A DNA stretch of 64,000 nucleotides from Eubacteriales bacterium (lineage in GTDB: Bacteria > Bacillota > Clostridia > Oscillospirales > CAG-272): the NCBI GenBank assembly GCA_050309735.1, contig JBNRMS010000068.1, positions 24,405-88,404 of the forward strand, in the 5' to 3' direction. This document shows, piece after piece, positions 1 through 64,000 of this stretch (positions are counted from its first letter, which is position 1; the number at the start of each line of letters is the position of its first letter). The position numbers were made by a program, and so were the translations under genes. The notes beneath the pieces were generated by a model, which worked only from the letters and a program-made list of their open reading frames with translations, was not told the DNA's origin and ran no database searches.

Positions 1-622
1 GTATCACATCTTCAAGCTCGGCACGTGAGAACGTCCACACTTTGCCATCGGTAAGACGGAACGAGGGATGCTCACCTGATGAAATTCTTTCGATTTCGGG
101 TAATACCTCGCCCTCTGTGAGTATCTCCCAAAAGAGCTTTGCGTTCTGCAGATCTCTGCCCACGATCTTGAAGCAGAGGCCTTCCATCGTGTTGTTGACA
201 AGCACGGTCTTTCCGTTTTCCAGATAGAAGCAAAGACCTGTCGGGAGCTTGTCAAGGCTCTCCTTGATGGATGCACGGGAGAGGTTTGTTTTTCTGAATT
301 TGAGGTCGGACAGATATGCGAATACAAGGTAGCCGAAGCTTACAAGAAGCAGCAAAATGCAAACAATAATAGGCATTTCGCACACATTTTTCACGAGTTC
401 GGGCAATTCACGGGAGAATTTTGTGGCTCTTGCTTCGGTTGCGAACATCACGCAGAAGAAGGTATTTACCGCCATAACGACAGGCAGAAGAACCTTTGCG
501 TGAAGAAGTTGCTTTCTCTTTACGAGTCTGATAAAGAGCACGACGGCGGCATTGGCACAGACGAACAGAAGCGTCATCAGAAGCGCGCGGAGTGGGATAC
601 CAAGTCCGTAGTAGTTCATCAT
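1..622 (-). CDS. Membrane sensor-like protein; its C-terminal part lies beyond the window edge (absent from the ORF track because it has no stop in the window)
   Basis: Hand translation of the minus strand from ATG 620-622 gives 207 stop-free codons down to position 2. It reads MMNYYGLGIPLRALLMTLLFVCANAAVVLFIRLVKRKQ...PTGLCFYLENGKTVLVNNTMEGLCFKIVGRDLQNAKLFWEILTEG.... The start overlaps the stop of the upstream 551-aa gene (ATGA). Hydrophobic helices are followed by a soluble domain. Confidence 0.6.
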   Translation of the reverse strand, partial: MMNYYGLGIPLRALLMTLLFVCANAAVVLFIRLVKRKQLLHAKVLLPVVMAVNTFFCVMFATEARATKFSRELPELVKNVCEMPIIVCILLLLVSFGYLVFAYLSDLKFRKTNLSRASIKESLDKLPTGLCFYLENGKTVLVNNTMEGLCFKIVGRDLQNAKLFWEILTEGEVLPEIERISSGEHPSFRLTDGKVWTFSRAELEDVI

Positions 623-2274
623 TTGCCGTCACCTCCCATCACAAGGTCAACGTAGACGTCGTTTTCCTCAAATTCAATGGAAAGCTCGCTGTAGGTTTTA
701 AGGTTTGCAAGTGCATCTTCGGCGTTTCCGTTCACTCCAAGCTGCAAGGAAAGCACAAGCTTTTCGTTCTTCAAGGTAAGTCGGATAAACATTGCCGAGA
801 GGATATCCATGGCGGATTCCACTACTTGCTCGTAGAGGTCATAGACTCTGATAGCATAGGCAAAGGGAATGTTGCCCTCGCCCTTGACGGTGAGTGCGAT
901 ATCCGCACCGAGAAGTCGCAGGTTTTCGCCTGACTCACGAAGCGCGTTTTCAAGCTCTCGCAGGGGGATATTTTTGTTTTCATTGCCGAGCAGAAGAAGG
1001 TTGCCTCGGCGTTTTACATATGAACCGATAACGGCAACACGGGAGAGATTTTCTTTTACGTTCTCTCCTTTTTCTGCTTTATCAAGAAGGCTTGCAAGTA
1101 TATCGAGCTGAGGCTTTACTTCACGGGCAATCTTGTCGTAAAGGCTGTTCTGCTCGTCTGCCTTTGCCTGCTTTTCCTTGATCTCATTTTCAGCTTGAAT
1201 GAGATCGACTTCTTCGGCGAGTCTTGCGCGTACATCGTCGAGATCTTCTCGCTGACGGTTCAGCTCTGCCACATCATTCTGCCATACCACTCTGCCTGCG
1301 GTAATAGGCGCGGAGCAAAGCACGGTATCGCCAAGACTTACGGGAGCTTCTGCCGATGCTCTCATCGCTTCCTCGGATACGGGCAATGCACCGCCCGAAG
1401 TATATCTTGCCTGATAGTCCTCGTCAATGATAATAACGGGAACGGTGGTTTCGGCAAACAGCTCCTTGTGTCCTTTGTTCGTGGGGATAAGTCCTGTTTG
1501 AATAGCAGTTTCAAGGAGTGTGCCGATAATAATACAGTCGATTACGGTGAGGTCGCCGTCTATCAGACCTGCGGTATAAAGTATCCAAAAGGCAACGGCA
1601 ACGATGGCAACAACGAGAGGTATTTTCTGAACGCTCTTTGCTCCGGGAAGTCTTGACTTGTAGATCAAGATAATAACGAATGCGAGTGTGAGTGAAATGT
1701 ACCACGCCATCGAAATCCAATAAAGGATGCCGTAGGTGTAATCGGAGTTGAAGTTCTCGATTCCATTCGGGAATGCGAACATAAGGGTGTGCAGGTCGTT
1801 TGTGAGTACACCGACGAGCAGAAGGAACACAGGTATATAGAACAGATACACCCATTTCGGCAATCTGTAATCATCGGGCTTTCGGATATACTGTGCCACA
1901 AATATGCCGTTTAAGGGAATGAGAAGCATCGGCACGTAGTAGCAGTACCAAAGGTATCGCGCGAGTGTTTCTGTGTTGTTCGGGAAGAACTCATATTTTG
2001 CAGTTTTGGTAACGATCCACACAAGCATCAGAACACCGACCGACAGCACAAAGGCACGTGCCTGCTTGTTGGTGATGCGCTGGTAGACCGAAACCGTCCA
2101 AACAAGTGCGAGTGAGAGATGTATCACACCGCGCAAGTAGATCAAGAGCGTAGCCAAAGCCAATGACTCCATATCGTTTATCATAAGGCGCAAGGCTCTT
2201 GCGACGATAATCAAAATTGCCGTAATCAAAATGCCTGCGAATAATTTTTTATTCTTCTTTATTGTATTTATCAC
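619..2274 (-). CDS. Polytopic membrane protein with a coiled coil and a degenerate histidine-kinase-like C-terminal module
   Basis: 551-aa ORF with a GTG start 5 nt after GGAGGTG. The first ~270 aa carry about 7 hydrophobic helices. A coiled coil follows (ELNRQREDLDDVRARLAEEVDLIQAENEIKEKQAK). The HisKA_3-like helix LYDKIAREVKPQLD has Lys where His is expected. Confidence 0.7.
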   Translation of the reverse strand: MINTIKKNKKLFAGILITAILIIVARALRLMINDMESLALATLLIYLRGVIHLSLALVWTVSVYQRITNKQARAFVLSVGVLMLVWIVTKTAKYEFFPNNTETLARYLWYCYYVPMLLIPLNGIFVAQYIRKPDDYRLPKWVYLFYIPVFLLLVGVLTNDLHTLMFAFPNGIENFNSDYTYGILYWISMAWYISLTLAFVIILIYKSRLPGAKSVQKIPLVVAIVAVAFWILYTAGLIDGDLTVIDCIIIGTLLETAIQTGLIPTNKGHKELFAETTVPVIIIDEDYQARYTSGGALPVSEEAMRASAEAPVSLGDTVLCSAPITAGRVVWQNDVAELNRQREDLDDVRARLAEEVDLIQAENEIKEKQAKADEQNSLYDKIAREVKPQLDILASLLDKAEKGENVKENLSRVAVIGSYVKRRGNLLLLGNENKNIPLRELENALRESGENLRLLGADIALTVKGEGNIPFAYAIRVYDLYEQVVESAMDILSAMFIRLTLKNEKLVLSLQLGVNGNAEDALANLKTYSELSIEFEENDVYVDLVMGGDGK

Positions 2275-2310
2275 ACCGTCACCTCCGCTTCTTGGTATAC
2301 TTATTCATAA

Positions 2311-2339
2311 TATTATATCACATTTTTATGAATAATTCA
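2311..2339 (-). promoter_or_regulatory. Sigma-A-type promoter for the 551-aa membrane protein gene
   Basis: The minus strand reads TTGAAT-17 nt-TATAAT with a TG extension (tgTGaTATAAT). It lies about 35 nt upstream of the GTG start. Confidence 0.6.
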
Positions 2340-2395
2340 ATACGTGTGGAGCTTTTCCTCGGCTGGAGTGAGACTAAACTTTAGAAAACGAAAAG

Positions 2396-2417
2396 GCGGT
2401 ATGATTTCTCATACCGC
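2396..2417 (-). terminator. Intrinsic terminator after the 90-aa gene
   Basis: The minus strand reads GCGGTATG-agaaat-CATACCGC followed by CTTTTCGTTTTCT. Confidence 0.75.
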
Positions 2418-2432
2418 ACTGGTTTCATTGTT

Positions 2433-2705
2433 TCAATTATTCTCCCCCAAGCTGTCAAGCATGAGTCTTGCTCCAAGCTTGAAGGCATATTCGAAGATGG
2501 CTGCTTCAGCGAGGCTTACGTACTCATTCCAACAATCTTGGTACTTTTCGAAGATTGCTTTTTGTTCTTCGGTTAATAGCTTCCCTAAATCCTCATCGTG
2601 CCTTGCTATATAACTGATGAGTTCCTTCATTTCCTTGGTATTGTTTCTGCTGTCCTCTTGCGGTACGATGTTTCCGTGCCACAGTTCGTTTATGATGCTT
2701 TTCAT
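2433..2705 (-). CDS. Small helical hypothetical protein (90 aa)
   Basis: ATG is preceded by AGGAGG (revcomp of cctcct at 2714-2719). It has its own intrinsic terminator at 2396-2417. The sequence MKSIINELWHGNIVPQEDSRNNTKEMKELISYIARHDEDLGKLLTEEQKAIFEKYQDCWNEY is protein-like. I cannot assign a family. Confidence 0.6.
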   Translation of the reverse strand: MKSIINELWHGNIVPQEDSRNNTKEMKELISYIARHDEDLGKLLTEEQKAIFEKYQDCWNEYVSLAEAAIFEYAFKLGARLMLDSLGENN

Positions 2706-2846
2706 GGGCTGTACCTCCTGTTAGCACAAAACAATACCACAGAAGGAGACGAAAGTCCAGTCCTTATCCGAAAATAAAATCAAGTTTTCTCGCCGGGGCT
2801 TTTCTTTGACTACTGCACCTCAAATTTTGTATCTTCGGAAAGCCTG

Positions 2847-2875
2847 TTGACTATTCCTTCGAAGTATGGTATAAT
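2847..2875 (+). promoter_or_regulatory. Near-consensus sigma-A promoter with no downstream ORF
   Basis: TTGACT (2847-2852), a 17-nt spacer, then TATAAT (2870-2875), with a TG extension (aTGgTATAAT). It points into about 375 nt of non-coding sequence ending at the tRNA. Confidence 0.55.
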
Positions 2876-3258
2876 AATGGCAGAAAAAGAATTTATGCGG
2901 GGTCGGATTCTCGATTTCCTAATAGCGTTTTGATCCCACTCAAACGGGCTTGACCACACCTTTGACCATCTACGGCTTCGGACTATGTGGAAACAGTGCT
3001 TATAAGAGCACCCGAAAGCATCGTTTTCGGACACAAAAGCCCAGAAAAGCCTTGTAAAGTAAGGAAAAAATCGGCATTTTAGCGTTTGGGAGCGTGTGAC
3101 CGGCTTCGAGTTCGCACAACACGAAAAACGCCGAAAAGCCTTGTATTTATTGACTTTTTCGCACTTTCAAGCAAAACAAAAAGCCCCTTCAAAAGAGGCT
3201 TGACCACAGATTTGACCACTTACAGAAATTGACCAAAAATTGAATAAAAATCACACTT

Positions 3259-3334
3259 CGGGGTGTGGCGCAGTTGGTAGCGCGCGACGTTTGGGACCAA
3301 GATGCCGCAGGTTCAAGTCCTGTCGTCCCGACCA
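3259..3334 (+). tRNA. tRNA-Pro (anticodon UGG) with encoded CCA; the anticodon stem is largely unpaired (possible pseudo-tRNA)
   Basis: 76 nt. Acceptor CGGGGTG/CGTCCCG pairs, with two G-U pairs. D arm is GCGC-AGTTGGTA-GCGC. T arm is GCAGG-TTCAAGT-CCTGT, followed by ACCA. The anticodon loop is TTTGGGA. The anticodon stem CGACG/CCAAG pairs only at its two terminal positions. Confidence 0.7.
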
Positions 3335-3352
3335 GCCCGGAGGGCCCGGGTC

Positions 3353-3473
3353 AATAAAAAATGATGAATGATAAATTGTGACTGATAAATGTAAAGAGAG
3401 CGCAAAGCTTGAGCGCCACTTTTTATATTAATCACTCACATCCGCCAAAAGGCGAATCATTCATCTTTTTTTA
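3353..3473. repeat. ~120-bp imperfect palindrome flanked by A- and T-runs, between the tRNA and the ECF sigma gene
   Basis: The left arm aaaaaatgatgaatgataaattgtgactgataaatgtaaagagagcgc pairs with the right arm gcgccactttttatattaatcactcaca...gaatcattcatcttttttt. The right arm carries an inserted mini-hairpin CGCCaaaaGGCG. Confidence 0.6.
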
Positions 3474-3614
3474 TTATGCAGGTAAGGGTCTTCCTAAACC
3501 TTTATATACCGCGATTGATTTCACGGTTTTTTATTCCAGTATCTTTATATTTATTGACGAAAATTTGTAAGACTTCTCAGTTATCGAAGTCTTATAGGTG
3601 AAGGAGGTGACGGG

Positions 3615-4118
3615 ATGGAGGAATTCGAGAAGATATATAATTCTTATTTCAACGATGTTTATTTATATATCAGGCGGCTGTCGGGCAACGTGCATATAGC
3701 AAAAGAAATCACAAGCGACACATTCTTCAAGGCAATGAAGTCGATAGACAACTTTCGCGGCGAATGCGATATTCGTGTGTGGCTCTGCCAGATTGCCAAG
3801 AACTGCTATTATTCTTTTGTGAAGAAAAACAGCCGCATCGAAAGTGTTGACTGCAAAGTTTTTTTAGAAATTCCCGACACAAGCGAGTCGATAAACGAGG
3901 AGCTTGCGCGGCGTGATGATGTTGCCGCGATAAAAAGGGCGATAAGCACTCTTGGTGAGCCTTACAAAGAAGTGTTTATGTGGCGAATATTTGCCGAGCT
4001 AAGCTTCAGGCAAATCGGACAGATATTTAACAAGACAGAAAACTGGGCTTGTGTTACCTACCACCGCGCCAAAAAGATGATTAAGGAGAAATTGGAGGCA
4101 GATAAACATGAGAAATAA
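3615..4118 (+). CDS. ECF-type sigma-70 family RNA polymerase sigma factor
   Basis: 167 aa with RBS GAAGGAGGTG upstream. It shows the region 2 / region 4 pattern (FEKIYNSYFNDVYLYIRRL...; PYKEVFMWRIFAELSFRQIGQIFNKTENWACVTYHRAKKMIKE). It overlaps the downstream anti-sigma gene by 11 nt. Confidence 0.9.
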   Translation: MEEFEKIYNSYFNDVYLYIRRLSGNVHIAKEITSDTFFKAMKSIDNFRGECDIRVWLCQIAKNCYYSFVKKNSRIESVDCKVFLEIPDTSESINEELARRDDVAAIKRAISTLGEPYKEVFMWRIFAELSFRQIGQIFNKTENWACVTYHRAKKMIKEKLEADKHEK

Positions 4119-5475
4119 TTGCAGTATTGTTCGTGATATTCTACCGCTATACGCGGAAAACATGGTGAGCAAAGACAGCGCCCACCTCGTGCGCGACCAC
4201 CTGAAGGACTGCGCAAAGTGCCGCGCCGAATATGAGAGTATAAAATGCCCTGCCCAATTGCCGGGCGCAGACAGCTCACCCGCTACCTTGAGCGACGAGA
4301 TAAAGCCTTTGAAAAAGATTATGAAAAAGCTTAACAGAAAATTTTATTCGCTTGCTTATCTTATTATTGTGCTCGGAATTTTCCTCGGCTTTAGCTTCAC
4401 CGAGGGGAGCGATTTGATGTATAACAGCCTTATCATGCCCGCCATCGGAGTTTTCGGCTATATAATTTTTAGTTGGCGAGCAATTTATAAAATGCCGATA
4501 CTGCTTTTGTTAGTTAACCTTTTCGCATATCTTTTTAATTTGGTGAAGATTGATTTCATCTCGGTCTTTCTGTGGACATTCACATACAGTATGTTCGTTT
4601 TTATCGGAATTGTAATTTCGCTTCTTTTACACTATGCATCGACAAACCTTAGGCGGGCTAAAGATAAAATACTGAAAATCACAGCATTCTGTATTGCGCT
4701 ATTGATGATTTCGGGTGTTGGATTTTTTGCGAATTCTCTTGTTGGCAACCCTATTTCTAAATTTCTGGCAACACAAACCGCAAGAATGCACCTTGAGGAA
4801 AAATATGCACATACAGATTACCAAATACACAAGGTGTCATACGACTTCAAAAGCACTGACTATTATGTGCAAATCAAGTCACCCACAAGCCTTGATGGCG
4901 ATTTCACCCTTCACGTCGATATGAGCGGAAAATTAAGATACGATGATTACGATGCGCGTGTAACAAACAACGAAAATGTTGCCCGGCGCCTTTATTTCGA
5001 GTATCGCGATATGGTGGATAGAGTTTTTAACAGTCTTCTGTATCCATATAACATTTCTATGGGTTTTGGCGAATTAAAATTTGACTATGAGGCGGGAAGA
5101 TCGCCCGCCGGGGGCGCATTGCAGAAATCCGACCTTAAGGCAGATAAGTTTTACAATGTCTCAGAAATCGCAAGAAAGTCAGGATATCTTGTTCTCTATA
5201 TTGACGATGAGACAATCAGCGCAAATCGAGCGGGTGAGATTCTGCTCGAAACCAAGCGGCTTTTTGATGATGCCGGCATAAATTTTTATGCAATTCATTT
5301 TGTTTTGCGCAAGCAGATAACCGGCGACAACAACTCCCAAGAGCAAAACAGCATCGAGATGCTGAATTTTCTTTACAGCGACATATATGAGGACGGGTTA
5401 ACCGAACGCATAATCGCCGCCGACAAAGCAGCAAAAAAATATTACGCCGATATGGATGCCAAAGATCGTCGGTAA
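4108..5475 (+). CDS. Putative anti-sigma factor: zf-HC2-like N-terminus, multi-pass membrane region, large C-terminal domain
   Basis: It is translationally coupled to the ECF sigma gene. The N-terminus LPLYAENMVSKDSAHLVRDHLKDCAKCRAEYE matches the H-x3-C-x2-C zinc-finger anti-sigma pattern. Several hydrophobic helices follow, then a ~250-aa soluble domain. Confidence 0.75.
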   Translation: MRNNCSIVRDILPLYAENMVSKDSAHLVRDHLKDCAKCRAEYESIKCPAQLPGADSSPATLSDEIKPLKKIMKKLNRKFYSLAYLIIVLGIFLGFSFTEGSDLMYNSLIMPAIGVFGYIIFSWRAIYKMPILLLLVNLFAYLFNLVKIDFISVFLWTFTYSMFVFIGIVISLLLHYASTNLRRAKDKILKITAFCIALLMISGVGFFANSLVGNPISKFLATQTARMHLEEKYAHTDYQIHKVSYDFKSTDYYVQIKSPTSLDGDFTLHVDMSGKLRYDDYDARVTNNENVARRLYFEYRDMVDRVFNSLLYPYNISMGFGELKFDYEAGRSPAGGALQKSDLKADKFYNVSEIARKSGYLVLYIDDETISANRAGEILLETKRLFDDAGINFYAIHFVLRKQITGDNNSQEQNSIEMLNFLYSDIYEDGLTERIIAADKAAKKYYADMDAKDRR

Positions 5476-5631
5476 CAATATTTCACCCCCAAATCAATCA
5501 AAGACCTGCCCGATAAGCCGAAATTGCTCACGGGGCAGGTTTTTGCTTTTAGAACGACTTGTATTTTACTGTGTTTTATGATAATATATCTACATCACAA
5601 AAGCCCCGGGCGGGCGGATACGGAGGAGAGT

Positions 5632-6996
5632 ATGGAATACCGCAAAGAGCATGATTCAATGGGGGAGGTTCTCGTCCCGGCTGACGCATATTGGGGCGCC
5701 GCAACAGAGCGCAGTCTTAAATACTTTAAAATCGGAACCGAGAAGATGCCTGCCCAACTGATACGTGCCTTCGCGCAGATAAAAAGGGCGGCGGCCGAGG
5801 TTAATTTCTCGCTCGGCCGGCTCGACGATGAGCGGAGAAGGCTTATAGCCGAGGTCTGCGACGAGATTGAAACCGGCGGTCTTTCCGACCAGTTCCCCCT
5901 CTCGCTCTGGCAAACCGGCAGCGGTACGCAGACTAATATGAATATCAACGAGGTTATTGCAAACCGCGCAAATGAGCTTGTCGGAAAAAAGCTACTCCAC
6001 CCGAACGACCACGTCAATATGTCGCAAAGCTCAAACGATACTTTTCCAACCGCCATGCATATCGCGGCGGTGAGTGCCATCGAGGACTCGCTCCTCCCCG
6101 CCCTCTCGGCTCTGATATCCGAGTTTTCCCGGCTTGAGGATGAGAACCGCGGAGTGGTCAAAAGCGGGCGCACCCACCTTCAAGACGCAACACCCATTGC
6201 CTTCTCGCAAGAGATAAGCGGCTGGCGCTCCATGCTCAAGGCAGACCTTGAGGCGATAAAATTATCGCTCCCCGGACTTTTGGAGCTTGCGCTGGGCGGC
6301 ACGGCGGTTGGCACCGGTCTTAATGCGCCAAAGGGTTTTGCCGAGCAGAGCGCCGCCGAACTCTCAAGACTTACCGGGCGGAAGTTTGTCAGCGCTAAAA
6401 ATAAATTCTCTGCCCTCACATCAAAAAATGCACTTGTCCTCACACACGGCGCTCTCAAGGCTCTTGCCGCCGACCTTATGAAAATCGCAAACGATATCCG
6501 CTGGCTCGCGTCGGGCCCGCGCTGCGGTCTTGGCGAAATATTTATACCCGAAAATGAACCCGGAAGCTCAATCATGCCCGGCAAGGTCAATCCCACGCAA
6601 TGCGAGGCGATGAGCATGGTCACCGTGCAAGTCATGGCTAATGACGTTGCGCTCGGCATAGCGGCCTCTCAGGGCAACTTTCAGCTCAATGTCTATATGC
6701 CGGTGATTATTTATAATTTCCTGCAGTCGGTCGGCCTGCTCTCTGATTGTATTGTTTCGTTCACACAGAACTGCATCTCAGGAATCAAGCCAAACCGCGA
6801 GAGAATGCGGCAAAACCTACATAACTCTCTTATGCTTGTCACCGCTCTGTCGCCGCATATCGGATATGAGAGAGCGGCGAGCGTGGCCAAGGTCGCGCAC
6901 GAGAAGAACCTCTCTCTAAAGGAAGCCTGCCTCTCGCTCGGCTATCTTGAGGGCGACACCTTTGACAAAATATTCCGCCCTGAAGAAATGATATAA
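5632..6996 (+). CDS. fumC: Class II fumarate hydratase
   Basis: Signature GSSIMPGKVNPTQCEA is present, and the N-terminus is MEYRKEHDSMGEVLVPADAYWGAATERS. I chose the ATG at 5632, which follows GGAGGAGAG, rather than the track start at 5524. The extra 36 residues in the track version are hydrophobic and not protein-like. Confidence 0.93.
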   Translation: MEYRKEHDSMGEVLVPADAYWGAATERSLKYFKIGTEKMPAQLIRAFAQIKRAAAEVNFSLGRLDDERRRLIAEVCDEIETGGLSDQFPLSLWQTGSGTQTNMNINEVIANRANELVGKKLLHPNDHVNMSQSSNDTFPTAMHIAAVSAIEDSLLPALSALISEFSRLEDENRGVVKSGRTHLQDATPIAFSQEISGWRSMLKADLEAIKLSLPGLLELALGGTAVGTGLNAPKGFAEQSAAELSRLTGRKFVSAKNKFSALTSKNALVLTHGALKALAADLMKIANDIRWLASGPRCGLGEIFIPENEPGSSIMPGKVNPTQCEAMSMVTVQVMANDVALGIAASQGNFQLNVYMPVIIYNFLQSVGLLSDCIVSFTQNCISGIKPNRERMRQNLHNSLMLVTALSPHIGYERAASVAKVAHEKNLSLKEACLSLGYLEGDTFDKIFRPEEMI

Positions 6997-7077
6997 TAGC
7001 ATAGCCAAATCGGTCTTGCCTCAGACATAAAACTTCATTCGGGCACGCCCCCTGTCAAATTCAGCGCTCAAACGCTT

Positions 7078-7647
7078 TCATATTATACTGCCTCGCTCCC
7101 CGATTATCTTCCGCAAAAATTCAAAGGTATAAAGTATAAAAGATACAAGAACTATGAACGACACGGCACCGGTCATCCACAGAATGCTTTTCTCATCATG
7201 CGGCAGCGCGAGCCGCAAGCCCGAATAGACATAGAGCGCCCCGGTAGACAGTTTTCCAAACCACAGCGAGCTGAAGGGCTGCCCTCCCGAGTACAGCAGT
7301 ACCACCGAGCAGACAAGAGCGCTTAGTTCCTTTGCCGCAAGTATCACAAGGAGAAATATAACCCGGCGCTCGGTGGCCGCAAGGCAGCAGATAACGGCAA
7401 TCTGGGTCAGCTTGTCAGCCGCCGGGTCAAGGATTTTACCGAGCGGGGTTATCATCTCAAGACCGCGCGCAGCGCGTCCGTCAAGCATATCAGACGCCGC
7501 CGAGAGCGCCAGCACAAAAAGCGCGGCATACCTCTCTCCGATAAGGCAGAGCCACACAAATTCGGGAATCAGCAATATTCTTAAGTATCCGAATAGATTC
7601 GGTATGGCTGCGGCCTGTTTTATCAGCGGTTTCTCCATTCTCGGCAC
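7078..7647 (-). CDS. pgsA: CDP-alcohol phosphatidyltransferase (PgsA-like)
   Basis: Motif DMLDGRAARGLEMITPLGKILDPAADK matches D-G-x2-A-R-x8-G-x3-D-x3-D. The protein is a 189-aa polytopic membrane protein. Confidence 0.75.
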   Translation of the reverse strand: MPRMEKPLIKQAAAIPNLFGYLRILLIPEFVWLCLIGERYAALFVLALSAASDMLDGRAARGLEMITPLGKILDPAADKLTQIAVICCLAATERRVIFLLVILAAKELSALVCSVVLLYSGGQPFSSLWFGKLSTGALYVYSGLRLALPHDEKSILWMTGAVSFIVLVSFILYTFEFLRKIIGERGSII

Positions 7648-7719
7648 TCTCCCTAATCGGTTTCAAATTGATTATTGCCGATCCAACTGTCACATATGCG
7701 TTTTTCTATATGATAAGCC

Positions 7720-7748
7720 TTGTAATTTATATGGCGATGTGATAAAAT
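7720..7748 (+). promoter_or_regulatory. Candidate promoter for the E2-like gene
   Basis: TTGTAA-17 nt-TAAAAT with a TG extension (gTGaTAAAAT). Confidence 0.45.
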
Positions 7749-7946
7749 GACCTCATCGAATAAAAGTCCGGCATATAAATAAGTATATCACGCAGCTAAC
7801 CGCTTAACACTAATAAATCCGGTCTGTAACCGAGCAAAGGCAGAACATACCTCGGCACGCCTATATTTTTGGCGTTGAATTATCTTAGCGCAAGCAAAGT
7901 CCGGAGAGGTGAGCGGCGGGTTTCTGCCGATAAATATAGCAAAGGA

Positions 7947-8903
7947 ATGACCGAGATTATGACCGACACCGATAAGAAAACGACCACGACCGAGACATTC
8001 GCGGCCACCGCTCCCCCCTCTCCGGTCAAAAAAAGGAGGAGAAGGCTGGGAGACAGAAAAGACGGCCGCCGCCTCCGCACACTCTCCCCTATGAACGCGG
8101 TGATGCCCTATATCATGGCAAGGCGCTCAGACGCCTGCAACACCTTCGCAGATAGCTTCAATATTGCCAAAACCGATGCCTTCTGCCGGCGCAAAATCAA
8201 GGAGGGTAAGACAAATTTCGGCTTCCTCCATGTGATTTTAGCGGCCTATGTAAGGACTATCTCGCAGCGCCCGGCGATAAACCGCTTTGTGAGCGGCCAG
8301 AAAGTCTTCGCCCGCAACGAGATTTCGGTTATCATGACCATCAAGCGCACAATGGCGCTTGACACTCCCGACACCTGTATTAAAGTGGTTTTTGAACCGA
8401 CAGACACGGTCGACGATGTTTATGAAAAATTCAACCGTGCGGTTGTCGAGAACTCAAAGTTAGGCGACACCAGCTCATTTGATAGGCTTGCAAAAGCGTT
8501 TACCTTCATACCTGGACTTTTTCTGCGCTGGACTGTCAAGCTGCTTTTCTTTCTTGATTATTTCGGCTGGCTGCCCAGAAAACTTACCAATCTCAGCCCC
8601 TTCCACGGCTCTATGATTATCACGAGCATGGGTTCGCTCGGCATCCGCCCGATATATCACCATATCTACGACTTCGGCAATCTTCCGGTCTTTTTGGCAT
8701 ATGGCGCCAAAAGAACGGTTAATGAGCTTGACTCGGAGGGCAATGTCTTCAAACGCAAATATATTGACCTGAAGGCAGTAACCGACGAGAGAATCTGCGA
8801 CGGCTATTACTATGCCTCGGCTTTTAAAATGTTCAAAAAGCTGGTTGAAAACCCAAACGCACTCGAAACACCGCCCGAGACGGTCTATGAGGATATTGAC
8901 TAA
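7947..8903 (+). CDS. Stand-alone protein resembling the catalytic domain of a 2-oxoacid dehydrogenase E2 acyltransferase
   Basis: C-terminal pattern FHGSMIITSMGSLG...AVTDERICDGYYYASAFKMFKKLVENP resembles the E2 catalytic core (DHRxxDG, here DERICDG). There is no lipoyl domain. I chose the ATG at 7947 because the track start at 7869 is TTG. Confidence 0.6.
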   Translation: MTEIMTDTDKKTTTTETFAATAPPSPVKKRRRRLGDRKDGRRLRTLSPMNAVMPYIMARRSDACNTFADSFNIAKTDAFCRRKIKEGKTNFGFLHVILAAYVRTISQRPAINRFVSGQKVFARNEISVIMTIKRTMALDTPDTCIKVVFEPTDTVDDVYEKFNRAVVENSKLGDTSSFDRLAKAFTFIPGLFLRWTVKLLFFLDYFGWLPRKLTNLSPFHGSMIITSMGSLGIRPIYHHIYDFGNLPVFLAYGAKRTVNELDSEGNVFKRKYIDLKAVTDERICDGYYYASAFKMFKKLVENPNALETPPETVYEDID

Positions 8904-8914
8904 TAACAAAAAGT

Positions 8915-8950
8915 GCGCCGGGGAAACTTCATATGAAGTTTCCCCGGCGC
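8915..8950. terminator. Bidirectional intrinsic terminator between convergent genes
   Basis: GCGCCGGGGAAACTTCAT/ATGAAGTTTCCCCGGCGC is a perfect palindrome. It is preceded by AACAAAAAG and followed by GTTTTTT. Confidence 0.85.
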
Positions 8951-8963
8951 GTTTTTTAATATG

Positions 8964-10844
8964 TTAATCAAACTGAGAATTGTATAGCGAGCTGTAAAAG
9001 CCTTCTTGCGCCATCAGTTCCTCGTGGTTTCCCTGCTCTATCACGTTTCCGTCCTTGACGACAAGAATTATATCTGCGTTCTGTATCGTTGAGAGCCGGT
9101 GCGCAATCACAAAGCAGGTGCGCCCCTTCATCAGCGAGCGCATTGCCTCCTGAATCTTAATCTCTGTGCGCGAGTCGACATTCGAGGTCGCCTCGTCAAG
9201 AATGAGCATAGACGATTTCGGAAGCATCGCGCGGGCTATCGTTATAAGCTGCTTTTGACCCTTTGAGATGTTGATTCCGTCGTCTGTCAGAAGAGTGTCG
9301 TATTGGTCGGGGAGAGACTCGATAAAGGAATGAATTTTAGCCGCCTTTGCCGCGGCGACTACCTCCTCCATCGTCGCATCCTCCTTGCCGTAGGTGATGT
9401 TCTCATATATTGTACCGCCAAAAAGCCATGTGTCCTGAAGCACCATTGTATAGGAGGTTCTCAGGCTCTCGCGCGTCAGATTGCGGATTTCCTTTCGGTC
9501 AACCGTAATCCTGCCTGCGTCAACGTCGTAAAAACGCATGAGCAGGTTAATTATTGTCGTCTTACCCGCGCCGGTCGGCCCGACAATGGCAACGGTGCTT
9601 CCCGGCTTTGCTTCAATCGATAGGTCGTGAAGTATGATTTTATCAGGGTTGTAACCAAATTTGACATGCTCAAGTCCGACCAGTCCCTTTACATTCTCAA
9701 GCACCTCCGAGCCGGTATATCCGGCGTTTGAAGGGCGCTCGGCGCTGACCTGGTCCTCATCCTTCTCGTCGATAATGCGGAAAACCCGCTCGGCGGCGGC
9801 AATGGCCGACTGGAGTTCGCTCAGGATATTGGCAAACTCATTTATCGGGCCGGCAAATCTGCGCGAATACTGCACAAAGGACGACACGCCGCCCAGAGTT
9901 ATAAAGAAAAGCGAGGACGCACCGATACTTCCCGCCTGCGAGAGCATAAAGAAAATGCCGCCGAAAATAGTCACAAGGGCGATTGAAAGATTGTTGATAA
10001 AGTTAACGCCCGGGCCAATTATCGCCCCTTGGTAGTCGGCCTTAAAATAGGCGTCGACCGCCTCCTTGTTTCGCGCGTTAAAGCGCCCTGAGATTACCTC
10101 CTCCCGACCGTAAACCTTAATACTTCTCTGACCCGAGAGCATCTCCTCGGCATAGCCGTTGAGCATCCCGAGCTTCATCGACCGATATTTGAACAGCGGT
10201 CTTATTTTTTTTGTCTTGTATCTTGTAAACATAATCGAAATCGGCACCGTGACAACAAAAATCAAGATAAGCGCGGGTGATATTGTTATCATCATGATAA
10301 GCGAGCCGACAACCCTTATGACACTCGCACAGACCTGAAGAAGGTCGTGCGAGAGCGATGCGTTTACCGTATCAACATCATACGAAATATGGCTGATAAT
10401 TTCGCCTGTTTGATGTGTGTCGAAATAGCTGACCGGCAACTCGGTCAACCGGTCGAAAATCTGCTTTCGCATCCGATATATTATCTTCTGCCCCAAGCGA
10501 ATCATTATAATGGCAAGTATGTATGAGAGAATAGCCGATATTGTGTAGAAGGCAAGCATCAACCCGCAGTAATAATAGACCCTCTCAAAGTCAACCGCGC
10601 CCCGGCCAAGTTCAATGGCGTCAATCGCCTTTCCCGAGAGCTTAGGTCCTACAAGCGAGAGGAGATTTGAAATGATCATGAGCGAGAATGCAAGGAGAAC
10701 AAGCCATTTATGCCTTGCCATATATCCGGCGAGCCGCATGAGTATTTTTGACTTTGTCTGTTTATCGATTTTCTGATCTTGGCTCGCGCTGTTGAGCGAG
10801 CGCGAGCGCCCCATCCCACCGCCACCGCCGCCGCCCGAGAACAT
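8964..10844 (-). CDS. ABC exporter, fused permease/ATPase (heterodimer partner B)
   Basis: Six-helix TMD plus NBD with Walker A GPTGAGKTT, signature ISKGQKQ and Walker B LILDEATS. The start is uncertain: ATG 10844 (MFSGGGGGGGMGR) or an upstream TTG. The track start at 10904 would overlap the upstream gene. Confidence 0.9.
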   Translation of the reverse strand: MFSGGGGGGGMGRSRSLNSASQDQKIDKQTKSKILMRLAGYMARHKWLVLLAFSLMIISNLLSLVGPKLSGKAIDAIELGRGAVDFERVYYYCGLMLAFYTISAILSYILAIIMIRLGQKIIYRMRKQIFDRLTELPVSYFDTHQTGEIISHISYDVDTVNASLSHDLLQVCASVIRVVGSLIMMITISPALILIFVVTVPISIMFTRYKTKKIRPLFKYRSMKLGMLNGYAEEMLSGQRSIKVYGREEVISGRFNARNKEAVDAYFKADYQGAIIGPGVNFINNLSIALVTIFGGIFFMLSQAGSIGASSLFFITLGGVSSFVQYSRRFAGPINEFANILSELQSAIAAAERVFRIIDEKDEDQVSAERPSNAGYTGSEVLENVKGLVGLEHVKFGYNPDKIILHDLSIEAKPGSTVAIVGPTGAGKTTIINLLMRFYDVDAGRITVDRKEIRNLTRESLRTSYTMVLQDTWLFGGTIYENITYGKEDATMEEVVAAAKAAKIHSFIESLPDQYDTLLTDDGINISKGQKQLITIARAMLPKSSMLILDEATSNVDSRTEIKIQEAMRSLMKGRTCFVIAHRLSTIQNADIILVVKDGNVIEQGNHEELMAQEGFYSSLYNSQFD

Positions 10845-10851
10845 ACCCGGA

Positions 10852-12582
10852 TTATTCAAGAAACGCACCTCCCATCTGTGAGACGCTGATCTCACGGTAA
10901 ACATCGCAGCCCGCCATCAGCTCATCGTGGCTGCCCATTCCGATTATCTCACCCTCGTCAAGGACTATGATAAGATCCGAATTCATAACCGAGCTTATCC
11001 GCTGAGCGACAACGATAATCGTCGTCGGGTCATCCGAGGCCGCTATCGCACGCCGAAGCTGCGAGTCTGTCTTATAGTCGAGCGCCGAGGAACTGTCGTC
11101 AAGCAGCAGTATATCCGGCCTTGAAGCCAGTGCGCGGGTAATTAATAGGCGTTGCTTTTGGCCGCCGCTGATATTTGTTCCCTTTGAGGTCAGACGGTGC
11201 TCCCAGCCATCGGCGAATTTATGAATAAACTCAGACGATTGTGCCATCTCGGCTGCACGCTCAAGTTCCTCGCGGGAGATATCCCGTCCGAAGCGCACGT
11301 TCTCCTCAACCGTATCGGCAAAGAGAAAATCGTTTTGAAGGGTCACCCCGAAAATCGAGTGCAGCTCGTCGGCGGGAATTGTGCGGACGTCGCGCCCGTC
11401 AATTCGGATAGTGCCCGAATCGGCATCATAAAGGCGCATGAGAAGACGCAGTATTGTAGACTTTCCCGAGCCGGTCGCGCCGATAATTCCGAGCGAGCCG
11501 CCGCGCGCGACGCGGAAGCTGATATCTGTCAGATTATTTTTAGCTTTTTTGTATGAGAAGCAAACCTTGTCGAAAATTATATAATCTTCATCCCCCACGG
11601 CTATGCGCGGACTTGAGGACTCGGGCAGAATCGGAAGCTCCTCGCCACATTCAAGCACCTCGGCAACTCGCTTAGCAGATGCCGAGCTTTTTGTGTACAT
11701 CACAAAAAGCCGGGTTATGCTCATCATCGCCATTGAAATCAGCGTGAAATACTGTGTGAAGGCGATAATTCGACCGGGCAACGAGAGCCCTTTGTTAACA
11801 AGCAGCGCCCCCATGAAAACCACAGCCACAATACCCAGGTTCATCAGAAAGGTCATAATCGGGTTTGAGGCCGCCATCGCGATGCCGGCTCTCTGCTCGT
11901 TTTCGACCAATTCGAGGTTAACTTTGTCAAAACGGCGGCGCTCGTAATCTGTCTTTGAGAGCGCTTTTATGACCCGGATTCCCTGTGCATCCTCGCGCAC
12001 TACCCGCGTCATTCGGTCAACCGAGCGCTGAACCTCTGTGTAGAGCGGTATTCCTCGCCTTGAAATCAGATAAATCGCAATGGTAATAAAGGGAAGCACC
12101 GAGAACATAACAGCAGCCAGACGCCAGTCGATAACAAGCGTTATAACAAGCCCGCCTAACAGCAATATAGGGGTTCTTACCCCCATGCGCTGCATACTTC
12201 CTATAAAGTGGTGCAGGTAATATGTATCCGACGTCAGGCGTGACTCAAGGCTCGGAACGGTAAATCGGTCGATTTGAGCGCCCGAGAGTTGCATAGTCTT
12301 AGCAAAAAGGTCTCGCCGGATAAGCTCGGAAGCATCTTTCGCCACACGCGCGGCCATTCTGTTTGCAACAACGTTCAAAAAGACGCCGACAAAAGCGCAG
12401 GCTATCATCAAAACGCCCCACTGCACTATCCTGCCGACGCTTCTCAGAGGTACAACTCTATCAATTATATGGCTTAATATATATGGTATAAAAAGCTCCA
12501 TGACCGTTCCGGATATCTTGATGATAAAACCAACGGTCATGCGCTTATAGAAGGGTCTTAAGTACCGCATTAAAAATTTCAT
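10852..12582 (-). CDS. ABC exporter, fused permease/ATPase (heterodimer partner A)
   Basis: 576 aa with Walker A GATGSGKST, signature ISGGQKQR and Walker B LLLDDSSSALD. It overlaps the upstream MarR gene by 4 nt. Confidence 0.9.
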   Translation of the reverse strand: MKFLMRYLRPFYKRMTVGFIIKISGTVMELFIPYILSHIIDRVVPLRSVGRIVQWGVLMIACAFVGVFLNVVANRMAARVAKDASELIRRDLFAKTMQLSGAQIDRFTVPSLESRLTSDTYYLHHFIGSMQRMGVRTPILLLGGLVITLVIDWRLAAVMFSVLPFITIAIYLISRRGIPLYTEVQRSVDRMTRVVREDAQGIRVIKALSKTDYERRRFDKVNLELVENEQRAGIAMAASNPIMTFLMNLGIVAVVFMGALLVNKGLSLPGRIIAFTQYFTLISMAMMSITRLFVMYTKSSASAKRVAEVLECGEELPILPESSSPRIAVGDEDYIIFDKVCFSYKKAKNNLTDISFRVARGGSLGIIGATGSGKSTILRLLMRLYDADSGTIRIDGRDVRTIPADELHSIFGVTLQNDFLFADTVEENVRFGRDISREELERAAEMAQSSEFIHKFADGWEHRLTSKGTNISGGQKQRLLITRALASRPDILLLDDSSSALDYKTDSQLRRAIAASDDPTTIIVVAQRISSVMNSDLIIVLDEGEIIGMGSHDELMAGCDVYREISVSQMGGAFLE

Positions 12583-13031
12583 GGTAGTTCTTGTTTATCC
12601 TCAAATTCTTTATTTACAGCCGTCGTCGCTCGCTCTGCAATCCGCGCAAGCATCGAATTAAACTGCTCTATCTCCTCTTCGCTGAAATCTGCCGTCAGAT
12701 AACTATTCCAGCCGCGGATAACTTCGAGCACTCGAGGCAGCACACCAAAGGCCTTTTCTGTCGGGTAAACAAGCAGCATCCTTTTATCTCTTTCACTCTG
12801 GCGGCGCTCGATAAAACCACTCTTCTCAAGCTGTGTCAGATGCCGTGTAACATTGCTTTTGTTGATATAAATGTGTCTTGCTATCTGCTCCTGCGACATT
12901 CCCGGACGGCGGCACAGTGTTAGAATATAACTGTGATGAACACCCGAAAGTTCTATATCCTTGAGATTAACTGAACGATATATTATCGCGCAGCGCCCGA
13001 TGATGTTGATTTTTCTCATGAAAGAGGGCAT
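12579..13031 (-). CDS. MarR family transcriptional regulator
   Basis: 150 aa with a winged-HTH pattern (GMSQEQIARHIYINKSNVTRHLTQLEKSGFIERRQSERDKR). It is the first gene of the MarR-ABC-ABC operon. RBS is AAGGAGG. Confidence 0.85.
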   Translation of the reverse strand: MPSFMRKINIIGRCAIIYRSVNLKDIELSGVHHSYILTLCRRPGMSQEQIARHIYINKSNVTRHLTQLEKSGFIERRQSERDKRMLLVYPTEKAFGVLPRVLEVIRGWNSYLTADFSEEEIEQFNSMLARIAERATTAVNKEFEDKQELP

Positions 13032-13063
13032 ATCCTACCTCCTTGATTTATTTGCGAACATTA

Positions 13064-13077
13064 GTTGCATGTGCAAC
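13064..13077. promoter_or_regulatory. Inverted repeat, candidate MarR operator
   Basis: GTTGCA-tg-TGCAAC lies between the -10 box and the RBS of the marR-ABC operon. Confidence 0.4.
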
Positions 13078-13085
13078 GTTAAATA

Positions 13086-13113
13086 ATTATACCACATCAC
13101 TTCATTTTGTCAA
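13086..13113 (-). promoter_or_regulatory. Sigma-A promoter of the marR-ABC-ABC operon
   Basis: The minus strand reads TTGACA-16 nt-TATAAT with a TG extension (gTGgTATAAT). Confidence 0.65.
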
Positions 13114-13146
13114 TAGATTATATAAAAATTTGCAAATCGGATACTT

Positions 13147-13174
13147 TTGGGGGAACTTCCTGAAGTTCCCCCAA
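13147..13174. terminator. GC-rich hairpin after the Cof-HAD gene
   Basis: TTGGGGGAACTTC-ct-GAAGTTCCCCCAA. The T-run (tatttttta) is on the plus-strand side only, so function for the minus-strand gene is uncertain. Confidence 0.4.
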
Positions 13175-13214
13175 ACTATTTTTTATATCGCCCAGCTTAT
13201 TTACTAACTCCACA

Positions 13215-13967
13215 TCACAATTCAGAAATAATATGGGCTATGGCGTGGTCTTGGTTTGAAACCGTGATGCGGTCTGCGGCGTTTTTCGCCAATTCGGTTG
13301 CGTTTGCAACAGCATATCCTATATCGGCCTCGAGAATCATAGATATATCGTTTTCATGATCTCCAACACAGATAAGCTTCTCTACTCTGCTGCCGAGCAG
13401 TCTTGTCAGCCTCCGCACAGCGCGCCCCTTTGTATTCTCTTTGTTCAAAAGCTCAACACAGGTACTCCAGCTTCGAGCAACACTGTATATCCCAGGGTCT
13501 GCAAGGTCTCTTATCTTTTCGGACATTCGTTGGCTGTCTTCCTCGTCGACAATAAATATTATTTTTGTCAGCCCGTCAATTTTTATATCCTCCTGCCAGC
13601 TTATCCGGGTGAAGGGGTAATATGTATCAAAGGAATGAAAACCAATTTTTGTGATTTCGGAATTCTCAAGGAATATCCGCTCGGCAAACCGCTGCGCGCC
13701 CTCGGGCATTTCGCCCGAATAAACACACCGTCCGGTCATAGGGTCGAAAATCACAGCGCCGTTTAACCCGGCCACATAGGTGTTTGGCATGAAGCGGTCG
13801 TAATACCTTGCCAGCGACTCGGGGAAGCGCCCGGTGATAATCGTAAACAGCCCTCCGTTTTCCTGAAAATATTTGATAGCCCGACTGTTTTCATCCGAAA
13901 CGCTGTCGCCACAAAAAAGCGTTCCGTCAAAATCCGAGCATAAAAGAATTCCGTCATACTTTGCCAT
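13215..13967 (-). CDS. Cof-type HAD-IIB phosphatase
   Basis: MAKYDGILLCSDFDGTLF carries the DxDGT motif, and GDHENDISM lies near the C-terminus. I chose the ATG at 13967. The track start at 14066 would run through a perfect hairpin at 14043-14067. Confidence 0.85.
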   Translation of the reverse strand: MAKYDGILLCSDFDGTLFCGDSVSDENSRAIKYFQENGGLFTIITGRFPESLARYYDRFMPNTYVAGLNGAVIFDPMTGRCVYSGEMPEGAQRFAERIFLENSEITKIGFHSFDTYYPFTRISWQEDIKIDGLTKIIFIVDEEDSQRMSEKIRDLADPGIYSVARSWSTCVELLNKENTKGRAVRRLTRLLGSRVEKLICVGDHENDISMILEADIGYAVANATELAKNAADRITVSNQDHAIAHIISEL

Positions 13968-14312
13968 ATTAATAACCATACCTTTCTGATAACCGAGCTT
14001 TATGCAGCCATATTGTGCGCCGCAATGGCGAAAATCCCGGTGCTTGAAAGAAAAGCTTTCTTTCAAGCTAATCTCCCGAAACAGAGCACACGATGCCCTT
14101 CTTTCCCTGCTCGGTCTGAGCGGTGTGGGAGGCCGATAAATTCACGGTCTGTGCACCTCCCCCGCCCCTATAACAGAGAGCGGCGAGGGAGGATTTTGGG
14201 TGCAAATAAAAGATCAAGTCCAATTTTAGTATTAATTTGTTGACCTACTATTGCTATTCTGTGACCGCATTATTAACATTCCGGAAGGAGCGAGCGTCCG
14301 GCCGGCGCTACT

Positions 14313-14543
14313 TCAAGCAAGACCGCTCTCGCGCCAAACCACCTCGACTATACTGTCCCGCGTTTCTTCCGACATATCAGGCGGCTGTCTTGTTCGGTCG
14401 CCGGTATTGCCGCCCTTCCGAGTGCCCGCCGGCTTTTTATCGTATCCTTTCATTGCCTGTCCGGCCATAAGGCCAATAGCTCCCGCCGCGGCCAGTCCCA
14501 CCGCAACCGCTCCGGCCGTCCGTATAACTTTATTTTTATCCAT
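14313..14543 (-). CDS. Small protein with an N-terminal glycine-zipper-like hydrophobic helix (76 aa)
   Basis: ATG lies 6 nt after AGGAG. The N-terminus AGAVAVGLAAAGAIGLMAG is followed by a charged tail. I recognise no family. Confidence 0.5.
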   Translation of the reverse strand: MDKNKVIRTAGAVAVGLAAAGAIGLMAGQAMKGYDKKPAGTRKGGNTGDRTRQPPDMSEETRDSIVEVVWRESGLA

Positions 14544-14649
14544 TCAAAACTCCTATAATTTTTTTTAAAACGCTTCTGTAACTCATGGGCATCACCTTGC
14601 AAACACTCATGTGCCAGCCTATCATTTATTATTTCATGACCAATTTATA

Positions 14650-15039
14650 TTATTCATGCACCACTCCGGTCGAGCCCGTATAACTCTTGCGCTTTATTGC
14701 CGCGTACTCAAGCGAGGAGCGCTTGAGCCTGAAGGCGCTCCGGCGCGAAATATGCAAAAGCTCGCCGCAGCGCTCGACAGTTTGACATTTTATGTAATGA
14801 TAGTACAGAAAAAGCTTGCGGTCGTCGGGCGGAAGCGAGGTGATAAATCGCTTTATCTCAAACATTTTGGCCTTGATATATGCTTCGTCGTCCTCACCAA
14901 TAACAGTGTCGGTCGATTCGTACTCGCTTTCATTGAAAAATTCTTTTTCGTATTTATTTATCTCAATCATCTTTCGTCCGAAACGATAATTTTCAAGAAA
15001 TTCCGCAGTCTCTGCCGCGGCGGCACTAATTTTCATCAT
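14650..15039 (-). CDS. HTH protein resembling sigma-70 region 4 (DUF1492/ArpU/RinA-like phage late-gene activator type)
   Basis: 129 aa with RBS AGGGGGAAG. The C-terminal part IKRFITSLPPDDRKLFLYYHYIKCQTVERCGELLHISRRSAFRLKRSSLEYAAI matches the region-4-like pattern of this family. Confidence 0.6.
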   Translation of the reverse strand: MMKISAAAAETAEFLENYRFGRKMIEINKYEKEFFNESEYESTDTVIGEDDEAYIKAKMFEIKRFITSLPPDDRKLFLYYHYIKCQTVERCGELLHISRRSAFRLKRSSLEYAAIKRKSYTGSTGVVHE

Positions 15040-15101
15040 GTCCGGCTCTTCCCCCTGCTTTTATTTGGTTGCATACTCTGGCATTTGAACTATTGATACT
15101 A

Positions 15102-15130
15102 TTGACAAAAAACGATACGTACAATATAAT
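15102..15130 (+). promoter_or_regulatory. Perfect consensus sigma-A promoter upstream of the ABC-F gene
   Basis: TTGACA (15102-15107), a 17-nt spacer, then TATAAT (15125-15130). The ABC-F ATG is at 15479, giving a leader of about 340 nt. Confidence 0.7.
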
Positions 15131-15478
15131 CTATTTTAGGCGTGTCAGCACGCCCTGTCGCAACAAATAAACCCGCCCTCCTCCGCTCGGCACAATCATT
15201 GCAGTCGGGTGTTCTATTAGGTCACCTCAGCGGTTTTTCCGCCTCTCACAATGAATCTGGCTTGTTCGTTTCTGTTTCCGGACAAACGAGCGAACAATTG
15301 TTCTTCTTATGGAAATAATTATACCCGCCAAAGATCATTTTGTCAATATGCCTATGGGCTTCGGGTAAATATTTGTTGGATTATACAAATAACCGTCTGT
15401 TTCCTGCCCTTTAAGAACATATGTTTTTATACAAAGGAACCAAGTCGGCTTTGTACGAAAGGTATGGCCATATAAAAA

Positions 15479-17422
15479 ATGATAGTAATCTCGCTCAACG
15501 ATATATCGCTCTCCTTTGGCACGACGACAATTCTTGAGAAAATATCCTTCTCGCTTGATGAGAGCGATAAGCTTGGAATTGTCGGTGTAAACGGCTGCGG
15601 AAAATCCTCCCTCTTTAAAATCATCACAGGAGAAATCGAGCCAAGCGAGGGCGGCGTCTTTATATCAAAGGATAAGACAATAGGAATACTCACGCAGGAC
15701 GGCGCCCTTGACATCTCGCCCGAAGGAGGCGACAGCCCACTCGAACAGATGTATTCAGCCTTCCCCGCCCTGCTTGCGGCAGAGGCGCGCCTTAGCGAGC
15801 TTGAGAGGTTAATGCAAAGAAAAGACTTCTCGCAGAACCAGTTGTCTGCACTTGCCGCCGAGTATGCCACTCTTAATGAGCGCTTCATCGCAGACGGCGG
15901 GCTTGAGTTTCGCGGACGTAGCTTTTCAATCCTTGAGAAGATGGGGTTTGACGCAGAGTCTGCCGGCCGGCCGCTGTCTACTCTGAGCGGCGGTCAGCGC
16001 ACCCGCCTTGCCCTCTGCCGCCAGCTGTCGCGCGAGCCCGATATACTCCTGCTCGATGAGCCGACAAATCACCTTGACATCGAAACACTCGGCTGGCTTG
16101 AGAATTTTCTCTCGTCCTACCGCAAATGCCTCTTGATAATATCGCACGACCGGTATTTTCTTGACCGCGTGACAAATAAAACCCTTGCTATCGAGCACTG
16201 CCGCGCAAAGCTCTATTCGGGCGGATATACCCGCTCAATGGAGCAGCGTGAGTTCGACAGAAGGGTTTATGAAAAACACTACCGCGAGCAGCAGCGCGAG
16301 ATAGCACGGCAGGAGGCATATATCGCCCAGCAGCGCGCGTGGAATCGAGAGCGAAACATAATAGCCGCCGAGAGCCGCCAAAAACTGCTCGACAAAATGG
16401 AAAAGCTTGAGCGTCCCAAAGAAGCCCCGAGGCCGGTAAGGATAAAATTCACCAAAGCCGCCTCAAGCGGCAACGACGTGCTAACCGCCGAGAGTCTGTC
16501 GGGAGGATATGGCGAAAAGGTCTTATTTTCAGATGTTAATTTTCTTATCAAAAAGGGTGAGCGCGTCTTTATCACCGGGCCTAACGGCTGCGGGAAATCA
16601 ACGCTCCTGCGGATAATATTGGGGATAATCGAGCCGCTTGCCGGACGGATTGAGGCGGGATACAATGTCGATATCGGCTATTATGATCAGGCAAACCAGA
16701 ACCTGACCGATGAGAACACAGTGCTCGACGAGCTTTGGAATGCATACCCTACTCTTCCTGAGGCGAGCATCCGGAATACGCTCGGTCTCTTTCGCTTTAC
16801 CCAAGACGATGTTTCCAAGTCGGTCGCGATACTCAGCGGCGGCGAACGTGCGCGCCTGACACTTGCTAAGCTAATTCTATCACACATGAATTTCTTAATT
16901 CTTGACGAGCCAACAAACCATCTTGACATAGACTCGCGCGAGGCCCTTGAGAGGGCGCTCTCGGAGTTTGACGGCACAGTCCTTGTCGTCTCGCACGACC
17001 GCTATCTGATAAACAAACTCGCAACCCGAATACTTGACATGAAGCCCGGGGCGGGCCTTGAGGGCGACATTCTCGACTTCAGAATCAGTCAGATCGGAGA
17101 TGGCTTTGCCGAGCTTTGCCGCGAAAAAGAAAGAAGAGCTGCTTTGGGTTCGGCTGAGGAAAGCCGATGCCGGGAGGTTATAAGCTCAAATAAAGAGGCT
17201 TATTTAAGAAATAAAAAAGCCCTCGCCGACGAGCGGCGAAAGGCAAGGAGGATGGAGCGGCTTGCGCTTGAGGCCGCCGAGCTTGAAGCCGAGCTTGAGC
17301 GCCTTGATGCAGAGCTTTACGGCAGTGCCGCGAGCGACTACAAGCGGGCGGCCGAGATTGACCTTTGTAAAAACGAGATTGAGGATAGGCTGATGGAGAT
17401 ATACGAGGAGATAGGCGTGTAG
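15479..17422 (+). CDS. ABC-F family ATPase (two NBDs, no TMD, C-terminal coiled coil)
   Basis: Two Walker A sites (GVNGCGKSS, GPNGCGKST), two signatures (LSGGQRTR, LSGGERAR), an inter-domain linker and a charged C-terminal coiled coil. 647 aa. Confidence 0.9.
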   Translation: MIVISLNDISLSFGTTTILEKISFSLDESDKLGIVGVNGCGKSSLFKIITGEIEPSEGGVFISKDKTIGILTQDGALDISPEGGDSPLEQMYSAFPALLAAEARLSELERLMQRKDFSQNQLSALAAEYATLNERFIADGGLEFRGRSFSILEKMGFDAESAGRPLSTLSGGQRTRLALCRQLSREPDILLLDEPTNHLDIETLGWLENFLSSYRKCLLIISHDRYFLDRVTNKTLAIEHCRAKLYSGGYTRSMEQREFDRRVYEKHYREQQREIARQEAYIAQQRAWNRERNIIAAESRQKLLDKMEKLERPKEAPRPVRIKFTKAASSGNDVLTAESLSGGYGEKVLFSDVNFLIKKGERVFITGPNGCGKSTLLRIILGIIEPLAGRIEAGYNVDIGYYDQANQNLTDENTVLDELWNAYPTLPEASIRNTLGLFRFTQDDVSKSVAILSGGERARLTLAKLILSHMNFLILDEPTNHLDIDSREALERALSEFDGTVLVVSHDRYLINKLATRILDMKPGAGLEGDILDFRISQIGDGFAELCREKERRAALGSAEESRCREVISSNKEAYLRNKKALADERRKARRMERLALEAAELEAELERLDAELYGSAASDYKRAAEIDLCKNEIEDRLMEIYEEIGV

Positions 17423-17439
17423 CTTTTATAAACAGACGC

Positions 17440-17467
17440 GGGGGAACCTTTCAAAAAAGGTTCCCCC
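17440..17467. terminator. Bidirectional terminator between the ABC-F and flotillin genes
   Basis: GGGGGAACCTT-tcaaaa-AAGGTTCCCCC followed by aagGTGTTTTTAT. Confidence 0.8.
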
Positions 17468-17509
17468 AAGGTGTTTTTATATCCTTTGGCTTTTAATCGG
17501 GAATTAGTC

Positions 17510-18937
17510 TTACTTTTCCCCATCTCCCGCTTCCTCAGCCGGCTTGCCGAGATATTCGGGGAGCTTCATTCCCGCCATATCAAACATTTCGTTAAGAGGG
17601 GGAACTGCCTTCATTATGCCCGAGAGGAAATTAGCCGTTGTTGTCTTTCCGTCGGCACTGCCTGCGCCGTTTGAGTCCCAAACGGTGATTTTATCGATTT
17701 TAAGATTCCTGATAGCCTCAACCTGAATTTTGGTGAGCTCCTCAAGCTTTTCTGCAATCATATATTTGATAGCTTCGTTGGCTCCGCCGCCCGCCGCCTT
17801 GACAAGCTGCTCGAAGCCCTCGGCCTGCTTGATTAGCACCTCGCGCATACCCTTTGCCTGTGCGTCCATCTTCATAAGGATTGCGTCGGCTTCGCCTCGC
17901 GCCTTTCGCCTTATCTGCTCTGCCTCAGCCTCGGCCTGAAGCTCTAACTCTTTCTTTCTGATCTCGGCCTTGACGATAATGTCGGCCTCCTGGCTCGCCT
18001 TCTCAAGCGTGGCTCTGGCATTCTCGGCCTCGCGCTGCGCCGCGTAAGACTCTTCTTTCGCCTTCGCAGCCTGAATATTCTCGGCGGCTATCGCACGCTT
18101 GAGGTATTCGGCCTCGCGCTCGCGACGGTTAGCGTCCGACTCGGCCACCTTGATTTTCGCCTCGTTCTCGCCGGTTATCGCCTCGGAATTGAATTTGGCA
18201 ACCTTAATTCTCTGATCTCTCTCGGCATCTGAGGCTCCGATGGAGCCGTCTCTGTCGGCCTGAGCAACCGAAACCTTCGCATCGTTAATCGCTTTTGCGG
18301 CCGCTTCTTTTCCGAGCGCCGCTATATAGCCCGACTCGTCGTTAATATCGGTAACGTTAACGTTGATAAGCCGCAGACCAATCTTTTTAAGCTCGGATTC
18401 AACGTTTCCCGACACGGCATCAAGGAACTTGTCGCGGTCGGTATTGATTTCCTCGATATCCATTGTGGCAATGACAAGCCTTAGCTGACCAAAAATAATG
18501 TCCTTGGCAAGTTCCTGAATCTCGACCAGTTTTAGTCCGAGAAGCCGCTCGGCGGCGTTTTGCATAACCCCCACCTCGGTTGATATACCGACCATAAATC
18601 TTGAGGGAACATCAACTCGGATATTCTGGTGTGAGAGTGCGTTGGTAAGGTCTACCGGGATAGACAGCGGGGTCAGGTCAAGATAATCGTATGCCTGGAG
18701 CACCGGTATCACAAAGGCTGCGCCACCGTGTATACACTTTGACGAGCGCTGAGTACCGTCCTTGTTTGGTTTTAGCTTGCCGTGAATAACCATGATTTTG
18801 TCTGACGGGCATTTTTTATAACGCGACGCCAAAACAATCAAGAAGGTTACAAACACAAGCGCAATCACGATCACAAGCATAACGAGCGATGACGACAGAC
18901 CCTCGCCATTGGCGGAAAGTAAAAAGTTGTGTGTCAT
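17510..18937 (-). CDS. Flotillin family (SPFH/band-7) protein, FloT/YuaG-like
   Basis: 475 aa with an N-terminal anchor helix and an SPFH domain. Long Ala/Glu-rich repeats follow (AKAKEESYAAQREAENARATLEKASQEADIIVKAEIRKKELELQAEAEAEQIRRKARGEADA). Confidence 0.9.
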   Translation of the reverse strand: MTHNFLLSANGEGLSSSLVMLVIVIALVFVTFLIVLASRYKKCPSDKIMVIHGKLKPNKDGTQRSSKCIHGGAAFVIPVLQAYDYLDLTPLSIPVDLTNALSHQNIRVDVPSRFMVGISTEVGVMQNAAERLLGLKLVEIQELAKDIIFGQLRLVIATMDIEEINTDRDKFLDAVSGNVESELKKIGLRLINVNVTDINDESGYIAALGKEAAAKAINDAKVSVAQADRDGSIGASDAERDQRIKVAKFNSEAITGENEAKIKVAESDANRREREAEYLKRAIAAENIQAAKAKEESYAAQREAENARATLEKASQEADIIVKAEIRKKELELQAEAEAEQIRRKARGEADAILMKMDAQAKGMREVLIKQAEGFEQLVKAAGGGANEAIKYMIAEKLEELTKIQVEAIRNLKIDKITVWDSNGAGSADGKTTTANFLSGIMKAVPPLNEMFDMAGMKLPEYLGKPAEEAGDGEK

Positions 18938-19040
18938 TGTTTCTGTCCTTTCATATGTAATTAGTTTTTGCGCAATTTAGGTTTCTATTCCCCGGCGCGC
19001 GGCTTTTCGCGCGCAATCCCGGCCGGCGAGATTCGCCGGC

Positions 19041-19658
19041 TCAGCCCCGCTCATTTTTTTCTCCGCCAAGCGGCTCAACCACGAGCGTTCCCGAATCGTC
19101 AACCGCAACCACCCTGACATACGACCCTGTCCTCAGGGTTTGATTCGCGGTTGTAATGGCATTGAATTCCGAATATTTTTCCTGTATCGTAATGGTCACC
19201 TTGCCCGCTCCGCTACCGCTCGGTGCTATCGGAATATAAACCTGAGCTACCTTGCCAACCGCGTTTCCGATGTCGATATTGCCCGAGGACTGAAGCTTTG
19301 ACACCGCCTTCATGCTAAAAGCCATCAAAAAGAGCATAATAATACCGAATACAATCGCCAAAAATATCGACACGCCTTCTGGCAGCGAAGTCTCAAGCAG
19401 AGCCATTCCGCTCCAACCCATAACGGCGAGCATTGTCATAATTCCTCTTATCGAGAAAAGCGAGAGTCCGTCGTCGCCGGCATCAATATCGCCCGCGTAG
19501 CCAGCGTCATCAAAATCGTCTCCGTCGCTGTCTCCAAAGCCTATCAGGAGCAGCACCGTTTGAATCAAAAGGACAAGCGTAGAAGGTATGGCGATAAGCG
19601 CCAATATCTGCTGCGCAAGGATTAGCGAGTTCCACCAGTTTGCCATATTTACCCCCAT
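19041..19658 (-). CDS. NfeD-like membrane protein with a C-terminal OB-fold
   Basis: Hydrophobic N-terminal half, acidic linker, and a C-terminal segment GKVAQVYIPIAPSGSGAGKVTITIQEKYSEFNAITTANQTLRTGSYVRVVAVDDSGTLVVEPL. It lies directly upstream of the flotillin gene, the classic nfeD-flotillin pairing. The start may instead be the second ATG at 19646, which follows GGGGG. Confidence 0.75.
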   Translation of the reverse strand: MGVNMANWWNSLILAQQILALIAIPSTLVLLIQTVLLLIGFGDSDGDDFDDAGYAGDIDAGDDGLSLFSIRGIMTMLAVMGWSGMALLETSLPEGVSIFLAIVFGIIMLFLMAFSMKAVSKLQSSGNIDIGNAVGKVAQVYIPIAPSGSGAGKVTITIQEKYSEFNAITTANQTLRTGSYVRVVAVDDSGTLVVEPLGGEKNERG

Positions 19659-19719
19659 GCCGCCGCGCGACGGCTATCTCTGATATTGTTTTTTGTTCGC
19701 TGTTTTTGAATGTTGCGCG

Positions 19720-20313
19720 TCATCTTTTGTTCATGAGCGCCTCAAGTTTCTCGTCGGCGCTCTTTTTAATCAGCGCCGAATAATAGGCTGTGATGATAAT
19801 CTCAAGCGCCGTGTCAAGCCGGCGGCGCGCGCCGCTCACCTTCTCCTCATATCCAGCGGTAACCTTCCGAATTGCCGACTGAAGCGTGGGTTCGGGATCG
19901 TCGCCAAGCATAAGGCAATCAAGCAGGCGGCAGATAAAGTCATAAAGCTCGGAATAGCTGATTATGTCGTCGCTCCTGTCGGCCGAGCTGCCGTTTATAT
20001 ACCTTATTATAAACGCAATTCTGTCAAGCTGCATACATGAACGCAGCATATTTATAATAAGTATATGCGCGAGCTGATCTATACTGTATCTTTTCAGCTT
20101 TGAGTTCTCAACCCATCCGCGCTTTGTCCAGTTTTGAAGGGTTGAACCGTCAATCCCCGATATCTCGCGGATCTGCGCGAGCATTATACCGTCGGTGATA
20201 TAGAAAATCTTCTTCAGGAATTCAAGACCGGTTACATTCCCCATCTTTTTTCTGTCAAGTATGGTTCCGGGTATTAAGCTTTCGTTTAATTGCAGGTTCA
20301 CACTAAACACCAT
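19720..20313 (-). CDS. DUF1836-like putative DNA-binding protein
   Basis: 197 aa. GIMLAQIREISGIDGSTLQNWTKRGWV resembles a MerR-type HTH, as seen in DUF1836 proteins. The start codon is uncertain because SD spacing is poor. Confidence 0.55.
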   Translation of the reverse strand: MVFSVNLQLNESLIPGTILDRKKMGNVTGLEFLKKIFYITDGIMLAQIREISGIDGSTLQNWTKRGWVENSKLKRYSIDQLAHILIINMLRSCMQLDRIAFIIRYINGSSADRSDDIISYSELYDFICRLLDCLMLGDDPEPTLQSAIRKVTAGYEEKVSGARRRLDTALEIIITAYYSALIKKSADEKLEALMNKR

Positions 20314-20517
20314 TCCTTTCTGAGAGGCGTGTGAATTGTGCCGGTTCGCATGTGCCGAGTTACCGGCCTTAGCAGTTCCAAATTCACAAAACCCACCGCT
20401 TGAAAGATTTATATCTCAAGCCAGCCACCTTGCCAAACGACGCCATGATACCTGCCCCGAATTTCTTTCGGGATGCTATGTCGCGCCGCTCTGCGTTGTT
20501 CTTATCCTGTTATCATC

Positions 20518-20546
20518 ATTATATCAGGCGGTCAGGTGATTGTCAA
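20518..20546 (-). promoter_or_regulatory. Perfect consensus sigma-A promoter upstream of DUF1836-nfeD-flotillin
   Basis: The minus strand reads TTGACA-17 nt-TATAAT with a TG extension (cTGaTATAAT). The leader to the ORF start at 20313 is about 200 nt. Confidence 0.7.
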
Positions 20547-20596
20547 TAGAATCCCCAAGATTTTTCTGTCAAATTTTTTAAGTAAAAGTGTGCGCC

Positions 20597-21238
20597 TTAG
20601 CATCCGAGCAAATCAGCAAGCTCATCAAGCCCGTTTATTGTGATATCGGGCTTTGAGGATTCGTCGGCAGGCACCATATCAACAAACATTCCCCGCATTA
20701 TTCGCGCCGTCCTCATGCCGGTGAGCTTTGCCGGGCGGATATCGTTGTCGAGCCTGTCGCCGACCATAAGTGCGCGGGAGGGGGGGCATTTGGTTTCCTT
20801 GAGCGCATATTCATAAAATTCCACGGCAGGCTTGTGCAGTCCTACCTCATCAGACGCGAAAACTGCATCGAAATATTCGGAGATTCGGTATTTTATCAAT
20901 CTTCCGGCTGTTCCAGGGGTTTGATTTGAGATTATTCCAACTTTATATCGCCGCCCGATTCTGGTGAGTGCGCTCTCGGCATCGGGATAGGGCTCCTCGT
21001 AATCCGGGGTATATCGAGGAACCGTTGTTCCAAAGCTTTTTGCCGCGCCTATCATCGGTGATTTTCCTTTAGCTCCGTGTTTTTTAGCCTCAATTATAAA
21101 TTCCTCGGGCGACACTTCTATTCCCCGCCCGGCAAGCTCCTCAAGGGCTGCGGACATTCGTATTGCGTGCGAGCCGTCCTCGTTTATCAGTGTGTACCCG
21201 AGGTCAAAAAACACCCAGTCGATATCTTTCAAAATCAT
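20597..21238 (-). CDS. HAD-IA family hydrolase
   Basis: WVFFDLGYTL carries the DxG/DxT-type motif I, and VGDRLDNDI is motif IV. 213 aa with RBS GGAGG. Confidence 0.85.
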   Translation of the reverse strand: MILKDIDWVFFDLGYTLINEDGSHAIRMSAALEELAGRGIEVSPEEFIIEAKKHGAKGKSPMIGAAKSFGTTVPRYTPDYEEPYPDAESALTRIGRRYKVGIISNQTPGTAGRLIKYRISEYFDAVFASDEVGLHKPAVEFYEYALKETKCPPSRALMVGDRLDNDIRPAKLTGMRTARIMRGMFVDMVPADESSKPDITINGLDELADLLGC

Positions 21239-21256
21239 CCTCCATTATTCCTTTTC

Positions 21257-21445
21257 ATTGTTATACCATAGTCGCAAGTAAATTTCTCCCGGGCGTTACT
21301 TTGCCGTTGCGACATCGCAGGCTTCTTTGAAACCTGCCAGCGTGTACATTATACCATAGTCGCAAGTGAATTTCTCCCGGGCGCTACCTCGCCTTTGCGA
21401 CATAGCAGCTTTTTGCAAAAGCTGCCAGCGTATATATTATACCAC
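21257..21445 (-). repeat. Two tandem ~100-bp copies (plus a partial third -10 box) of a structured element capped by a -10 box, upstream of the HAD hydrolase gene
   Basis: Gene-sense unit: GGCAG-stem-loop-CTGC GATGTCGCAA N16 GGGAGAAATT(T)ACTTGCGACTATGGTATAA(C/T). Copies start at 21257 and 21357. It is related to the 60.2-60.5 kb repeats on the other strand. Confidence 0.8.
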
Positions 21446-21552
21446 ACAGACACCCTTTATTCAAGTCTGCCATATGTATTGTTTTATACTTTTCTGCATA
21501 TAAATAGTAAGCGTTATAATAGTTATAATGACAGACAAGGAGAATTTCGGAT

Positions 21553-22215
21553 ATGTCTAAAAGCGACCCTTTTCATGACAATAAATATTTTCTCGCTTTC
21601 TTCACCATCCTCGCAATGCTTATTGCTCTTACCTGCTATATAACCGTCACCTCTGCCCGGCCTCTGTCATCGCTTTCCGAAGAAGATTGCGCCGACAATA
21701 TAATCTCAACCGACCCGGCCGACACAGATTCCACCTCTGATACCGACTTCACCGAGCCGCCCGTCGACACCCCTGCCGCCGCTCCCTCGGCCGCCATTGT
21801 CTTTCCGCTCGACGGGAACATCACCTCTCTTTTCTCCTACCGGATCAACCCCTTCTACGACCCCGCAAGTGGAGAAGAGCCGACCTATGAGTTTCACCGC
21901 GGAATAGACATCTCGGCTTCAAAGAGCCGGGATATACTTGCCTGCGCCGACGGAACTGTCACCTATACCGGCTTCGACCCAAGCTATGGATACCATATTA
22001 TAATAGAGCACGAGGGTTATGAATCACTCTATGCCCACTGCGACACCCTGCTTCCCACCGTTGGAGACACTGTCAAGGCCGGGGACAGTATAGCCGTCGC
22101 CGGCAGCACCGGTCGCTCGACCGGTGCCCACCTTCATTTTGAAATTCGGGTCGAAGGCCTGCCGACCGACCCGCTCGATTTTGTAGGATGCGTTTTTGCG
22201 GGTACAATATATTGA
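21553..22215 (+). CDS. M23 family metallopeptidase (membrane-anchored; SpoIVFA-like by position)
   Basis: HRGIDISA (HxxxD) and GSTGRSTGAHLHFEIR (HxH) are both intact. It has an N-terminal TM helix and lies immediately upstream of an M50 protease gene. Confidence 0.85.
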   Translation: MSKSDPFHDNKYFLAFFTILAMLIALTCYITVTSARPLSSLSEEDCADNIISTDPADTDSTSDTDFTEPPVDTPAAAPSAAIVFPLDGNITSLFSYRINPFYDPASGEEPTYEFHRGIDISASKSRDILACADGTVTYTGFDPSYGYHIIIEHEGYESLYAHCDTLLPTVGDTVKAGDSIAVAGSTGRSTGAHLHFEIRVEGLPTDPLDFVGCVFAGTIY

Positions 22216-22820
22216 AAATCAAGCTTAGAATCAGTATTTTCGGAATATTAATGCTGCTTGTCCTCATCTTCGGCGACAACAGCGCCTATACTATGATTGC
22301 TCTGGCGGCGGCCGCCGTGCACGAGGTCGGGCACCTCGTCGCGGCCGCCCTGCTCGGCGTTCGGGTCGGCAGCTTTTCGGTCAACCTGCTCGGGGTGCGG
22401 CTCGGCCTTGCCGTTCCGCTTTACTCATACAAGCGCGAATGGCTCCTATGCGCCGCCGGCCCCGCTCTCAATCTTCTCACCGGGGGTGCGGCCTACTACA
22501 TATACAGAAACTTCGGCAGTCCCGAAAAGCTCAAATATGTACTTTTTTTCGCCATCGCCTCGCTTTTTCTTGCTCTGCTCAACCTTTTGCCCATCAAAAA
22601 TTTCGACGGCGGTCGAATGTTAATCTGCATCGCCGCTCCCATAATCGGCATCTATACCGCCGAGAAAATCACCAACACGCTCTCTTTCTTCTCGGTTCTC
22701 CTCATCTGGGTAATGTCGCTCTATCTCATGCTACGCGTTGGCTCTTCGCTCGCCCTCTTTGTCTTTTCCTCGGCTCTTTTCGCCGAACTATTTCTTGATT
22801 CGGGAACCTTTTCAAGATAG
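22188..22820 (+). CDS. M50 site-2 protease family protein (SpoIVFB-like, short form)
   Basis: HEVGHLVAA (HExxH) and NLLPIKNFDGGR (NxxPxxxxDG) sit within a polytopic membrane protein. The start could instead be the TTG at 22212, which overlaps the upstream stop. Confidence 0.8.
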   Translation: MRFCGYNILKIKLRISIFGILMLLVLIFGDNSAYTMIALAAAAVHEVGHLVAAALLGVRVGSFSVNLLGVRLGLAVPLYSYKREWLLCAAGPALNLLTGGAAYYIYRNFGSPEKLKYVLFFAIASLFLALLNLLPIKNFDGGRMLICIAAPIIGIYTAEKITNTLSFFSVLLIWVMSLYLMLRVGSSLALFVFSSALFAELFLDSGTFSR

Positions 22821-22913
22821 GAAAGGTGAACAAGTCAAGAATAATGTCCTGCATGAAGCTTATCAGGAATTCTCTTTCGCCTGCAATAATTATTTTATTT
22901 TTCGCAAAATATA

Positions 22914-22941
22914 TTGCAATTTCTGTATTTTCTGATATAAT
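22914..22941 (+). promoter_or_regulatory. Candidate potABCD promoter
   Basis: TTGCAA-16 nt-TATAAT with a TG extension (cTGaTATAAT). Confidence 0.55.
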
Positions 22942-23044
22942 GGCACAGAGGATATATGTTGAGGGAAACACATATCCGTTTTTTAAGTTAGAGGTGTTTC
23001 CCGCGCGTGTCCAAGACTTGAAACTATAGGAGTTTTTATGCGAA

Positions 23045-24190
23045 ATGAGAGAAGAAACAACGCTCATAAAGCTCAGGGGAATTTCAAAATCTTTTGACGG
23101 TGAGACGGTGCTTGATAACATAAGCCTTGACATACACGATAAAGAATTCATCACCCTGCTCGGCCCGTCAGGATGCGGGAAAACCACCACGCTCCGAATT
23201 ATCGGAGGCTTTGAAACGCCGGACGAGGGTGAAGTATTTTTCGACGGCAAAATGATAAACGACCTGCCGCCATACAAGCGCCAGGTCAACACAGTTTTTC
23301 AGAGATACGCGCTCTTTCCCCATCTCAATGTTTTTGAAAATATCGCCTTTGGCCTTCGGATAAAGAAGCTGGGAGAGGCCGAAATACGAAAAAAGGTAAA
23401 GGACATGCTGGCGCTTGTCAACCTGCGCGGATTTGAGAAGCGCGGGGTATCCACCTTGTCGGGCGGACAGCAGCAGCGCGTGGCAATAGCGCGGGCGCTT
23501 GTCAATAATCCCAAAGTGCTCCTGCTTGACGAGCCGCTCGGCGCGCTCGACCTCAAGCTCCGCAAGGATATGCAGAACGAGCTGAAGAACATTCAACAGG
23601 AAACCGATATAACCTTTATATACGTTACACACGACCAAGAAGAAGCCCTCTCAATGTCAGACACGGTTGTTGTCATGGCCGAGGGCTGTATTCAGCAGAT
23701 AGGCTCGCCGGTCGATATCTACAACGAGCCGGTAAACGCTTTTGTCGCAGACTTTATCGGCGAGAGCAATATTGTAGACGGTCTGATGCTCGACGACTTC
23801 AAGGCGAAATTCTCAGGCCACATCTTCAAATGCCTTGACAGGGGATTCGGGAAGAATGAGCCGGTTGATATTGTCGTTCGCCCGGAAGACGTTGATGTCG
23901 TTTCGGTTGAGGACGGTATGCTGACAGGCACCGTCACCTCGGTAACCTTCAAGGGAGTACATTATGAAATTATCGTCGACATCGGCGGCTTCAAATGGAT
24001 GATTCAAACGACCGACTATGTTGCCCCCGAGGAAACTGTCGGAATATTCATCCAGCCCGACGCCATCCATGTCATGAAAAAATCTAAGTTCTCAAACCAA
24101 TTCGGCGATTATTCCTCCTTCAGCGAGGAGCTCGAGCACCTCTCGGATTTAAACGGGGAGAGCGAGCCCGAAGCGGGAGATGAGGTATAA
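23045..24190 (+). CDS. potA: Spermidine/putrescine ABC transporter ATP-binding protein
   Basis: Walker [10 protein letters not shown], signature LSGGQQQR and Walker [12 protein letters not shown], plus a C-terminal TOBE-like domain. It heads a potABCD-type operon. Confidence 0.9.
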
Positions 24191-25019
24191 AAATAAAATG
24201 AAAAAACAATCAATTCTTGAGAGAGCCGCGGCAGCGCCGCATCTGGTCTGGGCGGCGCTTTTCATAATAGCACCTCTTTTTTTCGTTCTCTATTTCGCCT
24301 TCACCGACACCAACGGCAACTTCACACTCAGCAACATGGCCGACCTTGCTAGTTATTCAAATATATTCCTTACCTCTGTCAGTTTTGCCTTTATCGCAAC
24401 CGCAATCTGCCTTTTAATCGGCTATCCCCTGGCATATATTATGTCAAAAACCAAACCCCGGACGCAGAAGCTGCTGCTTGTACTGCTCATGCTGCCGATG
24501 TGGATAAGTCTTCTTATCCGCACATACTCGCTCATGGCGCTGCTTGATAACGGCGGCCTGCTAAACGCACTGCTCGAAAAGATAGGGATTGGTAGGATTA
24601 AGATAATCGGAACCGGCGGGGCGGTTATCCTCGGCATGATTTACGATTTTCTGCCCTATATGGTGCTGCCGATCTTCACTGTCATGACCAAAATGGATAA
24701 GCGATATATCGAAGCGGCAAGCGACCTTGGCTGCAACGGAATACAGGTGCTCGGCAGGGTGATTCTTCCTCTGTCGGTTCCCGGAATTGTCTCGGGTGTG
24801 ACGATGGTCTTTGTTCCCTCGATAAGCACCTTCTATATATCGCAAAAGCTTGGCGGCGGCGCCTTTGACCTTATCGGAGACACGATAGAGCGGCAGTTCC
24901 AGTATCCCGCAACCTATCACGTTGGCGCGGCCATTTCGCTGGTGATGATGATACTGATTATCATATCGGTAGCCCTGATGAACCGCTTCTCCGACCAGGA
25001 CGGAGGTGTCGTGATATGA
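24180..25019 (+). CDS. potB: Spermidine/putrescine ABC transporter permease
   Basis: 279-aa polytopic permease with an EAA-like loop ([22 protein letters not shown]). It overlaps potA and potC. Confidence 0.88.
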
Positions 25020-25849
25020 AATTTTTATCCAAATCTTATATGTGGATTATCTTCGCCATGCTCTATGCGCCGATACTCCTGCTCGTTATCTTTTCATTTA
25101 ACCGCGCGGGGAGCCTTAATAATTATTCCGAATTTTCGTTTTACTGGTATCAGCAGCTCTTCAAAGACTCGCGAGCCTTCGACTCGCTCAAAAACTCGCT
25201 CTTTCTCGCCGTCACCTCATCGATTCTGGCAACACTTATCGGAACCTTCGCGGCGCTCGGAATCGACCGGATGAGGAAAAAACACCTGAAGACTATTGTC
25301 ACCTCTGTTACCAACATTCCGATGATGAATCCTGATATTGTAACCGGTGTTTCTATGATGCTGCTTTTCGTGGCCGTTGCGGCAATAGCCGGCTTTGCCT
25401 CGCCGCTCGGCAGAACAACCATGATTATAGCCCACACCACCTTCAATATCCCATATGTCATTCTCTCTGTGTCCCCCCGCTTCAAGCAGATGGACAAAAA
25501 TCTCACCGAGGCAGCGCTCGACCTCGGTTGCACCCCCACCGGAACCTTCTTCAAGGTTGAGCTGCCCTTTATTCTGCCGGGTATTATCTCGGGGCTTATG
25601 ATGGGATTTACCCTGTCGCTTGACGATTTTGTTATCAGCCATTTTGTCAGCTCACCCGATTTTCAAACCCTGCCCCTGTATATCTACAATCAAACCGCTC
25701 ACGAGGTCAAATACAGTATGTATGCGCTCTGCACGCTTATGATACTCGCGATTCTTGTGATGCTACTCTTTATTAATTTTGCCGGTAACATCGGTTCAAA
25801 AAATAAACTCTCGGCATTAAGAGCATTAAGAAAGGATGTAAGGAATTGA
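25016..25849 (+). CDS. potC: Spermidine/putrescine ABC transporter permease
   Basis: 277-aa permease with an EAA-like loop (TEAALDLGCTPTGTFFKVELPFILPG). Its neighbours overlap it by 4 nt. Confidence 0.88.
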   Translation: MKFLSKSYMWIIFAMLYAPILLLVIFSFNRAGSLNNYSEFSFYWYQQLFKDSRAFDSLKNSLFLAVTSSILATLIGTFAALGIDRMRKKHLKTIVTSVTNIPMMNPDIVTGVSMMLLFVAVAAIAGFASPLGRTTMIIAHTTFNIPYVILSVSPRFKQMDKNLTEAALDLGCTPTGTFFKVELPFILPGIISGLMMGFTLSLDDFVISHFVSSPDFQTLPLYIYNQTAHEVKYSMYALCTLMILAILVMLLFINFAGNIGSKNKLSALRALRKDVRN

Positions 25850-27078
25850 AAAGAACACTCTCGCTTATTACCGCCCTTTTTATCCTGGTGCTGTCGGCGG
25901 CAGGCCTTGCCTCGTGTGCCAACATGAGCTCGGGAACAACCCTTTATGTCTATAACTGGGGCGAGTATATCTCGGATGGTTCCGAGGATTCACTCAATGT
26001 TAACACCGCCTTTGAGGAATACTATTATGAGACCTACGGCGAAAAAATCAGCGTCAACTACTCGACCTATTCGAGCAACGAAGATATGTACTCGAAAATC
26101 AAGAGCGGAGCGGCGAAATACGACGTGATAATTCCGTCAGACTATATGATAGAGCGCCTAATCAAAGAGAACCTGCTCGCAAAGCTGAACTTTGAGAATA
26201 TTCCAAATTATGAGTATATCGACGAAAGCTTCAAGGGTGAGGGTGCTTATTACGACCCTGATAATCTTTACTCGGTTCCCTATTTCTATGGCATGGTAGG
26301 AGTTATATACAACACCTCCATGGTTAAGACCGACGAGGACAACATCGGAAGCTGGTCGCTTATGTGGGACGAAGATTATCGAGGCAACATCCTTCAGTTC
26401 AACAACTCGCGTGACGCCTTCGGCACAGCTCTATACGCCCTTGGCTACGATGTCAACGAAGCAACCGAGGCAGAATGGCGCGAAGCACTTGACCTGCTCA
26501 AGAAGCAAAAGGCGATAGTTCAGGGCTATGTCATGGACGAGATTTACAACAAAATGAAGAGCGGCTCGGCGGCAATCTCAGCCTATTACGCCGGAGACTT
26601 CCTCGCAATGTACGAAGATAACGACGATCTCGCTTTCTACTATCCGGCTGAGGGAACTAACATCTTTGTAGACGCGATGTGCGTTCCCGAATCGTCGGGC
26701 AACAAGCTGATAGCCGAGCGCTATATAAACTTCATGCTTGAAAAAGAGATAGCAACCGCAAACGCCCAATACACCTATTATGCCACGCCAAACACGCTTG
26801 TTACCTCATCTGAGGAGTATATCGACTATATCACCTCTGTTCACCCGGACGCTATGGAGATTCTCTATTCGAGCGCCGTGGGCGTTCCGACTTCCTTCTT
26901 CCAGAACCTGTCCGACCAGAGGCTTGAGATGATAAACAGCCTTTGGGAGGAGCTGAAGATAGAGAGCGGCTCGGCAGGATATACTATTTATATTGGTTTT
27001 GCGGTAGTCGCAGTTATTGTTGCGGGATATATTGTTTATAAAGTGGTTCAGAAAAAGAAAAGAAGCAATTATGATTGA
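25846..27078 (+). CDS. potD: Spermidine/putrescine-binding lipoprotein with an extra C-terminal TM helix
   Basis: Lipobox LSAAGLASC. PotD-like core (LYVYNWGEYISD..., KYDVIIPSDYMIERL). The C-terminal segment YTIYIGFAVVAVIVAGYIVYKVVQKKKRSNYD is hydrophobic and followed by basic residues. Confidence 0.88.
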   Translation: MKRTLSLITALFILVLSAAGLASCANMSSGTTLYVYNWGEYISDGSEDSLNVNTAFEEYYYETYGEKISVNYSTYSSNEDMYSKIKSGAAKYDVIIPSDYMIERLIKENLLAKLNFENIPNYEYIDESFKGEGAYYDPDNLYSVPYFYGMVGVIYNTSMVKTDEDNIGSWSLMWDEDYRGNILQFNNSRDAFGTALYALGYDVNEATEAEWREALDLLKKQKAIVQGYVMDEIYNKMKSGSAAISAYYAGDFLAMYEDNDDLAFYYPAEGTNIFVDAMCVPESSGNKLIAERYINFMLEKEIATANAQYTYYATPNTLVTSSEEYIDYITSVHPDAMEILYSSAVGVPTSFFQNLSDQRLEMINSLWEELKIESGSAGYTIYIGFAVVAVIVAGYIVYKVVQKKKRSNYD

Positions 27079-27095
27079 TTAAAATAACAACTTGC

Positions 27096-27127
27096 CCCCT
27101 CCGGGCGCATATGCGCCCGGAGGGGGC
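27096..27127. terminator. Bidirectional terminator between potD and sigF
   Basis: CCCCCTCCGGGCGCA-ta-TGCGCCCGGAGGGGG followed by CTGCTTTTTTT. Confidence 0.85.
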
Positions 27128-27153
27128 TGCTTTTTTTAATATTTGCATGAGAA

Positions 27154-27912
27154 TCAGTTAATCATTTCCCCGCGCAAAAATTCAAGTATCTTTTTTTCCT
27201 CGCGCGAAACCTTGACCTGGCTCAGGCCGAGCCTGTCTGCCGTCTCTTGCTGTGTGAGATTTCGATAATATCTCAGCAGTACAATTCGGCGCCAGAGCGG
27301 CTGCATTTTTGAGATAGACTGCGAGAGGGCAATGCTGTCCGAGAGGCGCTCGATTTCGTTATCCTCATCTGCTATTGTGTTCTCAAGTGTCATCCCCTCG
27401 TCGCCGAACACTGTGTCGGAGAGAGAGGCAACCGGGCTCATCGCATCAAGCGCAACCGCCGCTTCCTCGATACTGACATCGCAGAGAGCTGCCAGCTCGC
27501 CAATGCGCGGCTCTCTTCCCTCCTCGGAAATAATCCGGCTTCGCTCGCGCATTAAGACTATTCCAATTTTCTTATAGTTCCGGCTTATTTTAATAATTCC
27601 CGCATCGCGCAAGTGCCGCCGTATCTCCCCGATAATGAGCGGAACGGCATAGGTCGAGAAGGCGGTTCCCCTTGTCATATCAAAGGAGTGAATCGCCTTT
27701 ATCATGCCTATCATTCCTATTTGGATCAAATCTTCAATCTCGGTTCCCCTGTCGCGAAAGCGCACAGCAATGCTCCGAACAAGCCCGCCGTTAAGCTCGA
27801 CAAGCCTCTCGGCCGCCTCTTCATCTCCGAGCTGCGCCCTCTCTATCAGTTCCCGGTTTTGCGAATAAATATCCTGCTCCTCAGCCGCATTTCCCATTTC
27901 AGCCTCCGACAT
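27154..27912 (-). CDS. sigF: Sporulation sigma factor SigF
   Basis: 252-aa sigma-70 family protein. It is the third gene of a spoIIAA-spoIIAB-sigma operon. Region 2/3/4 motifs are present (DLIQIGMIGMIKAIHSFD, LTQQETADRLGLSQVKVSREEKKIL). Confidence 0.9.
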   Translation of the reverse strand: MSEAEMGNAAEEQDIYSQNRELIERAQLGDEEAAERLVELNGGLVRSIAVRFRDRGTEIEDLIQIGMIGMIKAIHSFDMTRGTAFSTYAVPLIIGEIRRHLRDAGIIKISRNYKKIGIVLMRERSRIISEEGREPRIGELAALCDVSIEEAAVALDAMSPVASLSDTVFGDEGMTLENTIADEDNEIERLSDSIALSQSISKMQPLWRRIVLLRYYRNLTQQETADRLGLSQVKVSREEKKILEFLRGEMIN

Positions 27913-27923
27913 CAGTTTGGTTT

Positions 27924-28391
27924 TTATGTAATGACCTCGCCTCTGCCGGCAAATCGTTTATACATAATCACGTTTGTTCCCCGCCCCTCCTTTGAGCTGA
28001 CCCTGAGCTTGTCCATAAAACTCTCCATAACCGTAAAGCCCATTCCGCTCCGCTCGCCGGTTGAATCGGTGGTATAGAGGGGTTGGCGCGCGGTTTTGAC
28101 ATCGGGAATGCCGCACCCGCGGTCGCGCACCTCAAGCTTTATGCTGTTTCCTTCGAGGATCTTCATTGTTATGTATATCGGGCCGACGCAGTCGCGATAG
28201 GCATGGACGATACAGTTGGTGACCGCCTCTGACACCGCACATTTAACGTCGGCAAGTTCGGAGGCTGCCGGGTCAAGCTGCGCACAAAAAGCGGCTGCCG
28301 CCGCGCGCGCCATGCCCTCGTTAACCGACAGCGACGGTAAAACCAGTCGCATTTCATTTTTTACAACCGATGAAAAGCCTTTATTTTTCAT
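27924..28391 (-). CDS. spoIIAB: Anti-sigma F factor (serine protein kinase)
   Basis: GHKL kinase motifs EAVTNCIVHAY and VRDRGCGIP...GMGFTVM. I chose the ATG at 28391 (MKNKGFSSVVKNEMRL), which overlaps the spoIIAA end by 11 nt. The track start at 28451 is an upstream extension. Confidence 0.9.
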   Translation of the reverse strand: MKNKGFSSVVKNEMRLVLPSLSVNEGMARAAAAAFCAQLDPAASELADVKCAVSEAVTNCIVHAYRDCVGPIYITMKILEGNSIKLEVRDRGCGIPDVKTARQPLYTTDSTGERSGMGFTVMESFMDKLRVSSKEGRGTNVIMYKRFAGRGEVIT

Positions 28392-28731
28392 TTTTGACTT
28401 CCCCCTTAGTTTTCTCAACAGCAATAATTCTGCGAATTCCCGCAAGCTCAAGTATCCTTGATATTGGCTCTGTCGGGTCGAGTATAACCATCACTCCCCC
28501 AAGCTCACGCATGAGCGAATACCTGCCCATAATAAGCCCGAGCCCCGAGCTGTCCATAAATCCAACCGCCGACAGGTCAAACAACAATCTTACCGGCCTT
28601 ATTTTATATAGGAGCGTGTCAATGTCGGCGCGCAAGCCCGCCGCGCTGTGGTGATCTATTTCCCCGCAGAGCCGCAAATGCAGCACGCCCTCGTTATATT
28701 CATACGAAAATCCACTGTTGCTCTTTATCAT
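28381..28731 (-). CDS. spoIIAA: Anti-sigma F factor antagonist (STAS domain)
   Basis: 116 aa. DLSAVGFMDSSGLGLIMGRY contains the phosphorylatable Ser of the DSSG motif. It is the first gene of the operon. Confidence 0.9.
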   Translation of the reverse strand: MIKSNSGFSYEYNEGVLHLRLCGEIDHHSAAGLRADIDTLLYKIRPVRLLFDLSAVGFMDSSGLGLIMGRYSLMRELGGVMVILDPTEPISRILELAGIRRIIAVEKTKGEVKNEK

Positions 28732-28836
28732 TCGCTATCCTTCCCCCACTTCCTTCTTCCATCACGATTCTACCATAGCACCACTGCAAATCTTGTCACA
28801 TTATGTCCTGTGTAACAAAAATTAGCAAATGCGGAT

Positions 28837-28864
28837 ATTATACTATTCCCCTTTAAAAAGTCAA
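28837..28864 (-). promoter_or_regulatory. Sigma-A-like promoter candidate upstream of spoIIAA
   Basis: The minus strand reads TTGACT-16 nt-TATAAT, about 100 nt upstream of the spoIIAA ATG. I could not recognise a sigma-H or Spo0A-box pattern by eye. Confidence 0.35.
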
Positions 28865-28920
28865 TATAGGGTGGGGCGTGATAGGGCGCCTGCCGATAGT
28901 TGCCTCTGCGGGATTTCGTA

Positions 28921-29008
28921 TAGGGGCGAACAGTGTTCGCCCGCGAAGTGCGGCAGATTTGGAATCTGTGGAAATCGCTTGTTTAGGGGCAACACTGTTC
29001 GCCCCTAC
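28921..29008. repeat. Two REP-like GC-rich palindromes
   Basis: TAGGGGCGAACAGTGTTCGCCC (28921-) and TAGGGGCAACACTGTTCGCCCCTA (28984-), 62 bp apart. Confidence 0.6.
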
Positions 29009-29249
29009 AGGTTCATCCGTGTTTTCGTGCATCAAAAGACAGCAAATGTCTTGTAGGGAATAGGCATGACCGTTCTGCGATTGTTGACATATATTGTTTT
29101 TAATCGGAGTTTAGTATCAAGTGCAGAATATATTCAGACAAATTTGCGAGGCGCCACTCAGCGCCCCGCACTTCGGATGCTTCAAAAATCCTATTAAACT
29201 AACTTCATTGCAATTGAAAATCAAGCCCCGAATGACATACTAAGCGCCC

Positions 29250-30437
29250 CTATTCCCAGCGAACGCCCCAGCGCTCGCGATACTCCCCGCCGCCGGCCTC
29301 ATGCGAGCAGCCTCTCTCGTTCAGCTCGGGCTCCCGACTTGCGGCAAGGCGCTCAAGCTCGCCGAGAAACTCGCAATCTTCCGGCGGGAGAATTATCCTT
29401 CGGCCGCCCTGCCAGGAGGAGAGATAAGCGGCGTTTGATATGAGAAGTTCGTTTATTCCGTCTTCTCCCGGAGCTATCAGCTGCTCGCCGCGCAGAATTG
29501 CGCCGGCGAAATTTGATAGGATTCCAAGATGCCCCTTTTCCTTTTCATCCGGGATAATTTCCTCATAATCAAAGGGAATTTTTTCAAAGCTCTTTTGTGA
29601 TGCAAAGCAAAATTCGCGTTCGGGAACCTTAAGCCGCCACCATTTGAGACGCCCCTCCTCAAGCACTAATTTGCCAAGGTCTCCGGCTATCTCAAGACGG
29701 TTTGTGCCGGGAAATTCACCGGTTGAGGTTATAAAGGTCGCAGTTGCGCCGTTTTTATATTCGGCGTATATGGTTGCCTCGTCCTCAACCTCGATGTTAT
29801 GATACACTGCCACGCGGCAATCGGCTCGAACTGCATCGGGCATACCGAAAATCCACTGCCAAATATCAAGATTGTGCGGTGCCTGATTAATGAGTACTCC
29901 CCCGCCCTCGCCTCGCCAGGTTGCGCGCCAGGAACCAGAGTTGTAGTAGTGCTGGGTGCGGTACCAATTTGTGATCGTCCATGAAAGCCGCTTCGGCACG
30001 CCAAGCCGACCCGAGCGCACAATTTCTCGCGCTTCCCGAAAGAGCGGATTTGTGCGCTGATTAAACATAATGCCAAAAACCTTGCCCGACCTTTTCGCGG
30101 CTTCGATCATCTCGCAAACCGCTCCTGCATTTACACCTGCCGGTTTTTCGGTGAGAACATGATATCCATTATCAAAAGCCTCGGCGGCGATTGTGGGGTG
30201 CAGATAATGAGGGGTAGCGATTATCACCGCATCGGCCACGCGAACCGAGAGAGTGTCACGCCAGTCTGTGAAGGTTTCCGCCTCGGGAATTTCTTCCTTT
30301 ATTCTTTGGAGCTTTGAGAGGTCTATGTCGCAGACGGCGGCAAGCCTCATTCCCTCAACCTTCCCCGCGCCAATATTTTTAGCGTGAGCATAGCCCATAT
30401 TGCCCACGCCGATTATCGCGACTTTTATAGTATCCAT
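29250..30437 (-). CDS. Gfo/Idh/MocA family oxidoreductase
   Basis: N-terminal Rossmann motif KVAIIGVGNMGYAHAKN; the EKP motif appears as LTEKPAG. 395 aa. Confidence 0.9.
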   Translation of the reverse strand: MDTIKVAIIGVGNMGYAHAKNIGAGKVEGMRLAAVCDIDLSKLQRIKEEIPEAETFTDWRDTLSVRVADAVIIATPHYLHPTIAAEAFDNGYHVLTEKPAGVNAGAVCEMIEAAKRSGKVFGIMFNQRTNPLFREAREIVRSGRLGVPKRLSWTITNWYRTQHYYNSGSWRATWRGEGGGVLINQAPHNLDIWQWIFGMPDAVRADCRVAVYHNIEVEDEATIYAEYKNGATATFITSTGEFPGTNRLEIAGDLGKLVLEEGRLKWWRLKVPEREFCFASQKSFEKIPFDYEEIIPDEKEKGHLGILSNFAGAILRGEQLIAPGEDGINELLISNAAYLSSWQGGRRIILPPEDCEFLGELERLAASREPELNERGCSHEAGGGEYRERWGVRWE

Positions 30438-30539
30438 GTTTTTTCCTTAATGCCTTTATAATCATAGAATTAAAACTGCGTTCCGATACCGCGCTTAATT
30501 TGGTTTTGGTTTTAATCAAAAATAAGTATATAGCTTGCC

Positions 30540-31910
30540 TCACTTATCAAGGCCTTTGGCTACAATCAGGTCTCTGACCTGGTCTGCATATCTCTCGCAG
30601 TCCTCGCGGCTCATAGCCTCGACCATTACTCTTACCACCGGCTCGGTGCCGCTCTTGCGCAAAAGTATCCGTCCGCTCTCACCAAGCGTATCGCCAATAT
30701 CCGAAAGCAGCTTTATCACATCAGGGTCATCTGCCGGCTTGCACTTATCAACCACCCTGATATTCCGTGTAATCTGCGGGAATATCGTCACAGGAGAGGC
30801 AAGCTTGCTCAGTTTTGTTTTTTGGCTGACCACTATCTCCATCAATTTAATTGAGGTTAGTATTCCGTCTCCCGTTGTGGCATATTTGCCGAGTATCACA
30901 TGACCCGACTGCTCGCCGCCGAGCACATGGCCGTTTTGCTGCATATTCTCATACACATATTTATCGCCCACCGTCGTTTTAACATAGTCAATCCCCTCCT
31001 CGCGCAGCGCGCGGTAGAGCCCTAAGTTAGACATTATCGTCGTGACCACTGTGTTATTGACCAGTTTCCCCTCGCTTCTCAGTGCTTTTGCTAAAATATA
31101 GAGTATGTGGTCGCCGTTTACCTCGCAGCCCTTCTCGTCGACCGCAATGCAGCGGTCGGCGTCTCCGTCGTAGGCAAAGCCGATGTCAAGCTCCCTCTCG
31201 CGGACAAAGTTGCAAAGGCTCTCGATATGTGTAGAACCCACGTTAAGGTTTATATTGTCGCCGTTCGGCTCGGCGCCTATGACATAGGTTTTCGCTCCGA
31301 GTGCCTCAAAAACACTCCGCGCAATCATCCACGCGCTGCCGTTGGCACAGTCAAGCCCCACCCGAAAGCCCTTGAAGGAAACTGTCGCCAGCGAAATAAG
31401 ATAGCCTATGTAACGGTTACGCCCGGCGGCGTGGTCAATGCTCCGTCCGATAAGCTCGCGCTGGGCCAGCGGGATGTCCTCACCCTTGATTCCGAGCGAG
31501 GCGCGCTCCCCGTCAAGATATCTCTCAATCTTGTCAATAGTTGCGTCGTCCATTTTAACGCCCCCACTGTCGACAAGCTTAATTCCGTTGTCATAATATG
31601 GGTTGTGCGATGCCGAAATCATCACGCCGCAATCAAAATCCTCAAAACGCGTGACATACGAAACGCTCGGCGTTGTAGTAACATGGAGCAGATACGCATC
31701 GGCGCCCGAGGCCGCAATCCCGGCGGCAATGGCATACTCAAACATATAGCTCGAACGGCGCGTGTCCTTCCCGATAACAATCCTTGCCGGCCGGCCGGCC
31801 TCCCGGGTATAGTACCATCCAATAAAACGTCCTATTTTATAAGCCTTGTCGGCAGACAAAACTCCGTTGGCCTCGCCCCTGAAGCCGTCGGTCCCGAAAT
31901 ACTTACCCAT
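30540..31910 (-). CDS. glmM: Phosphoglucosamine mutase
   Basis: MGKYFGTDGFRGEANG at the N-terminus, active-site SASHNPYYDNGIK, and GDGDADR as YDGDADRCI. 456 aa. Confidence 0.95.
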   Translation of the reverse strand: MGKYFGTDGFRGEANGVLSADKAYKIGRFIGWYYTREAGRPARIVIGKDTRRSSYMFEYAIAAGIAASGADAYLLHVTTTPSVSYVTRFEDFDCGVMISASHNPYYDNGIKLVDSGGVKMDDATIDKIERYLDGERASLGIKGEDIPLAQRELIGRSIDHAAGRNRYIGYLISLATVSFKGFRVGLDCANGSAWMIARSVFEALGAKTYVIGAEPNGDNINLNVGSTHIESLCNFVRERELDIGFAYDGDADRCIAVDEKGCEVNGDHILYILAKALRSEGKLVNNTVVTTIMSNLGLYRALREEGIDYVKTTVGDKYVYENMQQNGHVLGGEQSGHVILGKYATTGDGILTSIKLMEIVVSQKTKLSKLASPVTIFPQITRNIRVVDKCKPADDPDVIKLLSDIGDTLGESGRILLRKSGTEPVVRVMVEAMSREDCERYADQVRDLIVAKGLDK

Positions 31911-31931
31911 TTATATGCCCCTCTCGTTCTC

Positions 31932-32726
31932 TTATTCTATTTTCACAATAACCACCTCGGGTAAATTATTAATCCTTGGTATGCCGCATTCAAGCCGCAA
32001 CCCTCGGCTGACAACCATAATCTGCCCCTTCTTCTTATAAACCCCGCTTGTATATTTCGGGAAAAACCCCTGCCCCGGCGCGAGCAGACCCCGGCCAAAA
32101 AAGCACCACTGACCACCGTGAGCATGACCGGATATAGTTAGATCTATATCCTTTCCTATAATATGCCGCTCCCAGTACTCGGGGTGATGAGACAGGAGAA
32201 TTTTTTGGGCTTTGAGCCGGGCAAAATCGTTCAGCCAGCTAAGATTCGGCTCGCCGCTTTTGTGAAAAAGCCCGTACGCCCCGCCGGTTGAAAGGCCGCC
32301 GAGCAGTGTGCCGTTTGGAAGTGTGATATGGCTGTTATCAAGCAGCGTCGCCCCTGTCCGGGCAATTCTTTCGGCGTTTTCGGCCGAAACCCTCACCTCG
32401 TGGTTTCCCACCGAGCAAAACACCGGCGCAATCCTGCCCGCCTCCCTGAGAAAAGCAAAACCCTTCTCATTCTCTGCGGCCTCGGCTATATATCGACCGG
32501 TCGGCTCGTCGCCCCGGCACCTGTCGTCGGCAAGCGAGCCGAAGAGGTCGCCGGGGCATACGATTATGTCGGGTCTGCTTTCCTTGATAAGAGCAATAAT
32601 CTCTTGTGAATCCGAGTTATGCAGGTCTGCCGCAACGGCAATTCTCATACCCGAACTCATTCCAACCTCGGAGTGCCTTATCGTGTATTCTGTTTTAACT
32701 ACTCTTTTTTTCATCAGGCCAAGCAC
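31932..32726 (-). CDS. Metallophosphoesterase (calcineurin-like)
   Basis: Motifs AVAADLHNSD, PGDLF, GNHE and ISGHAHGGQ. Confidence 0.8.
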   Translation of the reverse strand: MLGLMKKRVVKTEYTIRHSEVGMSSGMRIAVAADLHNSDSQEIIALIKESRPDIIVCPGDLFGSLADDRCRGDEPTGRYIAEAAENEKGFAFLREAGRIAPVFCSVGNHEVRVSAENAERIARTGATLLDNSHITLPNGTLLGGLSTGGAYGLFHKSGEPNLSWLNDFARLKAQKILLSHHPEYWERHIIGKDIDLTISGHAHGGQWCFFGRGLLAPGQGFFPKYTSGVYKKKGQIMVVSRGLRLECGIPRINNLPEVVIVKIE

Positions 32727-32735
32727 AGTCCCGAT

Positions 32736-33941
32736 TTATTCGGTTCCCTTCTCGGTTGCGTAATTGTCAAAGTAACCCTGAATCCAGACTATCGGCGTAC
32801 CCTTATCTCCGCTGCCCGAAGTCAGGTCTGAAAGAGAGCCTATAAGATCGGTAAGTCTTCTTGGCGTGGTTCCCTGCGACGCCATGTCGCCGACAAGGTC
32901 GTCGCCCTTATGCCGGATATAATCGGCTATCGCCTCTTTCAGCTCGGCGCCCTTGAGGTCGGCAAAATTGTTGTCGGCAAGATACTTGAGTTTAACCTCG
33001 TTCGGCTGCCCTGCAAGGCCCTTTGTAAAGGCGGGCGAGGACACCGGGTCTGCCAGCTCCCAAATTTTGCCCACCGGGTCACAGAAGGCTCCGTCGCCAT
33101 AGACCATCACCTCAACAAGGCGCCCGGTCTCTTTGAATATCCCCGCCTGTATCTCGTTGACAACCTTGTCTCCCCCGCGGGGAAAGAGCTTTACCGTTTC
33201 TTCTGTCGCCTTATTTGAGCCGAGCAATCCGTACTTCTCGTTATACCCCCTCTCCGGAGCAGGTGAGGCGAGTATATCGTCAAGCCCATATACAATCTCG
33301 GCGCCAGCCGCTCTAAGCCTTTTCTTGGTGCGCTCGCGGCTGTGTATATCTGCTGCAAGGATATGCTTTGTGTAGCCGAGAATGGCGCGGGGATCGTTTG
33401 CAAGTATTATCTCGGCCTCGCAGCTCTCTGCGCATATCAGCTCTCTGTAATATTCGATATAGTCAACCCCGGTGAAGGTATGCCGATGGTAACCAAACAA
33501 CTCACGGTATTTCTCCTCCGAGAGAACATCCCGCCACGGGTCTATCCCCGACTCGTCGAGCGCGTCGATATCAACAAGACAGTTGCCGACTTCGTCTGAA
33601 GGATAGCTTAGCATAAGCACTACCTTTTTTGCCCCCCGCGCGATCCCCTTAAGGCAGATTGAAAATCGGTTTCGGCTGAGAATCGGGAAAACAACCCCGA
33701 CGACTCCGCCCGGATATTTTTCGCGGATATCGTCGGCTATATGATCGACGCTTGCATAATTCCCCTCGGCCCTTGCCACCACCGCCTCGGTGACGGCTAT
33801 AATATCCCGGTCGCGTATGCTTATATTTTCGCTCCTCGCCGCGTCAAGGACGCTCCTTACCGTTATAGCGGCGATATCATCTCCGCTGCGTATTATAGGG
33901 GCGCGAACCCCTCTTGAAATGGTTCCGATTGCTCTTTCCAT
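32736..33941 (-). CDS. Protein with a domain resembling F420-0:gamma-glutamyl ligase (CofE)
   Basis: N-terminus RAPIIRSGDDIAAI...DRDIIAVTEAVVARAEGNYASVD resembles the CofE/FbiB ligase fold pattern. At 401 aa it is longer than canonical CofE, so the function is uncertain. Confidence 0.5.
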   Translation of the reverse strand: MERAIGTISRGVRAPIIRSGDDIAAITVRSVLDAARSENISIRDRDIIAVTEAVVARAEGNYASVDHIADDIREKYPGGVVGVVFPILSRNRFSICLKGIARGAKKVVLMLSYPSDEVGNCLVDIDALDESGIDPWRDVLSEEKYRELFGYHRHTFTGVDYIEYYRELICAESCEAEIILANDPRAILGYTKHILAADIHSRERTKKRLRAAGAEIVYGLDDILASPAPERGYNEKYGLLGSNKATEETVKLFPRGGDKVVNEIQAGIFKETGRLVEVMVYGDGAFCDPVGKIWELADPVSSPAFTKGLAGQPNEVKLKYLADNNFADLKGAELKEAIADYIRHKGDDLVGDMASQGTTPRRLTDLIGSLSDLTSGSGDKGTPIVWIQGYFDNYATEKGTE

Positions 33942-33999
33942 TTTTCGGTTACCTCTTTTATTTTATTATATTGCAGTCGTATTTATTCCCATAATTTGT

Positions 34000-34821
34000 T
34001 CAGCCGTCACACATTTGGCGCAGCCGGGAGACGGCGTCGTAGGCTCTTTTATAAAATTCCTCAGGTGTGTATTGCGCATATATCGGCCTTCCGTTGTAGC
34101 CAACCTCAAGCGTCAGCGTGCCGGTAAAACCAGACTTTTTAATATGTTCGGCAAATCTGTTAAAATCAATATTCCCATCGAAGGGGATATAGTGCAGGTC
34201 ATCGCTCTGAGGAGCGCCCGGGTCTTTGTCTTCTTTTTTGACCACGCCCAGATTGTCGTGTATATGCGTGTATATCAGCCGGTTGCCGAATATGGGCATA
34301 TACTCAAGCCCGGGAGTGAAACAGCTCTCGTGCCCGTTGTCCCAGCAGAAGCCAACCTCGGGTATATCGCGGTAAAGCTCCATCACAAAGGCAAGATTCG
34401 CAAGTTTTCTCTGATTCTCAAAGGCTATCTTAACACCTCTGCCGACAGCCCTGTCTATCAGCTTATCCCATCTGGCATGCCCGGCATCGTTTACACAGGG
34501 AGCCTTATTGCCGCTCGAAAGGTGAACGACCATAATAGGCACACCGGCGCTCGCACAAAATTCAAGGCACTCGACAAGCCTTGCGAGCATAAGGTCACCC
34601 TCCTCACCGGTCGACCATATATTGTTTATTCCGTCAAAGGGAGCGTGTATGCTCTCATACATAAGACCCGCGCCCGAGAGAATGTCTGCAACACCGTCGT
34701 TTGCGAGAGCTGCTTTATATCCGGTGAACACACAATCAAACCCAATGTCCCGCAGAATTTTTGCACTCTCGGCCGGCGTTCTGCCTTTAATCACCCCATA
34801 GTTTATGCCTAATTTTCGCAT
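34000..34821 (-). CDS. Sugar phosphate isomerase/epimerase (xylose isomerase-like TIM barrel)
   Basis: 273 aa with typical family features (ESIHAPF, VVHLSSG, IAFENQ, CWDNGHE). Confidence 0.85.
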   Translation of the reverse strand: MRKLGINYGVIKGRTPAESAKILRDIGFDCVFTGYKAALANDGVADILSGAGLMYESIHAPFDGINNIWSTGEEGDLMLARLVECLEFCASAGVPIMVVHLSSGNKAPCVNDAGHARWDKLIDRAVGRGVKIAFENQRKLANLAFVMELYRDIPEVGFCWDNGHESCFTPGLEYMPIFGNRLIYTHIHDNLGVVKKEDKDPGAPQSDDLHYIPFDGNIDFNRFAEHIKKSGFTGTLTLEVGYNGRPIYAQYTPEEFYKRAYDAVSRLRQMCDG

Positions 34822-34975
34822 ATGCCATCTCCTTAGTTTAAGATAATCTGCTTTAATTTTAGCACACTAATATGTGCTCGTCAAGAAGAACGGGAAATTT
34901 GATGGTGATATCGGCGTGAAAGTTTTCTCCTTATGAATTAAAGTTGGCCGCAAGGCGGCTCGAGAACAACAAAAT

Positions 34976-35002
34976 GCCGCCGCGTGAGTTCCACGCGGCG
35001 GC
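34976..35002 (-). terminator. Intrinsic terminator of the tail-fibre-like gene
   Basis: The minus strand reads GCCGCCGCGTG-gaact-CACGCGGCGGC followed by ATTTTGTTGTTC. Confidence 0.8.
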
Positions 35003-35025
35003 GGGGATATTTTTCTTATTAAATA

Positions 35026-37824
35026 CTATTGCTCTGCCCGTACAAAGGCTGACAGGGCGGCCGCTATTTTCGAGGCATCTTCGATTACGGATGGGTCGGA
35101 CGAGGTGGCAAGCCCGAGCGCCGAGAAGAGAGCGAGAATTTTTTTGCGATCGCTCTCTATCTGGCGGGGATAGTCGGGCCGGTATTTTATTTTCGAGCGA
35201 AGGCCGAGCGCAGCTTTGACATATTTCCCGGTAGCGCTGTCATATCTCAGAATGCGCTCGACCCCGCCGGTTGCAACCCGATAGGCGGCGGGCTCTATGA
35301 TATTTGTCACCGCGGGCGAGGCTAACTCATAATAAACCTTCACGCCGCTGACCGGCTTTGAAAGTGTCAGATAAATTCCGTTTACGCTGCCGATATTCCC
35401 CGATGCAGAGAGATATACTGTCCCGTTTTTTGCACCCTCAAGCTGCACCACATCGCCGCTCGAACCGCTGACAGTCATAACACCAACGCGACGGCAGAGT
35501 TTGCCGCTATCAAAGTCAAGCGTGTCGCAAATCCCACCAGGCAGGCGGCACATCTCATAATTCTGCGTGAATAACAGGCTCGAATCAAGCTCGTTTGTCT
35601 CGCCTCCGGTGCTGTTAAGTCCTCCGACAATAGCATTTGTCTGCCCCTTTGGGTGATAAACCCCGCCGATAATTTTTTCGATTTCGGCGGCGGGAAGCTC
35701 ATCCATACCCAGATAGGTCAGGTCGTAGACAGCCAGTCTCCGCATACTGATGACCTCCTCGGTCATCGTAAGGTTTACAGTGATTTTCGCACCGGGAGAC
35801 GGAAGGTTTACCACCGTTCCCGAGAAGCCGTATTCTGACAGCTCTGCCGGCTCACTTGAGCCGGGCAGTGTCCAACCGGCTCCCGACACATATGTGAGCA
35901 CATAGCTGCCGCTCGCAGCATTATAGCCGAGCGCTCCGGCAAATTTCACAGGATCAAGCACAGGATTGATAATTCCTATAATCCCGTATGTGGTATAGAT
36001 TGCAGAGGGGGTTCTTCCATATGGAAAGGTAAAATCAATATTTATCTCCGAGTTTGCCCTCAGAGCCTCGTTCGACGTGCTGAACACAACTTCAATCCCA
36101 TAGTTTGTCAAGTTGACAAGTTCCCCGACTCCATCTACCCTCCAACCGTAGTTATAGACAAAACGGTATTTGCCGTTCCACAGAGGAGAGAAGGCAGCGA
36201 TTTTATTAGAGAAAAGCACGGGATTCACCGTCACACTCGAAATATATCCCGAGTGGGAGGCCGCCGCTACAATCTGGCGCTTGTCCCACAGACCGACCGC
36301 CCCTTCTCCGTTAGTAGACGAGGTTATAATGCCCGAGACGCGCTGCCAGTCGTCTGTTGCACATGATTCGATATAATGCACACCTCCTCCGCCCCCGTCT
36401 GCGAAAAGGACGACGCCCGGTGCGGTCGTCGGTTTTTTTATTTCACCCTCAATATAGTATTTGTGTCCTGCGGTAAAAGAGACAGCGCGCATAATTTTTG
36501 CCGGAACGGCCTCGGCCGCCGTCGGCTGGTAGACCTCAATTGTAAAGGAATCAATCTCAAAATCATCCTCATAAACTGTTATTACAACAGCTCCGACTTC
36601 AAGACCTTCTATATCCCACCCTTCCCCGTCATATCTTTCAACAATATCTACTATCCCCGGCACGCTCGCCTCGCAATATTGCAGGCCTGTGTCATAACCG
36701 TCGACCTCGACGACGCCCCCGATTTGAATCAAATAATCGGCGTCTGATTCGACAATTTCCGGCGCGGGGGGAGGATTGAGGGTTATCGAGCCTGTGCCGC
36801 TCCAAACCTCAAATTCCCCTCCCTCGAATGACCAGCCCGAGGCGTCGGCAAAATTTCCGTTGTCAAGCAGCTGAACCACACTCATCCCCTCAAGCTCGAC
36901 AAGCTCAGCCGATGCCAGCTCTATGCCCTCCTCACCCGAGGCGCTGGTCCGCTCAAAGAGGATATCCTCAACCTCAATTTCTCTCACCGGGGACAGGTTG
37001 TCGGCCGCCCCGGCGATAAGATCTGCCGCCCGACCCGAGGCCGGGGCGTAGGTTTCGGCGTGGTTGTGCGAGATTGGCGCATAGGTGCCTGTGTGGTTGT
37101 GGGAAGCAGGTGCATATGCGCCTGTATGACTGTGTGTGAGAGGCGCATATGTACCCGCATGGCTGTGAGAGACCGGCGCATAAGTGCCTGTATGGTTGTG
37201 CAAGACATCGGCCTTGCCCGCCAGCGCAGCATGCACCCCTCCCGATGCCACCGCGCGCCCGCTGCCCGCAGTCGGAGCGGCATCTATTGCCGGCTTGTTT
37301 TTTATGTAATCGAGCGCCCGGCTGTCTGCCTGCGACCAGTCAGACTGCACATTTAACTGAGCACCCGACTCAATGCCCGCAAGCTTTGCTTTTTCCTCGT
37401 TTGTATAATCGTTTGAGGACAAACCCTTTCCCTCAGCGACATTCACCTTTCCGAGAAGAGCCGTCATGATCTGAGAGGCTTGGCTCGGAGTTGGAACAAG
37501 TGCCTCGTTTTCTGTCGGAACGCTCGTGTCAAGCACCCGCACAAGCCCCTCGGCGCTTATCAGCACCCGCTCGCCGCAATAGCCGCTCACCACAAACCTG
37601 CTTGTCCCCCCGACATTCATAACCTCCGCGGGGATGTTGATAGGCTCGCCGCCATATAGAATCGAGACCGCCTCTCCCTCGGGCGGGTAAAAGCTCACGG
37701 TTACCGCAAGCCCTTCCCACTCCTCACTAAGGACAAAATCAAGTTTTTCTATTCCGTAGCTCCCCCGCGTCCCCGCGACAAACCTTGCCGGATTCAAAAC
37801 ATATCTGTCAACTTTAATTATCAT
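35026..37824 (-). CDS. Phage tail-fibre / receptor-binding-protein-like protein (orphan)
   Basis: 932 aa from the ATG at 37824, which lies 8 nt after AAAGG. Tail-fibre motifs GLSSNDYTNEEKAKLAGIESGAQ and DWSQADSRALDYIKNKP are present, along with five 11-aa HxH(T/A)GxYAPxS repeats. CBM-like (LLDNGNFADASGWSFEGGEFEV) and Ig-like segments follow. It has its own extended -10 promoter and its own terminator. Confidence 0.8.
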   Translation of the reverse strand: MIIKVDRYVLNPARFVAGTRGSYGIEKLDFVLSEEWEGLAVTVSFYPPEGEAVSILYGGEPINIPAEVMNVGGTSRFVVSGYCGERVLISAEGLVRVLDTSVPTENEALVPTPSQASQIMTALLGKVNVAEGKGLSSNDYTNEEKAKLAGIESGAQLNVQSDWSQADSRALDYIKNKPAIDAAPTAGSGRAVASGGVHAALAGKADVLHNHTGTYAPVSHSHAGTYAPLTHSHTGAYAPASHNHTGTYAPISHNHAETYAPASGRAADLIAGAADNLSPVREIEVEDILFERTSASGEEGIELASAELVELEGMSVVQLLDNGNFADASGWSFEGGEFEVWSGTGSITLNPPPAPEIVESDADYLIQIGGVVEVDGYDTGLQYCEASVPGIVDIVERYDGEGWDIEGLEVGAVVITVYEDDFEIDSFTIEVYQPTAAEAVPAKIMRAVSFTAGHKYYIEGEIKKPTTAPGVVLFADGGGGGVHYIESCATDDWQRVSGIITSSTNGEGAVGLWDKRQIVAAASHSGYISSVTVNPVLFSNKIAAFSPLWNGKYRFVYNYGWRVDGVGELVNLTNYGIEVVFSTSNEALRANSEINIDFTFPYGRTPSAIYTTYGIIGIINPVLDPVKFAGALGYNAASGSYVLTYVSGAGWTLPGSSEPAELSEYGFSGTVVNLPSPGAKITVNLTMTEEVISMRRLAVYDLTYLGMDELPAAEIEKIIGGVYHPKGQTNAIVGGLNSTGGETNELDSSLLFTQNYEMCRLPGGICDTLDFDSGKLCRRVGVMTVSGSSGDVVQLEGAKNGTVYLSASGNIGSVNGIYLTLSKPVSGVKVYYELASPAVTNIIEPAAYRVATGGVERILRYDSATGKYVKAALGLRSKIKYRPDYPRQIESDRKKILALFSALGLATSSDPSVIEDASKIAAALSAFVRAEQ
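37039..37200 (-). repeat. Five tandem 33-bp (11-aa) HxH repeats inside the tail-fibre-like gene
   Basis: HNHTGTYAPVS / HSHAGTYAPLT / HSHTGAYAPAS / HNHTGTYAPIS / HNHAETYAPAS (residues ~214-267 of the track ORF). Confidence 0.85.
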
Positions 37825-37916
37825 GTCTTTGCCTTTCAAAGGCGCTTTCTGTTATCCCGCGTAAATTATATCAAAGCACCCTCTCTTGTGACTGACATCT
37901 TTATGTCAGCACAACT

Positions 37917-39212
37917 CTACTCTGCTTTTCCTTTTATTATATCGACAAGCGCCGCCGCCGTCAGATATGCGGCTTCCTTTGCCTCGGACAGCGAATTCCC
38001 GCTCGCCCCCACCTCAAGGAGCATCGACAGCGGCGCGTACTGCTGATTATAAGCCGAGCCGCGCAGGTAAACCGGGCGGCAGATATTTGTATGCCTGCTG
38101 TTCAAAAAATTACGAAGCTTGAGGGCAAGCGCGAGATTATTTTGCCAGTTTGGACAATCAACGCCGTTATAGTCGCTTCCGACGACGCACATCACCTGCG
38201 CCGCCGCCCTTCCGTCAACCAGGGTCACCGGTCGTATCAGCGAGCCGGTTGAGGTGGTCAGCGAGTCGCGGTGAACGTCTATCACATACTGTATCGAAGG
38301 GTGCTTTGCAAGGTATTCTCTTATCGTTGCAGCCGAGCGCGAATAGGAATCTTTGTATGACTCAAGGTCGTGCATTATAGTGCAGTGTAATGTTTTAATA
38401 CCGTTTGAATTGAGTGTATCGGCAATAACCGCTCCGACTGCCACCACGTTTTTGGTGATATCATCCGAGCGCGCAAGCTCTGAATCGCTTGAGTACGAAA
38501 TGCTGCCCTCCTCGCTGTATGCCTCGGTGCCGTGTGTGTGAACAATTAAAACTACCGGATTGCCGACCGGATATATGGCGGAATTGAAAAAATCAAAGGC
38601 GGGGATAGCCTCGGAAGATTCGAGCAGAGCGCTTGTCTTCGGCGAGTAGCGTGTATCATTATATATGTAGGTTTCACCGTATGAGATAAGGCTCATGTCT
38701 CTTGGAACTATCGCGATGTGACCAGCCGGAACAAGCGCATAGTCGAAGCTGTATAGCTCGTCGGGGTCGGAATAGATCGGAGCGGAGGGTTGGGTCACGG
38801 GTGAGCCGGTGCCGTCCGGCGTTGTAACTGCCGACGTCTCCCTGCCGAGTGCCTCAAAGAGTTTTTTTAGCATTGCAAGAAAGCCGCCCTCCTCGTCTCC
38901 CCCCGCAATATCCCCGGGAGGTTGAGCGCTGCCATCGGGTGCTGTTTGCGAGGTCTCAGAGCTTGTTCCGCTTGTATTCGGCTCTCCCGTTGTCTCCTCT
39001 CCTCTCGCTCCTCCAAAGGCTCCGACAGGTTGCCCTAACCCGCCCAAAAAACAAAATATTATAAAAATTACCGAAAAAAGAGCAACGCCGAGCGCTATTG
39101 TGCTGAAGAAGGCCGAGCCGCCACGACGAATGCGTGCAGATGCCGTCATCGGTCTGCCGTCGGTCAGCCTTTTTGTCTCTCCGGGGAAGAGGTTTATCCT
39201 TTCTTTTTCCAT
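37917..39212 (-). CDS. spoIIP: Stage II sporulation protein P
   Basis: N-terminal TM helix, a low-complexity linker, then the amidase-like core (VLIVHTHGTEAY...IDVHRD...VGSDYNGVDCPNWQNNLALALKL). It lies directly downstream of gpr, as in Bacillus. I chose the ATG at 39212, which follows GGGGG. Confidence 0.85.
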   Translation of the reverse strand: MEKERINLFPGETKRLTDGRPMTASARIRRGGSAFFSTIALGVALFSVIFIIFCFLGGLGQPVGAFGGARGEETTGEPNTSGTSSETSQTAPDGSAQPPGDIAGGDEEGGFLAMLKKLFEALGRETSAVTTPDGTGSPVTQPSAPIYSDPDELYSFDYALVPAGHIAIVPRDMSLISYGETYIYNDTRYSPKTSALLESSEAIPAFDFFNSAIYPVGNPVVLIVHTHGTEAYSEEGSISYSSDSELARSDDITKNVVAVGAVIADTLNSNGIKTLHCTIMHDLESYKDSYSRSAATIREYLAKHPSIQYVIDVHRDSLTTSTGSLIRPVTLVDGRAAAQVMCVVGSDYNGVDCPNWQNNLALALKLRNFLNSRHTNICRPVYLRGSAYNQQYAPLSMLLEVGASGNSLSEAKEAAYLTAAALVDIIKGKAE

Positions 39213-39467
39213 AGTAACCCCCATGCCGCCAAAATACGGCTTAAATAGATTTTAGAAAATTTGCGCGTTAAGCACCGCCATCAACTCATGAGTCACGCAA
39301 AAGGCAACACAAATCGGTTGTGCCGGGATTTGTGTCGGTACGGGCGGCGCCGATATCGCCGCCATGCTCGCGCCGCGAGGCCTTTGCGCGTTGTATGAAA
39401 GAAATAAATTTCTTTCATACCGGCATCCGCACAAAGATTATTCGATTATATGCTCGGCGCTCGTTTA

Positions 39468-40367
39468 TTATGTCAGATAAAGATCCGAGGTAAATGCCTT
39501 TCCGATTGCGCGCGCAAGGAGGGCTGACACCTTTTTCATTATCACATCACTCTCTTTGGGCGACACAAAAAATCCCCTCCCCTCGTCGAGCACGCGGTGA
39601 AGCTCGTCGCTCACCTGCTCTATTCCGGCCTTTGAAAGTGCGTCGTAAACAAGAGTAGACGAATCGACGACTGTAGGCACGCCGAGAGCCAGCACCGGAG
39701 CGCCGACAGTATCACGGCAGATTGAGCGCCGCATATTACCGATGCCCGAGCCGGGATTTATGCCGCTGTCCGAGAGTTGCACCGTCGTGGCAAGCCGCGA
39801 GACAGCGCGAGCGGCCAGTGCGTCTATCGCTATAACAAGATCTGGCCCGGCATTTTCAGCAGCACCGCGCACAAGCTCAACCGTTTCAATCCCGGTCTGC
39901 CCGAGCACGCCGGGTGCGAGCGCCGAAACCTCGCAAACGCCGAGCCGGTGGTAGACATCGGGGGCGAGCGTGTGCAGATGTCTTGTCACCTCAATGCGCC
40001 TGACTGTCTCGGGGCCTATGGCGTCTGCGGTAATCTCTGCATTTCCCAGACCGACAATAAGAATTCCAAAGTTCTGGTCAAGCTCCTTGCCCGAGATTGA
40101 TTTTGACATGCTCCGCAATTCCTCTGCGATAACCTCGCCAACCTCATCGCACCTGTAGTCGTCCATCTCCCAGATATTTCCGCACGATATTGTCACATAG
40201 CAGCCCTCGGGCTTGCCATAGGCCTCCGCACCCTCGCTGCTTGTAATCTCAAGCCGCGTCACTGAGCAGCCCCGGCTCTCCTCCTCGGAAAGAGAGGCCC
40301 CCCCGCCCTGATATCCGCCGCCGCATTCAACGGCAAGGTCGGAATGTGCATATTCTTTATCTTTCAT
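39468..40367 (-). CDS. gpr: Germination protease (GPR endopeptidase)
   Basis: SDLAVE near the N-terminus, LIVGLGNAEITADAIGP, and IAIDALAAR. The ATG at 40367 lies 7 nt after AAAGGA; the track start is a TTG 6 nt upstream. Confidence 0.85.
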   Translation of the reverse strand: MKDKEYAHSDLAVECGGGYQGGGASLSEEESRGCSVTRLEITSSEGAEAYGKPEGCYVTISCGNIWEMDDYRCDEVGEVIAEELRSMSKSISGKELDQNFGILIVGLGNAEITADAIGPETVRRIEVTRHLHTLAPDVYHRLGVCEVSALAPGVLGQTGIETVELVRGAAENAGPDLVIAIDALAARAVSRLATTVQLSDSGINPGSGIGNMRRSICRDTVGAPVLALGVPTVVDSSTLVYDALSKAGIEQVSDELHRVLDEGRGFFVSPKESDVIMKKVSALLARAIGKAFTSDLYLT

Positions 40368-40532
40368 TTGCAATTCCTTTCAATTTTTTCGAATTTAACA
40401 CTAAACACCATTTAAACATTAAGCTAATAATGGATGCGCCGAGGGGAACTTCCCCAAAGAAGTTCCCCCCCTCAAGAACTTTCAAACATTGGTTTGATTT
40501 AATTTGGAAGCATGCTGCACCGACCACGGCCG

Positions 40533-40610
40533 AGCCCCACATCCCTCTTCGGGGTCGGGGTGAGTCAAGCTGGTGTTAAGCTCAATATTACAATGAGGCA
40601 ATAATATAAG
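40533..40610. repeat. Conserved ~60-nt intergenic element, copy A
   Basis: GGGGTGAGTCAAGCTGGTGTTAAGCTCAATATTACAATGAGGCAATAATATAAG preceded by a GC hairpin. It matches copy B at 52348-52412 at about 46 of 54 positions. Confidence 0.7.
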
Positions 40611-40930
40611 ATTGTTAATTAGTATTGCCAATTCGTCTTGTGTCAAGCCCTGTGCGACATAAAAATTTAAGCTTCTATTGATTTTTTCAAATTTATCATT
40701 TATAATGATGTATGCGGAACCCGACAAACGCGCGGATATCGCCCCGACCGGCTCTTTGGCTGTGTAAATTGCACAGTTATTTTATTTAAATATTGTGCAG
40801 GTAACCGAAACTTCGGTCAGACCTCGGATATTGATTGATAAATAAGCCGTTCAATGATATAATGTACAAAGCTATATTGTCTGTTCCGTTATTGATTTTT
40901 CTTTTTTACATGAGGAGGATGTACCAAATT

Positions 40931-42745
40931 ATGATGAAGCGTTTGCTTTCGCTGCTACTCTGTCTTCTGCTTGCGGTTCCTATGCTTGCCGCCTGCCAGG
41001 ATAAAGATGATGAAGAGGTCGCAGAAGACAAGGGAGCCTATATTAAAATGTACTTGGCCGACCTTGTCTACGACCTCGACCCGGCTTTTTCCCTGAACAA
41101 TAAATCTGTTCAGAAATTCACAAGCCTTACCTTCGCCGGACTTTTTAAGATTAATGAAAAGGGCAAAGTGGTGAAGGATCTAGTCAAAAGCTACAAGATA
41201 ACCGAAAATGAAGAAGTCAAAGAATACAAGATGATTCTAACGCTTCATGAAACATACTGGAGCGACGGCATCCCGGTTGACGCCGCCGACGTTATCTATG
41301 CTTGGAAGCGCATACTTGCGGTTGATAATTCCAACTCGGCAGCCGCCCTCCTGTTCGATATAAAGAACGCCCGCGCGGTTGTTGAGGGCGACTCTTCTAT
41401 CGACGACCTCGGGGTAACCGACCCCGATTCACTTGTTCTTGAGATTACTTTTGAAAGAAAAATCAATTACGATCAGTTCATACTAAACCTCACCAGTCCC
41501 GCACTTGTTCCGCTACGTGAGGATATTGTCGAGAGAAATGAAGACTGGGCTAAAAAACCCGCCACAATAACCTGCTCGGGCCCCTTCACGCTGCGTGGAT
41601 CTAACTATGAGCCGGGCAAGGAATCAATGATACTTGAGCGAAACCCCTACTATTTCCGCGATAAATCTAAGGATAAGCTCGACAAATCTGTAAAGCCCTA
41701 CCGCCTGCTTATTGATTTTTCGCTCAGCGATGAAGAAATCAAGCAGAAATTCGACAACGGCGAGATATTCTATGTCGGAGAAATTCCGCTCTCACTGCGC
41801 GAATATTATGCCGACACAGCCGAGATTGCAGACGAAATGTCTACGCACGTTTATTACTTTAACCAAAATGCCCTGATAGCAAACGGGGGTGAGGGCGAAC
41901 TTCTATTTGCAAACGCGAAGGTGAGAGAGGCTCTCTCGCTCGCCATCGACCGCGAGGCAATCGCAAATTCGATTGTCTTCGCCCGCGCTGCCACAGGACT
42001 TGTGCCTTACGGGGTTTTTGACTCAACATCGCACAAAAAGCTCTTCCGCGAGGTCGGCGGCGCTATTATCGAGACCAGCCCGAACCTTGAGGCCGCAAAA
42101 GCGGCACTCTCCGCCGCAGGCGTAGATCCCTCGAATTACAGCTTCACAGTAGCCGTCAGAAATGAGGATGAGGTTCATGTTCTGATAGCCGAGGCTGTGG
42201 TTGACACATGGCGCTCGCTCGGATTTGAAATTTGGCTTGACAGAATAGAGCCGATTGTAAACGACGACGAGAACAAGGCCACCGCCGAGATTGCCACAGA
42301 TATTATGGATGACATTTTTAATGAGACTCTTCACAAAGGAAACTTTGAGGTTATCGCGCTTGATCTTATCGCCCCCTCGCCCGATGCCTTCTCGATTTTA
42401 GCTCCCTTTGCAAAGGCCTTTGCCGGGCAGGCGATCAATATGACCACACAACTCTATGAAATACTCCCCCACATCACCGGATATGACGACGAGGAATATA
42501 ATGACCTAATGGAGCAGGTTTTTGAAGAAACAGATTATGCTAAGCGCGCAACTCTCTTGCACGAGGCAGAAGAACGCTTAATGTCAACGCTGCCGGTGAT
42601 TCCGATTATCTTCAATCAGGACGCGTATGTGGCGAGCAAAGAACTTACCAAATCTTCATATTCCTCATCCTATTATCAGAACCGTTTGTTTGCCTCTCTG
42701 AAACTCAAGGACTACGAGCGTTATATTGAAACAACGGCTGAATAA
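40931..42745 (+). CDS. ABC transporter substrate-binding lipoprotein, peptide/nickel (family 5) type
   Basis: Signal peptide and lipobox MMKRLLSLLLCLLLAVPMLAAC. It has an OppA/DppA-like size and pattern. The ATG at 40931 follows GAGGAGG. There are no adjacent permease or ATPase genes. Confidence 0.85.
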   Translation: MMKRLLSLLLCLLLAVPMLAACQDKDDEEVAEDKGAYIKMYLADLVYDLDPAFSLNNKSVQKFTSLTFAGLFKINEKGKVVKDLVKSYKITENEEVKEYKMILTLHETYWSDGIPVDAADVIYAWKRILAVDNSNSAAALLFDIKNARAVVEGDSSIDDLGVTDPDSLVLEITFERKINYDQFILNLTSPALVPLREDIVERNEDWAKKPATITCSGPFTLRGSNYEPGKESMILERNPYYFRDKSKDKLDKSVKPYRLLIDFSLSDEEIKQKFDNGEIFYVGEIPLSLREYYADTAEIADEMSTHVYYFNQNALIANGGEGELLFANAKVREALSLAIDREAIANSIVFARAATGLVPYGVFDSTSHKKLFREVGGAIIETSPNLEAAKAALSAAGVDPSNYSFTVAVRNEDEVHVLIAEAVVDTWRSLGFEIWLDRIEPIVNDDENKATAEIATDIMDDIFNETLHKGNFEVIALDLIAPSPDAFSILAPFAKAFAGQAINMTTQLYEILPHITGYDDEEYNDLMEQVFEETDYAKRATLLHEAEERLMSTLPVIPIIFNQDAYVASKELTKSSYSSSYYQNRLFASLKLKDYERYIETTAE

Positions 42746-42886
42746 CTATATTATATCTTTTAAGATTTAAATGAATTAGAGCGCCGGATTTATTTGCTGG
42801 CGCTTTAATTCTCACCAGAAATAGTGCATAATCCACAAATTTTATTATAATATTATATTGAATTTGCCGTTATTTTATTTCCCTCC

Positions 42887-42915
42887 TTGACAGTTGGCTA
42901 ACCTAATGCTATACT
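42887..42915 (+). promoter_or_regulatory. Sigma-A promoter of the second substrate-binding protein gene
   Basis: TTGACA-17 nt-TATACT. Confidence 0.6.
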
Positions 42916-42988
42916 TTTCGTAATAATCATCAATGATGAACCAATGATGAATCTCATACAAAACCTAAACACGGGAAAGGATTAAAAC

Positions 42989-44500
42989 ATGAACAAAACA
43001 GTTTTCCTAAGAATCCTCTGCCTTATGATTGCGTCTCTGTTGGCGCTTGGCATTTTTGCCGCCTGTGCTGAAGAAGAGGACAATACCCCGGGCGAAACCT
43101 CCGGCATTGTTGACGGCACTGAGGATATTAACGATACCCCCTCCAACGTCGACGCAAACGGTTACTTGCTTGACAATGTTCCCACCGACACACTTAACTA
43201 CGGAGACAGGACAATAACCATGCTCACCTGGTCGGACGTTGAACACGAGGAGTTCCAATCGAGCGGGCAGACCGGAGATATCATAAACGACGCGATCTTT
43301 TTGAGAAATCTTGCGGTTGAAGATAGGCTCGGCATCAGACTTTCCTTCCACTCCACACCCGGAAACGCGCAGAATGTCGCCGCGTATGTGAGAACGGTTC
43401 AGACCTCTGTTGAGTCGGGCGATAAATCCTTTGATCTTATTGCATCCTATAGCCTCTCAATGGCCGCAACCGCAAACGCCGGATATTGCTACAACCTGCT
43501 TGAACCCGAATGCGAATATCTTGATTTTGATATGCCCTGGTGGCCCGACCGTCTTATCTCCGAGGCAACAATTAACAACAAGCTCTTCTTCGCCTCGGGC
43601 GACATCTCGGCAAACGCACTTTACATGATGTATGTCTGTTATGTAAATAACGATATAGTTGAAACCCTGGCTCTCCCCAATGTGTTTGAACTTGTTGACA
43701 GCAACCAGTGGACATACGATAAATTCATCGAAATGTGTTCCGGTGTTTACAGCGATAACAACGGTAACGGCATAAAAGACGTTAACGACCAGTTCGGTTA
43801 TATGTCCTCGGGTATACACGTTGACCCGTGGTTTTATGGCTCGGGTGCACTCATAGTCGATAAAGACGAAAACGGCAGCCTTCGCTTCTCGCCCTCCTTC
43901 GGCAGCGAAAAGGTTATCAAAAGCCTTGAGATGGTAAACGGATTGTTGTTTAACACAAACGACGGAATGTACACCTCAAGCGTGTTGCACCAGGATCAAT
44001 TTAACCAGGGCAACCTCCTCTTTGCTTCCGATCGCGCACGTATTGCTATAACCAAGCTTGTGTCCGAATCACTTAGCTTCTCGGTGGTTCCCTTCCCGAA
44101 ATTTGACTCAAATCAGGAAAACTTCGTCACCGTAATGGGCAACCCCTTCACACTCTACGCTATCCCGATAGACGTCAAGGACACAGATCTCCCGATGCTC
44201 TCGGCAATAATTGAGGTTTATGCCTCCGAGTCCTACCGCAAGCTCACACCGGCTCTCTATGAAATTACACTCAAAACTAAGTATGTTCAGGAAGCCGACT
44301 CTGCCCGTATGTACGATATCGTTCGTGAGAACCTCACATTTGACCTCGGTCGAATATTCTCCAGCGTCCTGATAGGTCAGGGACACTTCAGAAATGCTGT
44401 CTCGGGGAATCAGGCGTCAGGATGGGCAAACATAACAAGAGCCAATCAAAAGATTCTTGCCGCAAAGCTTGATCAACTCACAGCGGCTTTTGAGGACTGA
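42989..44500 (+). CDS. ABC transporter substrate-binding lipoprotein (large family-1 sugar-binding type)
   Basis: Lipobox LALGIFAAC in a 503-aa extracellular solute-binding-like protein. It has its own TTGACA-17-TATACT promoter. There are no adjacent permease genes. Confidence 0.8.
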   Translation: MNKTVFLRILCLMIASLLALGIFAACAEEEDNTPGETSGIVDGTEDINDTPSNVDANGYLLDNVPTDTLNYGDRTITMLTWSDVEHEEFQSSGQTGDIINDAIFLRNLAVEDRLGIRLSFHSTPGNAQNVAAYVRTVQTSVESGDKSFDLIASYSLSMAATANAGYCYNLLEPECEYLDFDMPWWPDRLISEATINNKLFFASGDISANALYMMYVCYVNNDIVETLALPNVFELVDSNQWTYDKFIEMCSGVYSDNNGNGIKDVNDQFGYMSSGIHVDPWFYGSGALIVDKDENGSLRFSPSFGSEKVIKSLEMVNGLLFNTNDGMYTSSVLHQDQFNQGNLLFASDRARIAITKLVSESLSFSVVPFPKFDSNQENFVTVMGNPFTLYAIPIDVKDTDLPMLSAIIEVYASESYRKLTPALYEITLKTKYVQEADSARMYDIVRENLTFDLGRIFSSVLIGQGHFRNAVSGNQASGWANITRANQKILAAKLDQLTAAFED

Positions 44501-44521
44501 TAAAAACAAATATTTAATACA

Positions 44522-44558
44522 CGCCGGGCGAAACTTCTCTTTGAAGTTTCGCCCGGCG
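44522..44558 (+). terminator. GC-rich hairpin after the substrate-binding protein gene
   Basis: CGCCGGGCGAAACTTC-tcttt-GAAGTTTCGCCCGGCG. The T-tract is weak (tctcgtt). Confidence 0.6.
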
Positions 44559-44579
44559 TCTCGTTAGTTATAATAAGTG

Positions 44580-44608
44580 TAGACAATATTAAAAAAATGT
44601 GGTAAAAT
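44580..44608 (+). promoter_or_regulatory. Candidate promoter of the MBL hydrolase / gltX / glnS unit
   Basis: TAGACA-17 nt-TAAAAT with a TG extension (tgTGgTAAAAT). Confidence 0.5.
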
Positions 44609-44655
44609 ATCATAAAGAACAAAAGATATAATTATTAAGAGGCAGATCGCAACCT

Positions 44656-45288
44656 ATGAAAATTATCCATATCAGCCCCGCTTCCTGGGGTTCAAACTGT
44701 TACCTGCTCATATCAAACGCTCAGGAATACGGCCGGGAGGCTTATGTAGTCGACCCGAGCCCCTCGGCCGAATCAATACTCCGCGCCCTCTCGGCAGAGC
44801 GCGCCGCACTCGCCGGTATAATACTGACTCATGGGCATTTTGACCATATGCTGTCGGCAGAGACGCTGCACGATAAAACAGGTGCGCCGGTGATGATTCA
44901 TGAAGAGGACGACGAAATGCTTCCCGACCCCGAGAAAAACGCCTTCAAAGCCTTTTTCGGACAGGACCGCTCCTTCCGTCGCGCCGACCGACTGCTCCGC
45001 GACGGCGATATCCTGCCGCTCGGCGACGAGGAAATCACAATCCTCCACACTCCCGGACACACAAAAGGCTGCATATGCCTTCTTGCAGGTGATATACTGA
45101 TCACCGGAGACACCCTTTTTGCAGAAGGATTTGGCCGCATCGACCTCTGGGGCGGCAGTCTCTCAGACATGAAGCAATCGCTCCTCCGCCTGAACAATCT
45201 TCCCCAAAGCATTACAATTTATCCCGGCCACGGCGAAGTAGCTAAAATTGCCGATGCGATCTCTACAATTAGATTCTTAAATAGATAA
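44656..45288 (+). CDS. MBL-fold metallo-hydrolase (glyoxalase II-like)
   Basis: THGHFDH motif, HTPGHTKG and GDTLF. 210 aa. Confidence 0.9.
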   Translation: MKIIHISPASWGSNCYLLISNAQEYGREAYVVDPSPSAESILRALSAERAALAGIILTHGHFDHMLSAETLHDKTGAPVMIHEEDDEMLPDPEKNAFKAFFGQDRSFRRADRLLRDGDILPLGDEEITILHTPGHTKGCICLLAGDILITGDTLFAEGFGRIDLWGGSLSDMKQSLLRLNNLPQSITIYPGHGEVAKIADAISTIRFLNR

Positions 45289-45327
45289 CAAAAATTAACA
45301 CAACACCTATGAAAGGCAACACATAAT

Positions 45328-46974
45328 ATGGACTATAATTATCTTGCGGAGCTGCTTTTTCCGAATGTCACGGCAACTCCAGACGATATGGAAAAAAAAT
45401 ATCCCCCGCGACGCCTGCCCGAGGGGGCGGTTGTCTCGCGTCATGCCCCAAGCCCCACAGGATTTGTGCATTTGGGCAATATCGTACAAAGTCTTACCTC
45501 CGAGCGCCTCTGCCATCAGTCCGGAGGGGTGGTGTATCTGCGAATAGAGGACACCGACAATAAACGCGAGGTCAAGGGCGCGGTCGGCTCGCTTATTGAA
45601 TCGCTCGCTCATTACCGAATAGTTTTTGATGAGGGCGCAGTCTCGGACGGAGATTGCGGCAACTACGGCCCCTATCGACAACGCGCCCGGCGCGACATTT
45701 ACCATGTTTTCGCAAAATTGCTTGTTCAAAACGGCTATGCCTACCCCTGCTTCTGCACCGAAGAGGAGCTGAATGAAATCCGGGAAAAACAGAAATCGCT
45801 CAAAATAAATTTCGGATACTGGGGCGAGTGGGCGCAATGGCGCGACAAACCGATAGACGATATCAAAAGAGCGCTTGCCGCCGGTGTTCCGTGGGTTCTC
45901 CGCTTCCGCTCGCAGGGCAGCATCCAGAATAAATTTAAGTTCACAGACCTGATAAAGGGAGTTATTGACGTAACAGAAAACGATCAGGATATAGTACTTC
46001 TCAAGTCGGACGGCATTCCGACCTACCATCTCGCGCACGTCATCGACGACCACCTGATGCGTACCACTCACGTCATTCGAGGTGACGAATGGCTGCCCTC
46101 GCTGCCGATTCACCTGCAGCTCTTTGCCGCCTTCGGCTGGAAGCTTCCGAAATATGCACACATCGGCCCCTTGATGAAGATGGATGGCAGCTCAAAACGC
46201 AAGATTTCAAAGCGCAAAGACCCCGAATTTGGACTTGTTTACTACAAGAAGCAAGGTTATCCCGTCGCGTCGGTCTACGAATATGTGCTCACCGTTCTCA
46301 ATTCCAACTTCGAGGACTGGCGCAGAGCAAATCCAACGGCTCCCGCCTCCTCCTTCCCCTTCTCGCTCAAGAAAATGAATCCCGCAGGCTCACTCTTTGA
46401 CGCCGCAAAGCTGGGCGACATCTCAAAAAACCTGCTCGCAACAATGAGCGCCGAGGCCGTTTACGACGGGCTTTACGCATGGGCGGCAGAATTTGAGCCG
46501 ACCTTCGCCGCATTTCTCGCCGCCGACCCCGACTATGCAAAAGCGATAATCGGAATCGGTCGCGGCGGCAAGAAACCCCGCAAGGATTACGGAACATGGG
46601 TTGAGCTGAGGAATTATATGTCCTTCTTCTACGACAACAGCTTCACAATTCAAGACCCCTATCCCGAAACATTTGACAAGGCCGATATAAGAGCAGCGCT
46701 CTCATCCTTCCTTCAGAGCTATAGCCCCGCCGACGACCAGAGCACTTGGTTTGGCAAGATAAAATCAATAGCCGGCTCGATTGGATATGCCGCCGAAATG
46801 AAAGATTATAAGGCAAATCCAGAAGCATACCGCGGAAGCGTCGCCGACGTGAGTATGTTCCTGCGCGTCGCGCTCACCGGACGGCTCAACTCACCCGATA
46901 TGTACAGTGTTATGCAAATACTCGGGGAGAGACGCGTCAGAGGGCGAGTGGAGGCAATGCTGAGTAAGATGTGA
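45328..46974 (+). CDS. gltX: Glutamate--tRNA ligase (long form)
   Basis: Class I motifs: PSPTGFVHLGN is HIGH-like and KISKRK is KMSKS-like. DGIPTYHLAHVIDDHLM is also present. 548 aa. Confidence 0.85.
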   Translation: MDYNYLAELLFPNVTATPDDMEKKYPPRRLPEGAVVSRHAPSPTGFVHLGNIVQSLTSERLCHQSGGVVYLRIEDTDNKREVKGAVGSLIESLAHYRIVFDEGAVSDGDCGNYGPYRQRARRDIYHVFAKLLVQNGYAYPCFCTEEELNEIREKQKSLKINFGYWGEWAQWRDKPIDDIKRALAAGVPWVLRFRSQGSIQNKFKFTDLIKGVIDVTENDQDIVLLKSDGIPTYHLAHVIDDHLMRTTHVIRGDEWLPSLPIHLQLFAAFGWKLPKYAHIGPLMKMDGSSKRKISKRKDPEFGLVYYKKQGYPVASVYEYVLTVLNSNFEDWRRANPTAPASSFPFSLKKMNPAGSLFDAAKLGDISKNLLATMSAEAVYDGLYAWAAEFEPTFAAFLAADPDYAKAIIGIGRGGKKPRKDYGTWVELRNYMSFFYDNSFTIQDPYPETFDKADIRAALSSFLQSYSPADDQSTWFGKIKSIAGSIGYAAEMKDYKANPEAYRGSVADVSMFLRVALTGRLNSPDMYSVMQILGERRVRGRVEAMLSKM

Positions 46975-47044
46975 GGCGGACGATTTCAAAAATAAATATC
47001 TGCTCAGCCTATAACAACCTATCTCACGAAAGGACAATAACAAC

Positions 47045-48688
47045 ATGGACGAAAAGAACAGCAACTTCATACACGATATAATCGACGCCGATCTTGCGGC
47101 AAATCCCGATCTTAAAATTCACACCCGCTTCCCCCCCGAGCCTAACGGGTATCTACACATCGGGCACTGCAAGGCGCTTGTCATCGACTTTGGAACCGCC
47201 GAAAAGTACGGCGGCCTCTGCAACCTCCGCATGGACGACACAAATCCCGCCAAAGAGGATTCGGAATTTGTCGATGCCATAATGGAGGATATCCACTGGC
47301 TGGGCTTTGACTGGGGAGACCGCTTTTTCTACGGCTCGGACTATTTCGAGACTACCTATCAGCTCGCCGAAAAGCTGATAAACGAAGGACACGCCTATGT
47401 ATGCGAGCTTAGCCCCGAGCAGTTCCGCGACTACCGCGGCGACCTCTCACGCCCCGCCATATCACCATACCGCGACCGGCCGGCCGCCGAAAGCCTTGAT
47501 CTTTTTCGGCGCATGAGAGCGGGCGAGTTTCCCGAAGGGCGCTACACACTCCGCGCAAAAATCGACCTTGCCTCGGGCAACTTTAATATGCGCGACCCGG
47601 TGCTCTACCGCATCCGCTATATCGACCACCACCGGCAGGGCAATAAATGGTGCATCTACCCGATGTACGACTTCGCCCACCCGATTCAAGATGCAATCGA
47701 GGGCATTACTCACAGTCTTTGCTCACTCGAATACGAGGATCACAGGCCGCTCTATAACTGGGTTATCGAGCGCGTTGAGCTGCCCTCCACCCCGCGGCAG
47801 ATTGAATTCTCAAGACTGAATATTTCAAACACGGTTCTGTCAAAGCGCTATCTGCGCCATTTAGTAGAGATGGGCGTGGTAGACGGCTGGGACGACCCGC
47901 GCATGCCCACCCTCTGCGGCCTGCGCCGCCGGGGCTACACACCCGCGTCAATCCTTGACTTTATTGAGCGCATAGGTGTGGCAAAGTCGAATAGCTTGGT
48001 TGATATTGGCCTCCTTGAGCATTGCCTGCGCGAGGATTTAAACCGTAACGCTCCCCGCCGTGTCGCAGTCCTAAACCCGATAAAACTGATAATCGAAAAC
48101 TATCCCGAGGATAAAAAAGAATATTTCGACCTGCCAAACAATCCGCAAAACCCCGAGGCAGGAACCCGCCCCCTCGCCTTCACACGCGAACTCTATATAG
48201 AAGCCGACGACTTCGCCGAGAACCCGCCCCCGAAATTCTTCAGGCTCAAGCCGGGCGGCGAGGTTAGACTGATGGGCTCTTATATAATCAAGTGCAACAG
48301 TATCGACAAAAATCCCGATGGCAGCATAGCCGCCATCCGCTGCACCGCAGACCTTGAGACCGGATGCAAAACTCCCGCCGACGGCAGAAAGATCAAGGGA
48401 ACAGTCCACTGGCTCTCGGCCAAAGACGCCCTGCCGCTCACCGTTATGTACTACGACAAACTCTTTACAATCGAGAATGTCGGCGAGGTGGGCGAGGAAT
48501 TTATGAGTTATCTTAATCCCGATTCGCTCATAGAGCTCAAGAGCTGCTTTGCAGAACCGTCGCTTAAAGATGCTGCACCCGGCGAGAAATTTCAGTTTGT
48601 CCGAAACGGATATTTCTGTGTCGACACCAAAAACCCCGCTGTGTTTAACCGAATAGTCGGCCTCAAAGACAGCTACCCGAAAAGATAA
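47045..48688 (+). CDS. glnS: Glutamine--tRNA ligase
   Basis: RFPPEPNGYLHIGH, CIYPMYDFAHPIQDAIEGITHSLC and VLSKR. 547 aa. Confidence 0.93.
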   Translation: MDEKNSNFIHDIIDADLAANPDLKIHTRFPPEPNGYLHIGHCKALVIDFGTAEKYGGLCNLRMDDTNPAKEDSEFVDAIMEDIHWLGFDWGDRFFYGSDYFETTYQLAEKLINEGHAYVCELSPEQFRDYRGDLSRPAISPYRDRPAAESLDLFRRMRAGEFPEGRYTLRAKIDLASGNFNMRDPVLYRIRYIDHHRQGNKWCIYPMYDFAHPIQDAIEGITHSLCSLEYEDHRPLYNWVIERVELPSTPRQIEFSRLNISNTVLSKRYLRHLVEMGVVDGWDDPRMPTLCGLRRRGYTPASILDFIERIGVAKSNSLVDIGLLEHCLREDLNRNAPRRVAVLNPIKLIIENYPEDKKEYFDLPNNPQNPEAGTRPLAFTRELYIEADDFAENPPPKFFRLKPGGEVRLMGSYIIKCNSIDKNPDGSIAAIRCTADLETGCKTPADGRKIKGTVHWLSAKDALPLTVMYYDKLFTIENVGEVGEEFMSYLNPDSLIELKSCFAEPSLKDAAPGEKFQFVRNGYFCVDTKNPAVFNRIVGLKDSYPKR

Positions 48689-48703
48689 TCGGGGGATGGC
48701 GAA

Positions 48704-49012
48704 ATGTTTGCGGAAAGAATAACCTTTGAAGAATCTCTTGGATATATCCCCTTGATATATCTCGCCGCAATATCTGTAATAGCGATTTTTATAACCTGCT
48801 ATGACAAAATAGCCTCAAAAAAACTCCCCGGCCGCCGAACACCCGAGGCAACCCTTCTCTTTATCTCAATCCTTGGCGGCTCGGTCGCCATGTTAATAAC
48901 CATGCAGCTCATACGCCATAAAACACGCCACAAAAAATTTATGATAGGTATCCCTATAATAATCATTCTTCAGCTTGCCGCAGCGGCGGCGATATGGTGG
49001 TTTGGCAGATAG
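48704..49012 (+). CDS. DUF1294 family membrane protein
   Basis: 102 aa. YDKIASKKLPGRRTPEATLLFISILGGSVAMLITMQLIRHKTRHKKF matches the pattern typical of DUF1294. Confidence 0.8.
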   Translation: MFAERITFEESLGYIPLIYLAAISVIAIFITCYDKIASKKLPGRRTPEATLLFISILGGSVAMLITMQLIRHKTRHKKFMIGIPIIIILQLAAAAAIWWFGR

Positions 49013-49165
49013 AAATCAGATATCGAAGATTGACAGACCCGGGAATAGGCCGCGCCGATTGCGCTAATTTGGCAGAAGAAAAAACACTCAAAAGACAAAA
49101 CGAATAACGCCTAAAAAACTTAACAAACAAAAGATCTAACAAATCCCACAAAAAGCAGGAATCAA

Positions 49166-49855
49166 ATGGAAAAGCATAAACTTGACCGAATAAACGAACT
49201 GACGCGAATCTCGCGCGAGCGCCCGCTCACCGAGGCAGAAACACTCGAGAGAAGCGCTCTGAGGACCGAATATATCCGCGAGTACCGCGCCGCGATGACG
49301 GGCATACTTGATAACTCGGTCATTGTCCGCCCGGACGGAACGCGAGAGAGCGTCAGAGAACGCAAAAAAACTATATGGCAGGAACATTTTAATCTGCCTT
49401 TACCAAAGGCAACAGAAGGCGTCGAGGAAACCGAGCAGCTCGGCAAAACCCTTGCAAAAGCCCTCACAGACGATCCCTCCCTTCCCCGCTTCGTCGCGCT
49501 TTACGGTGAGCTCGGCGCCGGCAAAACCGCCTTTGTGCGTGGATTTGCCGCTCAAATCTCACCCGGGGCGAGAGTGAAATCGCCAACCTTCACGCTTGTA
49601 AACGAATATCCGGCCTCGCCCACCCCTCTTTTCCACTTTGATATGTACCGGATAAAGAGCGAGGACGAGCTCTATTCAACAGGATTTTATGATTACCACA
49701 AGCGCCGGGGTTTCATGCTCACCGAGTGGAGCGAAAACATCCCCTTCGCCCTGCCCGAGCGCTATATCGAGGTTAAAATAAATAAGGACACCTCCTCGCC
49801 CGACCGCCGAGCAGTCTTAATCAAGCTAATTGAAAAAAAGGATTCGACCACATGA
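49166..49855 (+). CDS. tsaE: Fusion of a DUF896 (YnzC-like) N-terminal domain with tRNA t6A protein TsaE
   Basis: Residues 1-~70 (KLDRINELTRISRERPLTEAETLERSALRTEYIREYRAAMTGILDNSVIVRPDG) match the DUF896 pattern. The remainder has TsaE motifs GELGAGKTAFVRGFA, SPTFTLVNEY and HFDMYR. It is one continuous ORF and overlaps tsaB by 4 nt. Confidence 0.85.
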   Translation: MEKHKLDRINELTRISRERPLTEAETLERSALRTEYIREYRAAMTGILDNSVIVRPDGTRESVRERKKTIWQEHFNLPLPKATEGVEETEQLGKTLAKALTDDPSLPRFVALYGELGAGKTAFVRGFAAQISPGARVKSPTFTLVNEYPASPTPLFHFDMYRIKSEDELYSTGFYDYHKRRGFMLTEWSENIPFALPERYIEVKINKDTSSPDRRAVLIKLIEKKDSTT

Positions 49856-50556
49856 AAACACTTGCGCTTGACAGCACCGCGACTACCGCATCGGTCGCTC
49901 TCACCGAGGGCGACCGGCTGCTCTCACTATGGACACTTAATAACGGCCTGACACACAGCGAAACAATGCTCCCGATGGTCGAGTCGCAGCTTGCGGCTGC
50001 CGGCCTTACAGTTGATGATATTGACATCTTCGCTTGTGCGGCAGGTCCTGGGTCGTTTACCGGAGTGAGAATCGGCGTCTCGACCATAAAAGGTCTTGCA
50101 TTCGGCAGAGGGAAGCCCTGTATCGGGGTCTCTGCGCTTCACGCACTTGCCTATAACCTTGCGGTTTGCGACGGGCTTATCTGCCCGGTTATGAATGCGC
50201 GACGAAATCAGGTCTACAATGCTCTGTTTGAGTGCAGAGATGGGCACCTTACCCGCCTCGTTCCCGACCGCGCAATATCGGTCGCCGAGCTTGACCAAGA
50301 ACTTGCGGATCAAAAAGAGGAGAGGATATACCTGTGCGGCGACGGATATGAAATGGTAAAGTCCTCGCTCATAAAAGCCAAAGTCAAAGAAACCCCCGAG
50401 CCCCTCATCTGGCCGAATGGATACTCGGTTGCCCGGTGCGCTCTCTATCTGTATGAAAAGGGCGTGCGAACCACAGACACCGAGCTAGTTCCAACCTATC
50501 TTAGAATGCCCCAAGCCGAGCGCGAGCGCCTTGAGAAGCTCGCCGGCAAAAAATAA
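49852..50556 (+). CDS. tsaB: tRNA t6A biosynthesis protein TsaB
   Basis: MKTLALDSTATTASVAL..., GPGSFTGVRIGVSTIKGLA. 234 aa, downstream of tsaE. Confidence 0.9.
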   Translation: MKTLALDSTATTASVALTEGDRLLSLWTLNNGLTHSETMLPMVESQLAAAGLTVDDIDIFACAAGPGSFTGVRIGVSTIKGLAFGRGKPCIGVSALHALAYNLAVCDGLICPVMNARRNQVYNALFECRDGHLTRLVPDRAISVAELDQELADQKEERIYLCGDGYEMVKSSLIKAKVKETPEPLIWPNGYSVARCALYLYEKGVRTTDTELVPTYLRMPQAERERLEKLAGKK

Positions 50557-50581
50557 ATATAAGAGCAGAAAGGAATTTATC

Positions 50582-51046
50582 ATGAGCAAGAAAAAAACAG
50601 TCGCGCTCGGTTCTGACCACGCGGGATTCGATTATAAAAACCGCCTTGCGAATCATCTCAGAGAGACGGGTTACACAGTTGTTGATGTAGGCTGCGACAG
50701 CTCTGAGAGCTGCCACTATCCGATGTTCGCTCATCGCCTGTGCAGATTGATTCAGAGAGGCGAGTGCGAGGCCGGGATTCTTATCTGCGGCACCGGAATC
50801 GGAATGTCTATGGCGGCAAACAAACACCGCGGTATCCGCGCTGCCGTCCTCTCAGACGAATACAGCGCCGAGTTGACCCGCCAACACAACGACGCAAATG
50901 TCCTCTGCCTCGGCGCCCGAGTGGTAGATTTTGAAAAGGCTGCAAGGCTTGCCGAAATCTTTCTCACAACCGATTATATGGGCGGAAATCATGCTCTGCG
51001 CATTGCCATGTTTGATCAAATCGAGAGCGAAACCTTCAAAGAGTGA
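50582..51046 (+). CDS. rpiB: Ribose-5-phosphate isomerase B
   Basis: VALGSDHAGFDYK, ICGTGIGMSMAANK and RQHNDANVLCLGARV. The ATG at 50582 follows AGAAAGGA. Confidence 0.93.
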   Translation: MSKKKTVALGSDHAGFDYKNRLANHLRETGYTVVDVGCDSSESCHYPMFAHRLCRLIQRGECEAGILICGTGIGMSMAANKHRGIRAAVLSDEYSAELTRQHNDANVLCLGARVVDFEKAARLAEIFLTTDYMGGNHALRIAMFDQIESETFKE

Positions 51047-51063
51047 AAGGCGGAAAACAAATT

Positions 51064-51867
51064 ATGACACTCTCCTCGCGTCTGGCAGACACGCTGCGCG
51101 TGCTCTCGGGCAGATATAAAAAAGAATATCCCACCTCGGCCGTCATCGCTGCGGCGGGGTGCTCTCTGCGTATGCAAAACTCGGGCGGAACAACCAAGCA
51201 GCACCTGATGCTCGGCGGTATCCCGGTGGTCGTCCGCACGCTTCTTGCCTTTGAGGAGTGTTCGATAATTGGTGAGATAGTCATCTCGGCGCGAGAGGAG
51301 GAAATCCCGATATATGAGCAATACCGCGAGGACTACGGCATAACCAAGCTCTCGCGGGTGGTGGCGGGCGGCAAAAGCCGCCAGGAGTCGGTTCTGCGCG
51401 GCTTTGACGCAATCGACAAAGATTCAGAGTTTGTCGCGATACACGACGGCGCGCGCTGCCTTGTAACGCCCGATATAATCGAGAAGGTCTGCCGCGCCGC
51501 ATACAGATATCGCGCGGCGATAGCAGCAAGTGCAGTTAGCGACACTGTTAAGGTTGCCGACAAAAATGGATTTGTCGAAAGCACAGCAGACCGCGACCTT
51601 GTCTGGCTGGCCGGAACACCTCAGGTCTTTTACTCAACTCTCTACCGAGCTGCTGCCTATTCGGCCCGCAAGGAAGGCTTTGCAGAAGCAACAGACGACA
51701 GCCTGCTTGTCGAGCGCATAAAAAATCCGGTAAAGCTTGTCGAATGCGGCCGCGAGAACATAAAAATTACAACGCCCCAAGATATCGCCCGCGCTGAGGC
51801 CATCCTTGCCTCAAGGGCTAAGGATTCGGCGGCAGAGGGGAGAGGAGGCGAGAAGAGGTGCGTATAG
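51064..51867 (+). CDS. ispD: 2-C-methyl-D-erythritol 4-phosphate cytidylyltransferase
   Basis: [12 protein letters not shown]...[23 protein letters not shown] and [10 protein letters not shown]. The start could instead be the GTG at 51043, which overlaps the rpiB stop. Confidence 0.9.
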
Positions 51868-52334
51868 GACACGGATACGACGTACACCGGCTTGTCGCTG
51901 AGCGGCCTTTGATACTCGGCGGGGTCAGGATTTCATATGAAAAGGGGCTTCTCGGACATTCGGATGCCGATGTTCTCCTCCACGCCGTCATCGACTCACT
52001 CCTTGGAGCCGCAGCCCTGGGCGATATAGGAAAGCATTTCCCCGACAGCAGCCCCGCATATCGCGGCGCCGACAGTCTGCGTCTGACAGAGGAGGTATCC
52101 GCCCTGCTTCGCGAAACCGGCTACGTCGTTGTCAATATCGACGCCACCATAATCGCACAGGCGCCAAAACTCTCGCCGCATATCGGCCAGATGCGCGCCA
52201 ACATAGCCCGCGCGCTTGCCGTTGACCCCGACAAGATAAACATAAAGGCCACCACCGAGGAGAAACTCGGCTTCACCGGAGACGGCTCGGGTATCGCGGC
52301 TCATGCCGTCTGCCTGATAAGTCGAATATCATAG
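51858..52334 (+). CDS. ispF: 2-C-methyl-D-erythritol 2,4-cyclodiphosphate synthase
   Basis: (M)[30 protein letters not shown] and [12 protein letters not shown] start overlapping the ispD end. Confidence 0.95.
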
Positions 52335-52347
52335 CGCCGCGCCTGTT

Positions 52348-52412
52348 GGGCCCCGCATCCGGGGTGAGGCAATCTGGTGTTAGTTCAATGCTACAATGAG
52401 GTAATAGTATAA
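52348..52412. repeat. Conserved ~60-nt intergenic element, copy B
   Basis: CCCCGCATCCGGGGTGAGGCAATCTGGTGTTAGTTCAATGCTACAATGAGGTAATAGTATAAA. See copy A. Confidence 0.7.
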
Positions 52413-52450
52413 AACAAAAAAACAAAGGCCGCTCCAAACGCGGAGCGGCC
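52411..52450 (-). terminator. Strong minus-strand intrinsic terminator with no annotated gene upstream
   Basis: The minus strand reads GGCCGCTCC-gcgttt-GGAGCGGCC followed by TTTGTTTTTTTGTTTT. Both neighbouring genes (ispF, rpe) are on the plus strand. Confidence 0.7.
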
Positions 52451-52688
52451 ACAGTGCCATAACGACGGCTTATCCCTTCACACGTCTTTGCTTGTTCACT
52501 TCCCTGCCGTCGCTCCGGTACGAACTTTCCGGGTTGTATGACCTGTTATAAGGATATGGAATTTTAGCTTATAATGACACGGAGATGTGAAAATAATCCG
52601 ATGCCGACGAATTTTGTCGGACATCGAAATGTTTATAGAGTTATATCTTGCAGGATATCTTGCCTGCGGAAAGGAGAAATTTTTTACC

Positions 52689-53360
52689 ATGATATACATT
52701 TCCCCCTCGATTCTTGCCGCCAATTTTTCATGTCTTGGCGCCGATGTTCAGCGAGTTGCTAAGGCTGGGGCGTCAATGCTGCACCTTGACGTTATGGACG
52801 GAGTTTTTGTACCCAATATCAGCTTTGGAGCGCCGGTGATTTCCTCGCTGCGCCGCCGCTCAAATCTCTTTTTCGACGTTCACTTGATGATAACCGACCC
52901 TAAAAGGTATATAAACGATTTTATCCGCGCGGGCGCCGATATTATCACAATCCACTATGAAAGCTGCAATAACCACAATGAGGTGTTGTCGCTTATAAGA
53001 TCGCAAGAGGTCAGAGCCTCAATGTCGATATCACCGGGAACGCCTTATGAGGTTGTCCTTCCCTTTATTGACAAGCTTGATATGGTACTTATAATGACGG
53101 TTGAACCGGGCTTTGGCGGACAAAAACTGATGCCCGAGACGCTTGAGAAGGTTCGGGCACTGCGCCGATACGCCATAGCGCATAATAAGGAGCTTGACAT
53201 CGAGGTCGACGGCGGTATTACGCTTGAGAACATAGCGCTTGTCACATCGGCCGGCGCGAATGTGATTGTGTCAGGCTCAACAATCTTTGGAGCTTCAAAG
53301 CCAAAAGCGGTAATCTCCAAAATGAAGGAAATAGCCCTCAACAACCCCTTTACAGGATAA
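52689..53360 (+). CDS. rpe: Ribulose-phosphate 3-epimerase
   Basis: MIYISPSILAANF, HLDVMDGVFVPNISFG, MTVEPGFGGQK and EVDGGI. The ATG at 52689 follows AAGGAG; the track start at 52587 adds a non-homologous extension. Confidence 0.93.
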   Translation: MIYISPSILAANFSCLGADVQRVAKAGASMLHLDVMDGVFVPNISFGAPVISSLRRRSNLFFDVHLMITDPKRYINDFIRAGADIITIHYESCNNHNEVLSLIRSQEVRASMSISPGTPYEVVLPFIDKLDMVLIMTVEPGFGGQKLMPETLEKVRALRRYAIAHNKELDIEVDGGITLENIALVTSAGANVIVSGSTIFGASKPKAVISKMKEIALNNPFTG

Positions 53361-53366
53361 AAACAT

Positions 53367-53396
53367 CCGGCTTGCCGCTCGAAAACGGCAGGCCGG
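53367..53396. terminator. Terminator between convergent rpe and mgtC
   Basis: CCGGCTTGCCG-ctcgaaaa-CGGCAGGCCGG followed by TATTTTATAT. Confidence 0.7.
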
Positions 53397-53449
53397 TATT
53401 TTATATATTCATTTTCAAGTTGCATGTTTTGGATGTCTTTCCCATGAAC

Positions 53450-54136
53450 TCACAACTCCTCAACCGAATAAACTCCTTTTATATCCGAGATATGCTGGAG
53501 GACCTCGGGGCGTTTTTTCTTAAGACTTATTTGAATCACAAAGATAGCGCCCATAATAGGCCCCTCGGCGGCTTTTGAGCGGGTTATTTCAATATCGGTG
53601 ATAACAACGCCCAGCTTTTTTATCTCTGCGGCAATTTCAGCAAGGCTCTCGGTCTCGTCAAATTCAACAAATATATTAAGATTTTTAGCTTTTGAGGATA
53701 TGTACCACTCAAGCTTTGAAAGAAGTATTTCGGCTATCAGAACAAGTACGGTCGCAATAATTCCGGCCTCGACATAGCCTACGCCTATCGCAAGTCCGAT
53801 TATGGCAGAAACCCAAAGACCGGCGGCAGTTGTAAGCCCCTTGACCTGACGGCGACGAGTGACAATAATCGTTCCGGCGCCGATAAATCCAATGCCCGTG
53901 ACCACCTGAGCGCCAAGGCGTGCAGGGTCGGTTGACCAACCGCTGACAACCAAATAATGGCTGGTCAGGGTAGTGAGAGCCGCTCCAAGACAAACGAGCG
54001 TGTGCGTTCGATATCCGGCGGGGCGGCGCTTATGCTCGCGCTCAATTCCGATAACCCCTCCGCAGATAACCGACAAAACAATGCGCAGGATCACAGAAAA
54101 TGTCGAAAATTCTCTTATGCTTTCAAAAATATCCAT
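53450..54136 (-). CDS. MgtC/SapB family protein
   Basis: GGVIGIEREHKRRPAGYRTHTLVCLGAAL, four to five TM helices and a C-terminal ACT-like domain. Confidence 0.85.
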   Translation of the reverse strand: MDIFESIREFSTFSVILRIVLSVICGGVIGIEREHKRRPAGYRTHTLVCLGAALTTLTSHYLVVSGWSTDPARLGAQVVTGIGFIGAGTIIVTRRRQVKGLTTAAGLWVSAIIGLAIGVGYVEAGIIATVLVLIAEILLSKLEWYISSKAKNLNIFVEFDETESLAEIAAEIKKLGVVITDIEITRSKAAEGPIMGAIFVIQISLKKKRPEVLQHISDIKGVYSVEEL

Positions 54137-54150
54137 CTTCCCGCTCCTCC

Positions 54151-54861
54151 TTATATTTCTTCAAGAGCGCGGACACTCCGAATGTCGGCAAGCTTTGTCA
54201 GAATATCAGCGTGCGGCATTTTGCTCGGAAGCTGCATTGAAAAGATAACACTGGCATATACACCGCTGCTGGGATTATCCTTGTTTATCTCAAAATCATA
54301 AATTCTGATTCGGTCTGCCTTGATGATTTCAATAATTGTACTGATATCGTCAATATCCGAAACCTCAATATAAAGATTCATATTTCGCGCTCTTTGCATT
54401 ATCAGGCTCTCAACCCTGCGCATAATGGTGACCGAGAAAAATATCATAAAGCAAGCAGATATGGCGCCAAGATAAAATCCCGCGCCAATAGCAAGCCCCA
54501 TGCAGGCTGACGCCCAAAGCCCTGCTGCCGTTGTCAGCCCTTTTATCTCCTGACGGCTGGTGACAATAATCGTTCCCGCGCCGAGAAATCCTATCCCGCT
54601 TATCACCTGCGCGCCGAAGCGCGATACGTCGGTTGTAATATTTATTTTGTTGGTAATAAGAAAACCAAAAACATACTGGCCTATCAGCATAGTGAGCGCC
54701 GCGCCCATGGCGACAAGCATATGCGTTCTAAATCCCGCCGGACGGCGCCGCCGTCCGCGGTCAAGGCCGATAATTCCTCCGCAGAAAATTGCGAATACCA
54801 GCCTTACTACTGTTGTTATTATGCCCGGCTCTCGGAGCCCGGCTGCTAAATTATATGGCAT
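54151..54861 (-). CDS. MgtC/SapB family protein (tandem paralog)
   Basis: GGIIGLDRGRRRRPAGFRTHMLVAMGAAL. The architecture matches the downstream paralog. Confidence 0.85.
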   Translation of the reverse strand: MPYNLAAGLREPGIITTVVRLVFAIFCGGIIGLDRGRRRRPAGFRTHMLVAMGAALTMLIGQYVFGFLITNKINITTDVSRFGAQVISGIGFLGAGTIIVTSRQEIKGLTTAAGLWASACMGLAIGAGFYLGAISACFMIFFSVTIMRRVESLIMQRARNMNLYIEVSDIDDISTIIEIIKADRIRIYDFEINKDNPSSGVYASVIFSMQLPSKMPHADILTKLADIRSVRALEEI

Positions 54862-54938
54862 TGCAAATAAAACCTTTCATAACTAAAACCATAATACCGC
54901 GCAAGAGAGAAGCCGATGCAGATGTGATTTTGAAGAAA

Positions 54939-56483
54939 TCACTCCTCCGCCCAAAGCTCTATAATCACAGTATTATATTCACCGTTGCGATAGAATGTTA
55001 CCATAACACTGTCTCCGGCAAACTTCTCGTTGATGATATTCATCACCTCACCCGTGCTTAAAACCTTCTTGCCGTCAACCTCTGTTATAATATCGCCCGG
55101 CTCAAGTTTTCCGGCTGCTCCGTATCTTTGGTTAACCTCGGACACATATACGCCGGCAATATCAGCGAGTATAACCGTGCCGTCAATAAATCTATTCTCG
55201 CCGGCAGAGACCGAGATAGCGCTTATCCCAATCACAGCGCGCCGCTGAGCGACATCCTGCGAGCCTGTCGAAGAGCCGGTTTCTATAATTTCGTTGAGAA
55301 TCGGGAGCGCACCGTTTGTCGGTATTGCGAAGCCTATACCGTCAAATCCGTCTCCAAGCTTAAGCGTGATAATGCCGATAACCTGCCCGTATTCGTTGAT
55401 AAGCGGACCGCCCGAATTTCCGGGGTTGACAGTCGCGTTTGTCTGAATCAGGGTCATTTTTTTGGACATTACGCCGGTTTGGTCATATATTTTTACATTG
55501 CGGTCGATACCCGAAATTATGCCGTTAGTTGTGGTTTCAGCGTATTCCAGCCCTGCCGGAGTTCCTATCGCCACCACAAGCTCGCCGACTATAAGCTCGC
55601 TCGAGTCGCCAAACTCGGCCGGCGTCAGCCGGTCGGCATCAATCTTGATAACCGCAAGATCGGAGAGCGCATCGTATCCAACGACCTCAGCATTGTATTC
55701 CCTGCCGTCACCGACAGTCACCACAATTGATAGGCTTTTCTCAACCACATGGTAGTTGGTTGCTATATAGCCGTCGGCCGACATGATTATGCCGGTTCCA
55801 ACGCCCGAGCCAACACCCAAAAGGTTCTCGTAGCTCACCGTTATACCGACCACAGACGGCCTTACCTTTGCGGCAATTTCGGGAATTGTTAACACGCCGC
55901 TGTCATTATCAAGCTCGCGAACAAAAATTGTCCGCGTGGGGCGCGGGATCAGCGCACCGCTCTCGTATAAAAGAATACCGAGCATCGTTGTAAAGCAGAG
56001 CGCGAAGGCAATTGTCATAATAATTGCGTAGGTAAGTACGCCGGAATTCCGGCGTTTTTGCTCGACGCGTCGTAACTCGTCGCCATATGTCCAGCGATAT
56101 TCGGTGGGAGGCGGCGGGTCGGATAGTGCCTCCCCCCGCGGGGGAAGTCCGATATCTGTGCGAGGGTTGCCCGTGCCGGGCAGATTTATCTCGGGGGTGC
56201 GGGGTGTTTCCCTGTCAGGCGGGTTTATCTCGGGAGTGCGGGGTATTTCCTTGTCAGGCGGGTTTATCTCGGGAGTGCGGGGTGTTTCCCTGTCAGGCGG
56301 GTTTACCTCGGGGGACGGAGAGGGGCGGTCACCCGGCTCGGCGGGCGGATTCTTCGGCTCTGCCGCCCTCGGTCCGGCGGGCGTTGCCATCTCATTTTTT
56401 TGCGTATTGCCGCTCTCTCTCATATGATTCACATCTATCTCACCGCTCGTATTGTCGGGACTAATTTTTCTGTAATCTTCCAT
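54939..56483 (-). CDS. HtrA/DegP-type serine protease with a PDZ domain and a proline-rich repeat N-terminus
   Basis: GNSGGPLIN contains the active-site Ser; TNYHVV contains the His. A C-terminal PDZ is present (GVYVSEVNQRYGAAGKLEPGDIITEVDGKKV). The N-terminal cytoplasmic region has 13-aa repeats and precedes a TM helix. Confidence 0.9.
   Translation of the reverse strand: MEDYRKISPDNTSGEIDVNHMRESGNTQKNEMATPAGPRAAEPKNPPAEPGDRPSPSPEVNPPDRETPRTPEINPPDKEIPRTPEINPPDRETPRTPEINLPGTGNPRTDIGLPPRGEALSDPPPPTEYRWTYGDELRRVEQKRRNSGVLTYAIIMTIAFALCFTTMLGILLYESGALIPRPTRTIFVRELDNDSGVLTIPEIAAKVRPSVVGITVSYENLLGVGSGVGTGIIMSADGYIATNYHVVEKSLSIVVTVGDGREYNAEVVGYDALSDLAVIKIDADRLTPAEFGDSSELIVGELVVAIGTPAGLEYAETTTNGIISGIDRNVKIYDQTGVMSKKMTLIQTNATVNPGNSGGPLINEYGQVIGIITLKLGDGFDGIGFAIPTNGALPILNEIIETGSSTGSQDVAQRRAVIGISAISVSAGENRFIDGTVILADIAGVYVSEVNQRYGAAGKLEPGDIITEVDGKKVLSTGEVMNIINEKFAGDSVMVTFYRNGEYNTVIIELWAEE
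56149..56312 (-). repeat. 39-bp tandem repeat (about 3 full copies plus degenerate flanks) inside the htrA-like gene
   Basis: Plus-strand units start at 56188, 56227, 56266 and 56305 (atctcggg(g/a)gtgcggggt(g/a)tttcc(c/t)tgtcaggcgggttt). They encode (E)INPPD(R/K)E(T/I)PRTP. Confidence 0.9.
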
Positions 56484-56512
56484 TCAAACGGTTCCTTTCA
56501 GCCGTATTCGGC

Positions 56513-57982
56513 TCAGTTATCTCTTATATGGCTTCCCTGGGCGGGAACCTCCTCAAGCGTGAAGCAAAACTCGCAGTTCTTCCCGTACTGGCTCTTGACC
56601 CATATATCCTGATGGTGAGCCGCTATTATTGTTTTCGAGATAAAGAGTCCGAGCCCCACTCCGCTCTTGTCAAGCCCGCGGCTCTTGTCACTCTTATAGA
56701 ATCGCTCAAAGACGAACGGAATATCCTCGGGTGGAATACCCTGCCCTTCGTTGTAAACCGATACAAGCAATTTTTTATCCTTATAACGCATTACAGTCAC
56801 TCGGAGCACGCCGCGCTCTATTGAGAATTTTACCGCGTTATCGCAGATATTATACAGTATCTGATATATAGCGTCGCGATCGGCTCGTGCTGACATATAA
56901 TCGCTCTCGCATTCAAATTCAACCTCAAGCTTCTTTGCCTCGATTTTCTGCTCAAAGGAAATGACAATCTGCCGCGCCATCTCGCAAATATCAAAGGGAG
57001 CAAGTGTAAACTTGCGGTCGCCCGCCTGAACGCGCGAGATATCGAGCAGCGACGCCACAAGGCGGGAGAGCCGCCGCACCTCGTTTGCTATTATGCCAAG
57101 ATAATATTCGTGCTTGTCGGGCGGGATGGCACCGTCAAGTATGCCGTCGATAAATCCGGCTATGGTGGTCATCGGGGTTCTCAGGTCGTGAGAAACGTTT
57201 GCCATAAAGGTGTTTCTCATTGTTTCAAGGTTGTCGAGCGACTCAGCCATATTGTTAAAAGCCACGGCAAGCTCGGCGACCTCGTCGCCTCCTCTTACCG
57301 GAATGCGAACGTCAAATCTCCCCGCCGCGAAGCTCTTTGCGGCGCGGCTCATGTGCTTGAGCGGCCCGATAACCTTCTCACTGATAAAATAAACGGCAAT
57401 GAGAGCGGCAAGCATTATCCACAAGCTGGCAACGAGTATCGTTTTAATCATCGCTCCGAGCAGCTCATTTATAGTTACAGTCGCCGAACTGGCGATAACT
57501 CCGCCGGCGACATAGTTGTTGGCATTATAAACTGGCACACCGTAAATCATGTGCTGTTCCTCAAAAATTCCCTCAAGATAATCAAGGCGTGATACATCCT
57601 CGCCGTTCATCAATTCGTCAATTAAAATTTTTGAAATGATAATTCCAAAGCTTGACTGCGAGGTTCCCCCCACAATCTTTCCCGAGGTGTCGGTTATGAG
57701 TATACTGATATCTTCAGAATTGGCGGCGACGACCTTCATAACCGAGCTTATATCGGCCTCGTTTAGCTGAACAAATGATGTAAAATCTGAAAGACCGCTG
57801 TCGGTAAATCTGTCCTCAAGATAGGCCGACACTCCTCTTGCCGAATTCTCGAGCAGCTCGTGTCTTGCCGACTCGGAGTATCGGTTTACCGTCGAGGTGA
57901 TAATCGCGACAAGCGCAACAAAGCTGATAACTATTATCAGCATAAAGACGGTTATATATTTTGAAAATATACTTTTGAACAT
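56513..57982 (-). CDS. Sensor histidine kinase (HAMP-HisKA-HATPase)
   Basis: H-box FMANVSHDLRTPMT, N-box NICDNAVKF, and G-boxes YNEGQGIP and GVGLGL. The ATG at 57982 (MFKSIFSKY) follows GGTGAGGA. Confidence 0.9.
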   Translation of the reverse strand: MFKSIFSKYITVFMLIIVISFVALVAIITSTVNRYSESARHELLENSARGVSAYLEDRFTDSGLSDFTSFVQLNEADISSVMKVVAANSEDISILITDTSGKIVGGTSQSSFGIIISKILIDELMNGEDVSRLDYLEGIFEEQHMIYGVPVYNANNYVAGGVIASSATVTINELLGAMIKTILVASLWIMLAALIAVYFISEKVIGPLKHMSRAAKSFAAGRFDVRIPVRGGDEVAELAVAFNNMAESLDNLETMRNTFMANVSHDLRTPMTTIAGFIDGILDGAIPPDKHEYYLGIIANEVRRLSRLVASLLDISRVQAGDRKFTLAPFDICEMARQIVISFEQKIEAKKLEVEFECESDYMSARADRDAIYQILYNICDNAVKFSIERGVLRVTVMRYKDKKLLVSVYNEGQGIPPEDIPFVFERFYKSDKSRGLDKSGVGLGLFISKTIIAAHHQDIWVKSQYGKNCEFCFTLEEVPAQGSHIRDN

Positions 57983-58145
57983 CGTCGTCCTCACCATTAC
58001 AGAATACGCCAATGCCATCGGCACCGGCGTATGCGGGAAACTGAAGGCGCGGGGATGCCGACGCCGGAACCCCCGCCCAAAAAACTTAAAAAGTCTTAAA
58101 TAACTTTATAACTTCATTAAACAGGAGGCGGGTGCGGCTCTGCCG

Positions 58146-58838
58146 TCAACCTAACAATTCAAATTTATATCCGACTCCCCAGACCGTTTTTAATACCCAT
58201 TTATCCGAGATTCCCTCAAGCTTCTCGCGCAGCCTCTTGACATGAACGTCAACCGTTCTTGAGTCTCCAAGATAGTCAAATCCCCAAACCTTGTCAAGCA
58301 ATTGATCGCGCGTGAAAACATGATTATAATTTGATGCAAGGAAATAGAGCAGCTCAAGCTCTTTTGGGGGTATGTCAACCGGCTTGCCGCAGAGCTTCAG
58401 CTCATATTTCAGCTTGCTTATCTCGATATTATCGTATTTAATAACCTCGTTGTTGTCGGCATTTGTATGCGCCGAATAGCGGCGCAGCACGGCCTTTGCC
58501 CGCGCTGACAGTTCCTTCATATCAAAGGGTTTGACCACAAAATCATCTGCTCCAAGCTCAAGCCCGAGCACCTTGTCAAAGACCTCGCCCTTTGCCGTTA
58601 TCATAATAACCGGCTTTGAGGACATCTCGCGTATCTCGCGCAGCACCTGCCATCCGTCTTTTTTGGGAAGCATAACGTCAAGCAGCACCAAATCGGGCTC
58701 AAAAACCTTAAAGGAATTGACACCCTCGGCTCCGTCTTGGGCCGTTTTCACCTGATAATTTTCATTCTCAAAATATAGGCGTAAAAGTTCGCATATATTG
58801 GGGTCGTCATCAACGACCAGAATTTTGGTATCAATCAT
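58146..58838 (-). CDS. OmpR/PhoB family response regulator
   Basis: The receiver domain ILVVDDDPNICELL...LVLLDVMLPKKDG carries the phospho-acceptor Asp. The C-terminal winged helix reads VFTRDQLLDKVWGFDYLGDSRTVDVHVKRLREKL. Confidence 0.93.
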   Translation of the reverse strand: MIDTKILVVDDDPNICELLRLYFENENYQVKTAQDGAEGVNSFKVFEPDLVLLDVMLPKKDGWQVLREIREMSSKPVIMITAKGEVFDKVLGLELGADDFVVKPFDMKELSARAKAVLRRYSAHTNADNNEVIKYDNIEISKLKYELKLCGKPVDIPPKELELLYFLASNYNHVFTRDQLLDKVWGFDYLGDSRTVDVHVKRLREKLEGISDKWVLKTVWGVGYKFELLG

Positions 58839-59009
58839 TATGTAACCCCCTCTGTTTTATCCGTATATGTTTATTAACTTAAAAAAGAAAGACGCAACGC
58901 GGCTTCAGCCAAACCTGCCGATATATATATATTATAACATATGTAAAATATTTTGCAATTGCTTTTTTGCTTTTTCATTTGTTTTTTTGCGCGGTTTGTC
59001 CTCTCACTA

Positions 59010-59038
59010 TTGCCAAAAGAGCGTTTTTGAGTTATAAT
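59010..59038 (+). promoter_or_regulatory. Candidate ychF promoter
   Basis: TTGCCA-17 nt-TATAAT. Confidence 0.55.
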
Positions 59039-59099
59039 TATAATATTGAATTTTTTGAGCGGCAAACACGCCGCCCTTACCCGAAAGGATTACGGTTAC

Positions 59100-60200
59100 A
59101 TGAAGCTCGGTATAGTCGGACTGCCCAACGTGGGCAAAAGTACACTTTTTAACGCACTGACAAACGCAAAGGCCGAATCGGCCAACTACCCCTTTTGCAC
59201 GATAAACCCAAATGTAGGAATAGTCCCGGTTCCAGACCGACGGCTTGAAGTTCTTGCAAACATATATAAATCCGAAAAATGCATTCCGGCAACAATTGAA
59301 TTTGTCGATATCGCAGGGCTTGTCCGGGGTGCGTCGCGCGGAGAGGGACTTGGGAATAAATTTCTCTCTCATATACGCGAGGTTGACGCTGTTGTGCAGG
59401 TCGTCCGCTGCTTTGAAGGGGGCGGAATTATACACGTCGAAGGCGGTGTTGACCCGCTGCGCGACCTTGATATTATAAACCTTGAGCTGATTTATTCGGA
59501 CATGGAGATGCTCGAGCGCCGAATTGAGCGCACAAAAAAAGCGCTCAAGGGCGACCGCAAGCTAGCAGGTGAGCTTGCGGCACTTGAGGGTCTGATGGCC
59601 AAGCTTGAGGAGGGCATCCCGGCGCGCGCGGCAGGGCTCCCAGAGGAGGAACTTGCCGCTCTTTCGGCCGACACACCGCTCCTGACACTCAAACCTGTGA
59701 TATACGTTGCCAATGTTGGTGAGGACGATATCGGTGCCGGCGAGCCGACCGAAAACCGCTTTTATATGCAGCTCAAGGAGCGCGCAGACGCCGAGGGCGC
59801 CGAGCTGATAGCTATATCTGCCCGCATCGAGGCCGAGATTGCCGAGCTTGAAGGGGGGGAGAGGGCAGCCTTTCTCACCGAACTCGGTATTGCAGAATCG
59901 GGTCTTGAGAGGCTTATAAAATCAAGCTATTCGCTGCTCGGCCTTATCAGCTACCTAACGGCGGGTCCGAAAGAAACCCGGGCGTGGACTATAAAAAAAG
60001 GCACCCGCGCGCCCGAGGCTGCCGGCAAAATCCACAGCGATTTTGAGCGCGGTTTTATCCGCGCCGAGATTGTGGCTTACGACGACCTTGCAAGGCTTGG
60101 AAGCATGAACGCTGCGAAGGAAGCCGGCCTTGTCCGAAGCGAGGGCAAGGAATATGTGATATGCGACGGAGACGTTGTTCTGTTCAGATTTAACGTTTAA
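59100..60200 (+). CDS. ychF: Redox-regulated ATPase YchF
   Basis: [33 protein letters not shown], and a C-terminal TGS region ([30 protein letters not shown]). The ATG at 59100 follows AAAGGA. Confidence 0.95.
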
Positions 60201-60204
60201 TCAA

Positions 60205-60510
60205 GACATAAGATATAATAAGAACATTGGCAGGTTTCCGAGAAACTTGCACTTTGCGACTGGCTATGGCTCAACATTCACATTAGCAAGTTTCTCCGAA
60301 AGCTGCGATGTCGCAAAAGCAAGCGAACGCATGGGAGAGATTCACTTGCACCTATGGATATAATATACTCTTTGGCAGGTTTCCGAGAAACTTGCACTTT
60401 GCGACTGGCTATGGCTCAACATTCACATTAGCAAGTTTCTCCGAAAGCTGCGATGTCGCAAAAGCAAGCGAACGCATGGGAGAGATTCACTTGCGACTAT
60501 GATATAATGA
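60205..60510 (+). repeat. Two near-identical tandem 144-bp copies (plus a partial leading -10 box) of the structured element capped by a -10 box, between ychF and trmB
   Basis: TATAAT boxes at 60215, 60359 and 60503, exactly 144 bp apart. The units from 60230 and 60374 are identical over about 122 nt and diverge only at cacttgcACCtatgG versus cacttgcGACtatg. Confidence 0.9.
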
Positions 60511-60527
60511 AATAAAGGTAACCCAGC

Positions 60528-61178
60528 ATGAGAATGAGACATAAAAAACGTGGCGCCGAGCGTATCGCCGCCCTCTCTCACCTTTTGATTGAAAAACCCG
60601 AGACCCTCATTGCCGACCCGTCAGCCCCCTTCGGCGCGACCCGGCCGCTGCACCTTGAGATAGGCTGCGGCAAGGGAGCCTTCGCCTCCCGCCTCGCGGC
60701 GGCAAATCCCGGCATAAATCTAATCGCCGTCGAGCGTATTCCCGACGTCGCTTGTATTGCCCTTGAGCGCGCCGAGGCCGAAAAAGAAGAGCGACCGGCC
60801 GATAATCTGCGCTTTATTATTGCAAACGCGCAAAGTGTCGGCGAGTGGCTGCCTGCGGCGAGCATTGAGTGCATTTATCTGAATTTCAGCGACCCATGGC
60901 CAAAGAAGGCTCATGCCAAGCGTCGCTTAACCCACGCCGACTTCTTAAAAATCTACCGCCGCCTCTTGATTGACGGCGGTCGGCTTGAGATGAAAACAGA
61001 CAACACCGCCCTTTTCGATTTCAGCCTTGAGCAGTTTGCCGCCGAGGGGCTTGATATAGCCTGGCAAACTCGAGACCTGCACTCCTCAAAGAGAGCCGCC
61101 GGCAATATCATGACCGAATATGAGAGAAACTTCACCGCGGCAGGTGTTCCTATCTGTGCGGCGACAATAATATTTTAG
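60528..61178 (+). CDS. trmB: tRNA (guanine46-N7)-methyltransferase
   Basis: LEIGCGKGAF, IYLNFSDPWPKKAHAKRRL and TEYERNF. Confidence 0.93.
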   Translation: MRMRHKKRGAERIAALSHLLIEKPETLIADPSAPFGATRPLHLEIGCGKGAFASRLAAANPGINLIAVERIPDVACIALERAEAEKEERPADNLRFIIANAQSVGEWLPAASIECIYLNFSDPWPKKAHAKRRLTHADFLKIYRRLLIDGGRLEMKTDNTALFDFSLEQFAAEGLDIAWQTRDLHSSKRAAGNIMTEYERNFTAAGVPICAATIIF

Positions 61179-61195
61179 TGATAAGGAGATATGAT

Positions 61196-61762
61196 ATGCT
61201 AAAAGAACTGGTGCTAAAAAACCGCAGTTACCGCTCGTTTGACCAGAGCCGGAAAATTACGCGTGAGGAGCTTCTTGGTTTTGTTGACCTCGCCCGGAAA
61301 ACACCTTCGACCCGCAATCGTCAGACATTGCGCTATCGGCTCGTCCACACACAAGCCGAGTGCGAAAAAGTGCTACCATTGACCGGCTGGGCGGGCAACC
61401 TTAAAATAAAGCTCCCGCCGAAGGGGCACGCGCCGACCGCATATATCATAATCTGCCACGACACGGCCGAGCCGCACGAGAAATTCCTACGCGATGTTGG
61501 AATCACAGCTCAAACCATAATGCTTGCCGCAGCAGAAGCAGGTCTTGGCGGCTGCATGATTGGCAGCTTCTCAGGTGATAAGCTCTCGGCGGCGCTCGCT
61601 ATCCCCGAGGAATACCGCCCGATGCTCGTGCTGGCGCTCGGGAAGCCCGACAAGGATGAGGTTATCGAACTTATCGAGGCTGTGGGGGGAGACGTAGCCT
61701 ATTATCGCGAGGACGGCGTCCATTATGTTCCCAAGCGGCCGCTTGACGATATTATCATTTGA
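61196..61762 (+). CDS. Nitroreductase family protein
   Basis: NRSYRSF, the TPSTRNRQ-type segment and GLGGCMIG. The ATG at 61196 lies 7 nt after AAGGAG; the track start at 61178 is GTG. Confidence 0.85.
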   Translation: MLKELVLKNRSYRSFDQSRKITREELLGFVDLARKTPSTRNRQTLRYRLVHTQAECEKVLPLTGWAGNLKIKLPPKGHAPTAYIIICHDTAEPHEKFLRDVGITAQTIMLAAAEAGLGGCMIGSFSGDKLSAALAIPEEYRPMLVLALGKPDKDEVIELIEAVGGDVAYYREDGVHYVPKRPLDDIII

Positions 61763-61764
61763 CA

Positions 61765-62685
61765 ATGGGAAAAAACGAAAAAAGCGAGCTGTCAGGTGTG
61801 CTGGTAGTCGACAAGAAAGCCGGAGTAACCTCTCATGATATAGTCAATAAAGTACGCCGCGTCTCGGGCACTCGCCGGGTCGGCCACACCGGAACACTCG
61901 ACCCGCTGGCAACCGGAGTTTTGGTTATACTTGTGGGAAGGGCGGCTAAAGCGTCTGAATATCTCTTATCCGACCGCAAAAGATATCTTGCCACCCTGAG
62001 ACTCGGCCTCACAACCGACACCGAGGATATAACCGGGGTTGTCCTAACCGAGCAAAAAAATCTCCCGCCCGCAGCAGACGTTATCGCCACCGCCGGGCGC
62101 TTCACCGGAAAGATAATGCAGACCCCGCCGATGTACAGCGCCCTGAAAGTAGGCGGCCGGAAACTTTATGATATAGCCCGCGCCGGCGGGAGCATTGAGC
62201 GAGAACCGAGGGCCGTCGAGATATTTAGCATGGTATGCACCCCCGACAACAAAAGCCGAGACTATCAGTTAGATCTTACCTGCTCAGCCGGCACATATGT
62301 CCGCACTCTTTGCGCCGATATCGGCGCCAGCCTCGGCTGCGGCGGGGTTATGGCCTCGCTCAGGAGGATTGAGGCAGGTGAATTTAATCTCGGGCAGGCT
62401 ATAACGACAGAGCAGCTCGAAAGCCTTAGCCGGGGCGAGCTTGAAGCGCTTCTTCTGCCTGTGGAGAAGCTTTTCTCAGGCCTCCCCAAGATTCTGCTGC
62501 CCGAGTTTTATGAGCGCCTTTGCCGCTCGGGATGCGAGATATATCAGTCTAAAATCAACACTTCACTTGCTCGCGGGCAGCGTGTCCGCCTATGCGGTGC
62601 CGATGGCAGATTTTTTGCCCTTGGCGAGGTTGGAGAATTCCCCGGGGGCAGTGCTCTCAAGGCGATAAAATTATTTGAAATATAA
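61765..62685 (+). CDS. truB: tRNA pseudouridine(55) synthase
   Basis: GVLVVDKKAGVTSHD, VGHTGTLDPLATGVL with the catalytic Asp, and QTPPMYSALKVGGRKLY. The start is ATG 61765 or the TTG at 61759, which overlaps the upstream stop. Confidence 0.93.
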   Translation: MGKNEKSELSGVLVVDKKAGVTSHDIVNKVRRVSGTRRVGHTGTLDPLATGVLVILVGRAAKASEYLLSDRKRYLATLRLGLTTDTEDITGVVLTEQKNLPPAADVIATAGRFTGKIMQTPPMYSALKVGGRKLYDIARAGGSIEREPRAVEIFSMVCTPDNKSRDYQLDLTCSAGTYVRTLCADIGASLGCGGVMASLRRIEAGEFNLGQAITTEQLESLSRGELEALLLPVEKLFSGLPKILLPEFYERLCRSGCEIYQSKINTSLARGQRVRLCGADGRFFALGEVGEFPGGSALKAIKLFEI

Positions 62686-62693
62686 AATTTGAG

Positions 62694-62740
62694 AAAACCC
62701 GCCAGCTCGGCCTTTGCGCCGTCTGACGGGTTTTTGTTTT
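62694..62740 (+). terminator. Candidate truB terminator
   Basis: AAACCCG...CGGGTTT stem with a 25-nt loop, followed by TTGTTTTC. Confidence 0.5.
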
Positions 62741-62816
62741 CAAGTATTGGTTTATTTACACAGTGGTCGAAACTCAAAATGTTATTGTAAAAGCTCTGCC
62801 GGCATATGAAATCACC

Positions 62817-64000
62817 TTATAGTATAATGCAGATAAGGCCGTTGCTTCCCTCGTTTATTATGCGCTCAAGCGTTTCTGAAAGTTTCTGGCGGGATTCCTC
62901 TGGCATATGTTCAAGTTTTGTGTGTAACCCCTCATTCACCAGAGCATATAGCGACTTGCCAAACATATTCGATTCCCAGATGCGCTCGGGGTCTTCCTCG
63001 AATTCATGCAGCATATATCTGACCAAATCCTCAGACTGCTGCTCGGTTCCCACAATCGGGCTGATTTCGGTTTCGATATTAGCTCTTATCATATGCACCG
63101 ACTGTGCCGAGGCGCGCAGACGCACTCCATACCCGCCCGCCTGCTTGACTATCTCGGGCTGCTCAAGGCGCAGATCCTCTATGTCAGGCATTACAATTCC
63201 ATATCCTTTTTCGTTGGCATTGCGAAGAGCTTCGGCAACCCTGTCATAATCAGACTTCATTTCCGAGAAGTCGCGAAGCAGGCGGATGAGATCCTCCTCG
63301 CCCGAGATATCAAAGCCGGTGAGCTCGCTTATTATGTCGTAGTAAAGTCCATCCTTGAGTTTAACATTTATCCGCGCCCGACCGTTACCGAGATTGATAT
63401 CGGTGAGTTCTGCCGCAGATACATACTCGTTATCGTTAAGCTCGCGGAATGCCTCGGCGATGTCGCCTGTTTTGCTCACCCTTGCGGCGCATTTTCTCAC
63501 GCTTTCAAGAAGCGATAAACGGATTCGGTGGCTGTCATCAAGCGCGGCTATCCAATCGGGAAGTTTAACCGAAATCTCGGCCACCGGAAACTCGTGCAGC
63601 ACAAGCTCAAGTATGTGTCTGATATCCTCGGCGTCAAGGTCAAGGCAGCTAACAAGCGCCACCGGAATCTTATATTTAGCCTCAAGCTCATATGCCAGAG
63701 CAATCGAGCTGTCCGAGGCGGGATTTGCCGAATTGAGAATCATGGCAAAGGGCTTGCCGATTTTTTTCAGCTCACGCACAACCCGCTCCTCGGCCTCAAC
63801 ATAGCTATCGCGCTTGATGTCTCCTATGCTGCCATCTGTGGTCACGAGCATTCCTATAGTGCTGTGCTCTCTTATTACCTTGTTTGTTCCGGTTTCGGCG
63901 GCCTCCACAAAGGGCATCGGTTCGGTCTGCCACGGGGTGCGAACCATCCTCGGCTGACCGTTTTCAATAGCTCCGAGCGCCTCGGGAACGATATAGCCGA
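62817..64000 (-). CDS. spoIVA: Stage IV sporulation protein A; its N-terminal part lies beyond the window edge
   Basis: RMVRTPWQTEPMPFVEAAETGTNKVIREHSTIGMLVTTDGSIGDIKRDSYVEAEERVVRELKKIGKPF is collinear with my recollection of Bacillus SpoIVA (…PRMINTPWYEEPIPFHEAAEIGTRKVIQEHSTIG…). The frame stays open from 63948 to 64000 (GYIVPEALGAIENGQPR). Confidence 0.93.
   Translation of the reverse strand, partial: GYIVPEALGAIENGQPRMVRTPWQTEPMPFVEAAETGTNKVIREHSTIGMLVTTDGSIGDIKRDSYVEAEERVVRELKKIGKPFAMILNSANPASDSSIALAYELEAKYKIPVALVSCLDLDAEDIRHILELVLHEFPVAEISVKLPDWIAALDDSHRIRLSLLESVRKCAARVSKTGDIAEAFRELNDNEYVSAAELTDINLGNGRARINVKLKDGLYYDIISELTGFDISGEEDLIRLLRDFSEMKSDYDRVAEALRNANEKGYGIVMPDIEDLRLEQPEIVKQAGGYGVRLRASAQSVHMIRANIETEISPIVGTEQQSEDLVRYMLHEFEEDPERIWESNMFGKSLYALVNEGLHTKLEHMPEESRQKLSETLERIINEGSNGLICIIL

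Follow-up and report, generated by a model that had tools for sequence, protein, structure and literature searches.

The 64-kb stretch of DNA analysed here (the window) carries a lineage-restricted repeat of approximately 88 bp, which we interpret, with about even confidence, as a duplicating and portable promoter-plus-leader cassette with a maintained hairpin. The repeat has a defined anatomy, is found at three loci, has been gained and lost between congeners, diverges at a near-neutral rate and keeps the pairing of its hairpin. It is most probably not a conserved regulatory RNA.

The repeat unit and the array upstream of the HAD hydrolase

Upstream of a HAD hydrolase gene, positions 21260-21435 of the window (minus strand) are comprised of two head-to-tail units of 88 nt, A and B, which are 82-83% identical (TRF and repeat search). 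An earlier note on this DNA had described two units of about 100 bp at this place; both are present, at 88 nt, and the layout it gave for them was confirmed by direct reading of the two copies. A unit consists, in this order, of N8, TGGCAG, a 9-bp hairpin, CTGC, (G/T)ATGTCGCAA, N16, GGGAGAAATT(C/T)AC, TTGCGAC and TATGGTATAA(T/C). The hairpin has the consensus GCAGGTTTC/GAAACCTGC over the units, and an inverted repeat, ATGTCGCAA ... TTGCGACTAT, flanks a variable segment of 29 nt. The features of the locus are:

21436-21464, minus strand: promoter P1 of the HAD transcription unit (promoter scan, 10/12 plus TG), with a -35 box TTGAAT (21464-21459), a 17-nt spacer and an extended -10 box TGTGGTATAAT (21446-21436)
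21348-21435, minus strand: unit A, the distal copy, 88 nt (TRF, repeat search; covariance-model score 105.7 bits)
21435-21428, minus strand: N8 of unit A
21425-21405, minus strand: hairpin of unit A, GCAGCTTTT-GCA-AAAAGCTGC, holding both compensated pairs
21401-21395 and 21365-21359, minus strand: GTCGCAA and TTGCGAC of unit A
21358-21348, minus strand: 3' end of unit A, TATGGTATAAT
21260-21347, minus strand: unit B, the proximal copy, 88 nt (TRF, repeat search; covariance-model score 103.4 bits)
21337-21317, minus strand: hairpin of unit B, GCAGGTTTC-AAA-GAAGCCTGC, with one U-G
21313-21307 and 21277-21271, minus strand: GTCGCAA and TTGCGAC of unit B
21270-21260, minus strand: 3' end of unit B, TATGGTATAAC
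21230-21259, minus strand: native short leader of the HAD gene, AATGAAAAGGAATAATGGAGGATGATT followed by TTG, 96% identical to the sister genome

Every unit has its start exactly 8 nt after a TATAAT box and ends in a near-consensus TRTGnTATAAT. The usual promoters of this genome have the form TTGACA-17-TGnTATAAT, which the unit ends match in their TRTGnTATAAT part; the internal -10 boxes, which come without a -35 box, are on this consensus match putative promoters. Of the seven copies that follow a -10 box, six have a purine at position 7 of the N8, and since a sigma-A start is expected at this position, the hairpin is predicted to begin 2-3 nt into such a transcript. At the HAD, trmB and response-regulator loci, every copy is sense-oriented and separates a promoter from its gene, and the arrays are head-to-tail. 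The GGGAGA loop motif varies, with GTGAGA and GGGATA in the sister genome GCA_964367925.1. A small ORF behind the GGGAG...TTG motif was rejected as coding, its length and sequence differing in every copy.

Two further observations concern promoter-like sequences on the plus strand. At 21413-21440 the derived hairpin of copy A makes an opposite-strand TTGCAA, 16-17 nt before a TATTAT, possibly a divergent promoter toward the M23 / M50 (spoIVFA/spoIVFB-like) gene pair. At 2867-2900 a TTGACT-17-TATGGTATAAT is followed 2 nt later by TGGCAG, with a weak covariance-model match (12 bits, E = 0.65) that is probably a chance resemblance to a unit junction. Two other tandem repeats of the window fall within the extents of long minus-strand ORFs: 37061-37207 (33 nt x 4.5) in ORF 35026-37839, and 56185-56312 (39 nt x 3.3) in ORF 54939-56483.

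The HAD gene and promoter P1

The HAD gene (20597-21232, minus strand) had been assigned a start at ATG 21238, a codon that abuts the Shine-Dalgarno sequence. Its start is instead the TTG at 21232 (21232-21230), 6 nt past the Shine-Dalgarno GGAGG (21243-21239), and the protein read from this TTG is 100% identical to database protein P0001 (211 aa). The proximal -10 box, formerly placed about 30 nt from the ATG, does exist; it is the TATAAC at 21265-21260, 27 nt before the TTG. The gene has no homologue of more than 44% identity outside the two sister genomes, and homologues of about 42% identity were rejected as comparators, as they are located in an unrelated obg-nadD context. Motif I of the protein reads FFDLGYT, in which the second Asp is missing.

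Promoter P1 precedes unit A and is conserved in the orthologous contig of the sister genome (L175) and in a more distant one (L176), hence in three genomes in all. Both species have a degenerate gene-proximal -10 copy, which reads TATAAC in the window and TATAAA in the sister genome. Because P1 is conserved and this gene-proximal box is degenerate in both species, the HAD array is, from its sequence, probably transcribed from P1 as a long 5' UTR; the same degeneracy suggests that the promoter copies at this locus are apparently not kept by selection. Contig L176 carries an otherwise syntenic DUF1836 / M23-M50 locus that retains P1 and has neither the HAD gene nor the array, and with the HAD gene missing there, gene and array look like a lineage-specific insertion. 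A Logan contig of 2.1 kb from the same species as the window (L174, SRR13001970) encodes an identical M23 protein; its end falls precisely within unit A, as is typical where an assembly breaks at a repeat, and a single base of the N8 sets it apart from the window (ATACACGC against ATATACGC).

The trmB array and the response-regulator locus

The second array of the window fills the gap of 327 nt between ychF and trmB, and a third, partial occurrence lies at a response-regulator gene. Their features are:

60214-60219, plus strand: opening TATAAT box, with a weak -35 box TTAACG within the end of ychF
60220-60276, plus strand: truncated unit C1, 57 nt (end-to-end covariance-model alignment with an internal deletion), consisting of N8, a hairpin GCAGGTTTC-CGA-GAAACTTGC (60230-60250, one G-U) and a degenerate tail ACTTTGCGACTGGCTATGGCTCAAC
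60277-60364, plus strand: full unit C2, 88 nt (covariance model, 93.1 bits), ending in TATGGATATAAT; its degenerate hairpin GCAAGTTTC-TCC-GAAAGCTGC is paired at 7 of 9 positions, and helix 2 is broken, with a 3' arm mutated to TTGCACC
60365-60421, plus strand: truncated unit D1, a duplicate of C1 (TRF period 145, 97% identity)
60422-60508, plus strand: full unit D2, 87 nt (covariance model, 101.6 bits)
58891-58958, minus strand: response-regulator promoter TTGCAA-17-TATGTTATAAT followed by CGGCAGGTTTGGCTGAAGCCGCGTTGCGTC, with a weak covariance-model match at 58932-59027

The core that the earlier note had seen in the copies near 60 kb (60277-60364 and 60422-60508) was recovered by a motif search, with four matches in all against 0.03 expected. 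The extra segment of these copies, put at about 80 nt, is actually 57 nt long (145 minus 88). As this segment is an internally deleted unit, retaining the hairpin and ACTTTGCGACTGGCTATGGCTCAAC, the 145-nt repeat is composed of a truncated unit plus a full unit. Alternatively, C1 can be drawn as the outer part of a long stem (19 of 21 bp) with 60286-60306. Unit D2 ends in TATGATATAAT, a TRTGnTATAAT, 19 nt before the trmB ATG at 60528.

At the response-regulator locus, the CGGCAGGTTTGGCTGAAGCCGCGTTGCGTC segment of 58891-58958 is homologous to the 5' third of the unit, a 30-nt stretch of it corresponding to the hairpin plus GCGATGTCGC, and by its sequence the 58891-58958 stretch is a remnant or progenitor of this 5' third. 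Where the window has only this remnant, the sister genome (contig L173) has one complete unit, R, between the promoter and the leader of the response-regulator gene. Unit R is the most consensus-like of all, being 85-88% identical to the full units of the HAD locus (A, B and rel1) and 76-80% to the trmB copies. The native leader of the response-regulator gene is homologous to the 5' part of the unit in both genomes; in L173 a 39-nt segment occurs twice at this locus at 88-nt spacing, and a 17-nt direct repeat there reflects the homology between native leader and unit and not a target duplication. Given the full unit that the sister genome has at this site, the repeat family may have originated here.

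Distribution and rate of change

The copy survey covered the 64 kb of the window genome and approximately 12.5 kb of the sister genome (about 75 kb in all), and the repeat has so far been seen only in the window genome and its one sequenced sister species. Within the 64 kb, nhmmer and the covariance model returned the HAD and trmB copies only, including the two truncated ones. A scan of the same 64 kb against Rfam gave nothing but a tRNA at the gathering threshold, and over the HAD and trmB arrays only sub-threshold chance matches at E up to 10. The exact pattern ATGTCGCAA-N14-18-GGGAGNNATTNACTTGC had 0 matches in genome and metagenome collections; a looser pattern had 10 matches in viral contigs, judged to be chance because the similarity does not extend, and phages and plasmids had no match to the unit by blastn.

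The trmB locus was compared through a TrmB-based retrieval of 160 loci from uncultured gut Clostridia, the best TrmB proteins being 73% and 68% identical; metagenome TrmB loci were rejected as closer comparators, the best, at 68% identity, being no nearer than the genome set. The covariance model found no unit over approximately 0.5 Mb of relatives' TrmB loci. The ychF gene lies upstream of trmB on the same strand in 40 loci and is directly adjacent in 33 of these, with a gap of -1 to 67 nt, the adjacent pairs usually overlapping as TGATG. A protein search identified the sister genome, GCA_964367925.1, with 90% amino-acid identity in TrmB and 88-95% nucleotide identity in coding sequences; its ychF-trmB spacer (contig L173) is 40 nt long and contains neither a unit nor a TATAAT. 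This empty spacer marks the trmB array as a recent insertion and assigns the -10 box to the element and not to the target. For the same absence of a TATAAT, the -10 box was rejected as a target-site duplication, and no clear target-site duplication was seen between the empty site in L173 and the filled site in the window. The repeat search revealed no terminal inverted repeats for unit or arrays, all inverted repeats being internal.

The HAD locus of the sister genome (contig L175) does have an array, of about three units, one of them interrupted by a MITE-like insert. One unit is full, another has a 3' end that is degenerate and a third is partial, and the array also holds about 220 nt of inserted DNA. 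The insertion includes a MITE-like element of 137 bp (L175:552-688) with perfect 27-bp terminal inverted repeats (GAGATTGCGGGTCAAGCCCGCAATGAC), each arm of which is itself a hairpin; neither the window nor any other locus retrieved contains this element.

Between the window and the sister genome, the identity of units at the orthologous HAD locus is 74-80%. The third codon positions of the HAD gene are 84% identical and the flanks 94-96%, with 94% for the non-coding region upstream of P1, which indicates that the units drift at about the neutral rate. What stays constant among the drifting units is the pairing of the hairpin, the blocks ATGTCGCAA and TTGCGACTAT, and most of the -10 boxes.

These data bear on the view of the unit as a small repeat, selfish or neutral, that plays no part in expression and whose promoter boxes are incidental. 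The hairpin might then be kept for propagation, for instance as a single-stranded DNA hairpin recognised by a Y1 transposase (as for REP/RAYT and IS200/IS605 derivatives), or be restored by intrastrand template switching in a quasi-palindrome. We consider this view unlikely. Presence, absence and copy number of the units differ between the two congeners, whose genomes are about 90% identical, divergence proceeds at the neutral rate, and the lack of target-site duplication and terminal inverted repeats recalls peel-and-paste elements. Compared with its orthologue, the hairpin of copy A shows six clustered changes, symmetric about the loop and within 13 nt, and template switching during replication yields such loop-symmetric clusters without selection on RNA (PMC8794818). 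In the trmB units, hairpin 1 has a right arm that is, through the loops, a perfect reverse complement of the left arm of hairpin 2 (19/21 overall). No second copy of the variant hairpin of copy A, as a donor, was found within the window. The sense orientation at all three loci, the exact 8-nt offset and the regenerated TRTGnTATAAT are, however, hard to ascribe to chance in a purely selfish element; the unit has no GTAG/CGTC tag, no transposase was seen in the 64 kb, and three loci in about 75 kb is a low copy density.

Hairpin structure and covariation

The 9-bp hairpin carries two pairs changed on both sides (G-C to C-G and C-G to U-A) and one U-G, all of them present as the earlier note had described. 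Its further claim, that this covariation reflects selection on RNA structure, holds in part: the hairpin is kept non-randomly, but the covariation is not statistically established. In simulations, 16 random substitutions per 88 nt gave at least two compensated pairs at P = 0.005, and five random substitutions in the stem left 9/9 pairing at P = 0.003. In a structure alignment of nine sequences from two genomes, 94% of the cells of this stem (helix 1) are paired, both double changes occur in copy A alone, and 75 of 500 shuffles reach that count, while copies C2 and D2 have two uncompensated hairpin positions. Helix 2 (GTCGCAA/TTGCGAC) shows zero covariation and is broken in copy C; helix 3, a third small stem, has 72% of its cells paired, and the RNAalifold covariation term amounts to only -0.76 kcal/mol.

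The wobble pair had also been taken to place the functional strand on the gene sense. This argument is weak, with only two events to draw on and an antisense strand that folds as well as or better than the sense strand, and an internal helix of the trmB copies runs counter to it, a C-A on the sense strand being a G-U on the antisense strand. Duplicated promoter DNA, which the earlier note had named as the alternative that would defeat a functional RNA, is at least as well supported as the RNA.

That the unit is a structured cis-regulatory RNA (riboswitch-like, or a protein-binding leader) with tandem domains, transcribed from the upstream promoter and controlling the downstream gene, is, for these reasons and others, distinctly improbable in our judgement. 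In its favour, the HAD array is probably a 5' UTR, given a conserved P1 directed into it and degenerate proximal -10 copies; every copy is sense-oriented in a leader position; and the hairpin is maintained, with its two compensated pairs and two G-U wobbles on the sense strand, the sense-strand folds being somewhat more stable than shuffles (z = -2.1 to -4.6). Against it stand the lack of any credible Rfam match even at E up to 10; sense strands without a terminator in the HAD or trmB array and without a helix sequestering the Shine-Dalgarno, which is unpaired in the fold of the whole leader; and orthologous sites that are empty in the 90%-identical genome and in 33 other relatives. The downstream genes (HAD hydrolase, TrmB, response regulator) are unrelated, divergence is about neutral, the GGGAGA loop varies, and the inner fold differs between two unit subtypes; the covariation is not significant, and the antisense folds equally well. 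When a palindromic repeat is known from a few paralogous copies, compensatory changes among them do not suffice to call a regulatory RNA, because such repeats keep hairpins for other reasons.

The invariant arms as a possible operator

The ATGTCGCAA and TTGCGACTAT arms are not accounted for by a promoter or hairpin role. No other long block is invariant across the full units of the two species, and the flanks of the arms drift, which would be expected if the unit were an operator-carrying promoter module in which ATGTCGCAA-N29-TTGCGACTAT, and perhaps the palindromic hairpin, are putative DNA sites for a transcription factor. A candidate for this factor is the OmpR-family response regulator (gene at 58146-58838), whose own promoter seems to have given rise to the repeat, and as the unit spread, HAD and trmB would join its regulon; the leader of that gene is homologous to the 5' part of the unit in both genomes, and unit R at this locus is the most consensus-like. 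Direct repeats are the usual binding sites of OmpR-family proteins. The half-sites here are atypical, lying 36 bp apart centre to centre, no known motif matches the element, and a compensatory change in the hairpin speaks against base-specific protein recognition of the palindrome. There is a precedent for a regulon-defining repeat in REP2/CREN of Neisseria (PMC3184786), and even so we rate the operator as very unlikely.

Little probability likewise attaches to a composite reading, that of a self-propagating regulatory module born at an autoregulated two-component response-regulator promoter, each copy of which wires another gene (HAD, trmB) into the regulon. Its cargo may be the operator of the regulator, or a leader RNA domain bound by a trans-acting factor, together with the promoter and the 5' hairpin. 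If true, it would mean that a mobile promoter cassette has enlarged a regulon in an uncultured lineage of gut Clostridia. Read as sigma-54, sigma-H or sporulation-sigma promoters or as Spo0A boxes, the conserved blocks do not, to our knowledge, fit in spacing or consensus, and an attC site was rejected on anatomy.

Comparison with known elements

The functionally closest known elements appear, by analogy, to be REP2/CREN of Neisseria, with bcr1 of Bacillus also close. Like the unit, REP2/CREN are small dispersed repeats that lack terminal inverted repeats; they contain a promoter and two inverted repeats predicted to fold into stem-loops, and they sit immediately upstream of ORFs in sense orientation (PMC3184786); the unit, too, lacks terminal inverted repeats, has two internal stem-loops and, by consensus match, a putative promoter inside, and lies upstream of ORFs. 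REP2 differs in containing an RBS and ATG, in not forming head-to-tail arrays and in being proteobacterial, whereas here the Shine-Dalgarno and start lie outside the repeat. Pattern scans and the covariance model found no homologue of the unit outside the two genomes. The bcr1 element of the Bacillus cereus group (approximately 155 bp) is likewise a small Firmicutes repeat with a non-conserved distribution between close relatives; it is transcribed, and compensatory base changes keep its double stem-loop (PMC3184786). In contrast to the unit, with its three known loci, tandem arrays and lack of target duplication, bcr1 is flanked by direct repeats of 5 bp, occurs many times in a genome and is not promoter-proximal.

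Correia elements (CREE) and other promoter-carrying MITEs resemble the unit in being short, non-coding and strain-variable and in bringing promoter boxes to genes (PMC3184786), but those of the Correia type are bounded by terminal inverted repeats of 26 bp and duplicate a TA target, two features absent here. Among the hallmarks of MITEs, the unit shares the short, non-coding and dispersed nature with presence-absence polymorphism (three loci, no ORF conserved across copies) and has neither terminal inverted repeats nor a target-site duplication. The pneumococcal BOX element is also a modular intergenic repeat with variable tandem internal modules and a predicted stable structure, but it is built from distinct A, B and C modules, has more than 100 copies, is not known to be promoter-defined and shows no sequence similarity to the unit (see also PMC3184786). 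REP/BIME elements are characterised, in the account given in PMC3733652, by a GC-rich palindrome of 20-40 nt with a GTAG or CGTC tag at its foot; the foot of the unit hairpin is TGGCAG...CTGC(G/T)ATG, with no such tag.

Tandem riboswitch aptamers (for example glycine or guanidine-II) also line up, one after the other within a 5' leader, a pair of similar structured units, but they span wide taxa and have invariant ligand-binding cores, covarying stems and an expression platform, none of which was seen here. In type III toxin-antitoxin systems, a ToxI-like RNA is made of 34-48 nt repeats in tandem, with a terminator next and then the gene of an endoribonuclease toxin. Such a repeat RNA was rejected on anatomy: the units are 88 nt long, a terminator is lacking, and the genes downstream encode a HAD hydrolase, TrmB and a response regulator. 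The element thus belongs to neither the REP2/CREN nor the bcr1 family, falls outside the MITE, REP and riboswitch definitions tested, and constitutes a new lineage-restricted family.

A proposed promoter-plus-leader cassette and its significance

As a promoter-plus-leader cassette, the unit could be copied to a new promoter-proximal site, and its arrays would grow and shrink by slippage or by unequal recombination between the repeated -10 boxes. Each copy would supply an extended -10 promoter, as its match to the consensus suggests, and would give the transcripts that result a stem-loop at their 5' end, with a stem-loop also lying within the long UTR from the upstream promoter. By analogy, this stem-loop would most plausibly act as an mRNA-stabilising 5' structure, in which the pairing is constrained and not the sequence; 5' stem-loops that stabilise mRNA are known, the aprE leader and the work of Emory et al. 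being instances given in PMC3997798. At trmB, the cassette promoters would uncouple the gene from ychF and replace translational coupling.

If this cassette reading is right, trmB, ancestrally coupled to ychF, would have gained its own promoter array within the divergence of two genomes that are about 90% identical, and the family would offer a clean, datable case in which small repeats have rewired transcription in an uncultured lineage of gut Clostridia.

Follow-up and report, generated by a model that had tools for sequence, protein, structure and literature searches.

A lone tail-fibre-like gene of phage origin in uncultured Clostridia, with a promoter also found ahead of orphan holin cassettes in related bacteria

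Why does a gene for a phage-tail-fibre-like protein stand by itself beside sporulation genes in a Clostridia chromosome, and is it a relic or a working gene of its host? The case is presented by a 64-kb window, i.e., the whole stretch of DNA analysed here, in which a CDS on the (-) strand (35026..37824; stop codon 35026-35028) encodes an orphan tail-fibre-like protein of 932 aa. The original prediction described an intact fibre gene next to gpr-spoIIP that forms its own transcription unit, and suggested domestication, possibly for a role at the spore or cell surface. Profile searches identify the upstream neighbours as SpoIIP (E 4e-54) and Gpr/Peptidase_A25 (E 2e-67), in agreement with that description, and spoIIAA-spoIIAB-sigF lies 6 kb downstream of the fibre gene. 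The orphan status is likewise borne out, as a Pfam scan of 47 ORFs around it (10.8 to 60.2 kb), a few small ones without any match included, gave no match to phage families.

The ORF listing of the window extends the reading frame to 35026..37839(-), or 937 aa if a TTG start is used; read from the ATG at 37824, the protein has 932 aa and begins as all orthologues do (MIIKV...). The gene is intact and has full-length orthologues, with dN/dS of about 0.2. A ribosome-binding site, GAAAGG (37832..37837, (-) strand), is placed 7 nt ahead of the ATG and is conserved in the leader alignment. At the other end, the strong terminator that had been predicted is present at 34976..35002 (-), with a 12-bp stem containing 10 GC pairs followed by the T-run ATTTTGTTGT. 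Given these elements and the promoter described below, the gene appears to be transcribed as its own, monocistronic unit, of which this intrinsic terminator would form the end.

The protein begins with an Ig-like domain (aa 1-105; 37510..37824, (-) strand) that can be assigned to the BppU/FibU/FibL class of anchor or ring domains, on the evidence of an AF2 model, Foldseek and homologues on phage contigs. For aa 1-125, the AF2 model reaches a pLDDT of 83, with values above 90 over aa 1-100. In a Foldseek comparison, the top PDB matches of this domain are phage baseplate-fibre anchors: 6v8i_AM/AN (the FibU N-terminal domain), 6v8i_AK/AJ (FibL), 9m8o_P/Q (the NF5 baseplate) and 4v96_AA (TP901-1 BppU), the 80alpha chain identities in 6v8i being taken from PMC7048315. 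With probabilities of 0.77-1.0, E values of 2e-4 to 1e-2 and TM scores of 0.35-0.53, the match is moderate rather than strong. Searches by sequence with the whole protein and the N-domain against Pfam and PDB sequences found nothing, the whole protein matching no Pfam family at E<=0.1, BppU_N included, and a word-index search for homologues of the N-domain yielded close fragments alone. In IMG/VR, N-domain homologues form the start of tail proteins on phage contigs (L053-L057), and such tail proteins are sited after TMP-Dit-minor-tail genes. Placement in a tail module downstream of TMP/Dit/Tal is confined to such distant homologues (L054 and L057), and the window gene is outside any such module.

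The fibre shaft follows at aa 126-262 (37039..37449, (-) strand). It carries the motifs GLSSNDYTxEEKxKL (GLSSNDYT at aa 134) and DWSQxD..DYIKNKP (DWSQ at aa 162, DYIKNKP at aa 172) and five HxH repeats at aa 209, 220, 231, 242 and 253, which recur every 11 aa, in keeping with a tandem repeat in the DNA (37061-37207; 33-nt unit, 4.5 copies). Shaft length varies in the orthologue alignment, being deleted in P0008 and P0010 and expanded in P0006, and HxH copy number differs among orthologues. HxH metal-binding repeats occur in the trimeric shafts of T4 gp37 and P2-type fibres; the regular spacing typical of such metal-binding tail fibres is present here, and metal binding and trimer formation are putative. 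The motifs are beyond chance, because an exhaustive HMMER search found 7014 proteins at E<=1e-3, almost all matching aa 102-260 only, usually as several repeated stretches, and because PHROGs gives a 'tail protein' match (E 3e-7). The prediction of an intact protein with tail-fibre motifs is thus upheld by the ORF, the motif positions, HMMER and PHROGs. Taken together, the N-domain fold, the homologues in phage tail modules and the occurrence of the fibre motifs in more than 7000 proteins show the phage origin of the gene, for which the motifs alone had been suggestive.

The rest of the protein is more singular. A CBM-like jelly-roll with an inserted Ig-like domain is modelled at aa 313-530 (36235..36888, (-) strand), where NGNFADASGWSFEGGEFEV is located at aa 322 and G, W and N residues are invariant in orthologues. 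The CBM-like and Ig-like segments named in the original prediction are plausible in that the model has a pLDDT of 80-90 over aa 330-720 and Foldseek matches CBM4/6/22/70 with probabilities of 0.9-1.0; the similarity itself is limited, with TM(target) of only 0.33-0.41 and high rmsd for a query consisting of the whole multidomain model, and the whole protein has no Pfam CBM match. Two tandem beta-rich repeats of about 90 aa each (aa 531-715; 35680..36234, (-) strand) can be delimited from the translation, the orthologue alignment and a confident model, and in the exhaustive HMMER search they have no homologue outside the orphan fibre family. A C-terminal beta domain with a terminal helical hairpin completes the protein (aa 716-932; 35029..35679, (-) strand; AF2 model and alignment). 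Indeed, the C-terminal 670 aa as a whole have no homologue outside this family among 1.8 billion representatives, and IMG/VR contains neither full-length nor C-terminal homologues. Overall, the architecture is probably that of an N-terminal Ig-like anchor/ring domain, a variable-length shaft of common tail-fibre repeats and a lineage-specific C-terminal part, the last of which is probably carbohydrate-binding.

This plan is the one known from FibU (gp68) and FibL (gp62) of Staphylococcus phage 80alpha and BppU of Lactococcus phage TP901-1, which share the N-terminal Ig-like fold and likewise proceed from an N-terminal domain through a fibrous shaft to a variable C-terminal binding part. Some relatives (L053, L091 and P0179) even share FibU's collagen-like shaft. 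Unlike those proteins, the window protein lacks a Pfam BppU_N match, is encoded outside any tail operon or phage and behind its own regulated promoter, and has a shaft of GLSxNDYT and HxH repeats and C-terminal 670 aa unique to the orphan family.

Orthologues with 27-57% identity were found at 13 other loci, and every one of them is an orphan in a chromosomal context. The downstream genes AP_endonuc_2, F420-ligase-like, Metallophos and glmM are kept in L001 and L007-L010; these syntenic neighbours are 50-85% identical, compared with 27-57% for the fibre, and synteny persists where fibre identity falls to 27%. On unsaturated pairs, dN/dS is 0.20-0.21 overall, as expected under the purifying selection for which a check had been suggested, and each domain has a value of about 0.2. 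Conservation is highest in the N-domain, with 58-77% identity and an omega (dN/dS) of 0.10-0.17. Codon usage correlates with that of the host (r=0.92) and is typical of the window. Phage genes in the flanks and frameshifts in orthologues had been named as findings that would speak against domestication; no phage flanks were found, and the gene is intact in 13 of the 14 loci, the exception being a single frameshift in L006.

These results bear directly on whether the gene is an inert, functionless remnant of a decayed prophage. Its phage origin and the frameshifted L006 orthologue are compatible with such a remnant, but the L006 contig has a coverage of only 2.5x, whereas intactness elsewhere, selection acting on every domain, synteny held at 27% identity, a conserved promoter and ameliorated codon usage all contradict it, and none of the features of a prophage remnant (phage flanks, odd composition, pseudogenisation, relaxed selection) was found. 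This explanation is strongly disfavoured and hardly credible. Domestication rather than prophage decay, as originally proposed, is supported by the orphan orthologues, kept synteny, intactness, low dN/dS, host-like codon usage and conserved promoter.

In the promoter, an extended -10, TGaTATAAT, is found at 37865..37873 (-), without a conserved -35; the extended -10 and ribosome-binding site of the original prediction are therefore both present, the former about ten nucleotides further upstream than the position near 37855 given for it. A conserved leader, GGGATAACAGAAAGCGCC (37841..37858, (-) strand), in which GGAT(A/G)AC is invariant, lies at or near the transcription start. Upstream, an 18-bp palindrome, CTGACA-N6-TGTCAG (37892..37909, (-) strand), is centred at about -42 and occurs in one exact copy in the window. 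It is kept at the 13 orthologous loci and in L014 at a fixed 21-22 nt from the -10, and the arrangement of palindrome, 21 nt, TATAAT and GGGATAAC leader is conserved across all orthologous loci. This conservation and fixed spacing suggest a putative activator or operator site. The palindrome had been described as a hairpin after spoIIP; it has no T-run and is conserved in sequence ahead of every orthologue, whatever gene precedes, and so belongs to the fibre promoter and does not terminate spoIIP. A riboswitch or attenuator in the leader was considered and dropped, as there was no Rfam match and no conserved RNAalifold fold.

With a good -10, no -35 and a palindrome near -42, the promoter looks like an activator-dependent sigma-A type rather than a sporulation-sigma type, and by its geometry it would probably need an activator. 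To our knowledge, the palindrome fits none of the operators of Spo0A, TnrA/GlnR, CRP/FNR, LexA or Rex, nor the DnaA box. The sole likeness is that of its 5-6-5 geometry and -42 position to class II sites of the CRP/FNR type.

These promoter features, together with the orthologous loci, also speak against a sporulation-linked spore-surface or cell-surface fibre, which would be made in the mother cell, explaining the absence of a signal peptide, and be deposited on the spore. The gene does adjoin gpr-spoIIP and lie near spoIIAA-spoIIAB-sigF, read-through from spoIIP is possible in this genome because no terminator intervenes, and the N-domain fibre of L014 is likewise situated between spoIIA and spoIIE. 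However, adjacency to spoIIP and gpr is confined to this window; at the 13 orthologous loci there is no linkage to sporulation genes, and upstream genes at other loci are instead cpsB-wzz-cpsD, serpin, GFO_IDH_MocA, Peptidase_S15 or DUF6528. In addition, the promoter of the orthologous loci has TATAAT and the palindrome but lacks a conserved -10 of the CATA type used by sigma-E, K, G or F, and its partners are holins and not coat genes. A spore-surface role, constant adjacency to spoIIP and sporulation-type promoter motifs, all raised in the original prediction, thus receive no support, and a sporulation-linked fibre is highly improbable.

The partners of the promoter were found in a metagenome scan with the pattern of palindrome, 21 nt, TATAAT and leader. 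The palindrome recurs ahead of other orphan fibres, the scan yielding further N-domain fibres in L060, L087 and L091, and ahead of orphan two-gene holin cassettes in L062, L068, L078 and L081, which are flanked by housekeeping genes. Each cassette codes for a small coiled-coil protein with a transmembrane segment (phrog_1863, E 6e-15, or phrog_1009) and for a holin (phrog_297, E 1.6e-8). In L014, the shared promoter precedes a fibre with an N-domain together with genes for a Holin_SPP1 protein and a small transmembrane protein, and L060 (fibre) and L078 (holin), which come from one assembly and have similar coverage and GC, carry an identical operator and leader. Sharing of this promoter by fibres and holins among related bacteria is thus apparent from the sequences. 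In the window itself, tblastn of the cassette proteins gave no match and there is no second copy of the palindrome, so that co-regulation with holins in this genome is extrapolated from relatives.

Taking these lines together, the fibre may be an exapted siphophage peripheral-baseplate fibre of the BppU/FibU/FibL class, long inherited vertically as a chromosomal gene of an uncultured Clostridia lineage and now forming, with holins, a host-controlled regulon derived from phage late genes; we give this reading a probability of roughly 0.45. A broader proposal, advanced more tentatively, is that of a dispersed, vertically inherited phage-late-gene regulon in uncultured Clostridia, which comprises orphan BppU-type fibres (with conserved N-domains and swappable C-terminal binding parts) and endolysin-less holin cassettes under one dedicated activator-dependent promoter (CTGACA-N6-TGTCAG, 21 nt, TATAAT, GGGATAAC leader). 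Such a regulon could serve as a novel holin-dependent route by which a self-assembling fibre is secreted, or it could represent dispersed accessory loci of an unrecognised Gram-positive tailocin or GTA.

In the exapted-fibre reading, the sigma-A-type promoter would transcribe the fibre gene alone, probably upon activation, as part of a small phage-late-like regulon under host control that includes the orphan holins and other orphan fibres. The protein lacks both a signal peptide and transmembrane segments (its N-terminus is not hydrophobic, and the top 19-aa Kyte-Doolittle window is 1.43). It would assemble as a trimer in the cytoplasm and, lacking a signal peptide, require a holin or lysis for release. 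A co-regulated holin might then permeabilise or lyse the cell, perhaps in a subpopulation only, releasing or exposing the fibre, the C-terminal domains of which would bind polysaccharide outside the cell. A surface or extracellular role is plausible because of the holin co-regulation and CBM-like domains rather than any link to sporulation. Activator dependence, holin-mediated release and glycan binding are inferences, and the fibre might act either alone, through self-assembling N-domains, or mounted on a tail.

In Clostridia, large signal-peptide-less proteins are released in a holin-dependent manner (PMC9527704, PMC12150058). TcdE-type export of large clostridial toxins (type 10 secretion) likewise combines a large signal-peptide-less protein with a phage-type holin at a non-phage locus, as is the case in L014. 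The window protein has the features of such a cargo, being large and without a signal peptide; a holin is adjacent in L014, and the identical operator and leader of L060 and L078 point to co-regulation. In contrast to TcdE export, the cargo is a tail fibre and not a toxin, the holins are Holin_SPP1 and phrog_297, the holin is not adjacent in the window, and neither a TcdR-like sigma factor nor a remnant of an endolysin was observed.

Alternatively, the fibre might be a receptor-binding protein supplied in trans to a tail-like particle whose genes lie at another site in the genome (an F-type tailocin, a GTA or a resident prophage). The N-domain would dock on the baseplate of that particle, and the fibre and holin genes would be satellite loci of a dispersed domesticated phage. 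In Rhodobacter capsulatus, separate tail-fibre, head-spike and lysis genes of RcGTA are co-regulated with the core cluster, and GafA binds the promoters of the RcGTA cluster and the lysis cassette (PMC6363796). The promoter common to the fibre and holin loci resembles these accessory loci: phage-derived fibre and lysis genes lie apart from a phage and, by the shared promoter seen in relatives, are apparently co-regulated. Also, the N-domain is the most conserved region, as expected if it docks on a conserved tail, and its structural relatives form baseplate rings; Gram-positive bacteria do have F-type tailocins, which are domesticated siphophage tail parts with receptor-binding fibres (PMC11830787). 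However, the 80alpha FibL/FibU rings touch Dit and the major tail protein at few points (PMC7048315), and N-domain conservation could thus reflect self-assembly. Unlike tailocins, which have contiguous tube/tape-measure/Dit/Tal clusters, the locus has no tail genes within about 25 kb here or within 10 kb at 14 other loci, and none of the roughly 10 relevant hits of the metagenome promoter scan precedes a tail or capsid cluster. The differences from RcGTA are that the host belongs to a Gram-positive Clostridia lineage with an unrelated promoter motif, the holin cassettes are without endolysin, and neither a head-tail cluster nor a dedicated activator was seen in the window or the flanks of the 14 loci. 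A trans-acting fibre is therefore possible but unlikely.

A further alternative is that the palindromic promoter belongs to the phage late type and stays silent until the late activator of an infecting phage appears, whereupon the fibre would poison or retarget the baseplates of the progeny and the holin would lyse the cell early. Fibre and holin are both late-gene types. In IMG/VR, a refined form of the palindrome, CTGACR-N-AWA-NN-YGTCAG, precedes TATAAT by 21 nt in two phage groups, one of which has it where early and late genes meet, just ahead of terS/terL; chance fits to this refined pattern are expected for only about 1 in 128 of simple-pattern hits. The full promoter with the GGATAAC leader, on the other hand, is absent from IMG/VR, where only chance hits within genes occur, and the N-domain has evolved slowly and vertically, contrary to what an arms race with phages would produce. 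A 118-aa ORF beside the palindrome in a gut phage was rejected as the activator, as it has no PHROG or Pfam match and relatives only in its own phage group. Such a defence or decoy function is improbable.

Known domesticated phage parts, such as tailocins, GTAs and holin-based secretion, are mostly contiguous clusters or come from few model species. Here, a lone tail-fibre gene has persisted under purifying selection across a family-level lineage, and the locus illustrates that adjacency to sporulation genes can mislead. The promoter signature, which also marks lone holin cassettes, provides a searchable handle with which the regulon may be defined and its regulator found, and it would allow holin export of phage fibres as adhesins or lectins to be tested against an unrecognised tail-like particle in these bacteria.

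The fibre gene (window 35026-37824, reverse strand) is an intact ORF encoding 932 aa and starts at an ATG that every orthologue shares; a TTG in the same frame, 15 nt further upstream, overlaps the RBS. As originally predicted, a strong terminator follows at 34976-35002, and every quoted motif is found in the translation: GLSSNDYT (aa 134), DWSQ (aa 162), DYIKNKP (aa 172), five HxH motifs with a period of 11 aa (aa 209-255; a 33-nt tandem repeat in the DNA) and NGNFADASGWSFEGGEFEV (aa 322). At E<=1e-3, HMMER run exhaustively over 1.8 billion representatives returned 7014 proteins, nearly all of which match aa 102-260 only, often as several repeated stretches; a weak PHROGs 'tail protein' match is confined to the same region, and Pfam and PDB sequence searches with the protein gave no match. 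The C-terminal 670 aa have HMMER homologues only in a small orphan family, which comprises six clusters at 50% identity and some fragments, and none in IMG/VR. Within the model of the whole protein, aa 330-720 are predicted with confidence and resemble a jelly-roll into which an Ig-like domain is inserted, then two ~90-aa repeats; this shape would fit the CBM-like and Ig-like segments proposed earlier, and the moderate structural matches to CBM4/6/22/70 are suggestive only. The protein has neither a signal peptide nor a transmembrane segment.

The phage origin of the gene is real, as indicated by model matches, the identities of the matched phage chains and viral homologues. The AlphaFold model of aa 1-125 has a pLDDT of 83 (>90 over aa 1-100), and siphophage baseplates top its PDB list: those of Staphylococcus aureus phage 80alpha (6v8i chains AM, AN, AK and AJ), phage NF5 (9m8o P and Q) and TP901-1 (4v96_AA), with probabilities of 0.77-1.0 and moderate TM scores of 0.35-0.53. 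According to PMC7048315, the matched 6v8i chains belong to the upper fibre FibU and the lower fibre FibL of 80alpha and cover their BppU-like, Ig-like N-terminal domains; these domains build peripheral rings, and the fibres extend outward from them. IMG/VR phage contigs hold homologues of the N-domain (aa 1-105) with 32-47% identity; in L054 and L057 these form the N-terminus of proteins encoded after tape-measure, Dit and minor-tail genes, and in L053 the homologue lies within a collagen-like tail-fibre protein on a contig where an endolysin gene is also present.

The gene is a chromosomal orphan, as was claimed. The 47 neighbouring ORFs (10.8-60.2 kb) have Pfam families that are all housekeeping, transport or regulatory, except for a few small ORFs without any match, and include by Pfam no portal, terminase, capsid, tape-measure, baseplate or integrase gene. 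GC content, GC3 and codon usage (r=0.92 versus other genes) match what is usual in the window. On its upstream side the gene adjoins spoIIP and gpr; downstream, AP_endonuc_2, F420-ligase-like, Metallophos, glmM and GFO_IDH_MocA genes precede spoIIAA-spoIIAB-sigF. This last operon (STAS, HATPase_c_2 and sigF; 27154-28731, reverse strand) lies 6.3 kb downstream of the fibre gene; spoIIA and spoIIE also lie near L014's fibre gene, whose product has an unrelated tail, and this may be coincidence in spore-formers.

Other features of the window include a tRNA gene (3259-3334, forward; Rfam 42.8 bits) to which ARAGORN gives a four-base anticodon 'ggga' and no amino acid, which may reflect an unusual anticodon loop or a prediction artefact. 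Adjacent class I Glu/Gln-type aminoacyl-tRNA synthetase genes (45328-46974 and 47045-48688, forward) comprise one GluRS-like (Anticodon_2) and one GlnRS-like (tRNA-synt_1c_C, C2) member. MgtC-family genes are duplicated in tandem (53450-54136 and 54151-54861, reverse), and a single ORF (49166-49855, forward) fuses an N-terminal DUF896 domain to a TsaE domain.

Full-length relatives (27-61% identity) occur at 13 other loci, in MAGs labelled Eubacteriales or Clostridiales bacterium and in gut and digester metagenomes, none in a prophage context. In L001 and L007-L010 the fibre gene is immediately upstream of the same AP_endonuc_2 gene, and L007 keeps the entire downstream row. Neighbour-gene identities (50-85%) scale with fibre identity (27-57%), as expected if a faster-evolving gene descended vertically. 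Upstream genes vary (cpsB-wzz-cpsD, serpin, GFO_IDH_MocA, Peptidase_S15 or DUF6528), and therefore the spoIIP adjacency is a local rearrangement and not a constant feature. In L001, L002, L004 and L006 the fibre gene adjoins, on its upstream side, a block of conserved genes: cpsB-wzz-cpsD (tyrosine-kinase capsule regulators), a serpin gene and a GFO_IDH_MocA oxidoreductase gene. The dN/dS of unsaturated pairs is 0.20-0.21, consistent with purifying selection. The N-domain is the most constrained domain (58-77% identity, omega 0.10-0.17; C-terminal parts, 23-55% and 0.15-0.27), and the shaft, lost in an ~810-aa clade (P0008 and P0010) and enlarged in P0006, is expendable. One orthologue, L006, is split by a single frameshift (L006 10222, frame 2 to frame 1, aa 702/703) on a contig of 2.5x coverage, which may reflect faulty assembly or a genuine pseudogene. 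Simple prophage decay is thus poorly supported: orphan status in 13 relatives, AP_endonuc_2 synteny, dN/dS and the kept promoter (below) bear out domestication, and the gene is a domesticated BppU/FibU-class fibre.

The 'hairpin after spoIIP' of the original prediction is an 18-bp palindrome, CTGACA-N6-TGTCAG (37892-37909), followed after exactly 21 nt by TATAAT with TG upstream; this -10 lies at 37865-37870, not at about 37855. Some 6-8 nt further comes the leader GGGATAACAGAAAGCGCC (37841-37858), then GAAAGG and the ATG. The palindrome-TATAAT-leader block is kept in 13/13 orthologous loci irrespective of the upstream gene, with a spacing of 21-22 nt; across these loci neither the spacer sequence nor any -35 is conserved, and the leader has no Rfam match or conserved fold. 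A transcription start 6-7 nt downstream of the -10 would place the centre of the palindrome near -42, a class II activator-site geometry. There is no terminator between spoIIP and the fibre gene, and read-through is therefore possible in this genome. No CATA-type -10 of sporulation sigma factors is conserved in the promoter; with the spoIIP adjacency being local, the proposed spore-surface role is poorly supported. An invariant GGAT(A/G)AC at or just after the predicted transcription start (window, L001-L013, L060, L068, L078 and L081) is common to orphan fibre genes and orphan holin cassettes, and may serve as another site for protein binding or as a signal in the initial transcript.

The same promoter type extends beyond the orthologues. 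P0179, from L014, has only the N-domain in common with the fibre, followed by collagen-like and other modules. Its gene is a chromosomal orphan between recA-recX, spoIIAA-AB-sigF and ksgA-spoIIE, and carries the same palindrome, 21 nt and TATTAT; next come a Holin_SPP1 gene and one encoding a small transmembrane protein. Scanning metagenomes for the promoter pattern yielded 33 hits, including the L001 orthologue, three more N-domain fibre genes (L060; L091, with a collagen-like repeat detected by Pfam; and L087, with a similar GEKGD repeat visible in translation) and four two-gene cassettes (L062, L068, L078 and L081). Each cassette, with the same GGATAAC leader, encodes a small, weakly XhlA-like protein that combines a transmembrane segment with a coiled coil (phrog_1863, E 6e-15, or phrog_1009) and a holin (phrog_297, E 1.6e-8), but no endolysin, and is flanked by PFOR, HtpG, GHMP kinase or transporter genes. 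The holin has a homologue in L053, the contig with the closest phage N-domain. The fibre locus L060 and the holin locus L078 are from a single assembly, resemble each other in coverage and GC, and have identical operator and leader sequences; they probably belong to one genome. In the 64-kb window no holin cassette was seen.

IMG/VR contains no copy of the full promoter including its leader. Two phage groups have palindrome-21-TATAAT without the leader, in one case at the early/late boundary directly before terS/terL. In L023 (1817-1900), an abundant gut phage, ACTGACACAAAATTGTCAG, 21 nt and TATAAT lie at the 3' end of a 118-aa ORF of no known family, and an intrinsic-terminator hairpin directly follows, then terS/terL; this looks like a late promoter set on an early-operon terminator. 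L018, L028, L031, L033, L035, L039, L042, L047, L063, L064 and others share the arrangement. In L051 (3583-3625), of the second group, two adjacent copies of the palindrome, CTGACACATATGTGTCAG and TGACACATACGAGTCAG, are intergenic before genes for a 194-aa protein and what from their sequences look like a holin-like membrane protein and an endolysin-like protein.

We therefore favour the view that the fibre is part of a small regulon, resident in the host and made up of phage late-type genes (fibre and holin), under a putative activator. As the fibre protein lacks a signal peptide, holin or lysis would be its natural route of release; this and all other functional steps after transcription are inferred. 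Precedents are the holin-dependent export of clostridial toxins (PMC9527704 and PMC12150058) and RcGTA, whose fibre and lysis genes are separate yet co-regulated (PMC6363796). Less likely, though possible, is a role triggered by phage, as a decoy or in an abortive response. Within the favoured regulon, the fibre may act alone: FibL/FibU rings contact Dit or the major tail protein little in 80alpha (PMC7048315), which makes N-domain self-assembly conceivable, and no tail cluster is found among the promoter-scan hits. Alternatively, the fibre may dock on a tail-like particle whose genes lie elsewhere, a model that the strong N-domain constraint favours.

What the first reader, a model, noticed from the sequence alone, without database searches (positions are those of the whole stretch)
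60205..60510. Tandem 144-bp structured element, each copy ending in an extended -10 promoter box, immediately upstream of trmB
The ychF-trmB spacer is filled by a nearly perfect tandem duplication. Three TATAAT boxes lie at 60215, 60359 and 60503, exactly 144 bp apart. The two full units are identical over about 122 nt.

Each unit read on the plus strand has three parts:
- A 21-bp stem, GCAGGTTTCCGAGAAACTTGC paired with GCAAGTTTCTCCGAAAGCTGC (2 mismatches), around a 35-nt loop.
- A second pairing, GTCGCAA ... TTGCGAC (7 bp). A third TTGCGAC copy sits in the loop of stem 1, so alternative pairings are possible.
- The terminal sequence CACTTGCGACTATGATATAAT, which is a TGnTATAAT extended -10 box.

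The last box is about 20 nt upstream of the trmB ATG. Shorter relatives occur at 21.3 kb on the other strand, again abutting a gene start. I know of no Rfam family, IS end or MITE with this layout. It could be a repeated cis-regulatory RNA (5' UTR element), a mobile promoter cassette, or an array of operators for a regulator that recognises TTGCGAC.
Basis: seen in the sequence. Interest (0 to 1): 0.75.

Follow-up and report, generated by a model that had tools for sequence, protein, structure and literature searches.

The report
Promoter-carrying 88-nt repeat inserted before trmB
The ychF-trmB spacer of this uncultured Clostridia genome holds a tandem array of a small repeat found only in this lineage; each unit ends in a promoter-like box, so it is most likely a new family of small interspersed "mobile promoter" repeats rather than a riboswitch-like RNA.

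Summary
The repeat is real: TRF score 541, 97% matches, and a 123-nt run identical between the two copies. Three details of the description need correcting.

- **Box spacing.** The TATAAT boxes start at 60214, 60359 and 60503, so they are 145 and 144 nt apart.
- **Extended -10.** Only the last box is a true TGnTATAAT.
- **Unit structure.** The "144-nt unit" is composite: a truncated unit plus one full 88-nt unit.

The basic unit is a 9-nt spacer, hairpin P1, GATG, then GTCGCAA-N29-TTGCGAC, then TATGRTATAAT. Five full copies are known: two upstream of trmB, two upstream of a HAD hydrolase gene at 21.3 kb, and one in a related MAG upstream of a response-regulator gene.

In eight related lineages the ychF-trmB spacer is only 9-65 nt, so the array here is an insertion. 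No Rfam family matches it. No copy was found in the genome, metagenome, viral, plasmid or phage collections. Covariation is not significant.

Best reading (confidence about 0.5): a lineage-restricted small interspersed repeat that brings a sigma-A promoter and a structured leader to downstream genes, and that grows and shrinks by recombination between its boxes. It is a new member of a known kind and of moderate interest.

The parts
60214..60219 (+). Box 0: TATAAT without TG. TTAACG lies 18 nt upstream, inside the ychF 3' end. This is the left edge of the inserted array.
   Evidence: Sequence. The promoter scan scores 10 of 12. The box is absent from the orthologous spacer in L004 and L005.
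60220..60275 (+). Truncated unit C1. It consists of a 9-nt spacer (60220-60228), hairpin P1' GGCAGGTTTC-CGA-GAAACTTGC (60229-60250), a remnant of the unit 3' end ACTTTGCGACTGGCTATGG (60251-60269), and a degenerate box CTCAAC (60270-60275).
   Evidence: Alignment A2. Weak CM hit at 60214-60267, 19 bits, E = 0.03.
60276..60364 (+). Full 88-nt unit C2. It consists of a spacer (60276-60284), P1'' (60285-60306), P2 5' arm GTCGCAA (60310-60316), GGGAGA (60333-60338), a degenerate P2 3' arm TTGCACC (60346-60352), and box TATAAT (60359-60364) whose TG is out of register.
   Evidence: Alignment A3. CM hit at 98.4 bits.
60365..60420 (+). Truncated unit D1, a copy of C1. It has spacer ATACTCTTT, hairpin P1', the remnant, and the degenerate box CTCAAC.
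   Evidence: Alignment A2. It lies within the 123-nt identical run.
60421..60508 (+). Full 88-nt unit D2. P2 arms are GTCGCAA (60455-60461) and TTGCGAC (60491-60497), GGGAGA is at 60478-60483, and the unit ends in TATGATATAAT. This gives a TRTGnTATAAT extended -10 at 60500-60508, 19 nt before the trmB ATG.
   Evidence: CM hit at 108.7 bits.
60528..61178 (+). trmB, the tRNA (guanine-N7)-methyltransferase gene downstream of the array.
   Evidence: Pfam Methyltransf_4, E = 3e-36. Homologues are named TrmB.
59103..60200 (+). ychF, the GTPase gene upstream of the array. In relatives it is followed by trmB after only 9-65 nt.
   Evidence: Pfam YchF-GTPase_C and MMR_HSR1. Gene maps of the relatives.
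21348..21441 (-). Full unit A, given from box to box. It begins at the native promoter of the HAD gene: TTGAAT (21464-21459), 17 nt, then TGGTATAAT.
   Evidence: CM hit at 113.7 bits.
21260..21353 (-). Full unit B, given from box to box. It ends in TATAAC, which lacks the -7 T, about 22 nt before the HAD gene start.
20597..21238 (-). HAD-family hydrolase gene downstream of the 21.3-kb array. It is unrelated to trmB.
   Evidence: Pfam Hydrolase and HAD_2. Its closest relative in 5.8 billion proteins is 44% identical.
58895..58939 (-). Native promoter of the response-regulator gene (TGTTATAAT, 58931-58939) followed by GGCAGGTTTGGCTGAAGCCGCGTTG (58895-58919). That stretch aligns with the first 26 nt of units B and E, so it is either a remnant or the progenitor of the unit. 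The closest relative (L004) has one full unit at this site.
   Evidence: The alignment matches 20 of 26 positions, and 2 of 500 shuffles reach its score.

Best explanation
The spacer holds a tandem array of a lineage-restricted small interspersed repeat whose basic unit is 88 nt. It belongs with the "putative mobile promoter" and BOX-like class of repeats.

**Anatomy.** Each full unit consists of:
- a 9-nt spacer with consensus ATAYAYRYT;
- a 9-bp hairpin, P1 (GCAGGTTTC/GAAACCTGC);
- GATG;
- a 7-bp inverted repeat, P2 (GTCGCAA-N29-TTGCGAC), enclosing a conserved GGGAGA;
- a TRTGnTATAAT box.

**How it arrived (inferred).** The array was inserted between ychF and trmB after this lineage split from its closest sequenced relative. 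Units spread to promoter-proximal sites in the orientation of the downstream gene. Arrays then expand, contract and lose internal parts by recombination between the repeated box-spacer-GGCAGG stretches. This would have produced the truncated-plus-full pair, which was later duplicated as a 145-nt higher-order unit.

**Effect (inferred, not shown).** The boxes act as sigma-A extended -10 promoters. trmB would then gain its own transcription starts independent of ychF. The predicted starts are near 60515 from the last box, and near 60226 and 60371 from the upstream boxes. Transcripts from the upstream boxes would begin 2-4 nt before hairpin P1. A 5'-terminal stem-loop followed by an SD-like GGGAGA is the arrangement known to stabilise mRNAs in Firmicutes.
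For: **The repeat is real and modular.**
- Supported.
- Five full units score 98-116 bits with model R1.

**It is an insertion.**
- The ychF-trmB spacer is 40 nt in L004 (TrmB 90% identical) and 28 nt in L005.
- It is 9-65 nt in L006, L011/L012, L015, L016 and L017.
- In L007 the gene order is different.

**It is dispersed.**
- Copies sit upstream of three unrelated genes: trmB, a HAD hydrolase gene and a response-regulator gene. All three are in the orientation of the downstream gene.
- Each full copy starts exactly 9 nt after a TATAAT (or degenerate CTCAAC) box.
- Unit A is closer to E, which lies in another genome at another locus (88%), than to its array neighbour B (83%).
- L004 has a full unit where the window has only a 26-nt remnant.

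**The boxes look like promoters.**
- TGnTATAAT occurs 13 times in the window against 1.9 expected, mostly with a good -35 upstream of genes.
- Unit ends match TRTGnTATAAT. The TRTGn motif of Voskuil and Chambliss 2002 is listed in the references of PMC2613000.
- The most conserved block of the unit (87-93% among A, B and E) runs from P2 to the box, which covers the region -38 to -7 of the next predicted start.

**It meets the operational definition of a putative mobile promoter.** The definition in PMC3488235 requires at least 40 of 50 nt identical upstream of non-homologous CDSs. A-D2 and B-D2 score 41 of 50.

**Stabiliser precedents.** The aprE 5' stem-loop, STAB-SD and a polypurine stabiliser are cited in PMC3997798.
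Against: - No transcription data exist. The -35 region (GAGAAA) is poor, the HAD-proximal box is TATAAC, and two of the three boxes before trmB lack a correctly placed TG.
- A start from the last box would leave only a leader of about 13 nt before trmB.
- The mechanism of spread is unknown. There are no terminal inverted repeats and no short target duplication. No transposase is linked to the element.
- Only five full copies in two genomes could be examined, because the rest of both genomes was not retrievable.
- P2 is perfectly conserved far upstream of the next box. A promoter function alone does not explain that.
Confidence: 0.5

Rival explanations
1. The unit is a structured RNA: either a cis-regulatory 5'-leader (riboswitch-like or protein-binding) or a small RNA gene with its own promoter, present in tandem copies. 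P1 and P2 would be functional RNA helices.
For: - P1 shows two compensatory pairs (G-C to C-G, and C-G to U-A) and one G.U wobble.
- P1' has a second G.U. Both wobbles fit only the strand that is co-directional with the downstream genes.
- The predicted starts lie 2-4 nt before P1.
- The long units fold better than shuffled sequence, z = -3.1 to -3.6.
Against: - No Rfam family matches, even at E up to 10.
- Both compensatory changes are in the same copy, and 66 of 500 shuffles do as well. P2 never covaries.
- The short units are not significantly stable, z = -1.6 and -1.9. The reverse strand folds at least as well, z = -2.8 and -4.5.
- No terminator follows any unit.
- The downstream genes are functionally unrelated.
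- The element is absent from the orthologous leaders of all relatives.
Confidence: 0.15
2. The unit is a non-autonomous single-strand DNA transposon of the IS200/IS605-derived or REP type. Hairpins P1 and P2 would be the ends recognised by a Y1 transposase. The element would insert 3' of TATAAT-like sequence. Because it ends in TATAAT itself, it would create a new target and so pile up in tandem.
For: - There are no terminal inverted repeats and no short target duplication.
- Hairpins lie next to both ends.
- Every unit starts a fixed distance after a TATAAT (or degenerate CTCAAC) box and ends with one.
- Presence and absence differ between genomes.
Against: - P1 and P2 are unrelated in sequence and size, whereas the two ends of such elements bind one transposase.
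- The two arrays have opposite orientations in a window whose GC skew is negative throughout. This gives no bias relative to replication, though with only n = 2.
- The relative's ychF-trmB spacer has no TATAAT target.
- In L004 the unit is flanked by a 22-25-nt direct repeat that includes the first nucleotides of the unit. This looks like homology-driven exchange rather than cut-and-paste.
- No transposase was seen near any copy.
Confidence: 0.1
3. The conserved inverted heptamers GTCGCAA and TTGCGAC are operator half-sites for a DNA-binding regulator, positioned just upstream of each -10 box. The array would then be a multi-operator control region.
For: - The heptamers and the stretch from GGGAGA to the box are the most conserved parts of the unit.
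- TTGCGAC lies at about -24 to -18 of each predicted promoter. A third TTGCGAC survives in the truncated units.
Against: - The half-sites are 36 nt apart centre to centre, which is unusual for a dimeric repressor.
- The motif is found nowhere else in 64 kb apart from the repeat copies.
- The downstream genes share no function.
- No candidate regulator gene is linked.
Confidence: 0.08
4. The repeat encodes a small protein. Candidates are the ATG in GATGTCGCAA, giving MSQ(R/K)..REKFTCDYG.., and the 62-64-aa ORFs at 60175-60363 and 60308-60502.
For: - An ATG and an open frame of 20-64 codons exist in every unit.
- The peptide start MSQ..A.E.FTC.Y is similar between copies.
Against: - No Shine-Dalgarno sequence precedes the ATG.
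- The 88-nt period shifts the frame from unit to unit.
- Differences between copies fall mostly on second codon positions (reading).
- The C-termini are unrelated.
- A profile of all three forward frames found nothing in 5.8 billion predicted proteins.
Confidence: 0.03

Closest known systems
Putative mobile promoters (PMPs; Matus-Garcia, Nijveen and van Passel 2012, PMC3488235)
   Same: - Highly similar 50-100-nt sequences lie immediately upstream of non-homologous genes in one genome.
- They are not accounted for by Rfam families or IS elements.
- They are proposed to rewire transcription.
   Different: - PMPs are an operational class with no defined anatomy.
- This family has a fixed modular unit and occurs as head-to-tail arrays.
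- Each unit carries the -10 box at its 3' end, so n units give n+1 boxes.
Pneumococcal BOX elements and other composite small interspersed repeats such as BIME and NIME (Croucher et al. 2011, PMC3049150)
   Same: - They are under 200 bp, intergenic, highly base-paired and restricted to one species group.
- A module is iterated in tandem in variable number (boxB).
- They are co-transcribed with neighbouring genes and can stimulate downstream expression.
- Insertion sites differ between close genomes.
   Different: - BOX has distinct terminal modules (boxA, boxC) that form terminal inverted repeats resembling an IS. This family has no terminal inverted repeats.
- The whole unit, promoter box included, is what is iterated here.
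- No sequence similarity was detected to any searched collection.
Correia elements of Neisseria (MITEs that create promoters)
   Same: - A small repeat whose insertion supplies a functional -10/-35 to the adjacent gene.
- When transcribed, it forms a hairpin (background in PMC3049150).
   Different: - Correia elements have 26-bp terminal inverted repeats and a TA target duplication, and they occur singly.
- None of these features is seen here.
5' mRNA stabilisers of Firmicutes: the aprE leader stem-loop, cryIIIA STAB-SD and the ermC polypurine stabiliser
   Same: A stem-loop within a few nucleotides of the predicted 5' end, followed by an SD-like polypurine (GGGAGA) that is not used for translation.
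   Different: - Those stabilisers are single, gene-specific leaders, not repeated cassettes.
- The resemblance here is positional only and untested.

Membership tests
Putative mobile promoters (PMC3488235) | At least 50 nt aligned at 80% identity or more between upstream regions of different CDSs in one genome | tested here: met
   The best 50-column windows score 41 of 50 for A versus D2 and 41 of 50 for B versus D2. The definition is quoted.
Putative mobile promoters (PMC3488235) | Downstream and upstream CDSs of the two sites are not homologous | tested here: met
   The downstream genes are TrmB and a HAD hydrolase. The upstream genes are YchF and an M23 peptidase (Pfam).
Putative mobile promoters (PMC3488235) | The sequence actually drives transcription | not testable with these tools
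   Only consensus evidence is available: TRTGnTATAAT at unit ends, and TGnTATAAT 13 times against 1.9 expected in the window.
MITE (miniature inverted-repeat transposable element) | Terminal inverted repeats | tested here: not met
   The first 25 nt were compared with the reverse complement of the last 25 nt for all five units. Nothing matches beyond the AT-rich TATA.
MITE (miniature inverted-repeat transposable element) | Short target-site duplication flanking the insertion | tested here: not met
   The filled ychF-trmB site was compared with the empty sites in L004 and L005, and no duplicated flank was found. In L004 the flanking 22-25-nt repeat is part of the unit and of the native leader.
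MITE (miniature inverted-repeat transposable element) | A cognate IS or transposase with matching ends in the same genome | not testable with these tools
   Only 64 kb of the genome is available, and the source contig could not be retrieved.
BOX-type composite repeat | Distinct terminal modules flanking a tandemly iterated internal module | tested here: not met
   The arrays consist of the same unit, full or truncated, with no distinct end modules.
IS200/IS605-derived or REP-type single-strand elements | Similar sub-terminal hairpins at both ends, and orientation biased relative to replication | tested here: not met
   P1 and P2 differ in sequence and size. The two arrays are in opposite orientation within a uniformly negative GC-skew region, though n = 2.
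Any Rfam RNA family (riboswitch, leader, sRNA, ribozyme) | Covariance-model score at or near the family threshold | tested here: not met
   The gathering-threshold scan of the whole window found only a tRNA. E-value scans of both arrays gave best hits of 18 bits against a 58-bit threshold, all from unrelated eukaryotic or viral families.
Cis-regulatory leader RNA (general) | Conservation at orthologous positions and significant covariation | tested here: not met
   The element is absent from the orthologous leaders of eight relatives. Two compensatory pairs were found, and 66 of 500 shuffles do as well.
Type III toxin-antitoxin RNA arrays (ToxI-like) | Tandem RNA repeats directly upstream of an endoribonuclease toxin gene, ending in a terminator | tested here: not met
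   The downstream genes are trmB and a HAD hydrolase gene, and there is no terminator.

The most novel reading that the evidence does not exclude
The unit could be a self-propagating promoter cassette of a mechanistically new kind. It would be a non-autonomous element without terminal inverted repeats or target duplication that homes to the DNA just downstream of sigma-A -10 boxes. It might do this by homology with its own box-spacer-GGCAGG end, or through an unknown enzyme that recognises P1 and P2. In that way it would multiply promoters and 5' hairpins across the genome. A variant of this reading is that each unit is transcribed from its own box into a new structured RNA whose P2/GGGAGA module is the selected part.
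Probability: 0.12. Interest if true: 0.7.

Novelty: new member of a known kind. Interest (0 to 1): 0.35.

Why it matters
**If the boxes are active.** The insertion would have turned trmB-nitroreductase-truB from genes co-transcribed with ychF into a unit with up to three promoters of its own. That would be a natural example of transcription being rewired by a portable promoter.

**What makes the family unusual.** The promoter is part of the repeated unit, and the unit is phased exactly 9 nt from the preceding -10 box. It could therefore serve as a compact natural "promoter plus 5' stabiliser" part for Clostridia. It could also serve as a model for how promoter-bearing repeats spread without recognisable transposon ends.

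**If the boxes are inactive.** The array is simply one more lineage-specific intergenic repeat.

Tried and rejected
**Rfam.** The window was scanned at gathering thresholds, and both arrays were scanned at E up to 10. Nothing relevant was found.

**Collection scans.**
- Genome contigs: 3 chance hits in unrelated archaea and Methylococcaceae.
- Viral contigs: 0 hits.
- Metagenome contigs: 0 hits with the 3'-half pattern.
- Metagenome contigs: 2 hits with the 5'-half pattern. Both lie inside coding sequence and are negative with the covariance model.
- blastn against plasmids and phages: no match.

**Covariance model R1.** It was searched over the window and about 205 kb from relatives. No further copies were found.

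**Spurious-ORF trick.** A profile of the three forward reading frames of the unit was searched against 5.8 billion predicted proteins, to reach Logan and ENA assemblies. There were no hits.

**Source genome.** The source contig could not be retrieved. The 100%-identical TrmB and HAD proteins exist in the protein database but are not on record in the contig index.

**HAD locus.** Orthologues of the HAD gene were sought to test presence or absence at that locus. None is closer than 44% identity.

**Readings considered and rejected.**
- Small-protein coding.
- ToxI-like antitoxin array.
- Alternative-sigma promoters (sigma-H, -E, -K, -F, -G, -B and ECF consensus sequences compared by eye, with no fit).
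- Spo0A boxes: TGTCGCAA differs from TGTCGAA by an inserted C.
- Integron attC sites.
- A possible extra degenerate unit upstream of the 21.4-kb array (21445-21486): not significant, with 14-45 of 300 shuffles doing as well.

Full report

Yes, with corrections. Tandem Repeats Finder reports 60227-60508 with period 145, 2.0 copies, 97% matches and score 541. The repeat finder gives copies at 60212-60356 and 60357-60501. The two long copies share an uninterrupted identical run of 123 nt.

Reading the sequence places the TATAAT hexamers at 60214-60219, 60359-60364 and 60503-60508. Their spacings are 145 and 144 nt, not 144 twice. Only the last box is TGnTATAAT (TGATATAAT). The first is AAGATATAAT. 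The second carries a 1-nt insertion (TGGATATAAT) that moves the TG out of register.

The 21-nt arms, the 35-nt loop, the GTCGCAA/TTGCGAC pairing and the third TTGCGAC at 60254-60260 are all present. Two 88-nt relatives lie at 21260-21441 on the minus strand (TRF score 273; sequence). The shared 20-mer ACTTGCGACTATGRTATAAY occurs three times against 0.00 expected by chance.

**2. Anatomy: the basic unit is 88 nt and the 145-nt unit is composite**

When the short units are aligned with the long ones, they match the second half of a long unit. Splitting the long unit then gives a clean alignment (A2; A3).

A full unit reads:
- a 9-nt spacer (ATATACGCT, GTACACGCT, ATATATGTT or ATTCACATT);
- hairpin P1 (GGCAGGTTTC-loop-GAAACCTGC);
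- GATG;
- P2 5' arm GTCGCAA;
- 16 nt;
- GGGAGA;
- RATTYAC;
- P2 3' arm TTGCGAC;
- TATGR;
- TATAAT.

Each long unit has two parts:
- A truncated unit made of box, spacer, a perfect hairpin P1' (with one G.U), a remnant ACTTTGCGACTGGCTATGG, and a degenerate box CTCAAC. These lie at 60214-60275 and 60359-60420.
- A full unit at 60270-60364 and 60415-60508.

Any two neighbouring similar palindromes will pair this way, so it is not a separate structural feature. The trmB array is therefore box0-[truncated-full]-[truncated-full], a higher-order repeat typical of arrays that evolve by unequal recombination.

**3. Surroundings and relatives**

| Gene | Coordinates | Pfam assignment |
|---|---|---|
| YchF | 59103-60200 | YchF-GTPase_C, MMR_HSR1 |
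| TrmB | 60528-61178 | Methyltransf_4 |
| Nitroreductase | 61178-61762 | Nitroreductase |
| TruB | 61759-62685 | TruB_N, TruB_C_2 |
| HAD hydrolase (follows the 21.3-kb array) | 20597-21238, minus strand | Hydrolase, HAD_2 |

An M23/M50 peptidase pair is transcribed divergently from the 21.3-kb array.

TrmB homologues were used to fetch syntenic loci. The closest relative is the MAG GCA_964367925.1 (locus L004), with TrmB 90% identical. All other relatives are 74% identical or less.

The ychF-trmB spacer is 40 nt in L004 and 28 nt in L005. It is 9-65 nt in L006, L011/L012, L015, L016 and L017. The 327-nt spacer of the window is therefore an insertion of about 290 nt that replaced about 8 nt.

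L004 carries one full unit at another site. It lies between the native promoter of the response-regulator gene and that gene's leader (L004 1022-1115, minus strand). That promoter, TTGCAA-17-TGNTATAAT, is conserved in all relatives.

At the same site the window has no full unit. It has only GGCAGGTTTGGCTGAAGCCGCGTTG, which aligns with the first 26 nt of units B and E. The alignment matches 20 of 26 positions, and 2 of 500 shuffles reach its score. In L004 the unit is flanked by a 22-25-nt direct repeat, TATAATATATATGTTGG(CAG)GTTTC. That repeat consists of the box, the spacer and the first nucleotides of both the unit and the native leader.

Unit A is more similar to E, which lies in another genome at another locus (88%), than to its own array neighbour B (83%). 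C2 and D2 are only 72-77% identical to A, B and E. The copies are therefore not simply products of recent local duplication, and distinct subfamilies exist.

**4. Searches elsewhere**

Covariance model R1 was built from the five full units, with 16 base pairs. It recovers four of its five source units at 98-116 bits (unit B, which overlaps A by 6 nt, is not listed separately) and truncated unit C1 at 19 bits. It finds nothing else in the 64-kb window or in about 205 kb from relatives.

The other searches gave:
- Exact-pattern scans returned only chance matches in the 185,579-species genome collection.
- The viral collection gave nothing.
- JGI metagenomes gave nothing with the first pattern. 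The second pattern gave two hits inside coding sequence that are negative with the covariance model.
- blastn against plasmids and phages found nothing.
- A profile of the unit's three forward reading frames found no spuriously called ORF among 5.8 billion proteins.
- Rfam gave nothing.

The source contig itself could not be retrieved, so the genome-wide copy number is unknown. Within what can be searched, the family is confined to this genus-level lineage.

**5. RNA or DNA?**

Evidence for a selected RNA structure is weak:
- P1 has two compensatory pairs, but both are in copy A. P2 never varies except where it is broken in C2.
- Overall, 66 of 500 shuffles reach the observed covariation.
- The short units fold no better than shuffled sequence (z = -1.9 and -1.6).
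- The reverse strands fold as well or better (z = -2.8 and -4.5).

Two G.U pairs fit only the gene-sense strand, which is a hint and not a test. No terminator follows any unit. The downstream genes are unrelated in function. The element is not conserved at orthologous positions.

A coding reading is rejected for four reasons: there is no SD before the ATG, the 88-nt period shifts the frame, the differences fall mostly on second codon positions, and there are no protein hits.

**6. Most likely function and mechanism**

*Shown*
- The element is a dispersed, tandemly iterated insertion that differs between close genomes.
- Every full copy begins exactly 9 nt after a TATAAT (or degenerate CTCAAC) box and ends with a box.
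- All three loci are co-oriented with the downstream gene.
- TGnTATAAT is the dominant promoter type in this genome. It occurs 13 times against 1.9 expected, usually 17 nt after a TTGACA-like hexamer and upstream of genes.
- Unit ends fit the Firmicute TRTGnTATAAT motif (reference in PMC2613000).
- The best-conserved block of the unit covers -38 to -7 of the next predicted start.

*Inferred*
- The boxes fire. trmB would then acquire starts near 60515, 60371 and 60226 and become independent of ychF.
- Transcripts from the upstream boxes would begin 2-4 nt before P1. A 5'-terminal stem-loop followed by an SD-like polypurine (GGGAGA) is the arrangement of known Bacillus mRNA stabilisers: aprE, STAB-SD and the ermC polypurine (references in PMC3997798).
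- Spread and array dynamics are best explained by recombination through the repeated box-spacer-GGCAGG stretch. This is what the flanking repeat in L004, the remnant in the window, and the truncated and duplicated units all suggest.
- A dedicated transposition mechanism cannot be excluded.

*Caveats*
- The -35 region is poor.
- The HAD-proximal box is TATAAC.
- Two of the three trmB boxes lack a correctly placed TG.
- A start at the last box would leave a leader of only about 13 nt.

**7. Comparison with known systems**

- **Putative mobile promoters.** The family meets the operational definition in PMC3488235 (definition; test).
- **BOX and other composite small interspersed repeats.** It behaves like them (PMC3049150): it is lineage-restricted, highly base-paired, tandemly variable and co-transcribed. 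It lacks their distinct end modules.
- **MITEs and Correia elements.** It lacks their terminal inverted repeats and target duplication.
- **IS200/IS605- or REP-type single-strand elements.** It does not fit them. The end hairpins are unlike each other. The two arrays are in opposite orientation within a uniformly negative GC-skew region.
- **Rfam families and ToxI-like arrays.** It is neither.

**8. Verdict**

This is a real, lineage-specific, promoter-bearing tandem and interspersed repeat. It is a new member of a known kind. Interest is moderate at 0.35, because promoter-carrying repeats and mobile promoters are established concepts.

Three things remain unexplained: the exact phasing to the -10 box, the perfect conservation of P2, and the absence of transposon hallmarks. 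They leave room (about 12%) for a mechanistically new self-propagating promoter cassette or a new structured RNA.

Noticed in passing
window 58895-58939 (-) and L004 1022-1115 (-): The response-regulator gene has a full unit behind its native promoter in the closest relative. In the window the same site holds only a 26-nt stretch homologous to the start of the unit (2 of 500 shuffles do as well). Relatives L005 and L006 have unrelated hairpins at the same position in this leader, so a 5'-terminal stem-loop may be an old feature of this mRNA and a possible progenitor of hairpin P1.
   Followed up: partly
window 20597-21238 (-): Apart from itself, the HAD hydrolase behind the 21.3-kb array has no relative above 44% identity in 5.8 billion proteins. 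Neighbouring housekeeping genes have 70-90% orthologues. It may be an acquired gene now driven by the repeat-bearing promoter region.
   Followed up: partly
window 21445-21486 (-): Just upstream of the 21.3-kb array lies TAAAAC-N9-GGCAGAC..GTCTG-TGTGGTATAAT. It looks like a degenerate truncated unit that contains the native -35 (TTGAAT). The similarity is not significant (14-45 of 300 shuffles).
   Followed up: partly
window 56185-56312: A 39-nt tandem repeat of 3.3 copies at 93% identity lies inside the 5' part of the HtrA-like protease ORF at 54939-56483 (-). It would encode a 13-residue repeat.
   Followed up: no
window 37061-37207: A 33-nt tandem repeat of 4.5 copies at 70% identity lies inside the 937-aa ORF at 35026-37839 (-).
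   Followed up: no
window 8903-8962: An adjacent 30-nt inverted repeat, 87% complementary with T-runs on both sides, lies between convergent ORFs (I9). It is probably a bidirectional terminator.
   Followed up: no
window 28921-29007: A 22-nt inverted repeat, 91% complementary, with arms 43 nt apart (TAGGGGCGAACAGTGTTCGCCC / GGGGCAACACTGTTCGCCCCTA, I23). It is unexplained.
   Followed up: no
window 1-64000: GC skew is negative in nearly every 4-kb bin, so the window appears to lie on one replichore. TGnTATAAT is strongly enriched, at 13 occurrences against 1.9 expected.
   Followed up: partly
L013 1091-1121 and L014 1161-1191: The pattern ATGTCGCAA..GC..CGC..GGGAGA also occurs by chance inside a conserved coding region (peptide MSQ[KR]PEIAGEMIK) of two termite- or gut-type metagenome contigs. 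These hits are unrelated to the repeat and negative with the covariance model.
   Followed up: yes
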